Source: Gaiellaceae bacterium (GTDB lineage Bacteria > Actinomycetota > Thermoleophilia > Gaiellales > Gaiellaceae). Taken from it: a stretch of 29,780 nucleotides of DNA. Each line of letters opens with the position of its first letter. The stretch's first letter is position 1. The notes beneath the pieces are model-generated. The model was not told the DNA's origin, ran no database searches, and worked only from the letters and a program-made list of their open reading frames with translations. Shown here in pieces: positions 1-29,780 of the stretch. The position numbers were made by a program, and so were the translations under genes. The DNA lies in the NCBI GenBank assembly GCA_035689945.1, contig DASSLB010000165.1, forward strand, positions 1 through 29,780, read 5' to 3'.

Positions 1-600
1 CTTGCCGCGGAGGTCGTCGACGTCGATGTTCCCGCGCGCGTCGGTCTGCACGTGTGTGAGCTCGAAGCCGGCCATCGTCACCGAGGCCGGGTTCGTGCCG
101 TGCGCGGTGTCGGGGATCACGACCTTGCGCCGCTGCTCTTCCTCGCCCCGCGCCGCGAAGTAGGCGCGAACGAGCAGCAGTCCCGTCAGCTCGCCCTGCG
201 AACCAGCTGCAGGTTGGAGCGAAACCGCATCGAGGCCCGTGACCTCGGTGAGGATCTCCTGCAGCCGCCACATCAGCTCGAGCGCTCCCTGCGCGCCATC
301 CTCGTCCTGGAGCGGATGGAGCCGCGCGAACCCGGGCAGCGCCGCGAGCCGCTCGTTGATCCGCGGGTTGTACTTCATCGTGCAGGAGCCGAGCGGATAG
401 AAGCCCGTGTCGACGCCGAAGTTGCGCGTCGACAGCTCCGTGAAGTGGCGGACGAGCTCGAACTCCGGCACCTCGGGGAGCCGAGGAGGCTCGCTGCGAC
501 GAAACTCCTCCGGGATCTCCGGCGGGGCGGGCAGGGTCTCGTAGTGCGGCAGCGCAGACGCTCGACGCCCCGATTGCGACTTCTCGTAGATCAGCTTCAT
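1..600 (-). CDS. gcvPB: Glycine dehydrogenase (decarboxylating) subunit 2, P-protein beta; partial, runs off the left edge
   Basis: Not in the ORF track. Manual translation from the ATG at 600 gives MKLIYEKSQSGRRA...LPEVPEFELVRHFTELSTRNFGVDTGFYPLGSCTMKYNPR, the typical GcvPB N-terminus. ATGA overlap with the gcvPA stop. Confidence 0.95.
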   Translation of the reverse strand, partial: MKLIYEKSQSGRRASALPHYETLPAPPEIPEEFRRSEPPRLPEVPEFELVRHFTELSTRNFGVDTGFYPLGSCTMKYNPRINERLAALPGFARLHPLQDEDGAQGALELMWRLQEILTEVTGLDAVSLQPAAGSQGELTGLLLVRAYFAARGEEEQRRKVVIPDTAHGTNPASVTMAGFELTHVQTDARGNIDVDDLRGK

Positions 601-1946
601 CCGTCGACCTCCGCGAGGACGTCGGCGAGGCGGTCGATCTCGTCCGGGGTGCGGCGCTCGGTAACCGCGACGAGCAGAACATCGTCCATCCCCTCGTAGT
701 CCCGGCCAAGCGCGTAGCCCGGATGGACACCATGCTCGCGCGCCGACGCAACGACCTCGCGAGCGTTCCGTCCGACCCGGACGGCAAACTCCTTGAACGT
801 TGTCTGGCTTGCGAACACCTGCTCGAGTCCCGCCCGCTCCTGGAGGCGCTGCTTCGCGTACGCGCCGAGGGACAGGCAGGTCTCCCCCAGCTCGCGCAGC
901 CCCTGCGGCCCGAGCCACGTGAGATAGACAAGCCCGCCGAGCGCGAGCAGCGTCTGGTTCGTGGTGATGTTCGAGGTTGCCTTCTCCCGCCGGATGTGCT
1001 GCTCCCGGGTCTGCAGCGTGAGGACATAGCCGCGGTCGCCCGCGGTGTCTACCGTCTCGCCGACGATGCGCCCCGGCATGCGCCGGATGAACTGCTCGCG
1101 CGCAGCGAGGAAGCCGTAATGCGGGCCACCGAAGGACGGGAAGTTGCCCGCCGCCTGTCCCTCGCCGAGCGCGAGCGCAGCGCCGTAGCGGCCTGGCGCT
1201 TCGAGCACGCCGAGCGAGAGGAGATCGACGTGCGCGATCGGCAGCGCGCCGGCTTCGTTGGCTCTCGCGCAGAGCTCGCGCGCCGGCTCGAGGCAGCCGA
1301 AGAAGTTCGGCTGCTGGAAGATGACCGCCGCGGCGTCCACAGCGGCCCGGTCCAGTTCGTCGGGGTCGGTCACTCCGTCGCGGTGCGGGACCTCGACGAT
1401 CTCGAGCCCGAACCCAGTGGCGAATGTCTTCGCGACCTGGCGCACCTGCGGGTTCGTCGCCTCGGTGACGACGACCTTGCTCCGCCCGGTCGTGTGCCTG
1501 GCGACGTAGCACGCGTCTGCAACGACGGTCGTGCCGTCGTACCCGGACGCATTGGACACGTCCATCCCCGTCAGCTCGCAGATCGCGGTCTGATACTCGA
1601 AGATCGCCTGGAGCACGCCTTGGCTCATTTCGGGCTGGTACGGCGTGTATGCCGTCAGCAGCTCGCCGCGCTGGAGGATCGTGTCGACGACCGCGGGCAC
1701 GTAATGGTCGTAGATGCCCGCGCCGAGAAACGACAGCTCGCGAGCCGCGTCGGCGTTCCTTCCGGCGAGAGCGGCGAGGTGCTCGAACACCTCTTGCTCG
1801 GACAGCGCGGGCTCGAGCTCGAGCTCGCGTCCGAATCGAACGGCCTCGGGCAGGTCGCGGAAGAGCTCGTCGACCGTGGCGACGCCGATCGTCGCCAGCA
1901 TCTCCTCCCGGTCGGAGTCCGTGAGCGCGAGGAAGGGATGCGTCAC
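597..1946 (-). CDS. gcvPA: Glycine dehydrogenase (decarboxylating) subunit 1, P-protein alpha (449 aa)
   Basis: Motifs SFLGAGIYDHYVP, TAYTPYQPEMSQG, LQTREQHIRREKATSNITTNQ. True start is the GTG at 1946, overlapping the gcvH stop (GTGA); the ORF-track extension to 2750 is spurious. Confidence 0.96.
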   Translation of the reverse strand: MTHPFLALTDSDREEMLATIGVATVDELFRDLPEAVRFGRELELEPALSEQEVFEHLAALAGRNADAARELSFLGAGIYDHYVPAVVDTILQRGELLTAYTPYQPEMSQGVLQAIFEYQTAICELTGMDVSNASGYDGTTVVADACYVARHTTGRSKVVVTEATNPQVRQVAKTFATGFGLEIVEVPHRDGVTDPDELDRAAVDAAAVIFQQPNFFGCLEPARELCARANEAGALPIAHVDLLSLGVLEAPGRYGAALALGEGQAAGNFPSFGGPHYGFLAAREQFIRRMPGRIVGETVDTAGDRGYVLTLQTREQHIRREKATSNITTNQTLLALGGLVYLTWLGPQGLRELGETCLSLGAYAKQRLQERAGLEQVFASQTTFKEFAVRVGRNAREVVASAREHGVHPGYALGRDYEGMDDVLLVAVTERRTPDEIDRLADVLAEVDG

Positions 1947-2338
1947 TGGTCTGCGAGCAGCTGGCGGTAGGCGTCGGAATCGAGCAACGCGTCGACCTCG
2001 CCCGAGTCGGACAGCCGGATGCGAATCAGCCACCCGTTGCCGTACGGATCCTCGTTCACGGTTTCCGGCGCGCCCACCACCTGCTCGTTTACCGCGAGCA
2101 CCTCGCCTGAGAGCGGCGCGACCACGTCGGAGACGGCCTTTACCGACTCGACCTCCCCGTAGGACTGATCCTTCGTCACACTCGCGCCGACCTCGGGCGG
2201 CTCGAAGTGGACGAGCTCGCCGAGCGCGTCGGCGGCGAACCAGGTGATTCCAAGCGTTGCCTCGTCGCCCTCGACGCGGGCCCAATCGTGCTCCTCGTGG
2301 TATTTCAGGTCGTCGGGATAGGTCTCGGCGGCTGCCAC
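1943..2338 (-). CDS. gcvH: Glycine cleavage system H protein (lipoyl carrier)
   Basis: YPDDLKYHEEHDWARV, lipoyl motif GEVESVKAVSD, VNEDPYGNGW. SD GGAGG upstream of the GTG start. Confidence 0.97.
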   Translation of the reverse strand: MAAAETYPDDLKYHEEHDWARVEGDEATLGITWFAADALGELVHFEPPEVGASVTKDQSYGEVESVKAVSDVVAPLSGEVLAVNEQVVGAPETVNEDPYGNGWLIRIRLSDSGEVDALLDSDAYRQLLADQ

Positions 2339-3397
2339 TCAATCCTCCCTCTTGTAGATCGGCTTCTTCACGACGCGGGCGCGGCGCTGGCGGCCGCGAA
2401 CGTCGATCGTCAGCTCGGTTCCGGGCGACGCCTGCGCGACCGGCACGTATCCCATGCCGATCCCGACTTCGAGCATCGGCGAATGCGAGCCGGACGTCAC
2501 CTCGCCACCTCCGTCGATCGACATCCCCTGCCGGGGAATCGCCTTGTCCTCCATCACGAACGCGACGAGCCGACGCTCGGGTCCCTCGGCCTTGACGCGC
2601 CGCAGAACCTCGACACCCTGGAACTCCTTGTCCAGCGCGCACACCCACCCGAGGCCCGCCGAGATCGCGTCGGTGTCCGGTCCGATGTCGTTGCCGTGCA
2701 ACGGATAGCAGACCTCGAGGCGCAGCGTGTCGCGCGCGCCGAGACCACACGGGACCGCGCCACGCTCGAGCACGGCGTCCCAGAGCCGCACCGCGTCCTC
2801 GGTCATGCAGAGGAGCTCGCAGCCGTCCTCGCCGGTGTAGCCGGTCCGGTTCACCATCACCTCGATGCCGTCGAGCAAGGTCTCGGCGTACGTGAACGGC
2901 GCCGCTGGCCGGAGCCCGAGCCGTTCGATCGCACGCGGCCCCTGCACTGCCAGGAGCGCGCAGTCGTCGGAGACCTCCCGAACGTCCGAGCCGTGAATCT
3001 CACGTTCCTTCAGCCAGGTGTAGTCGATCTCGCGGTTCGCCGCGTTGACGACGAGGAGGTAGGAGCACTCGCCGACGCGGTAGACGATGAGGTCGTCGAC
3101 GATCCCGCCGTCCTCGTTCGTCAGCAGCGTGTACTGCGCCTCGCCTACCGAGAGCCGGTCGAGGTCGTTCGAGAGTGCGCCCTGCAGGAGCTCCCGCGCG
3201 CGTGGCCCCTCGACCTCGAGCTCGCCCATGTGCGAGACGTCGAAGACACCGGCGTCCGTCCGCACAGCCCGGTGCTCGGGAATGACCCCGGAGTACTGCA
3301 CGGGCATCTCCCAGCCCGCAAACGGCACCATCCGCGCCCCGAGTTCGACGTGCCGATCGTGGAGCGGCGTGTGCAGGAGCGTCTCGGGCATCGGCAC
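2339..3397 (-). CDS. gcvT: Glycine cleavage system aminomethyltransferase T
   Basis: FAGWEMPVQY, GVFDVSHMGE, RTGYTGEDG, GLGARDTLRLE. Start is the GTG at 3397 (leaderless geometry) or the ATG at 3391. Confidence 0.97.
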   Translation of the reverse strand: MPMPETLLHTPLHDRHVELGARMVPFAGWEMPVQYSGVIPEHRAVRTDAGVFDVSHMGELEVEGPRARELLQGALSNDLDRLSVGEAQYTLLTNEDGGIVDDLIVYRVGECSYLLVVNAANREIDYTWLKEREIHGSDVREVSDDCALLAVQGPRAIERLGLRPAAPFTYAETLLDGIEVMVNRTGYTGEDGCELLCMTEDAVRLWDAVLERGAVPCGLGARDTLRLEVCYPLHGNDIGPDTDAISAGLGWVCALDKEFQGVEVLRRVKAEGPERRLVAFVMEDKAIPRQGMSIDGGGEVTSGSHSPMLEVGIGMGYVPVAQASPGTELTIDVRGRQRRARVVKKPIYKRED

Positions 3398-3402
3398 CGC
3401 CG

Positions 3403-3408
3403 ATCCTA
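3403..3408 (-). promoter_or_regulatory. Candidate -10 box (TAGGAT) for a leaderless gcvT transcript
   Basis: TAGGAT lies 5 nt upstream of GTG 3397. No SD is visible. Confidence 0.45.
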
Positions 3409-3415
3409 GTTGTGG

Positions 3416-3580
3416 CCGGGAAGCCGGGGTTCAGTCGAAACGTCCCCAGAACGGAGCTGCCCCGGCTCGTCCGAGGACGAGCCGGGGCAGCGGACCGGGT
3501 CGTGGGGTTGACTCGAATAGGGTCAACCCTGTTGAGGGCATCGACGATGTGCCCCGTTTCAACCGAGTCAAACCTCCCAG
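3416..3580 (-). ncRNA. Candidate structured RNA of unknown family in the ftsZ-gcvT gap
   Basis: Nested complementary segments: closing stem 3580-3571/3425-3416 (6 Watson-Crick + 4 G-U pairs, valid only on the minus strand), UUGACUCG/CGAGUCAA, GUUGA-GGGCA/UGCCC-UCAAC, AGGG/CCCU, CCCCA/UGGGG, and a perfect 17-nt inverted repeat 3456-3472/3475-3491. Confidence 0.55.
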
Positions 3581-3611
3581 GTCGTCGAGCGCGAAACGCC
3601 GCTCGCCGCCG

Positions 3612-4679
3612 CTATTCGTTGCGCAGGAAGGACGGCACGTCGAGGGTCTCGTCGCCGCCGTGCTCCGGCGGGCCCGACGAGACCGAGACCGGTGCCGCCT
3701 CGAAGCTGCCGCGACGCCGGCGGCGTCCGCCGCCGAACCCGGTCGCGATGACGGTGACGCGCACGTCGTCGCCCATCGCCTCGTCGATTACCGCGCCGAA
3801 GATGATGTTCGCGTTCGGGTCGGCAGCGCTCGTTACGACCTCCGCTGCCTCGTTCACCTCGAACAGGCCGATGTCGGGGCCGCCGGTGATGTTGAGCAGG
3901 ATCCCGGTTGCGCCCTCGATCGACGACTCCAGCAACGGCGAGGAGACGGCGGAACGCGCCGCTTCGGCCGCGCGGTTGTCCCCGCTCGCCGAGCCAATGC
4001 CCATGAGAGCCGAGCCGGCCTCGCGCATGATCGTGCGCACGTCCGCGAAGTCGAGATTGACGAGCCCGGGCACGGTGATCAGATCGGTGATCCCCTGCAC
4101 GCCCTGACGGAGGACGTCATCAGCCATCCGGAACGCGTCGACGACCGAGGTCTGCTTCTCGACCACCTGAAGCAGCCGGTCGTTCTCGATCACGATGAGC
4201 GTCTCGAGCCGGTCGCGCAGGTTTTCGATCCCCTGCTCGGCCTGCTGCGCGCGCTTGCGTCCCTCGAAGTTGAACGGCTTCGTGACGACGCCGACGGTCA
4301 ACGCCCCGAGCTCACGCCCGAGCTCGGCGACGACGGGAGCAGCGCCGGTCCCCGTCCCGCCGCCTTCACCGGCCGTGATGAAGATCATGTCGGCGCCCTT
4401 CAGCGCCTCCTTCAACTCGTCGCGGCTCTCCTGGGCGGCCGCCAGGCCGACAGCAGGATCGGCACCGGCCCCGAGGCCGCGGGTGGCCGCGGAACCGATA
4501 TGGATCTTCACGTCCGCGTCGCACCCCATCAACGCCTGAGCGTCGGTGTTCACCGCGATGAACTCGACGCCCGAGAGGCCGGCGTCCACCATCCGGTTGA
4601 CGGCGTTCGTGCCGCCGCCGCCGACGCCGACGACTCTGATCAGGGCGAGGTAGTTCCCGGCTGCGTCGCTCGTGCTCAT
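3612..4679 (-). CDS. ftsZ: Cell division GTPase FtsZ (355 aa)
   Basis: [14 protein letters not shown], tubulin signature GGGTGTG, T7 loop NLDFADV, C-terminal peptide LDVPSFLR. Confidence 0.99.
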
Positions 4680-4690
4680 CCGCTCGGAGT

Positions 4691-4806
4691 CTGAACCTTC
4701 AGTAGAGGATTGGGGCAGGATTCAGCAACAACGGCCAGCAGGGTATGCGGCCGCAGGCTCGTTGTCAACTGGAGGTCGAGCTTCTGTGGCTCAACCTCCA
4801 GTCGAG
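4691..4806. repeat. Three copies of a 17-bp pseudo-palindromic operator-like motif upstream of ftsZ
   Basis: CTGAACCTTCAGTAGAG (4691-4707, +), CTCGACCTCCAGTTGAC (4780-4764, -), CTCAACCTCCAGTCGAG (4790-4806, +). Confidence 0.7.
4740..4768 (-). promoter_or_regulatory. Housekeeping sigma promoter for ftsZ
   Basis: TTGACA (4768-4763), 17-nt spacer, TACCCT (4745-4740). Confidence 0.75.
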
Positions 4807-5609
4807 CCTTGTGGTACTGCCATCAACGGAGAACCCGTGCCGGACACGGCTCGGCCGGGGACGCTCACATCGAGGTAGGTCGATCCCGAGGGCAGGAAGG
4901 CGAGCGCGCGCTCCGCCACGGCAACCTTGAGCTTGACGTCGGTTGCGGCGCCCATAAGTAGCTGCAGGCCCGACCGGAGGTGGAAGACGAGTGCCTCCTG
5001 GGTGTACGTCACGGTGGCGAGCCGGGGAGCGAGAGTCCCGGCGAGGCCGGCCGCCCTGACGGCGACGCGCGCCTCCCTCGCGTCGAGAATGGAACCGACA
5101 GGCAGCGCTGCGTGAGCAGTGGTCCAGACGCGCGGCAGGCTCGGGTCGGCCCCGGACGAGAGGGGCTCGATGATCCGGCCTCGGATCGAAACGAGCCAGC
5201 TGTTTGCACCGCTGCGCAGAACGGCCGCTGGGTGCTCCGGCACCACGGTGACGCGAAGCGTGTGTGGGAAACCGCGGTCGTAGGTCGCGCTGACCACGGT
5301 GGGGAGCGCCTCAACGCTGCGCACCACAGCCGAGCCGTCGAGGCCGACGAGCGGTTTGCCGACCAGCGAGGCAAGCGCGTGGCGCACTTGGCCGGCGACG
5401 CGAGCCGAGCCTCCCTGGACTTCGATTCGATCGATCGCGAAGAGCGGCGTCTCACGAGCGAGCATGTATGCGATGAGGGCAAAGGCGACAATGCCGAGGC
5501 CGACGGCAAGCGAGCGGCGGGTCGGAACGATCCGAGCGAGCCACGCTCGCGGGCGCATGTGTGGCCAACTCGGGCGCCACGGCAGGATGGCGGCCTCCGC
5601 GCGCGCCAT
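4791..5609 (-). CDS. ftsQ: Cell division protein FtsQ/DivIB (272 aa)
   Basis: Single N-terminal TM helix, POTRA-like segment (FAIDRIEVQG...LPTVVSATYDRGFPHTLRVTVVPEHP), C-terminal YLDVSVPGRAV, located between murB and ftsZ. ATG 5609 preferred; GTG 5639 possible. Confidence 0.9.
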   Translation of the reverse strand: MARAEAAILPWRPSWPHMRPRAWLARIVPTRRSLAVGLGIVAFALIAYMLARETPLFAIDRIEVQGGSARVAGQVRHALASLVGKPLVGLDGSAVVRSVEALPTVVSATYDRGFPHTLRVTVVPEHPAAVLRSGANSWLVSIRGRIIEPLSSGADPSLPRVWTTAHAALPVGSILDAREARVAVRAAGLAGTLAPRLATVTYTQEALVFHLRSGLQLLMGAATDVKLKVAVAERALAFLPSGSTYLDVSVPGRAVSGTGSPLMAVPQGSTGG

Positions 5610-5670
5610 GGACCGGCTGAAACGAGCCCTCGCAGGCACCCGTAGAAGTTCGGCGCCGAAGCGACCGCTC

Positions 5671-6549
5671 CTACAGGTCGGGCAGCACGAGCTCGCCGAG
5701 GAACTCGACCTCGTGCTCGAGCCGGACGCCGTACCGCTCGTGTGCCCGCCGCCGAGCCTCGGCCATGAGAGCGAGAGCGTCGGCTGTCGTGGCGGCGTCG
5801 GCGTTCTCGATGAAGTTCGCGTGCTTCGGCGAGATCTGGGCTCCGCCGATCCGGTAGCCCTTGAGCCCGCATGCCTCGAGCATCCGCCCCGCGCTCAACT
5901 CGTGGTCGGGGTTCTTGAAGACGCTGCCGAACGTGCGCCGGTTCGTGGGCTGGGCCTCCTTCCGGCGCGTGTTCATCTCCCGTACCTCTGCCTTGATCTG
6001 GTCCGGAGGCCGCGGCCGCAGCCGGAGCTCTGCGCGAAGAACGACCTGTCCGTGCCGGAGCTCAGAGTGCCGGTAGGTCAGTCCCAGCTCTGAAGGCGTC
6101 AGCCAGCCGCTCCCGTCGGCGGTCGCGACGAGCCCGCGCTCGAGGACGCCTGCGAAGTCTCCCCCGTAGGCACCCGCGTTCATCCACACGCCCCCGCCGA
6201 TGGTGCCGGGGATCGCGCACGCGAACTCGAAGCCGCCGAGCCCGGCGGCACGGGCGCTGTGCAAGGCAACGGCGTTCGGCGCTCCGCCTCCCACCCTCAG
6301 CACTTCCCCGTCGACCTCGACCTTGACCAGCTGCCCCGCGAGCTTGAGGACGAGCGCGTCTACGCCTTCGTCCGCTGCGAGGAGGTTCGAGCCGAGGCCG
6401 ACGACGGCGACGGGGAGCGACCGCGCCCGCGCCCAACGCAACAGCTCGACGACCTCTTCCTCAGACTCAGGCCGTGCGAAGGCGCGCGCGGGACCACCGG
6501 TGCCGAGCGACGTGAAGCGGGCGAGCTCGATTCCCTCTTCGATCTTCAT
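5671..6549 (-). CDS. murB: UDP-N-acetylmuramate dehydrogenase (292 aa)
   Basis: VVGLGSNLL, IPGTIGGGVWMNAGAYG, QPTNRRTFGSVFKNP, ISPKHANFIEN. ATG 6549 overlaps the murC stop (ATGA). Confidence 0.97.
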   Translation of the reverse strand: MKIEEGIELARFTSLGTGGPARAFARPESEEEVVELLRWARARSLPVAVVGLGSNLLAADEGVDALVLKLAGQLVKVEVDGEVLRVGGGAPNAVALHSARAAGLGGFEFACAIPGTIGGGVWMNAGAYGGDFAGVLERGLVATADGSGWLTPSELGLTYRHSELRHGQVVLRAELRLRPRPPDQIKAEVREMNTRRKEAQPTNRRTFGSVFKNPDHELSAGRMLEACGLKGYRIGGAQISPKHANFIENADAATTADALALMAEARRRAHERYGVRLEHEVEFLGELVLPDL

Positions 6550-7739
6550 GCCAGCGCCTCGAGGATCAGCGGAGCGGCGCTGTCGACGTCTCCTGCACCG
6601 AGCGTGATCACGGTGTCCCCCGGCCGTGCCCAGGTGGCGACGAGACGAGCTGCATCGCCGAGCCCAGGCGCCCAGCCGATGTGCATGCCGGGACGACGCC
6701 GGGCGAGCTCGTCCACGATCAGCTTGCCGCTCACCCCGGGCAACGGCTCCTCGCGCGCGGGGTAGATCTCGGTGACGCATGCAGCGTCGGCACTGGCGAG
6801 CGCCTCGGCGAAGCCGTGCGCAAGGTGAAGCGTCCGGGAATAGAGGTGCGGCTGGAAGAGGGCCAGTACCCGGCCCGCATTTCGGATCGCAGCGAGGTCG
6901 GCGGCCAACTCGGCCGGATGATGGGCGTAGCTGTCGAGGACGGTCACGCCTCCCGCCTCCCCCTTCGGCTCGAGCCGCCGCCCGGCACCGCGGAACTCGA
7001 GTAGTGCCGTCTCGGCGGCCGCGCGCGACACGCCCGCGAGCTCGAGCGTTGCGATCGCAGCAGCAGCGTTACGCCGGTTGTGCTCGCCCGGCACGGCGAG
7101 GTTCATGTCCACCGGCTCGAGCTCCTCGGCGCGCACGACGTGCGGCACATCGCGCAGCCAGTCCTCGAAGAAGGCGGCGACCTCATCCCGTGAGACGAAC
7201 GTCGTGTGGTGGTCGAGGTCGACGTTGAGGAGCACGGCGACTTCTGGGCGCAACGCGCCGACCGAGCGATCCGACTCGTCCCCCTCGACGACGAGCCAGC
7301 CGGATCCGGCGCGCGCATTGCCGCCGAGCTGGGGCACGTCGGCGCCGATGAGAAATGCCGGGTCCAGGCCGAGCCGGTCGAGGCAGAAGGCGATCATCGC
7401 CGTGGTCGTCGTCTTGCCATGCGCGCCGGCGACGACGATCGTCCGCTGCTGCTCGACGAGCTCGGCGAGGAGGTCGGCTCGCTGCCGCCCCTCGACGCGG
7501 CCGGCGAATGCCGTCGAGACAAACGCCTCCCACCCCGGAGGCGGCGGCGGCGGATCCGGCGAGATCTCGATGGCAACGTCGTCGAGATGGCGCAGGTACG
7601 GCGTCTCGACGCGATCCCAGCCCGCGACCTCTGCTCCCCAGGCGCGCGCGAGCAGCGCGTAACCGCTCATGCCGGCGCCGCCGATTCCGGCGATCCAGAT
7701 ACGCCTACCGGCGAGCGACTGCGAGGGAGACGAGCTCAT
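6546..7739 (-). CDS. murC: UDP-N-acetylmuramate--L-alanine ligase, unusually short (397 aa)
   Basis: GIGGAGMSG, GAHGKTTTT, EGDESD, GAGRRLE, YAHHPAE, FQPHLYSRT, LGAGDV. Start re-called to ATG 7739. Confidence 0.93.
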   Translation of the reverse strand: MSSSPSQSLAGRRIWIAGIGGAGMSGYALLARAWGAEVAGWDRVETPYLRHLDDVAIEISPDPPPPPPGWEAFVSTAFAGRVEGRQRADLLAELVEQQRTIVVAGAHGKTTTTAMIAFCLDRLGLDPAFLIGADVPQLGGNARAGSGWLVVEGDESDRSVGALRPEVAVLLNVDLDHHTTFVSRDEVAAFFEDWLRDVPHVVRAEELEPVDMNLAVPGEHNRRNAAAAIATLELAGVSRAAAETALLEFRGAGRRLEPKGEAGGVTVLDSYAHHPAELAADLAAIRNAGRVLALFQPHLYSRTLHLAHGFAEALASADAACVTEIYPAREEPLPGVSGKLIVDELARRRPGMHIGWAPGLGDAARLVATWARPGDTVITLGAGDVDSAAPLILEALA

Positions 7740-8778
7740 CCGCGATTTCTTCCGCTGCGTTGGGTTTCGCGACCGCGCGCATCGCGACAGCCATCGCCGC
7801 ACGGCGATCGGCGTCGCCGAGCAGCTCCTCGACCGCCTGCGGCGCGCGGACCGCCTCTGTCTCGGGTATCACGACCGCGCCGCCGGCGTCGGCGAACCAG
7901 CGCGCATTCTTGTCCTGGTGATTTCCGGTCGCGAACGCGCCGGGAACGAGCACCGCGGGCAGTCCTGCGGCGGCGAGCTCCCAGATGGAGCCACCGGCCC
8001 GCGCCAGAGCGATGTCCGACGCGCCGTAGGCCACGCCGATCTCGTCGATGAACGGCCGGAGGATGTAGTCCCGGCGCCTGACGCGGTCGCGCAGCTCGGG
8101 GTAGTCGCGCTCGCCGCAAAGGTGGATGACGGCCGGCCCCGCGTCGGCCCAAGCGTCGAGCGCGAGGTCGTTGAGCAGCCGCGCGCCGAGCGATCCGCCG
8201 AAGACGAGAACGACGCGCGCGTTCTCGTCCAGCCCGAATCGGCTGCGTGCTTCGCCCCGGTCAATCGCATTGGAAGCAGCCGGAATCGGCCTGCCGACCG
8301 CGCGGTACTTCTCGCCATGCAGTCCGAGGGGGAGCGCGAGGAAGACGCGCTCCGCGAGGGGCGCAGCGAGCCGGTTCGCGAGCCCGAGATGTGCGTCCGC
8401 CTCGGTGAGCGCGCACGGTATGTGGCTCAGGCGCGCGGCAAGCACCATCGGCCCCGCGACGTAGCCACCCGCGCCGAGGACTGCGTCGGGCCTGCGGCGG
8501 CGGAGGATGCGAAGGCATGCGAGCGGTGCGGCGAGTGCCTGGGACGCCGCACGCACGAGCTGGGCTCCGGGCCGTCGCGGCAGTCCGGAGACGGCGAATG
8601 CGTCGAACTCGTAGCCGAGCTCAGGAACGAGCCGCGCCTCGACGCGATCCGGCGACCCTGCGAACGTCACCTGCCCGCCTCGGCGCCGGAGCGCTTCGGC
8701 GACGGCCAGCGCCGGCGCGACGTGTCCGACCGTCCCTCCCGCCGCGATCAGGAACCGCAACTGCCGTTCGTCCTCCAT
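7705..8778 (-). CDS. murG: Undecaprenyl-PP-MurNAc-pentapeptide GlcNAc transferase (357 aa)
   Basis: GGTVGH, GAGGYVAGP, FGGSLGA, ARAGGS, HQDKNA. Start re-called to ATG 8778. Confidence 0.96.
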   Translation of the reverse strand: MEDERQLRFLIAAGGTVGHVAPALAVAEALRRRGGQVTFAGSPDRVEARLVPELGYEFDAFAVSGLPRRPGAQLVRAASQALAAPLACLRILRRRRPDAVLGAGGYVAGPMVLAARLSHIPCALTEADAHLGLANRLAAPLAERVFLALPLGLHGEKYRAVGRPIPAASNAIDRGEARSRFGLDENARVVLVFGGSLGARLLNDLALDAWADAGPAVIHLCGERDYPELRDRVRRRDYILRPFIDEIGVAYGASDIALARAGGSIWELAAAGLPAVLVPGAFATGNHQDKNARWFADAGGAVVIPETEAVRAPQAVEELLGDADRRAAMAVAMRAVAKPNAAEEIADELVSLAVARR

Positions 8779-9865
8779 TACGCGCGATGTTAAGGAGGAC
8801 ACCGACTGCAGCGAGCATCACCACGAGGCTGGAGCCGCCGTACGAGACAAACGGGAGCGGGATCCCCGTCAGTGGCGCGACGCCGATCGCGGCGGCCATA
8901 TTGATCGCAGCCTGGCCGCAGACGAGCGCCGTGATCCCCGCTGCGAGCCGCTTCGCGAACGGATCGCGGCTCGCGATCGCGAGCCGCACGCCCGCGTAGG
9001 CGAAGGCGCCGAAGGCCATGAGTACGAGCGTCACGCCGACGAGGCCCAGCTCCTCGCCGATCACCGCGAAGATCATGTCGGTGTGCGCCTCCGGCAGGTA
9101 GTAGAGCGGCTCGATCCCCTGCCCCAGCCCGCGCCCGAAGACCCCGCCGGAGCCGAGGCTGATCAACGCCTGCACGTTCTGGAGGCCGGCGCCTGTCGGA
9201 TCCTTCCAGGGGTCGAGGAACGTGAGCAGCCGGTCGCGCCGGTACGGCGACGTCCAGGCTGCAACGGCGGCCAGCCCGAACACGAGGCTGTACGCCGACC
9301 CGAGCAGCGTGAGCCGCGTTCCGGAGACGAGCAGAATCGCGCCGACGACGAGGAGGATCGTCAGCGCCGTACCGAGGTCCGGCTCGACGAGTACGAGCCC
9401 GGCGAAAGCGAGTACGAGGATTCCGATCGGCCGGCCGAGCTCCTTCAGCGTGCGGGGCGGCCGGCGACGGGAGAGGTACGCGGCCGTCCAGACCACGAGC
9501 GCGAGCTTCGCGAGCTCCGAGGGCTGGAAGGCGAGCGGTCCGAGGTCGATCCAGCGGCGCGCCCCGTTGATCCTCGCTCCGACAGCGAGTACGGCCAGGC
9601 AGAGGAAGAGGGCACTCACGATGAGCGTCGGCGCGAGCTGGCGGATCCGCTCTAGCTGGACGCGCGAGATGACGACGAGCAGCCCTACGCCGATGATCGC
9701 GTAGGCGACCTGCCGCTCGACGTAGCCGAACGGGTTGGCGTCGCCGAGCGCGGCAGATCCCGAGGTCGCGCTGTACACCATCACGACGCCGAAGAGGACA
9801 AGCGCGGCCGTGACCAGCACGAGCAGGTTCCACTCGAACTGCAGCCGCTTCGGACGACTGGTCAA
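8621..9865 (-). CDS. ftsW: SEDS peptidoglycan polymerase FtsW, with an Arg-rich tail overlapping murG
   Basis: GARRWI, FQPSELAKL, EPDLGT, YLPEAHTDMIFAVIGEELG, GIPLPFVSYGGSS. TTG start overlaps the murD stop (TTGA). Confidence 0.96.
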   Translation of the reverse strand: MTSRPKRLQFEWNLLVLVTAALVLFGVVMVYSATSGSAALGDANPFGYVERQVAYAIIGVGLLVVISRVQLERIRQLAPTLIVSALFLCLAVLAVGARINGARRWIDLGPLAFQPSELAKLALVVWTAAYLSRRRPPRTLKELGRPIGILVLAFAGLVLVEPDLGTALTILLVVGAILLVSGTRLTLLGSAYSLVFGLAAVAAWTSPYRRDRLLTFLDPWKDPTGAGLQNVQALISLGSGGVFGRGLGQGIEPLYYLPEAHTDMIFAVIGEELGLVGVTLVLMAFGAFAYAGVRLAIASRDPFAKRLAAGITALVCGQAAINMAAAIGVAPLTGIPLPFVSYGGSSLVVMLAAVGVLLNIARNGGRTAVAVPDRGGRDGRTRRAGAGRRRSAPAPRRAGDVRRVAGSRRGAARS

Positions 9866-11133
9866 GCAAGCTCCTCCACCAGGCGGCGGAACGCGTCGCC
9901 CCGCTCCTCGAAGTTCGCGAACTGGTCGAAGCTGGCGCAGGCCGGCGAGAGCAAGACGATGTCTCCCGGCTCGGCCTCGGTTGCGGCGCTGGCGACGGCG
10001 GTTTGGAGGTCACCGGCGCGGACGTACACACGGCGGGCGGCATCGAGCGCTGTCGCGAGCTCGTCGGTCGCAGCGCCGATGAGATAGATCGAGCGGACGT
10101 TCTGCGGGAGGTCGCGGGCGAACGGCCCGAAGTCCTCGCCCTTGAGCGAGCCGCCGAGGATCAGGCGAAGCGGCACGTCATAGGCGGCCACGCCGCGTCG
10201 CGCGGCGGCGGTGTTCGTCGCCTTCGAGTCGTTGACCCAGCGCACTCCCCGGAGCTCACGGACGAGCTCGAGCCGGTGCGGTACCCCGGGAAACATGCGC
10301 AGTGCGTGCGCGATCGCGTCGTCGGACACCCCGGCGGCGCGGGCCGCTGCGGTCGCGGCGGCGGCGTTCTCCCGGTTGTGACGGCCGGGGATCAGCGGTT
10401 CCGCGGGCAGCGGGTCGTCGGCCGAGAACTCGATCCCCTCGATCCCGAAACCGCGCGGGACGACCTTCGCGCGCGCACGCTCGAAGATGCGGAGCTTCGC
10501 GGAGCGGTAGGCGTCGAACGTCCCGTGCCGGTCGAGATGATCCGGCTCGAGGTTGAGGAGAACGGCGACGTCGCAGAAGAGCGTGTGGACGTCCTCGAGC
10601 TGGAAGCTCGAGAGCTCGCAGACGACCCACGAGTTCTCCGCGGCGACCGCCGCTGCGTCGGTGAGCGCGCGCCCGACATTGCCGGCGACCTCGACGGAGC
10701 GGTCGGCTGCGCGAAGGATCGCACCGAGCAGCTCCGTCGTCGTCGTCTTGCCGTTCGTGCCGGTGACGCCGATGAGCCGCGCACCCGCTGGAAGCAGGCG
10801 ATAGCCGAGCTCGACCTCGCTCCAGAGCGGGATTCGAGCGGCGCGCGCGGACGCGACGAGCGGTGACTCCTCGGGTACCCCCGGGCTCTTGACCACGAGA
10901 TCCACCCCTGCCAGCAATGCCTCCTCCTCCGTTCCGAGTCGAAGTTCGACACCGAGGTCGCCGAGCCTGCCGGCGTCTGCATCGGGAGAGCGGTCGGCCA
11001 CGACGACGTGCACGCCGTGGCGCGCGAGCGCAGCTGCGGCCGCCCGACCCGACCGGGCGAGCCCGAGAACGAGCGCGCGCCGAGGCAGCCATGCCTCGTC
11101 GGGAGACGGCTCGTCGGGACGTGCCCCGTTCAC
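9862..11133 (-). CDS. murD: UDP-MurNAc-L-Ala--D-glutamate ligase (423 aa)
   Basis: VLGLARSG, GVTGTNGKTTT, ELSSFQLE, PDHLDRH, GVPHRLE, NDSKATN, LLSPACASFDQF. SD GGAG 8 nt before the GTG. Confidence 0.97.
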   Translation of the reverse strand: MNGARPDEPSPDEAWLPRRALVLGLARSGRAAAAALARHGVHVVVADRSPDADAGRLGDLGVELRLGTEEEALLAGVDLVVKSPGVPEESPLVASARAARIPLWSEVELGYRLLPAGARLIGVTGTNGKTTTTELLGAILRAADRSVEVAGNVGRALTDAAAVAAENSWVVCELSSFQLEDVHTLFCDVAVLLNLEPDHLDRHGTFDAYRSAKLRIFERARAKVVPRGFGIEGIEFSADDPLPAEPLIPGRHNRENAAAATAAARAAGVSDDAIAHALRMFPGVPHRLELVRELRGVRWVNDSKATNTAAARRGVAAYDVPLRLILGGSLKGEDFGPFARDLPQNVRSIYLIGAATDELATALDAARRVYVRAGDLQTAVASAATEAEPGDIVLLSPACASFDQFANFEERGDAFRRLVEELA

Positions 11134-11137
11134 GACG

Positions 11138-11252
11138 AACGCTCCCCCCGAGTGGGGGGCGCGAGTCCCCTGAGGTCAGCGTAGGCGCTGAGAAGTAACG
11201 GCATGTTGGAGCGTTGTTCGAGGATGGGATACGGATTCGGCGTCCGGCTCCC
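11138..11252 (-). promoter_or_regulatory. Structured leader upstream of murD, with hairpins that sequester the SD
   Basis: Hairpins at 11226-11252 (4+4 bp), 11176-11191 (UCAGCG/CGCUGA) and 11144-11159 (C6/G6), plus an 8-nt complement AACGCUCC (11215-11208) to GGAGCGUU (11145-11138). Confidence 0.4.
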
Positions 11253-11258
11253 GCTTCC

Positions 11259-11726
11259 TCAGCCGAGTCGGCCGCTCACCACTGCCTCGTCGCCGGCGTA
11301 TGTCACCTCTACGTCCCCGAACCCCGCCGCACTGAGTGAGCGTGCCAGCTCCTCCCCCGAGTCCGGCTCCGCGAACGCCACTCGTCCCCCGGGCGCCACC
11401 ACCCGGGCGAGCTCCTCGGCCGCCGCATCCAGCGCGCCGTCCTCCGTGGCGATGCGCCCGAACGCCGCCGCGACGGCATCGTCCGGGAGCGGGAGCACGG
11501 GCGCTGTCCCGACGAGGTATGCCACCCCGCTCGCCCCCACGGCGTGCGCTTCTTCGAGAAGCTCCTCGAGCTCGTCGACCTGCGACCGCACGACGTAGAC
11601 CCAGCCGTCTCCGACCCGCTCGTGCGCGGCCAGCGCGAGCGAGCCGCCGCCCAGCACGAGCACATTCTCCTCGGGCTCCAGCCGTACGGCGTCGATCAGC
11701 GCCTGCTCCGTCGAGCCGACGCTCAT
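11259..11726 (-). CDS. Class I SAM-methyltransferase-fold protein with eroded SAM-binding motifs (155 aa)
   Basis: ATG 11726 overlaps the mraY stop. Fold signatures remain (VLVLGGG, LPLPDDAV, EELARVVAPGGRVAFAEP), but the canonical acidic residues are missing. Confidence 0.7.
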   Translation of the reverse strand: MSVGSTEQALIDAVRLEPEENVLVLGGGSLALAAHERVGDGWVYVVRSQVDELEELLEEAHAVGASGVAYLVGTAPVLPLPDDAVAAAFGRIATEDGALDAAAEELARVVAPGGRVAFAEPDSGEELARSLSAAGFGDVEVTYAGDEAVVSGRLG

Positions 11727-12733
11727 CGCTGCCCGAAGTAGTAGCGGTAGTAGAAGGCGAAGCCCAACGCGCACAGCAGTCCCGCGACGATCCAGAAGCG
11801 CACGGTGATCTTGGTCTCGGACCACGCCTTCATCTCGAAGTGGTGGTGGATCGGCGCCATGAGGAAGACGCGTCGCCCGAAGCGTTTGAACGAGAACACC
11901 TGGATCATCACCGACAGCGCCTCGATCACGAAGATGCCGCCCAGCAGGAGCAGCAGCACCTCGACCTTCATCATGATCGCGAACGCCGCGAGCGCCCCGC
12001 CGAACGCCATCGAACCGGTGTCTCCCATCTGCACCTCGGCCGGGAAGGCGTTGAACCAGAGGAAGCCGACCGCGGCGCCGATCAGCGCCGCGCCGGCGAT
12101 CGCAAGGTCGAGCTTCGTCAGGTTGCGGTGCGAGGGGATGTTGCTCGAGCGGACGTACGAGACGATGTTCATCGCCATGAAGGTGAAGAGGGCGATGATC
12201 CCCGTCCCGGCGAGAAGCCCGTCGACGCCGTCGGCGAGGTTCGTCCCGTTCGAGGCGCCGGCGATCACGAAGAAGAGGAAGCCGTACCAGGCGTACGACA
12301 GCGGGACGGTGACGTCGACCAGCGGGATGTAGACGTCCGTGCTCAGGTGGAGGTGCCGCGCAACGACCGCGACGACGACCGTGACGAGCCCGAGGAGCAG
12401 GAGCTTCCAGCGTCCCGGCAGGCCGAGCGACCGCTTGTGCGTGAGCTTGATGAAGTCGTCGAGGAAGCCGATCGCTCCGCAGGCGAGCGCCGTGAACAGC
12501 ACGGCCAGGGACTGGAGCCGGAAATGGCTGACGGGCAAGAACGCGACCGTCGCCGCGAAGAGGATCAGGAGGCCACCCATCGTCGGCGTCCCCTGCTTGG
12601 CGATGTGGTGCCGCGGGCCCTCCTCGCGAATGTGCTGGCCGAAGTCGTGGCGGCGGAGGAACTCGATGAACCTCGGCCCGATGCCGATAGAGATGGCGAG
12701 CGCGATCGCCGCCGCGATGACGACGCGGATCAC
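11723..12733 (-). CDS. mraY: Phospho-N-acetylmuramoyl-pentapeptide transferase (336 aa)
   Basis: KQGTPTMGG, GFLDDFIK, NGTNLADGVDGL, FLWFNAFPA, MGDTGS, MAPIHHHFE. GTG 12733 overlaps the murF stop. Confidence 0.98.
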   Translation of the reverse strand: MIRVVIAAAIALAISIGIGPRFIEFLRRHDFGQHIREEGPRHHIAKQGTPTMGGLLILFAATVAFLPVSHFRLQSLAVLFTALACGAIGFLDDFIKLTHKRSLGLPGRWKLLLLGLVTVVVAVVARHLHLSTDVYIPLVDVTVPLSYAWYGFLFFVIAGASNGTNLADGVDGLLAGTGIIALFTFMAMNIVSYVRSSNIPSHRNLTKLDLAIAGAALIGAAVGFLWFNAFPAEVQMGDTGSMAFGGALAAFAIMMKVEVLLLLLGGIFVIEALSVMIQVFSFKRFGRRVFLMAPIHHHFEMKAWSETKITVRFWIVAGLLCALGFAFYYRYYFGQR

Positions 12734-13965
12734 GGCCGTGGCTCCGCGAGCGCCTCGGCCACGACCTCGAGCCCAACCGAGCGCGAGCCCTTCACGAGGA
12801 TCGCGTCTCCTGGTCGCACGAGTCGGAGCGCGACGTCCATCGCTTCGGCCGCGGTGGCCACCCACTCGTCCGGCTCGTAGCCGCGGGCAAGCTCGCCCAC
12901 GCCGAGCACGACGTCGATCGCGGCCGCGTCCTCCCCAATCTCCCGGTGGTAGCGGGAGGCATCCGAGCCGAGCTCCGCCATGTCGCCAAGAATCGCAACT
13001 GTGCGACGTCCACCGGAGCGCTCGCGGAGATGTGCCAGTGCCGCGCGCATCGCGAGCGGATTCGCGTTCCAGGCGTCGTTGATGAGGAGCCCACCGCCCG
13101 GTAGCTCGGACTCCTGCGAGCGCCAGCGCGAGAAGACGACCTCGACCGGCTCCTGCGGCGGCTCGACGCCGAGCGCCTCGGCCGTGGTCAACGCCGCCGC
13201 GGCGTTCGCAGCCTGGTGACGCGCCGCGAAACCGAAGACGACGTCGCGGCCCTGCCAGCGCACGTACGTGCAGCCGTCGCGGACTTCCGCGTCCGGCGCC
13301 GCGAAGCGGCGCACGTCGAGACCCTCCGGTACGAAAGGCTCCAGCTCCGGCACATCGTCGGGGAGGATCGCAATCGCACCGGTCGGCAACTCCTCGAGAA
13401 GCTCCGCCTTGGCGCGGGCGACGTTCTCGAGGCTTCCGAGCGCCTCGAGGTGAACCGGAGCGATCGACGTGATCACGCCGATATGCGGACGCGCGATGCG
13501 GGCGAGATCGCGGATCTGGCCCGATCCGCGCATGGCCATCTCGGTCACCAAGACTTCCGTATCCTCCTCGAGCCGACAAAGCGTGAGCGGAAGGCCGATC
13601 TCGTTGTTGAAGCCGTCCTCGGCCGCAACCATGCGCAGGTGAGGGCGCAGAAGCGCAGCGAGGATGTCCTTGGTCGACGTCTTCCCGACCGAGCCGGTGA
13701 TCGCCACGATCCGAGCATCGCTGCGCGCGCGGACGGCGCTTCCCAGCGCGGCGAGAGCCGCGAAGGCGTCGTCCGGGACGAGCGTCGCCGCGGCTCCGTG
13801 GGCGCGAGCGTCGTCGAGAAACGCCTCGCCCCCCGAGACAGCGATGAACAACTCCCCGGGCCGGATCCGGCGCGAGTCGACCTGGACGCCGGTGATCTCG
13901 TCCGCGTCGCCCTCGAGTCGCCCAAGCGAGAGCGCCCGCACCTCGGCGAGCGACAGGGAGATCAG
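12730..13965 (-). CDS. murF: UDP-MurNAc-tripeptide--D-Ala-D-Ala ligase (411 aa; probable CTG start)
   Basis: DSRRIRPGELF, ITGSVGKTSTKD, NNEIGLPLTL, NDAWNANP, LGDMAELG, LVKGSRSVGLE. Start is CTG 13965 (overlaps the murE TGA; SD GGAG 8 nt upstream) or GTG 13941. Confidence 0.95.
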   Translation of the reverse strand: MISLSLAEVRALSLGRLEGDADEITGVQVDSRRIRPGELFIAVSGGEAFLDDARAHGAAATLVPDDAFAALAALGSAVRARSDARIVAITGSVGKTSTKDILAALLRPHLRMVAAEDGFNNEIGLPLTLCRLEEDTEVLVTEMAMRGSGQIRDLARIARPHIGVITSIAPVHLEALGSLENVARAKAELLEELPTGAIAILPDDVPELEPFVPEGLDVRRFAAPDAEVRDGCTYVRWQGRDVVFGFAARHQAANAAAALTTAEALGVEPPQEPVEVVFSRWRSQESELPGGGLLINDAWNANPLAMRAALAHLRERSGGRRTVAILGDMAELGSDASRYHREIGEDAAAIDVVLGVGELARGYEPDEWVATAAEAMDVALRLVRPGDAILVKGSRSVGLEVVAEALAEPRP

Positions 13966-15347
13966 GTGTTCGTCTCCAACATCGCCTTCAGCGCCTCCTT
14001 GGCTGCCTCGCGGTCGTCGAACGTGACCGTTCGATCCGCGAACTCCTGGCCCTGCTCGGCGCCCTTCCCCGCGATGAGCACCACGTCGCCCGGCCGGGCC
14101 AGCCCGATCGCCCGCGCGATCGCCGCTGCGCGGTCCAGCTCGACCTCGGCCGCTCCGTTCGCTCCCGCCATGATCTCGGCCGCGATCGCCTCCGGATCCT
14201 CGCTGCGCGGGTTGTCGGAGGTCACGATCGCCACATCGGCGAGCTCTGACGCCAGACGTCCCATCGGGGCCCGCTTCGCCCGATCCCGGTTGCCGCCCGC
14301 GCCGACGACGCAGATCACGCGCTTGCCGTCGGCGAGCTCGCGCGCCGCGCGGAGCACGTTGGCGAGCGCATCCGGCTTGTGCGCGTAGTCGACGATGACG
14401 TGGAACGGCTGGCCCGCGTCCACCGATTCGAAGCGGCCCGGCACGCCGCGGACAGACTCGAGCCCGCGCTTGATCGCGTCGTCGCCGATGCCGAGAGCAC
14501 GGGCCGCGCACAGCGCGCCGAGAGCGTTCTCGACGTTGAAGCGCCCGCGGAGCCGTAGCTCGATCCCGTCGAGCGAGGCCGCCTCGTCCGCGCTGAACGT
14601 GACCGCGTCGGGGAGCTCCCGTGCCAGCCGCCGGCCGTGCTCGTCGCCGATGTTGACGATCGCGAGCGGCCGCGGCTCGGCGAAGAACAGGCGCCGCTTC
14701 GCCTCGAAGTACGACTCGAGGTCGCCGTGGAAATCGAGGTGGTCGTGGCTGAGGTTCGTGAAGACGAGCGCGGCGAAGCGCACTCGGTCGAGACGGTGAA
14801 GGACGGATGCGTGAGACGACGCCTCCATTGCGCACGAGCGATCGCCCGCGTCGAGCATCTCCCGAAAGAGCCTCTGTAGATCGATTGCCTCTGGCGTCGT
14901 CCGCACGACGCCTCGCCGCTCGCCGCCGACTCGCGCCTCCACGGTCCCCAACAGCCCGGGGCGCCGGCCCGCGGCTGCCAGGATCGCGAAGAGGAGGAAG
15001 CTCGTCGTGGTCTTGCCGCTCGTGCCGGTGACGCCGACGACCTCGAGCTCGCGTGTCGGCTCGCCGAAGAAGACGTCCGCCGCGGGCGCCATCGCGGCAC
15101 GGGAGTCCGCGACGACGATCTGTGGCACCGGCAGGTCGAGCCGGCGCTCCACGACGAGCCCGACCGCACCCGCCCCGACCGCAACGGCTGCGAAGTCGTG
15201 ACCGTCGACGCGCTCGCCCGGGACCGCGAAGAACAAGATCCCGGGCGTGACGGCGCGGGCGTCGTACGCGAGATCCCGTACCTCGACCGCAGGGCTCCCG
15301 ACCACCTCCAACGGCTCGAGCGCTGTGACGAGGCGCTCCAGGTCCAT
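13962..15347 (-). CDS. murE: UDP-MurNAc-dipeptide--diamino acid ligase, DAP-type specificity motif (461 aa)
   Basis: GVTGTSGKTTT, TTPEA, MEASSH, FTNLSHDHLDFHG, VPGRFE, DYAHKPD, TSDNPRSE (the DNPR motif indicates diaminopimelate). Start re-called to ATG 15347. Confidence 0.97.
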   Translation of the reverse strand: MDLERLVTALEPLEVVGSPAVEVRDLAYDARAVTPGILFFAVPGERVDGHDFAAVAVGAGAVGLVVERRLDLPVPQIVVADSRAAMAPAADVFFGEPTRELEVVGVTGTSGKTTTSFLLFAILAAAGRRPGLLGTVEARVGGERRGVVRTTPEAIDLQRLFREMLDAGDRSCAMEASSHASVLHRLDRVRFAALVFTNLSHDHLDFHGDLESYFEAKRRLFFAEPRPLAIVNIGDEHGRRLARELPDAVTFSADEAASLDGIELRLRGRFNVENALGALCAARALGIGDDAIKRGLESVRGVPGRFESVDAGQPFHVIVDYAHKPDALANVLRAARELADGKRVICVVGAGGNRDRAKRAPMGRLASELADVAIVTSDNPRSEDPEAIAAEIMAGANGAAEVELDRAAAIARAIGLARPGDVVLIAGKGAEQGQEFADRTVTFDDREAAKEALKAMLETNT

Positions 15348-15363
15348 CCGGCAGAATCTACTC
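15348..15363. promoter_or_regulatory. 16-bp divergent gap with overlapping candidate -10 boxes for leaderless murE and MFS
   Basis: Minus strand: TAGATT (15360-15355) 7 nt before the murE ATG. Plus strand: CAGAAT (15352-15357) 6 nt before GTG 15364. Confidence 0.55.
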
Positions 15364-16536
15364 GTGCGCGGTGACGGGCATGCCGGCTCGCTCACCCGCT
15401 TCCTCCTGGCGGTGTCGGCGTTCTTCGTGACGATGATCGGCACGACGCTGCCGACACCGCTCTACCCGCTCTACGAGCAGCGCTACGGATTCGGGTCGCT
15501 CCTGGTCACCGTGATCTTCGCGATCTACGCCTTCGGCGTGGTCGGCGGGTTGATCCTGTTCGGAAACCTCTCCGACCGGATCGGCCGGAAGCCCATGCTG
15601 CTGCTCGGACTGGTGCTCTCCGCCGCGAGCGCCCTTCTCTTTCTCTTCGCCGACTCGCTGGCGCCGATTTACGCGGGGCGCGTGGTCTCCGGTCTCTCGG
15701 CCGGGATCTTCACCGGGACGGCGACCGCATACGTCATCGACCTCGCTCCCGCCGGCCGTCGCCGCCTCGCGAGCTTCGTCGCCGTCTTCGCAAACCTCGG
15801 CGGGCTCGGCACGGGAACGCTCCTCTCCGGGTCGCTCGGTCAGTGGGCGCCGGATGCGCTGCGAACACCGTTTGCGGTGGATTTCAGCCTCGTCGTCGTA
15901 GCGACCGCGGGCATGCTGCTAGTGCCGGAGACGGTCTCGCGTCAGAGCTCCAGCTTCCGGCTCCAGCGGCTGGGCGTGCCGGCCGAGGTGATCTCAGTTT
16001 TCGTCCGCGCCGCACTGGCAGGCGCGACGGCATTCGCCGTTTCCGGCGTCTTCAGCTCGGTCGGGCCGGAGTTCCTCGGCGTCGGGCTCCACCGCCACAG
16101 CCCCGCGCTCGCCGGCCTGCTCATCTTCGTCCTCTTCCTCACGTCCGTTGCCGGGCAAGGGCTCGTCCTCCGACTCTCGAATGCGCTCGCAGCCGGCTGT
16201 GGTCTCCTCGTCGCCGGAGTCGCCCTCTTGGCCGTCTCGCTGGCGGCCGATTCTGTCGCCGCGCTGTTCGCCAGCGCTACCGTCGCCGGCCTCGGCCAAG
16301 GTGTCGTCATCAGCTCCGGCATCGCCGCCATCGCCGAGCACGCGCCCGCCGAGCGCCGCGGCGAGACCGCGTCGAGCTTCTTTGTCGTCCTCTACTTCGG
16401 GCTGTCGTTACCGGTGATCGCAGCGGGCGTCGCCATCCACTACACCTCGCTGCGCTCGGCAGGTATCGGCTTCTGTGCCGGCGCCGGTGTCCTCGCCCTC
16501 GGCGTGCTCGCGAGTCAGCTCCACTCGAGTACGTGA
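15364..16536 (+). CDS. MFS transporter, substrate unknown (390 aa)
   Basis: About 12 hydrophobic segments, MFS motif A (GNLSDRIGRK), N-terminal GTTLPTPLYPLY. Start re-called because the ORF-track start overlaps murE. Confidence 0.9.
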   Translation: MRGDGHAGSLTRFLLAVSAFFVTMIGTTLPTPLYPLYEQRYGFGSLLVTVIFAIYAFGVVGGLILFGNLSDRIGRKPMLLLGLVLSAASALLFLFADSLAPIYAGRVVSGLSAGIFTGTATAYVIDLAPAGRRRLASFVAVFANLGGLGTGTLLSGSLGQWAPDALRTPFAVDFSLVVVATAGMLLVPETVSRQSSSFRLQRLGVPAEVISVFVRAALAGATAFAVSGVFSSVGPEFLGVGLHRHSPALAGLLIFVLFLTSVAGQGLVLRLSNALAAGCGLLVAGVALLAVSLAADSVAALFASATVAGLGQGVVISSGIAAIAEHAPAERRGETASSFFVVLYFGLSLPVIAAGVAIHYTSLRSAGIGFCAGAGVLALGVLASQLHSST

Positions 16537-16537
16537 A

Positions 16538-18211
16538 TCACCTGATCTTCAGGTCGGGAGGTACCTCGAGGTATTGCAGGTCGAAGGAGGCAATCTGCTC
16601 GAATGCGGGCGCCGCGACGATGCCGCCGTAGATCCCTCCGCGCGGCTGGTCGACGCTGACGAGCACGACGAGGCGCGGGTGCAGCGCCGGCACCATCCCG
16701 ACGAAGGTCGCGACGTACGCGCCGGGGATGTAGCCGTTCGGGCCAGGCTTCTGCGCGGTTCCCGTCTTGCCCGCGACGGTGTAGCCGGGGATCGCGGCGA
16801 GCTGCGCCGTCCCCTGATCCGAGACGACGCCCTGCAGCATCCTCCGCAGCTCGTAGTCGATGTCCGGCGTGAGGACCCTGTGCCGGCGTAGAGGCGACGG
16901 TTTGTCGCCGAGGACGTGATCGACGAGATGCGGCTCGATCCACACGCCGCCGTTCGCGATCGCCGCGTAACTCGCTGCGAGCTGAATCGACGTGACCGAG
17001 ACGCCCTGTCCGATGGGGACGTTGCCGATCGTCGACCCGGACCAGTACGAGGGCAGCAGGCCGGGGCTCTCGCCGGGGAAGTCGATGCCCGTCCGCCGGC
17101 CGAACCCGAAGCGCGCCATCCATTTCTTCAGGCCGGATTCGCCGAGGTACCTCTCCGCGATGGTGATCGCGCCGACGTTCGACGAGCGCTGAAGGATCTG
17201 CGCAACCGTCATCCGCTCGGTCGGCCGGATCTCGGCGTCGTGGATCACGCGGTCGGCGACGTGAATCGAGTACGGCAGGGTGAAGGCTGTCTGGGGCGTG
17301 ACCTTGTGCTCCGACAGTGCTCCGCCGACCGTCACGACCTTGAAAACCGAGCCGGGCTCGAACACGTCGTTCACCGCGTGGTCGACCGTCAGGCCGTGCT
17401 GGGTGGCCTGCGGGAAGCCGTTCGCGTTGAAGCCCGGCTCCTGTGCCATGGCGAGGATCCCGCCGGTGTGCGGGTCGAGCACGATCGCCGTCGCGGACTT
17501 CGCGTGCCACTGGCGCACCGTCTGGTCGAGCACCTGCTCGGCATTCGCCTGCATGTGGCTGTCGAGGGTGAGGAAGACGTCGCGGCCGTCGCGCGCCGGG
17601 CTGTTCTGAATCGTGTTCACGGCTTGGCCGAGCGCATCTCGCACGACCGTGGCGCTGCCCGGCGTCCCCGAGAGCTCCTTGTTCAGCTCACGCTCGAGCC
17701 CGGCGAGACCGGTGTTGTCGACGCCCGCGTAACCGAGCACCGGGGCGGCCACCGTTCCCTGCGGATAGACCCGTTTCTCGTCGGGATTGAAGGTCAGGCC
17801 CGGCAGCTTCCGCGTGGCGAGAGCCGCCGCCCGCGCCGCCGGCGCCTTCCGCCAGATGTAGACGAAGCCGCGGCTGCGGTCCGAGAGCAATCGCTGCACA
17901 TATCGAACCCGAAGCCCGAGCACCTTCGCCACGACCTTCGACTCGTGCACCGGATCGAAGATCTGCAGCGGGTCGGCGATGACGTCGGTTGCCTGCTCGC
18001 CGATCGCGAGCGGCGTGCCCAGCCGGTCGTAGATCGTTCCTCGCCCGGCTGAGAGCACCAGGTCCGCCTTCGTCTGTTTTTGCGCCAGCGAGGTGAGCGA
18101 CGACGCGCGGACGGTCTGGATCCACGCGGCCCGTGCTCCCAGGGCCGCGAAGATGACGAGGATGACGAGGAGGAGCAGACGGAGCCGCGAGTTGACGACG
18201 CGCGGCTTCAA
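16538..18211 (-). CDS. ftsI: Class B penicillin-binding protein FtsI/PBP3 (557 aa, no PASTA domain seen)
   Basis: N-terminal TM helix, RGTIYDR, SxxK (EPGSVFK), SxN (SSN), KTG (GKTGTAQK). TTG 18211 overlaps the ftsL stop. Confidence 0.96.
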   Translation of the reverse strand: MKPRVVNSRLRLLLLVILVIFAALGARAAWIQTVRASSLTSLAQKQTKADLVLSAGRGTIYDRLGTPLAIGEQATDVIADPLQIFDPVHESKVVAKVLGLRVRYVQRLLSDRSRGFVYIWRKAPAARAAALATRKLPGLTFNPDEKRVYPQGTVAAPVLGYAGVDNTGLAGLERELNKELSGTPGSATVVRDALGQAVNTIQNSPARDGRDVFLTLDSHMQANAEQVLDQTVRQWHAKSATAIVLDPHTGGILAMAQEPGFNANGFPQATQHGLTVDHAVNDVFEPGSVFKVVTVGGALSEHKVTPQTAFTLPYSIHVADRVIHDAEIRPTERMTVAQILQRSSNVGAITIAERYLGESGLKKWMARFGFGRRTGIDFPGESPGLLPSYWSGSTIGNVPIGQGVSVTSIQLAASYAAIANGGVWIEPHLVDHVLGDKPSPLRRHRVLTPDIDYELRRMLQGVVSDQGTAQLAAIPGYTVAGKTGTAQKPGPNGYIPGAYVATFVGMVPALHPRLVVLVSVDQPRGGIYGGIVAAPAFEQIASFDLQYLEVPPDLKIR

Positions 18212-18606
18212 CGGCGGGCCGAGGGAAGGACGAGGTACGACGTGTCCGCCGCCGGCGCCTGCACCATCCCGAGCCGGCGTGCCGCCGCCTCGATCCGCGG
18301 CGCCGAGCTGGTGGCGGAGAGCCGGGAGGCCAGGGCCTGGTTCTGGGCCTGGAGCTGCGCCCGCTGCTCGTCGAGCCGCGTCACCGCGACGTGCGCGCGC
18401 AGCACGGCGACGTTGACGGCAACAACCCCGGCGAGGAGGAGCGCGAAGAGGATCATCCAGACGATGTGGGCGCGGACGCGGCGTTGTGTGGGCTTGCGCC
18501 GCGAGCGTGCGGGCGCCGGCCGGCGTTTGGCCGGAGGCCGTCGCCGATGCGGAGCCCGAACCGGCTCCGCGACCTCCGCCGGCGCGAACCAGTCGACTGC
18601 CGCCAA
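18208..18606 (-). CDS. ftsL: FtsL-like cell division protein (132 aa)
   Basis: Basic N-terminus, one TM helix, coiled coil (LDEQRAQLQAQNQALASRL), RIEAAARRLGM. Sits between rsmH and ftsI. Confidence 0.85.
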   Translation of the reverse strand: MAAVDWFAPAEVAEPVRAPHRRRPPAKRRPAPARSRRKPTQRRVRAHIVWMILFALLLAGVVAVNVAVLRAHVAVTRLDEQRAQLQAQNQALASRLSATSSAPRIEAAARRLGMVQAPAADTSYLVLPSARR

Positions 18607-19578
18607 CTACTTCTCCTCCGCCCCGGTCTTCACCGCCACGCGCAGCCGCGCCGATGCGGAGCGCGGATTGGCCGCAATCTCCGCCTGGCCCGGCCGGATC
18701 GGCCGCCGCTGCAGCGCGCGCAGCTCGGGCTCGTGGCCGCAGACGCAGACCGGGAAGTCCGGCGGGCACGTGCAGCCGCGCTCTCGCTCGCGCAGGAACC
18801 GCTTCACGATCCGATCCTCGAGCGAGTGGAAGGAGATCACGGCGAGCCGGCCGCCGGGCCGCAGCATCCCGAGTGCCGCGGGAAGCGCGTTCTCGAGCGA
18901 CTCGAGCTCGTCGTTGACCGCGATCCGCAGGGCCTGGAAGACGCGCTTCGCGGGATGCCCGTCGCCGAAGCGCGCGGGCGCCGGAATCGAGGCTCTGATC
19001 GCGTCGACGAGCTCGCCGGTCCGCTCGAACGGCTGCTCGCGCCGACGGCGGGAGAGCCCGCGCGCGATCTGGCGCGCGTACCGTTCCTCGCCGAAGCGGC
19101 GGAAGATCGTTACGAGGTCGCGCTCGCTCCAGGTATTGACGATGTCGGCCGCACTCACGTCCTGCGTCGGATCCATGCGCATGTCCAGCGGCGCGTCGGC
19201 GGCGTAGGAGAATCCGCGCTCGGGCCGGTCGAGCTGCATCGAGGACACGCCGAGGTCGAGGAGGATGGCGTCTGCCTGAACGCCGTTTCCGGCGAGCTGC
19301 GGCAGGACGACGCCGAAATCGCCCCGTAGTAGTCGCGTGTTCGCCGTTGTCCGCTTTGCGAGCTGCTCGAAATACGTGCGAGCCGTCGGGTCGCGGTCGA
19401 TCGCGATCAGCTTCCCCTTGCCGCGCAGGTCGGCGGCGAGGATCGCGGCGTGACCGCCGGCGCCGAAGGTCCCGTCGATGACGGTCTCTCCGGGCTGCAC
19501 AGCGAGATACGCCCGCACCTCCTCGGCGAGGACGGGGACGTGGTCAGCTTCCCTGGGCTGCAAGACGTTCGGCAACAT
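18607..19578 (-). CDS. rsmH: 16S rRNA m4C1402 methyltransferase
   Basis: HVPVL, DGTFGAGGH, LDLGVSSMQLD, ISFHSLEDRIVK, NPRSASARLR. Start is ATG 19578 (alternative GTG 19587), overlapping the end of mraZ. Confidence 0.97.
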   Translation of the reverse strand: MLPNVLQPREADHVPVLAEEVRAYLAVQPGETVIDGTFGAGGHAAILAADLRGKGKLIAIDRDPTARTYFEQLAKRTTANTRLLRGDFGVVLPQLAGNGVQADAILLDLGVSSMQLDRPERGFSYAADAPLDMRMDPTQDVSAADIVNTWSERDLVTIFRRFGEERYARQIARGLSRRRREQPFERTGELVDAIRASIPAPARFGDGHPAKRVFQALRIAVNDELESLENALPAALGMLRPGGRLAVISFHSLEDRIVKRFLRERERGCTCPPDFPVCVCGHEPELRALQRRPIRPGQAEIAANPRSASARLRVAVKTGAEEK

Positions 19579-19978
19579 CCTCAGCACTCCCTTCGACCTC
19601 GGCGAGCTCGCGCTGCCAGGCAGCGCGGTCCCAGATCTCGAGGCGGTCGTTGACCCCGGCGACGACGACGTCGCGGCCGAGCTTCGCGTGCGCGAGCAGT
19701 GCGGACGGGATGCTCACCCGTCCTTGTTTGTCCGGCGTCGTCTCGCTGGCGCCGGAGAAGAAGTGGCGGTGCATCCGCCGGCCCTGCTGGCTGAGCGGAT
19801 GCAGGGTGGCGAGAGTCGAGTCGCGGTAGTTCTCCCAGCCCTCGGGCGTCCACGCCCAGAGGCAGCCGTCGAGGCCCCGCGTCACGACGATGCCGTCCTC
19901 GAACGCGCGGCGGAACTTCGCCGGAAGCGTGAGACGGTTCTTGTCGTCAATCGTGTGCTCGTACTCGCCGAGAAGCAT
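19544..19978 (-). CDS. mraZ: Transcriptional regulator MraZ (144 aa)
   Basis: GEYEHTIDDKNRLTLP, TRGLDGCL, DKQGRVSIP, GVNDRLEIWD. Confidence 0.98.
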   Translation of the reverse strand: MLLGEYEHTIDDKNRLTLPAKFRRAFEDGIVVTRGLDGCLWAWTPEGWENYRDSTLATLHPLSQQGRRMHRHFFSGASETTPDKQGRVSIPSALLAHAKLGRDVVVAGVNDRLEIWDRAAWQRELAEVEGSAEDVAERLAAQGS

Positions 19979-20003
19979 GGGGCCGCCTTCTCCCTATCTC
20001 TCA

Positions 20004-20045
20004 CCACTGTTCCCCACTATAAACCACATTTCCCCACAAGTCCAC
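20004..20045 (-). promoter_or_regulatory. dcw promoter with MraZ direct repeats
   Basis: GTGG repeats with an exact 10-bp period (plus-strand CCAC at 20004, 20014, 20024, 20034, and one more at 20042). Promoter TGGACT (20044-20039)-N17-TATAGT (20021-20016). Confidence 0.85.
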
Positions 20046-20092
20046 CCCGGTTGGACCATGCCGAAGCCGGGCGGCGTGCGGGGATAGAGGGA

Positions 20093-20572
20093 TCAGACCG
20101 CCTTCTCGGCGGCGCGGAGGCGCGCGGCGAGCGTCCGCAGGAGCTCTTGCGCAAGAGCAGGCTCGCTCCGCAGGAGCTTGCCGAACGCGTTGCGGCTGAT
20201 CGTCATCGTCAGCACCTCGCCGTCCGCGATCACGTCGGCGGAGCGCGGCGAGTCGTCGAACAGCGCCATCTCGCCGAAGAAGTCGCCGGAGCGCAGCCGC
20301 CGAGCGCGTCCCTTCGCCGTGACGACCCGTGCGGTTCCATCGATGAGTACGAAGAACGCCGAGGCGGAGTCACCGGTACGGACGATCGACGTCCCTGGGC
20401 CGTACCGGCGCATGCGGGCGAGCGAAGCGACGCGCTTCAGGTGTCGCCCCGACAGGTTCCGGAACAGCGGAATGTCCGCGAGCACCGGGACCCAGTCGTT
20501 CGCGGTCCGCCCCGTCTCGCCCGGCAGCGAGATGGCAGCGCGAGCGGTTACACCGGCACCTAGCTGGCTCAT
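20093..20572 (-). CDS. Stand-alone cyclic-nucleotide-binding domain protein (159 aa)
   Basis: IPLFRNL, phosphate-binding cassette FFGEMALFDDSPRSADV, C-helix; no HTH follows. TAGGCT 6 nt before the ATG (leaderless geometry). Confidence 0.9.
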   Translation of the reverse strand: MSQLGAGVTARAAISLPGETGRTANDWVPVLADIPLFRNLSGRHLKRVASLARMRRYGPGTSIVRTGDSASAFFVLIDGTARVVTAKGRARRLRSGDFFGEMALFDDSPRSADVIADGEVLTMTISRNAFGKLLRSEPALAQELLRTLAARLRAAEKAV

Positions 20573-20591
20573 GCGCGGAGCCTAACGCTCG

Positions 20592-21422
20592 TCACTCGGC
20601 GTGTACATCGTCGGCCGTCATCTGGTACCCGTAGGCGCCCTGGCCCGTGAGGACCGCTGCGCCGCATCGCGCACCGAGTGCTACCGCCTCGTCGACGGGC
20701 TTCCCGAGGGCGAGCCCGTACGTCAGGCCGGCGGCGAAGCAGTCGCCGCAGCCATAGGCATCGGACACCGGCCCCGGCGGCGTCGCCGCGCGAAAGGGAC
20801 CTCCAGGACGGATCCAGCCGCCCAGCCCGGCCGCGGTCGTGACGACGATCTGCGGCGCCGGCTCGAGCTCGCCGGACTCGAACCGCTCGGCTGCGTCGCC
20901 GCCGCTGCCCACAAGCACGTCTATCTGCACGCCTCCGCGCCGCAGTACCGGAAGCTCACGGGCGGCCGCGACAAGGACGGAACAGTGACGCGCGGCGCGC
21001 AGAGCGGCCACGTCCCCACTCACGAAGTACACGGCGTCACAGCGGCCCAGCTCCTCCCACGGGAGCGACCCGTCCTCTCCGGAGGGTCGCAGCTTCTCGC
21101 CGAGCACCGTGATCGTCCGCTCGCCGCCTTCGTCGACGTGCGTGAACGCCCGGCGCTGCGTCCCGCGGGTGTGACCGGCGTGCACCGTCACGCCGCGAGC
21201 TTCGAGTTCTTCCCGCGACCGGCGGCCCAGTTCGTCGTCGGCAAGTGCGGTGAAGAAGAGACAGGAGCCCGCGAGGTTGGTCAGCTGGACGGCCGCGACT
21301 GCGCCCCCGCCTGCCGCCTCCTCCCACGTCTCGAGCGCGGGCACGATCTCCCCCGGTTCGGGCGTGTGGTCGACACGCGCGAACTCCACCCACTCGATGT
21401 GTCCAACGACTGCGACCTGCAT
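20592..21422 (-). CDS. PfkB/ribokinase-family carbohydrate kinase (276 aa)
   Basis: AGGGAVAAVQL, GERTI, PfkB signature 2 variant DAYGCGDCFAAG. Start re-called to ATG 21422. Confidence 0.9.
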   Translation of the reverse strand: MQVAVVGHIEWVEFARVDHTPEPGEIVPALETWEEAAGGGAVAAVQLTNLAGSCLFFTALADDELGRRSREELEARGVTVHAGHTRGTQRRAFTHVDEGGERTITVLGEKLRPSGEDGSLPWEELGRCDAVYFVSGDVAALRAARHCSVLVAAARELPVLRRGGVQIDVLVGSGGDAAERFESGELEPAPQIVVTTAAGLGGWIRPGGPFRAATPPGPVSDAYGCGDCFAAGLTYGLALGKPVDEAVALGARCGAAVLTGQGAYGYQMTADDVHAE

Positions 21423-21426
21423 GACC

Positions 21427-21451
21427 TCACATCTTGAAGCCGGAGTACGTT
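21427..21451 (+). promoter_or_regulatory. Candidate ECF-type promoter upstream of the sigma-ogt operon
   Basis: TCACA (21427-21431)-N16-CGTT (21448-21451), ending 10 nt before the sigma ATG. Confidence 0.4.
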
Positions 21452-21461
21452 TCAGTGCTCG

Positions 21462-21929
21462 ATGGCCCGTACCGAACTCCCTCCGTTCGAGTGGTTCTAC
21501 GAGTCCCATAGCGGTGAGGTGCTCGCGTTCCTGCGCCGCCGCGCGGGCCGCGACAGGGCCGACGACCTCTTCCAGGAGACCTTCCTGCGCGCACTACGCG
21601 CCTACGGCCGGCTCGAGCACGGGGAGCACCTTCGCGCCTGGGTCTTGACGATCGCGGCAAACGCGGTCGTCGATGCGGCGCGCAGGGAGCGACCGACGGC
21701 CGAACTCGCGGTCGAGCCGACGGGAGAGGACACGCGCCCAGCGGTCGAGGACCTGGCACCGCTTACGGACGGCCTGCCGCCGAAGGAGCGCGCAGCGGTC
21801 GTCCTCCGCTACGGGTACGACCTCGACTACGACGCGATCGGCGCCGCCCTCGGCTCGAACGAGCAGGCGGCCCGGCAGGCAGCCTCCGCAGGCGTGCGGC
21901 GGTTGCGGAAAGAGAAGGAGCAGCGATGA
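21462..21929 (+). CDS. ECF RNA polymerase sigma factor (155 aa)
   Basis: Region 2 (ADDLFQETFLRA...RAWVLTIAAN) and region 4 (LPPKERAAVVLRY...DYDAIGAALG). No C-terminal extension. Confidence 0.92.
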   Translation: MARTELPPFEWFYESHSGEVLAFLRRRAGRDRADDLFQETFLRALRAYGRLEHGEHLRAWVLTIAANAVVDAARRERPTAELAVEPTGEDTRPAVEDLAPLTDGLPPKERAAVVLRYGYDLDYDAIGAALGSNEQAARQAASAGVRRLRKEKEQR

Positions 21930-22492
21930 CAGGAATCCCGACCGTTCTCGATGAGCGCTTCCGCGCGGCGGCTGCCGCGTCCGGCGACCTCGACGTGGCC
22001 TACGACGTTCTCGACGACACGCCGGTGGGGCCGCTGCTGGTCGGTGTCTCCGAGCACGGCCTGTGCCGCGTCGGCTTCGAGCCGGAGCCGGAGGCGGAGC
22101 TCGAGCGCCTGGCGCAGCAGTTCGGCCCGCGCATCCTGCGCACCCCGAGGGCGCTCGACCGCGTGCGCACAGAGCTCGACGAGTACTTCGCGGGCCGTCG
22201 GCACGCGTTCGACCTGGAGCTCGACCTCCGGGCGACGCCGGAGTTCCACCGGCGTGTCCTCCAGGAGCTGAACCGGGTCGAGTACGGCCACACCACGACC
22301 TACGGCGCGCTCGCCTTGAAGGTCGGCGCCCCGCGCGCGGCGCGCGCCGTCGGAACCGTGATGAACCGGAACCCGCTGCCGATCGTCCTCCCCTGCCATC
22401 GAGTGGTGGGAGCGAACGGGAGCCTTACGGGCTACGGCGGCGGCCTCGACCGAAAGGAATGGCTCCTGCGGCTCGAGGGCGCCCTGCTCTAG
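21926..22492 (+). CDS. ogt: Methylated-DNA--protein-cysteine methyltransferase (188 aa)
   Basis: TPVGPLL, TTYGALA, ARAVGT, active site NPLPIVLPCHRVV, LTGYGGG. ATGA-coupled to the sigma gene. Confidence 0.96.
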   Translation: MTGIPTVLDERFRAAAAASGDLDVAYDVLDDTPVGPLLVGVSEHGLCRVGFEPEPEAELERLAQQFGPRILRTPRALDRVRTELDEYFAGRRHAFDLELDLRATPEFHRRVLQELNRVEYGHTTTYGALALKVGAPRAARAVGTVMNRNPLPIVLPCHRVVGANGSLTGYGGGLDRKEWLLRLEGALL

Positions 22493-22702
22493 CTAGTGGA
22501 AGTGCCCCCAGCGGGTGGCGATGACGAGGCAGACGAAGCCGACGGCGATTGCGAGCCCGCCGACGACCTCGCCGGCGCGGCGACCGAACGGCGTCAGTCC
22601 GCCCACGAGCAAGGCGAGCCCGCCGACGGCCCCAACCGCCTCACCGACCTCTGCAAGCCGGATGCCAGTGTGCGTCTTGAGCGTGAATGCGAGTGTGAGC
22701 AT
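22493..22702 (-). CDS. Small Gly-rich membrane protein (69 aa)
   Basis: MLTLAFT...GEAVGAVGGLALLVGG...GEVVGGLAIAVGFVCLVIATRWGHFH: two hydrophobic segments, high GC3. GATCAT 6 nt before the ATG. Confidence 0.7.
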   Translation of the reverse strand: MLTLAFTLKTHTGIRLAEVGEAVGAVGGLALLVGGLTPFGRRAGEVVGGLAIAVGFVCLVIATRWGHFH

Positions 22703-22797
22703 GGCGCGATGATCGCCGCAGCGGCGGACGGAGCGGTACTCGCCAGGATCGCGCCGCGGCGACGCCCGCAATGGCGCCGGCCTAGCGCCGACGGTCT

Positions 22798-22826
22798 GAG
22801 GGAGGCGGCACTGTGCCGCCTCCCTC
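22798..22826. terminator. Perfect 13-bp hairpin, possible bidirectional terminator
   Basis: GAGGGAGGCGGCA-CTG-TGCCGCCTCCCTC. No U-tract. Confidence 0.5.
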
Positions 22827-22934
22827 GCGGCGTGGGCCAGATTTGCCCTGGCAGCCCTGACGCCTCTTGCTCCCAGATACGAGGCCGCCGACCGTTCTTG
22901 CCGCCGCCACGGATGCCGGATCGGCGTCGCGGAC

Positions 22935-22994
22935 ATGCAACTCACGATGCTGGCCGTGACGCTGCTCTGGCTCGCAGTCGTCGGGCTCCTCTGA
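22935..22994 (+). CDS. Candidate 19-aa hydrophobic peptide MQLTMLAVTLLWLAVVGLL
   Basis: Below the ORF-track size limit. 17 of 19 codons end in G/C; no charged residues. No convincing SD or -10 box. Confidence 0.35.
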   Translation: MQLTMLAVTLLWLAVVGLL

Positions 22995-23024
22995 CGGTCG
23001 CCTGATCGACGACGTGCCCGAACG

Positions 23025-23255
23025 TCAGGGACCGAAGTGTTTCCGCGCCCAACCGACGAGCGCATCGACGTCAGACGGGTCCGGAAAGTCGCCGGGCAGA
23101 TCCTCATCCTCCGGCAAGTACGTGTGCCCCGGCCAATCCGGCTCGCCGCCGTCCGGGTCCCATGAAAGGCGCCAGGCCCCGGTCTCGGCGTCTTGGCAGA
23201 GGACGATCCAGCCGCGGGTGAGTCGCTCTCTCTGGTAGACGGCGGTTTCCATCAT
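23025..23255 (-). CDS. Hypothetical acidic, Trp/Pro-rich protein (76 aa)
   Basis: SD GGAGG 7 nt before the ATG, coding-like GC3, non-shadow composition. Confidence 0.7.
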   Translation of the reverse strand: MMETAVYQRERLTRGWIVLCQDAETGAWRLSWDPDGGEPDWPGHTYLPEDEDLPGDFPDPSDVDALVGWARKHFGP

Positions 23256-23354
23256 CCCATTGCCTCCCTCGCTCGGCGACGTCGTATGCGTCGTTATCGA
23301 TCAGCAACAGTGAGGTCCCGATAACTCGCGAGAGGTAGAACGCTCGCTTGCGCG

Positions 23355-23516
23355 CTAATAGACGCTTTCCACGACGAGGATGTTGTACGGCGAGCGATGC
23401 ATCTCCGGCACCCTTTCGAGAAGGATGACGCGCCACGGGCCCGAGCCGTTCGACAGGTAGAGCTCCTGGCCCTCCGCGGGTTCTTTGCCGGGGACGTCAT
23501 AGACGTACTCCCTCAT
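23355..23516 (-). CDS. Hypothetical protein (53 aa)
   Basis: MREYVYDVPGKEPAEGQELYLSNGSGPWRVILLERVPEMHRSPYNILVVESVY; about 85% of codons end in G/C. Start uncertain. Confidence 0.55.
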   Translation of the reverse strand: MREYVYDVPGKEPAEGQELYLSNGSGPWRVILLERVPEMHRSPYNILVVESVY

Positions 23517-23598
23517 GACCACAGGCCCGCTTAGCGATCCTTCACGGACAGTCCAGACATACGGCGCCACGCGCGGAGTTTGGCAGGTCTTTCCCGAC

Positions 23599-24237
23599 TC
23601 ACCGTGCGGGCATGTGCCGCAGCTTGTAGCCGACGCCCCAGACATTCACCATCCAGCCCGCAAGGCCGGCCCCGGCGAGCTTCCGCCGAACGCGCGAGGC
23701 GTGCGACTCGAGCGTGCGCGTCGGGACGTACGTGCGGAAGCCCCAGACATCGCGCAGCAGCTGCTCGCGCGTGAAGACGCGGTCGGGATCCGACGCGAGC
23801 TTGAGCAGCAGCGCGTACTCCTTCGCCGACAGCTCCACCTCCTGCCCGAGCACCGTGACGCGACGAGCCGCCCGATCGATGGCGAGCGCCCCGATCTCGA
23901 GGAGCTCGACACGCGGCGGGCAGCGCCGCAGTAGCGCGTGGATCCGCGCCAGCAGCTCCTCGTATACGAACGGCCGCGCCAGACAGTCGTCGGCGCGGGC
24001 GAGCGCGCGAACCCGTGCTGCAGGATCGGCACCGCCGAGCACGATCACCGGGCAGTCGGGCACGACGCCGCGATCGAGCGCCTCGGCGTCGCCGAGGAGC
24101 AGGACGTCGGGATCCGCCGCTCGCGGCAGCTGCTCGGCGCGCTCGCAGGCCACGACGTCGAAGCCGTCGTTGCGCAGCTGGCGCTCGAGGAACCCGCGAA
24201 CGGACGGTTCGGCCTCGGCAAGGAGAAGAGCGGTCAT
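23599..24237 (-). CDS. Orphan OmpR/PhoB-family regulator with an atypical receiver domain (212 aa)
   Basis: Winged-helix domain (LSAKEYALL, VFTREQLLRDVWG, RTLESHASRVRRKL, NVWGVGYKL). Receiver lacks the phospho-Asp. TAGCCT 7 nt before the ATG. Confidence 0.9.
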   Translation of the reverse strand: MTALLLAEAEPSVRGFLERQLRNDGFDVVACERAEQLPRAADPDVLLLGDAEALDRGVVPDCPVIVLGGADPAARVRALARADDCLARPFVYEELLARIHALLRRCPPRVELLEIGALAIDRAARRVTVLGQEVELSAKEYALLLKLASDPDRVFTREQLLRDVWGFRTYVPTRTLESHASRVRRKLAGAGLAGWMVNVWGVGYKLRHMPAR

Positions 24238-24306
24238 TTACTCGAGGCTAGGTGCGCCGACGCCGGCGCGCCAGATGTCCTTTCGCGCTAAAGCGTGACG
24301 ATCGGC

Positions 24307-25986
24307 CTACAGCCGGCCGGACCGGACGACGCCCCAGAGCAGCCAGAGGCCGAGCACCGACGACAAGGCAAAGCCGATGACGGAGAGGACGTTCACGCCG
24401 AGGAGTTGCGGCCCGTGCCTCGCGAAGATCCCGATCAGGCTCGAGCCGATCAGCCCGCCCACGACGATGAGCGCGATCACGAGCCGGTTGAAGGCGACGT
24501 CGAGCTTCTGCATGAACTCCTCGAGCCCCTTGTGCACGAAGCCGACCTCGATCTGGCCGTCCCGGATCTCCTCCATGAAGTCGTGGAACTGGTGCGGCGC
24601 CTCCGCGAGCACCTGCGCGTAGCGGAACGCCTCGCGCCGCGTGCGCCGCGCCACACGGGCGGGCCTGAACCGCTCCAGCATCAGATCGCGCGCATAGGGC
24701 CGCGCGATCTCGAAGACGTTGAAGTCCGGATACAGCTCGGTGGTCACCGAGCCGAGCGTCGCGATCGCGCGGTCGAGGAGGAGGAATCGCGCCGGCAGGT
24801 GGAGGTTCATCGAGTAGATGAGCTGGAAGCCCTCGCGGATGATCTGGATCGGGTCGACCTCGCTGAGGGTCGACCCGTAGTAGCGGTAGTAGAGCTCGCG
24901 TATCTCGGCGAGAAACTCCCCCTCCCGGTCCCGCGGATACCGCACGCCGAGGTCGGCGAGCCGGCGCGGGATCAGCTCGATGTTCTCGTTCGCGGCATCG
25001 ATGAAGAGGCCGGTCAGCTTCGACATGTCGTCGTCGGTCAGCGTCCCCACGGCGCCGAAATCGACAAGGCCGATCGCCCCGGCCTCGTGCGGCACGAGGA
25101 TGTTCGCCGGGTGCGGGTCGCCGTGGAAGAAGCCGTGCCGGAAGATCATCGCCATCCACGCCTCGGTGATCCGCGTCGCGAGCTCGCGACGCTCCTCGAG
25201 CCGCGTGCCGACGAGGTCGAGGTCGGCGAGCTGGATCCCGTCGATCCACTCGAGCGTCAGCACACGCGGGCGGGTGTACTGCCAGTAGACCTTCGGTACC
25301 CGGACATGCGGGTCGCCCGCGAAGTGGCGATGGAAGTTCTGCGCGTTGCGTCCCTCCTGCCTGTAGTCGAGCTCCTTCCGGATCGACCGGGCGAACTCGT
25401 CCACGACCTGGCGCGTGTCGACGAAGTCGAGCGCCCGGATCCGCTCGCGCACGAGGCGCGCCGCCTGGTAGAGGAGCCCGAGGTCGGCTTCGATCTGGCG
25501 CGGCGCTCCAGGCCGCTGAATCTTGACGGCGACCCGACGGCCGTTCGGCAGCGTGGCGCGGTGAACTTGGCCGATCGAGGCCGCCGCGACGGGAATCGGC
25601 TCGAAGTCGATGAACAGGCGTTCCAGCGTGTTCCCGAGCTCCTCCTCGATCACCCGCTCCGCCTGCTCGAAGGGGAACGGCCGCACGTCGTCCTGGAGCG
25701 CACGGAGCTCGATCACGATGTCGGGCGGAACGACGTCGGGCCGCGTGGAGAGGAGCTGCCCGAACTTCACGAACGTCGGCCCAAGCTCGTCGAGGACCTC
25801 GCGCAGATGCTGGCCCCGGGCGGAGGCCGCGCCGTGCTCGGCGGCGACATTCGCGAGGCGATCGTCGGCCGAACGGCCCGGCAAGAGGTCGCTGAGCTTG
25901 TGCGCCTCGAGGAAATAGCCGAAGCCGTGTCGCACCATGACCTGTGCGATCTCCGACAGACGGCTGATGCTGCGCGTCGTGCTCAC
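24307..25986 (-). CDS. ABC1/AarF/UbiB-family atypical kinase (559 aa)
   Basis: LGPTFVKFGQLLSTRPD (KxGQ), AAASIGQVHRA, VAVKIQRP, FFHGDPHPANI, DFG, two C-terminal TM helices. TAGCCT 7 nt before the GTG. Confidence 0.95.
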   Translation of the reverse strand: MSTTRSISRLSEIAQVMVRHGFGYFLEAHKLSDLLPGRSADDRLANVAAEHGAASARGQHLREVLDELGPTFVKFGQLLSTRPDVVPPDIVIELRALQDDVRPFPFEQAERVIEEELGNTLERLFIDFEPIPVAAASIGQVHRATLPNGRRVAVKIQRPGAPRQIEADLGLLYQAARLVRERIRALDFVDTRQVVDEFARSIRKELDYRQEGRNAQNFHRHFAGDPHVRVPKVYWQYTRPRVLTLEWIDGIQLADLDLVGTRLEERRELATRITEAWMAMIFRHGFFHGDPHPANILVPHEAGAIGLVDFGAVGTLTDDDMSKLTGLFIDAANENIELIPRRLADLGVRYPRDREGEFLAEIRELYYRYYGSTLSEVDPIQIIREGFQLIYSMNLHLPARFLLLDRAIATLGSVTTELYPDFNVFEIARPYARDLMLERFRPARVARRTRREAFRYAQVLAEAPHQFHDFMEEIRDGQIEVGFVHKGLEEFMQKLDVAFNRLVIALIVVGGLIGSSLIGIFARHGPQLLGVNVLSVIGFALSSVLGLWLLWGVVRSGRL

Positions 25987-26019
25987 CGCGAACAGGCTAC
26001 GCGGCCGTGACGGCGCTTG

Positions 26020-27609
26020 TCAGGCGGCAGCGCGACGGCGGCCCGCTTCGCGCCGCCGGGTCCACGGCCCCGGCGGAACGAGCAAGGACTCGGCATGGAG
26101 ATACGCGAGCCCGACCGCAGGCAGGTCGGTGAAGCGCTCCACGCAGATGTAGCGACGGCGCCACTCGGGGAAGAACTTCCGATTGAACGAGTAGAGCCGT
26201 TCGAGCTGGAAGAGATTGTCTGCGAGGAGGAGTCCGCGACGGACGAGGCGGCGCAGCGGAGTCGTCACCCGCTCCGGCGCGAGGAAATCGGTCAGCGCAC
26301 AGAAGTTGAGAGACAGCTCGCTCGCGCCCGCCTCGCGTGCCCACACAAGTGCCTCCACGACGAGGAACTCCGTGAGGCCGTTCGGCGTATGCGGCCGGCG
26401 GCGCATCGCGCTCAGCGACCAACCGCCGCCTGCCGGCGACGGCGCGAGGTGGAGAAACCCTCCGACGTGTCCGCTCTCGTCCTCGGCCAGCGCCAGGACC
26501 GTTCCCGGCACGTGGAGGTCGTCGATGGCCATCGAGAAGCCGCGCTCGGGCTGACCGCCCCGCCACGCCGCGGACAGGTCTTCGAGCTCGGCCTCGAGCG
26601 CCGGCCCGACCTCGTCTGCGGGAACGACGCGGAAGGAATAGCCCGCTTTGCGGAGCCGTGAGACCGACTGCCGCACCTTGCGGATGGCGCGGCCTTCGAG
26701 CGAGAACTCCTGCGGCCGCAGCACCGCCTCCTCTCCAATCGGAACGGGCTTGAGGCCGAGCGCGCGGTAGCGGTCGAGATTTTCTTCGGAGGCGCCGACG
26801 ACCGCGAACCGCCACCCGCGCGCGCTCACGAGGCGGCGCAGCTCCCCGAACAGGTCGTCGATCTCCGCCTCGTCGCCCACCGGATCGCCGCTGACGAGCG
26901 CCGTCCCTCCCACCACCCGGTAGGCGAGGAAGGCCCGGCGGGACGGCGAGAACAGGTAGCTCTTGTCTCGACGCAGCGCGAAGAAGGCAAGGCTGTCGCT
27001 CCCGTACGCATCGACGAGCGTCTGCGCAAGACGCCGCTCGCCCATGGTCTGCGCGACGGCCTGTCCGAAGGGCCGCAGCCAGAAGTAGAGCGCAAGAGAG
27101 CCGAGGGCTACTCCGAGGCCGAGGAGCCCGTCGCTCGAGCGATGAGAGAGCTCGACGCCGCGCAGCTCCGTTCCACCGACGACCGCCGCGATTCCCGCGA
27201 GCCCGACGCAGAGGCCGACGAGCGGACGAACGCTTCCCGGGTCGCCGGGCACGTCGAAGCGTCGACGCCAGCGGAAGAGTGCTCCGAGCAGGAGCAGGGA
27301 GATCGTCGCCTCCTCGAAGTCGAGGCCCTTCGCGAGGTGCGCGGCGGCGGACGCGACGACGACAGCGACCGCGAGCTGCCAGGCACGTCGCCGGCGCTTC
27401 GCCAGCGAGCGCGAGAGCCAGATCAGGCCCAGTCCAAAGGCAACCGTGAGCACTCGTGCGGCCTCCGGCCAGCCGGGGGGCAGGACTCCCTGAACGAGCT
27501 CGACGCGGTTCATCATCTCCGGCGTCAGCGCCGACACGAGTCCGATCACCCCGACGAACGCAGCGGCCCCCGCGAGGATCCGCTCAGCGCTGAGGTGACG
27601 GAGCGTCAC
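26020..27609 (-). CDS. Aminoacyl-tRNA-dependent lipid aminoacyl transferase (DUF2156; MprF/LysX-type synthase domain with a short TM region; 529 aa)
   Basis: HLAKGLDFEEA in the TM region, DSLAFFALRRDKSYLFS, AYRVVGG, GDPVG, IGEEA, ERGFSMA, MRR...PNGLTEFL, FNRKFFPEWRRRY. GTG 27609 has TACCCT 6 nt upstream. Confidence 0.9.
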   Translation of the reverse strand: MTLRHLSAERILAGAAAFVGVIGLVSALTPEMMNRVELVQGVLPPGWPEAARVLTVAFGLGLIWLSRSLAKRRRRAWQLAVAVVVASAAAHLAKGLDFEEATISLLLLGALFRWRRRFDVPGDPGSVRPLVGLCVGLAGIAAVVGGTELRGVELSHRSSDGLLGLGVALGSLALYFWLRPFGQAVAQTMGERRLAQTLVDAYGSDSLAFFALRRDKSYLFSPSRRAFLAYRVVGGTALVSGDPVGDEAEIDDLFGELRRLVSARGWRFAVVGASEENLDRYRALGLKPVPIGEEAVLRPQEFSLEGRAIRKVRQSVSRLRKAGYSFRVVPADEVGPALEAELEDLSAAWRGGQPERGFSMAIDDLHVPGTVLALAEDESGHVGGFLHLAPSPAGGGWSLSAMRRRPHTPNGLTEFLVVEALVWAREAGASELSLNFCALTDFLAPERVTTPLRRLVRRGLLLADNLFQLERLYSFNRKFFPEWRRRYICVERFTDLPAVGLAYLHAESLLVPPGPWTRRREAGRRRAAA

Positions 27610-27631
27610 GCGGCCAGGGTACAACGTGACC
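27610..27631. promoter_or_regulatory. 22-bp divergent gap with overlapping candidate -10 boxes
   Basis: Minus strand: TACCCT (27621-27616) 6 nt before GTG 27609. Plus strand: TACAAC (27620-27625) 6 nt before ATG 27632. The two boxes share the central TA. Confidence 0.55.
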
Positions 27632-28078
27632 ATGAGAGAACTGCATGCCGACGACCCCGTCCGGGTCCCGCTCCCGCGCTGGATGACGGCGCTGCTCGGG
27701 ATGGTCGCCGTCGCGCTCGTCCCCTGGACCCTCTACCTCACGTTCACGCTCCCTTCACGGCACGTCACGTTCCACTACGACGTCGCCTGGATCGGCTTCG
27801 ACGTCGGCCTCGCCGCGTCGTTCGCCGCGACCGCATGGGCTGCGTTCCGCGGCTCGCGTTGGCTCGCCCCGCTCGCGGCCGTGACCGGGACGATGCTCTG
27901 CTGCGACGCCTGGTTCGACATCGTCACCTCGCAGAGCGGCGGTGACATGTGGGAGGCGATCGCGGAGGCTGCGCTCGCCGAGCTGCCGCTCGCCGCCGTG
28001 TGCGGCTTCATCGTCTACGACACACAGACGTTCCTCGCCGCGACGGTCACTCGCTTCCGGAGAACGGGCCCGAGCTAG
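27632..28078 (+). CDS. Hypothetical integral membrane protein, about 4 TM (148 aa)
   Basis: LVPWTLYLTFTLP, AWIGFD, LCCDAWFD, AELPLA. Hydrophobic, coding-like codon usage. Confidence 0.8.
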   Translation: MRELHADDPVRVPLPRWMTALLGMVAVALVPWTLYLTFTLPSRHVTFHYDVAWIGFDVGLAASFAATAWAAFRGSRWLAPLAAVTGTMLCCDAWFDIVTSQSGGDMWEAIAEAALAELPLAAVCGFIVYDTQTFLAATVTRFRRTGPS

Positions 28079-28332
28079 GCGGCTGGCGGAAAGTCGGGCG
28101 GTTGCCCTTCGAGCAGCCGCAACCGATGCTCGAGTTGCGCGACCCGGAGCTCGAGCTCGTCGAGCTCGTCGCGCGTGACGAGGTTGAGCTCGTCCGAAAT
28201 CCCGCGCAACGCCGCGAGGGCGCTTTCCGACAGCCGCTCCCGGCCGCCGCGCATGCGGCCCGGGAGCTCGGCCATCAGCTCCTCGATCGTGTCGAGGAGC
28301 AGCCGACCGCTGCCGCTACCGCGCTCTGCCAT
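28075..28332 (-). CDS. Small coiled-coil protein, phasin-like or UbiK/BMFP-like (85 aa)
   Basis: C-terminal LNLVTRDELDELELRVAQLEHRLRLLE. ATG 28332 overlaps the end of secDF by 17 nt. Confidence 0.7.
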   Translation of the reverse strand: MAERGSGSGRLLLDTIEELMAELPGRMRGGRERLSESALAALRGISDELNLVTRDELDELELRVAQLEHRLRLLEGQPPDFPPAA

Positions 28333-29780
28333 GCGGCCTCGAGCGTCGCCGCTGGCGCCGCTTCTCGCGCCGGGCGCTCGCCGTCGCGGGCTCGGGCGAT
28401 ATCGCGTCGACCAGGCCGGGCGTGGGCTCAGCCGAAAGCGCGGCCTCCGACTCCTGCAGCGCAAGGGTGCCGGTGTCGAGTGCCGGACCGCCCTTCGGCC
28501 GCAAGGGCCGCCGCCGCGCCGGCATGCCACCGTCCGGCTCGCCGCCTTCGTCGGCGGCGTGCTTGCGCCGGGCGTAATCCGGCTCGCGCTCCTTCCAGAT
28601 CGTGAGCAGCGGAGCGGCGAAGAATATCGAGGAGTACGCACCGGAGGTGACGCCGACGATGAGCGCAAAGGCGAAGTCCTTCAGGGTCGCGCCGCCGAGG
28701 ATCTCGAGGCAGATGATCGGCAGCAGCGTGATGAACGTCGTGGCCAACGAGCGCCTGATCGTCTCCCACAGCGAGACGTTCGCGATCGTCGCGAACGGCG
28801 AACGCCGCATCAGCGGGATGTTCTCGCGGACGCGGTCGAAGATGATGATCGTGTCGTAGATCGAGTAGCCGAGCACGGTCAACACCGCGGCAACCGTCGC
28901 GACGGAGACCTCCTTCCCCACCAGGGCGTAGACCCCGATGGTGACTGCTATGTCGTGCAGCATCGCGAGGATCACCGGCATCGCGAACTTGAACTCGAAC
29001 CTGACCGCGATGTAGATCGTGATCAGGAGCAGCGAGACGATGATCCCGTAGATCGCGTCGATCGCGATCTGGTGACCGAACGTCCCCGAGACGTTCTTCG
29101 CCCCCTCTTTGAACGCGCCGAAGTTCGTCTTCAGCCCCTGGGCAAGGGTGGACTGCTTCTTAGGCGTGAGCGGCTTCAGCCGGATCTGGAACTGCTTGAA
29201 GTTGCCGTTCACGCTCTTTCCCCGACCCTGGACGACCGCGTCGCGCTGGCCTTGCTGCTGCATGAAGTTCGTGACCGAGCCCTGCGAGTACGCCTTGTGC
29301 GTGTTGAAGGTGATCTGCGTGCCGCCCTTGAAGTCGATCCCGAGGTTGAGCCCGCGCGTGCCGAGCGCGGTCACGCCCGCGAGGATCACGGCACCCGAGA
29401 TTCCGAACCACAGGTAGCGGCGCCGCATGAAGTCGATCTGGAGCCACTTCGCGGTCTGCTGCCCGTGCGCGCCCATGAAACGCGGGTTGTCGAACCAGCG
29501 GAAGCCGCTGAGCAGGCCGAGCATCGCGCGCGTCGCCGCCACTGCGGTGATCAGCGAGATCACGGTGCCGATCAGCAGCATCAGGGCGAAGCCCTTCACG
29601 TCCGCGACCGCGATGAGGAAGATGACCATCGCCGTGATGACGGTCACGACGTTCGCGTCGAGGATCGTGTGGAAGCCCTTGCCGTAGCCGGCCGCGATGG
29701 CTGCCCTCACGGAGCGCCCGGCGCGCACCTCTTCCTTGATGCGTTCGAACACGACGACGTTCGCGTCGGCCGCGACGCCG
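28316..29780 (-). CDS. secDF: Fused protein translocase subunit SecDF; partial, start beyond the right edge
   Basis: SecD motifs (GVAADANVVVFERIKEE, TILDANV, VKGFA) continue in frame into SecF motifs (GLNLGIDFKGG, LHDI, GYSIYDTIIIFDRVREN, GAYSSIF). Confidence 0.96.
   Translation of the reverse strand, partial: GVAADANVVVFERIKEEVRAGRSVRAAIAAGYGKGFHTILDANVVTVITAMVIFLIAVADVKGFALMLLIGTVISLITAVAATRAMLGLLSGFRWFDNPRFMGAHGQQTAKWLQIDFMRRRYLWFGISGAVILAGVTALGTRGLNLGIDFKGGTQITFNTHKAYSQGSVTNFMQQQGQRDAVVQGRGKSVNGNFKQFQIRLKPLTPKKQSTLAQGLKTNFGAFKEGAKNVSGTFGHQIAIDAIYGIIVSLLLITIYIAVRFEFKFAMPVILAMLHDIAVTIGVYALVGKEVSVATVAAVLTVLGYSIYDTIIIFDRVRENIPLMRRSPFATIANVSLWETIRRSLATTFITLLPIICLEILGGATLKDFAFALIVGVTSGAYSSIFFAAPLLTIWKEREPDYARRKHAADEGGEPDGGMPARRRPLRPKGGPALDTGTLALQESEAALSAEPTPGLVDAISPEPATASARREKRRQRRRSRPHGRAR

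What the first reader, a model, noticed from the sequence alone, without database searches (positions are those of the whole stretch)
3416..3580. Unrecognised ~165-nt multi-stem RNA between ftsZ and gcvT that is not a glycine riboswitch
Seen in sequence: most of the ~215-bp gap folds on the minus strand. A closing stem CUGGGAGGUU/GGCUUCCCGG has four G-U pairs that would be A-C mismatches on the other strand, which fixes the orientation. It encloses a three-way junction (UUGACUCG/CGAGUCAA, GUUGA-GGGCA/UGCCC-UCAAC, AGGG-UUGA-CCCU) and a long rod (CCCCA/UGGGG capped by a perfect 16-bp stem with a CUCG loop), followed by an unpaired ACGUUUCGACUGAACCCC. An alternative 8-bp helix GGGUUGAC/GUCAACCC is mutually exclusive with the junction. 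Established knowledge: gcvT leaders often carry glycine riboswitches, but their GGAGA, CCGAAG and CAGG elements are absent here. Inference: gcvT appears to have its own leaderless -10 box (TAGGAT) 8 nt past the structure. The element may therefore be a stand-alone sRNA (for example an RNA-polymerase-binding RNA of 6S/Ms1 type; its 3' CUGAACC..GGCUUC loosely echoes 6S) or an ftsZ 3' element, rather than a gcvT switch.
Basis: partly seen in the sequence, partly recalled or inferred. Interest (0 to 1): 0.75.

Follow-up and report, generated by a model that had tools for sequence, protein, structure and literature searches.

The report
Conserved small RNA gene beside ftsZ
The gap between ftsZ and gcvT in this soil actinobacterium (family Gaiellaceae) holds a previously undescribed, single-copy small RNA gene of about 94 nt, probably with its own stress-sigma-type promoter and terminator, rather than a riboswitch or a 6S-like RNA.

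Summary
No Rfam 15 family matches it. Homologues lie between ftsZ and gcvT in 37 of 151 Gaiellaceae genomes sampled (16 of 64 genera), always as one copy.

The unit has been inverted twice independently relative to ftsZ and gcvT. In one species an IS element separates it from gcvT, and its distance to gcvT ranges from 13 to more than 1000 nt. It is therefore an autonomous gene, not a gcvT leader or an ftsZ 3' element.

The 5' third is variable in sequence but rigid in length: GTTT-N15/16-(G/C)GG(Y)A, then 10 nt to an invariant UGCCCUC. This matches the actinobacterial SigF/SigB promoter consensus.

Best model: a SigF/SigB-type promoter (3573-3549), an sRNA from about 3541 to 3448 on the minus strand with a C-rich single-stranded 5' end, P3, the invariant linker CACGACCCGGUCC, and terminator P4. 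The target is unknown and there is no usable expression data.

gcvT has its own conserved -10 box (TAGGAT) and is essentially leaderless. This is a new member of a known kind, of moderate interest.

The parts
3570..3575 (-). A(G/T)GTTT motif; GTTT (3573-3570) is read as the -35 element of a SigF/SigB-type promoter
   Evidence: The two central T's are present in 63-65 of 65 distinct homologues. The distance from GTTT to TGCCC is 33-35 nt in 62 of 63 parsed sequences (the 63rd is a mis-anchored parse), although the sequence between varies. The motif is retained in both inverted lineages. It reappears upstream of hits found with the sRNA-only model R2.
3549..3554 (-). -10-like hexamer GGGCAC. The family consensus is (G/C)GG(T/C)A(N).
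   Evidence: G at -13 in 64/65, G at -12 in 58/65 and A at -10 in 64/65, counted from the U of UGCCC. GTTT-N15-GGGCA matches the M. smegmatis SigF consensus GTTT-N15/16-GGGTA and its GGGCA and CGGTA variants (PMC4694148). It also matches Streptomyces SigB-homologue promoters (PMC8346170).
3530..3541 (-). Predicted transcription start (about 3541/3540) and single-stranded 5' end AUGCCCUCAACA. UGCCCUC (3540-3534) is nearly invariant.
   Evidence: The start is inferred from the 8-10 nt hexamer-to-start distance in Streptomyces SigB-type promoters. Position -1 is a purine in 54/65. This segment is unpaired in the MFE and centroid folds of the 96-nt RNA. TGCCCTC is 63-65/65 conserved.
3505..3529 (-). 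Hairpin P3: GGGUUGAC, a variable loop, then GUCAACCC
   Evidence: 8 pairs, 7 of them with compensatory changes, 98.3% of cells paired. The sequence is entirely replaced in other genera while pairing is kept.
3492..3504 (-). Linker CACGACCCGGUCC between P3 and P4. The GACCCGGUC core is invariant in 61 diverse sequences.
   Evidence: Invariant columns in A4. It is mostly unpaired in the fold. The flanking CGG/CCG mini-helix does not covary and is lost in the divergent genera, where the 3' side reads CCU.
3452..3497 (-). P4: long GC-rich hairpin. It has a 16-bp stem (3491-3476 / 3471-3456) with a CUCG loop, plus the basal CGG/CCG pairs. It is terminator-like.
   Evidence: 15 pairs (helices 4 and 5), 9 of them with compensatory changes, 97-99.6% of cells paired. 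The loop and tip vary in length.
3448..3451 (-). Short U tract (UUCU here; UUUU or UUUCU in relatives) marking the predicted 3' end
   Evidence: GTT is conserved after P4. The tract stays on the element's own strand in the inverted species. It fails a strict terminator rule of at least 5 U in 8 nt.
3403..3408 (-). gcvT -10 box TAGGAT. It does not belong to the RNA.
   Evidence: ACTAGGATCG is invariant in genus relatives. The variants TAAGAT and TAGCAT keep TANNNT but destroy AGGA, so it is a -10 box and not a Shine-Dalgarno site. The conserved ATG (3391-3389) lies 7-12 nt downstream.
3612..3614 (-). ftsZ stop codon (TAG), 36 nt upstream of the AGGTTT motif
   Evidence: In relatives the distance from the stop codon to the motif runs from an overlap to about 43 nt.

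Best explanation
The gap contains an autonomous, single-copy gene for a small structured RNA restricted to part of the family Gaiellaceae (Thermoleophilia, Actinomycetota).

Proposed anatomy on the minus strand:
- A promoter of the SigF/SigB (group 3, stress) type: GTTT at 3573-3570, a 15-nt spacer, then GGGCA(C) at 3554-3549.
- Transcription starting about 9-10 nt later, at about 3541/3540.
- A transcript of about 94 nt made of four parts. First, a single-stranded C-rich 5' end (A)UGCCCUCAACA. Second, the covarying hairpin P3. Third, the invariant linker CACGACCCGGUCC. Fourth, the GC-rich hairpin P4 with a short U tract, which ends the RNA at about 3448.
- In the common orientation P4 probably also terminates ftsZ transcription.

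Shown: conservation, covariation, strand, single copy, independence from the orientation of its neighbours, and the fixed geometry of the upstream motifs.

Inferred: that the upstream motifs are a SigF/SigB-type promoter (about 0.5), the start site, and the function. I commit to a stress-induced, trans-acting regulatory RNA that pairs with mRNAs through its invariant single-stranded segments: UGCCCUC, which is complementary to the Shine-Dalgarno-like GAGGGCA, and/or GACCCGGUC. This mirrors mycobacterial F6/SfdS and other SigB-dependent sRNAs (about 0.35). Binding a protein is the alternative.
For: 1. No known family. There are 0 Rfam gathering hits in the window and only noise at E <= 10.
2. 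Conservation. DNA homologues were found in 27 same-genus genomes, all between ftsZ and gcvT. The covariance models found one copy per genome in 37 of 151 Gaiellaceae and none in 105 genomes of four other families of the order. The element is single-copy in its own genome.
3. RNA structure. Over 65 distinct sequences, 98% of cells are paired and 16 pairs carry compensatory changes. 0 of 500 shuffles reach this, and slid controls give only 31-51% paired.
4. Strand. About 130 G-U cells would be A-C mismatches on the other strand. The opposite strand scores only 20-36 bits, on the palindromic hairpin alone. The U tract lies on this strand in all orientations.
5. Autonomy. The unit is inverted relative to ftsZ and gcvT in L100, L122, L174 and L116. 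The FtsZ+GcvT tree requires two independent inversions. The distance to the gcvT -10 box ranges from 13 to more than 1000 nt, and in L029 a DDE-transposase IS sits in between.
6. Promoter. The GTTT-to-UGCCC distance is fixed at 33-35 nt and the GGYA-to-UGCCC distance at 13 nt in 56 of 59, although the sequence between varies. P3 and P4 loops, by contrast, vary in length. GTTT-N15/16-(G/C)GG(Y)A matches published SigF/SigB consensus sequences. Hits in further genera found with the sRNA-only model carry the same upstream motif at the same spacing.
7. Sigma factor. A SigB/F/G-subfamily sigma above the curated cut-off is present in 126 of 151 Gaiellaceae. That includes all 36 sRNA-positive relatives, one of them (G258) only as a partial match just below the cut-off.
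8. Fold. The 96-nt RNA has z = -8.3, with the 5' 12 nt and the linker unpaired.
9. Precedent. M. tuberculosis F6/SfdS is a 102-nt SigF-dependent sRNA (PMC8557902).
Against: - There is no transcript evidence. Only low-depth (about 2-2.6x) metatranscriptome contigs cover the region. They bridge into ftsZ and gcvT and could be DNA carry-over or read-through.
- The first G of the -10 is C in about a third of sequences.
- Canonical GTTT-N15/16-GGGTA sites are not clearly enriched genome-wide: about 15 non-rRNA sites in 5 genomes against 6-7 at control spacings, and 10 against about 4 in G000.
- No such motif was found within 1.5 kb upstream of the sigma gene.
- The sigma factor is widespread, so co-occurrence says little.
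- The U tract is short and fails a strict terminator rule.
- No conserved target was found. Perfect complements to UGCCCUCAA are no more frequent than reversed controls and are not orthologous. There is no notable pairing with the ftsZ translation start region.
- GGGCA/UGCCC (P2) could still pair in ftsZ read-through transcripts (96.5% of cells compatible, no covariation).
Confidence: 0.6

Rival explanations
1. The same autonomous sRNA gene, but transcribed by the housekeeping sigma factor. Here A(G/T)GTT (3575-3571) is an ANNNT-type -10 box and transcription starts about 7 nt downstream (about 3564). The RNA would be about 115-120 nt and would include the variable region and helix P2 (GGGCA/UGCCC).
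For: AGGTT fits the minimal actinobacterial ANNNT -10 pattern (from my own knowledge). In two species the motif reads TAGGTT. P2 is compatible in 96.5% of cells, and the C-to-U change gives a U-G pair rather than a mismatch. In close relatives GUUUCGG/CCGAAAC can pair.
Against: The base at -12 is G or C, not T, in nearly all sequences. This reading does not explain why GGYA and an A two bases later are invariant at a fixed 15-16 nt from GTTT while everything between varies. P2 shows no compensatory change and P1 is not conserved beyond the closest relatives.
Confidence: 0.15
2. It is only the 3' end of the ftsZ mRNA: a stabilising 3' UTR structure plus the ftsZ terminator, with no independent transcript.
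For: In most species it lies 0-43 nt after the ftsZ stop codon, in the same orientation, with no other terminator in between. RNA-library contigs bridge the ftsZ 3' end and the element.
Against: Two independent inversions keep the whole unit intact while placing it antisense to ftsZ. Invariant stretches of 7-13 nt across 16 genera, more conserved than the flanking coding DNA, are not expected of a plain terminator.
Confidence: 0.12
3. It is a DNA-level element (protein-binding palindromes regulating ftsZ or gcvT, or a recombination or segregation site) rather than an RNA.
For: The plus strand folds almost as well (z = -4.89). P3, P4 and GACCCGGTC are palindromes. Function is independent of orientation.
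Against: About 130 G-U cells are asymmetric between the strands. Loop lengths inside the palindromes vary. The covariance model scores 100-156 bits on one strand only. The U tract is polar.
Confidence: 0.06
4. It is a riboswitch or leader that controls gcvT (for glycine, folate or similar).
For: It lies upstream of gcvT in most species, and P4 looks like an expression-platform terminator.
Against: No glycine, THF or ZTP model matches even at E <= 10. The distance to gcvT is 13 to more than 1000 nt, with an IS insertion tolerated. It points away from gcvT in the two inverted lineages. gcvT keeps its own -10 box 7-12 nt before the ATG.
Confidence: 0.03
5. It is a 6S/Ms1-type RNA that binds RNA polymerase.
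For: It is a stand-alone structured RNA of unknown function in an actinobacterium.
Against: There is no hit to the 6S or Ms1 models. There is no conserved long rod or closing stem. All five genomes tested have a separate weak 6S-like match (20-29 bits), in the four multi-kb assemblies at a syntenic place 34-69 kb away. The RNA is only about 94 nt.
Confidence: 0.02

Closest known systems
F6 / SfdS, the SigF-dependent sRNA of Mycobacterium tuberculosis and M. smegmatis
   Same: It is an actinobacterial intergenic sRNA of about 100 nt. It has a typical SigF promoter motif (GTTT-N15/16-GGGTA type) and is induced by stress or starvation (PMC8557902).
   Different: No sequence or structure homology: no Rfam family matches at E <= 10. 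The lineage (Gaiellaceae) and genomic context (ftsZ-gcvT) differ. SigF dependence, processing and targets are unproven here.
SigB-dependent sRNAs of Firmicutes (for example S. aureus RsaA, Listeria SbrA/SbrE); recalled from memory, not checked here
   Same: The logic is the same: a stress sigma factor drives a short terminator-ended RNA whose C-rich single strand pairs with Shine-Dalgarno-like G-rich mRNA sites.
   Different: Unrelated sequences and phylum. Pairing and targets are not shown here.
6C RNA of Actinobacteria
   Same: It is a small actinobacterial RNA whose conserved C-rich unpaired segments are thought to bind G-rich mRNA sites.
   Different: In 6C the C-runs sit in two hairpin loops. 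Here they are at the 5' end and in an inter-helix linker. No Rfam family matches this region.
3'-UTR-embedded sRNAs with their own promoter (for example DapZ and MicL in enterobacteria); recalled from memory
   Same: In the common orientation the gene sits directly after, or overlapping, the stop codon of the upstream gene and shares its terminator.
   Different: Here the unit also works as a free-standing gene in the opposite orientation. The sigma type differs and Hfq is not expected.
Glycine riboswitch / gcvT leaders
   Same: Only the neighbourhood is shared: it lies upstream of gcvT in most genomes.
   Different: There is no aptamer consensus and no Rfam hit. It is independent of orientation and distance. 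gcvT is essentially leaderless.

Membership tests
Glycine riboswitch (Rfam glycine family) | Match to the covariance model at the gathering score | tested here: not met
   0 gathering hits in the window. No glycine hit even at E <= 10 in 3300-3700.
Glycine riboswitch (Rfam glycine family) | Lies in the 5' leader, co-oriented with and close to the regulated gene | tested here: not met
   Inverted in two lineages. Spacing to gcvT is 13 to more than 1000 nt, with an IS insertion. gcvT has its own -10 box 7-12 nt before the ATG.
6S RNA / Ms1 | Match to the Rfam models | tested here: not met
   No hit at this locus. Separate weak 6S-like matches lie elsewhere in all 5 genomes tested.
6S RNA / Ms1 | Conserved long rod with closing stem and central bubble | tested here: not met
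   The closing stem is complete in 1 of 25 relatives. Only the local hairpins P3 and P4 are conserved.
ftsZ-DE motif / ftsZ 3' element | Rfam match and fixed sense orientation downstream of ftsZ | tested here: not met
   No Rfam hit. The unit is antisense to ftsZ in L100, L122, L174 and L116.
Intrinsic (Rho-independent) terminator | GC-rich hairpin | tested here: met
   16-bp perfect stem. P4 covaries and is paired in 96-99% of cells.
Intrinsic (Rho-independent) terminator | U tract directly after the stem | tested here: inconclusive
   UUCU here and UUUU or UUUCU in relatives, always on the element's strand. It fails the strict rule of at least 5 U in 8 nt.
SigF/SigB-type (group 3 sigma) promoter | -35 GTTT | tested here: met
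   The central TT is present in 63-65 of 65. GTTT is present in all parsed sequences, including genera found with the sRNA-only model.
SigF/SigB-type (group 3 sigma) promoter | Spacer of 15-16 nt between GTTT and the GGGTA pentamer (published range N14-19, mostly 15/16) | tested here: met
   The pentamer starts 15 nt after GTTT in 38 sequences and 16 nt after in 18. Consensus taken.
SigF/SigB-type (group 3 sigma) promoter | -10 GGGTA(T): three G's and an A at position 5 nearly invariant | tested here: inconclusive
   G2 is 64/65, G3 is 58/65 and A5 is 64/65, but G1 is G in 43 and C in 22. Position 4 is C in 32 and T in 26. GGGCA and CGGTA variants occur among published SigF-regulated genes.
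SigF/SigB-type (group 3 sigma) promoter | Cognate sigma factor encoded in the genome | tested here: met
   TIGR02980 above its cut-off in 4 of 4 near-complete relatives and in 126 of 151 Gaiellaceae. It was not found in the 77%-complete G000 itself.
SigF/SigB-type (group 3 sigma) promoter | Transcription start 8-10 nt after the hexamer, and dependence on the sigma factor | not testable with these tools
   Needs 5'-end mapping and genetics or in vitro transcription. The contig ends at 3548 and 3540 in two RNA libraries are only a weak hint.
Trans-acting base-pairing sRNA | Autonomous transcription unit, single copy, conserved unpaired segment | tested here: met
   Two inversions keep the unit. 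One copy per genome. UGCCCUC and GACCCGGUC are invariant and unpaired in the fold.
Trans-acting base-pairing sRNA | Identifiable conserved mRNA target site | tested here: not met
   There is no enrichment or orthology of perfect complements. The ftsZ start region pairs more weakly than background. These searches had low power.
F6/SfdS family | Sequence and structure homology | tested here: not met
   No Rfam family matches at E <= 10. The resemblance is functional only.

The most novel reading that the evidence does not exclude
The RNA is not an ordinary base-pairing sRNA. Instead it would be a stress-sigma-controlled RNA that binds a protein or a ligand through its invariant palindromic GACCCGGUC linker and its 5' UGCCCUC. 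It would be kept next to ftsZ because it couples cell division (or ftsZ mRNA 3'-end formation) to stress in Gaiellaceae. That would make it a new functional class of RNA tied to the dcw cluster.
Probability: 0.1. Interest if true: 0.65.

Novelty: new member of a known kind. Interest (0 to 1): 0.42.

Why it matters
Gaiellaceae are abundant soil Actinomycetota, almost all uncultured, and no regulatory RNA has been described for them. The two literature searches here returned nothing relevant.

This element is a well-supported new RNA family with strong covariation, invariant motifs and one copy per genome. Natural experiments (two inversions and an IS insertion) mark out the functional unit.

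If the promoter reading holds, it gives a first handle on the SigB/F-type stress regulon of this lineage. It would also be a second actinobacterial example, after mycobacterial F6/SfdS, of a stress-sigma-driven sRNA.

It is also a caution for annotation: a strongly folding gap upstream of gcvT is neither a riboswitch nor a single large RNA, and a third of the "structure" is probably promoter DNA.

Tried and rejected
- Rfam. The gathering scan of the whole window and the E <= 10 scan of 3300-3700 gave only noise (psbNH, snoRNA, miRNA).
- Repeat or mobile element. There is no second copy in the genome, only the self-palindrome.
- Small ORF. The motif alternates AGG and ATG, and conservation shows no codon pattern, so this was rejected by inspection.
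- ZTP / guanidine-III look-alikes. These were recalled from memory (GGGUCGUG lies on the opposite strand; ACCCGGUC). No model hit supports them.
- Expression.
  - Two run searches and one laying of four metatranscriptomes gave only contigs of depth 2-2.6, which bridge into both neighbouring genes.
  - Contig ends at 3548 and 3540 are at most a weak hint.
- Genome-wide enrichment of GTTT-N15/16-GGGTA. It is weak: 10 against about 4 in G000, and about 15 non-rRNA sites against 6-7 at control spacings in five genomes. One recurrent site is inside 16S rRNA. One plausible instance precedes a DoxX-like gene; this was not followed up.
- Autoregulatory promoter upstream of the SigB/F gene. None was found within 1.5 kb.
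- Target search.
  - Complements of the 5' end and linker in G000 gave scattered 9-12-mers, for example at a trkA-like start and inside csp.
  - TTGAGGGCA in five genomes gave 24 sites (3 of them the sRNA gene itself) against 27 for the reversed control, none orthologous.
  - The ftsZ translation start region pairs more weakly than background.
- Sigma/sRNA co-occurrence. This is uninformative because the sigma factor is in 85% of genomes.
- Earlier notes of this scan. Nothing bears on this element.
- Model R2 was built on a MAFFT alignment whose RNAalifold consensus missed P3, so it is mainly a sequence-plus-P4 model.
Full report
**Context and check of the observation.** On the minus strand the window encodes murB, an ftsQ-like gene, ftsZ (3612-4679; Tubulin and FtsZ_C domains) and gcvT (2339-3397; GCV_T domains). 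The gap between ftsZ and gcvT is 214 nt, at 3398-3611. The gap folds much better than dinucleotide shuffles on both strands: z = -5.45 on the minus strand and -4.89 on the plus strand. Rfam 15 gives no gathering hit in the whole window. At E <= 10 it gives only noise in 3300-3700, so glycine, THF, ZTP, 6S, Ms1, raiA and ftsZ-DE are all absent. The element occurs once in the 2.29-Mb, 77%-complete MAG.

**Relatives.** A DNA search of 60 relatives found the gap conserved at 72-88% identity in 27 genomes of the same genus, always between ftsZ and gcvT. An exact-pattern scan of the species-representative genome collection named the hosts. They are Gaiellaceae/Thermoleophilia soil MAGs; the remaining pattern hits were chance matches in other high-GC genomes. 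An sRNA-only covariance model (R2) found exactly one copy in 37 of 151 Gaiellaceae genomes, in 16 of 64 genera sampled. The counts include unpublished genomes (G199, G207). No sequence from them is used here.

**Structure.** RNAalifold on 26 sequences, and pair counts on 65 distinct sequences, support two hairpins.
- P3 (3529-3505) has 8 pairs, 7 with compensatory changes. It is completely rewritten in other genera while staying paired.
- P4 (3497-3452) has 15 counted pairs, 9 with compensatory changes.
- Overall, 98% of cells are paired and 16 pairs have double changes. 0 of 500 shuffles reach this, and slid controls give 31-51% paired.
- About 130 cells are G-U pairs, which would be A-C mismatches on the other strand. 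The opposite strand scores only on the palindromic hairpin. This fixes the transcribed strand as the element's own, which is the minus strand here.

**Autonomy.**
- In L100, L122, L174 (three species) and L116, the whole unit from A(T)GTTT to the U tract lies inverted between ftsZ and gcvT.
- An ML tree of FtsZ+GcvT places the trio inside forward-oriented relatives (sister to L108) and places L116 next to the forward L175. Well-supported branches therefore force two independent inversions.
- The distance from P4 to the gcvT -10 box ranges from 13 nt to more than 1 kb. In L029 the extra kilobase is an IS with a DDE transposase.
- The distance from the ftsZ stop codon ranges from an overlap to about 43 nt.

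These facts exclude a gcvT leader and argue strongly against a mere ftsZ 3' element.

**gcvT promoter.** ACTAGGATCG is invariant in the genus. The variants TAAGAT and TAGCAT keep TANNNT but destroy AGGA, so it is a -10 box and not a Shine-Dalgarno site. The conserved start is the ATG at 3391, 7-12 nt after the box, not the GTG at 3397 called by the ORF lister. gcvT mRNA is therefore leaderless or has a leader of at most about 5 nt.

**The 5' third is probably a promoter.** Between A(G/T)GTTT and the invariant UGCCCUC the sequence is highly variable but the length is rigid.
- The distance from GTTT to UGCCC is 33-35 nt in 62 of 63 parsed sequences (the 63rd is a mis-anchored parse).
- The distance from GG(Y)A to UGCCC is 13 nt in 56 of 59.
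- The loops of P3 and P4, by contrast, vary in length.
- The position profile shows TT (63-65 of 65), then 15-16 nt later (G/C)-G-G-(C/T)-A-N-A, with G 64/65, G 58/65 and A 64/65.

This window has GTTT-N15-GGGCA. That is the pattern reported upstream of M. smegmatis SigF-regulated genes: GTTT-N14-19-GGGTA, mostly N15/16, with GGGCA and CGGTA variants, including sigF itself (PMC4694148). It also matches promoters recognised by Streptomyces SigB homologues: GTTTnn-N12-14-GGG(T/C)A(T/C), with the first three G's and A5 almost invariant and the start 8-10 nt after the hexamer (PMC8346170).

By that spacing, transcription would start at the purine just before UGCCCUC, or at the G of UGCCCUC, at about 3541/3540. 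Homologues from further genera, retrieved with a model that does not contain the upstream region, again show GTTT-N15-(C/T)GG(T/A)A at the same distance. Both inverted lineages kept this region.

A SigB/F/G-subfamily sigma factor above the curated cut-off is present in 4 of 4 near-complete relatives and in 126 of 151 Gaiellaceae. That includes all 36 sRNA-positive relatives, one of them (G258) only as a partial match just below the cut-off. The genomes also carry 8-10 weaker matches to the same sigma model.

Several points weaken the promoter reading.
- G1 of the -10 is C in a third of sequences.
- Canonical sites are not clearly enriched genome-wide.
- No such site lies upstream of the sigma gene.
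- No start site has been mapped.

**Resulting model.** The promoter spans 3573-3549. The sRNA runs from about 3541 to 3448 (94 nt). It has a single-stranded 5' end AUGCCCUCAACA, then P3, then the linker CACGACCCGGUCC (GACCCGGUC is invariant in 61 diverse sequences), then P4 and UUCU. The 96-nt RNA folds with z = -8.3 and leaves the 5' end and the linker unpaired. The U tract is short and fails a strict terminator rule. Relatives have UUUU or UUUCU.

**Function.** The closest working analogue is mycobacterial F6/SfdS, a 102-nt SigF-dependent sRNA (PMC8557902). I therefore propose a stress-induced trans-acting RNA that uses UGCCCUC (complementary to the Shine-Dalgarno-like GAGGGCA) and/or GACCCGGUC. 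I could not identify a target.
- Perfect complements are no more frequent than reversed controls and are not orthologous across five genomes.
- The ftsZ translation start region pairs more weakly than background.

A 6S role is unlikely. The fold lacks a conserved rod. All five genomes tested carry a separate weak 6S-like match. In the four multi-kb assemblies it lies about 2 kb from the SigB/F gene and 34-69 kb from the element. SRP RNA is also elsewhere.

**Expression.** Only low-depth contigs from four metatranscriptome libraries cover the region. They bridge into ftsZ and gcvT, and DNA carry-over cannot be excluded. Two contigs from different studies end at 3548 and 3540, near the predicted start, which is at most a weak hint.

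**Verdict.** This is a real, conserved, previously uncatalogued sRNA gene of a subset of Gaiellaceae. The "stand-alone sRNA" option is right; the 6S/Ms1 and ftsZ-element options are not. It is a new member of a known kind, of moderate interest.

Noticed in passing
G184:C1:2522501-2522660 (L188); G030:C1:2077916-2078073 (L190); G150:C4:661961-662034 (L191); G083:C3:2032282-2032373 (L192); G000:C210:3344-3417 (L189): Sub-threshold 6S RNA matches (20-29 bits) in all five genomes tested. In the four multi-kb assemblies they recur at a syntenic place about 2 kb from the SigB/F/G-type sigma gene. This is probably the divergent 6S RNA of Gaiellaceae.
   Followed up: partly
L181:1501-1610, L182:1501-1607, L183:1501-1635 (genus g18): An unrelated element hit weakly by model R1. 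It consists of two near-identical hairpins (GGAUCCGGUAGGUCUUCGGACUCGCUGGAUCC-like), the second followed by a U-rich run (UUUUUUU or UUUUUGUU). It is not located next to ftsZ or gcvT and may be another sRNA.
   Followed up: no
L029:474-1520: An IS element (289-aa DDE_Tnp_1 transposase) is inserted between the sRNA terminator and the gcvT -10 box in one species. Both flanking features remain intact.
   Followed up: yes
window 3389-3397: The gcvT ORF is called from GTG at 3397, but the start conserved across about 60 relatives is the ATG at 3391. The mRNA is leaderless or has a leader of at most about 5 nt, with no Shine-Dalgarno site.
   Followed up: yes
window 3425-3440 and the same place in close relatives: A semi-conserved motif (G)UUUC(C/G)ACUGAG lies between the terminator and the gcvT -10 box in the closer relatives. 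It is absent in distant ones. Its function is unknown.
   Followed up: no
G000:C102, minus strand, about 112 nt from the contig end: GTTT-N15-GGGTA lies 10 nt before the ATG of a DoxX-like membrane protein. A DoxX gene is in the M. smegmatis SigF regulon list, so this is a candidate second SigF-type promoter in this genome.
   Followed up: no
L044, L046, L108 spacers between the terminator and gcvT: Extra spacer sequence of about 100-170 nt with GGTAC-rich repeats, palindromic in L044 and L046 (GGTACCTGGTACC), is present in a subclade only.
   Followed up: no
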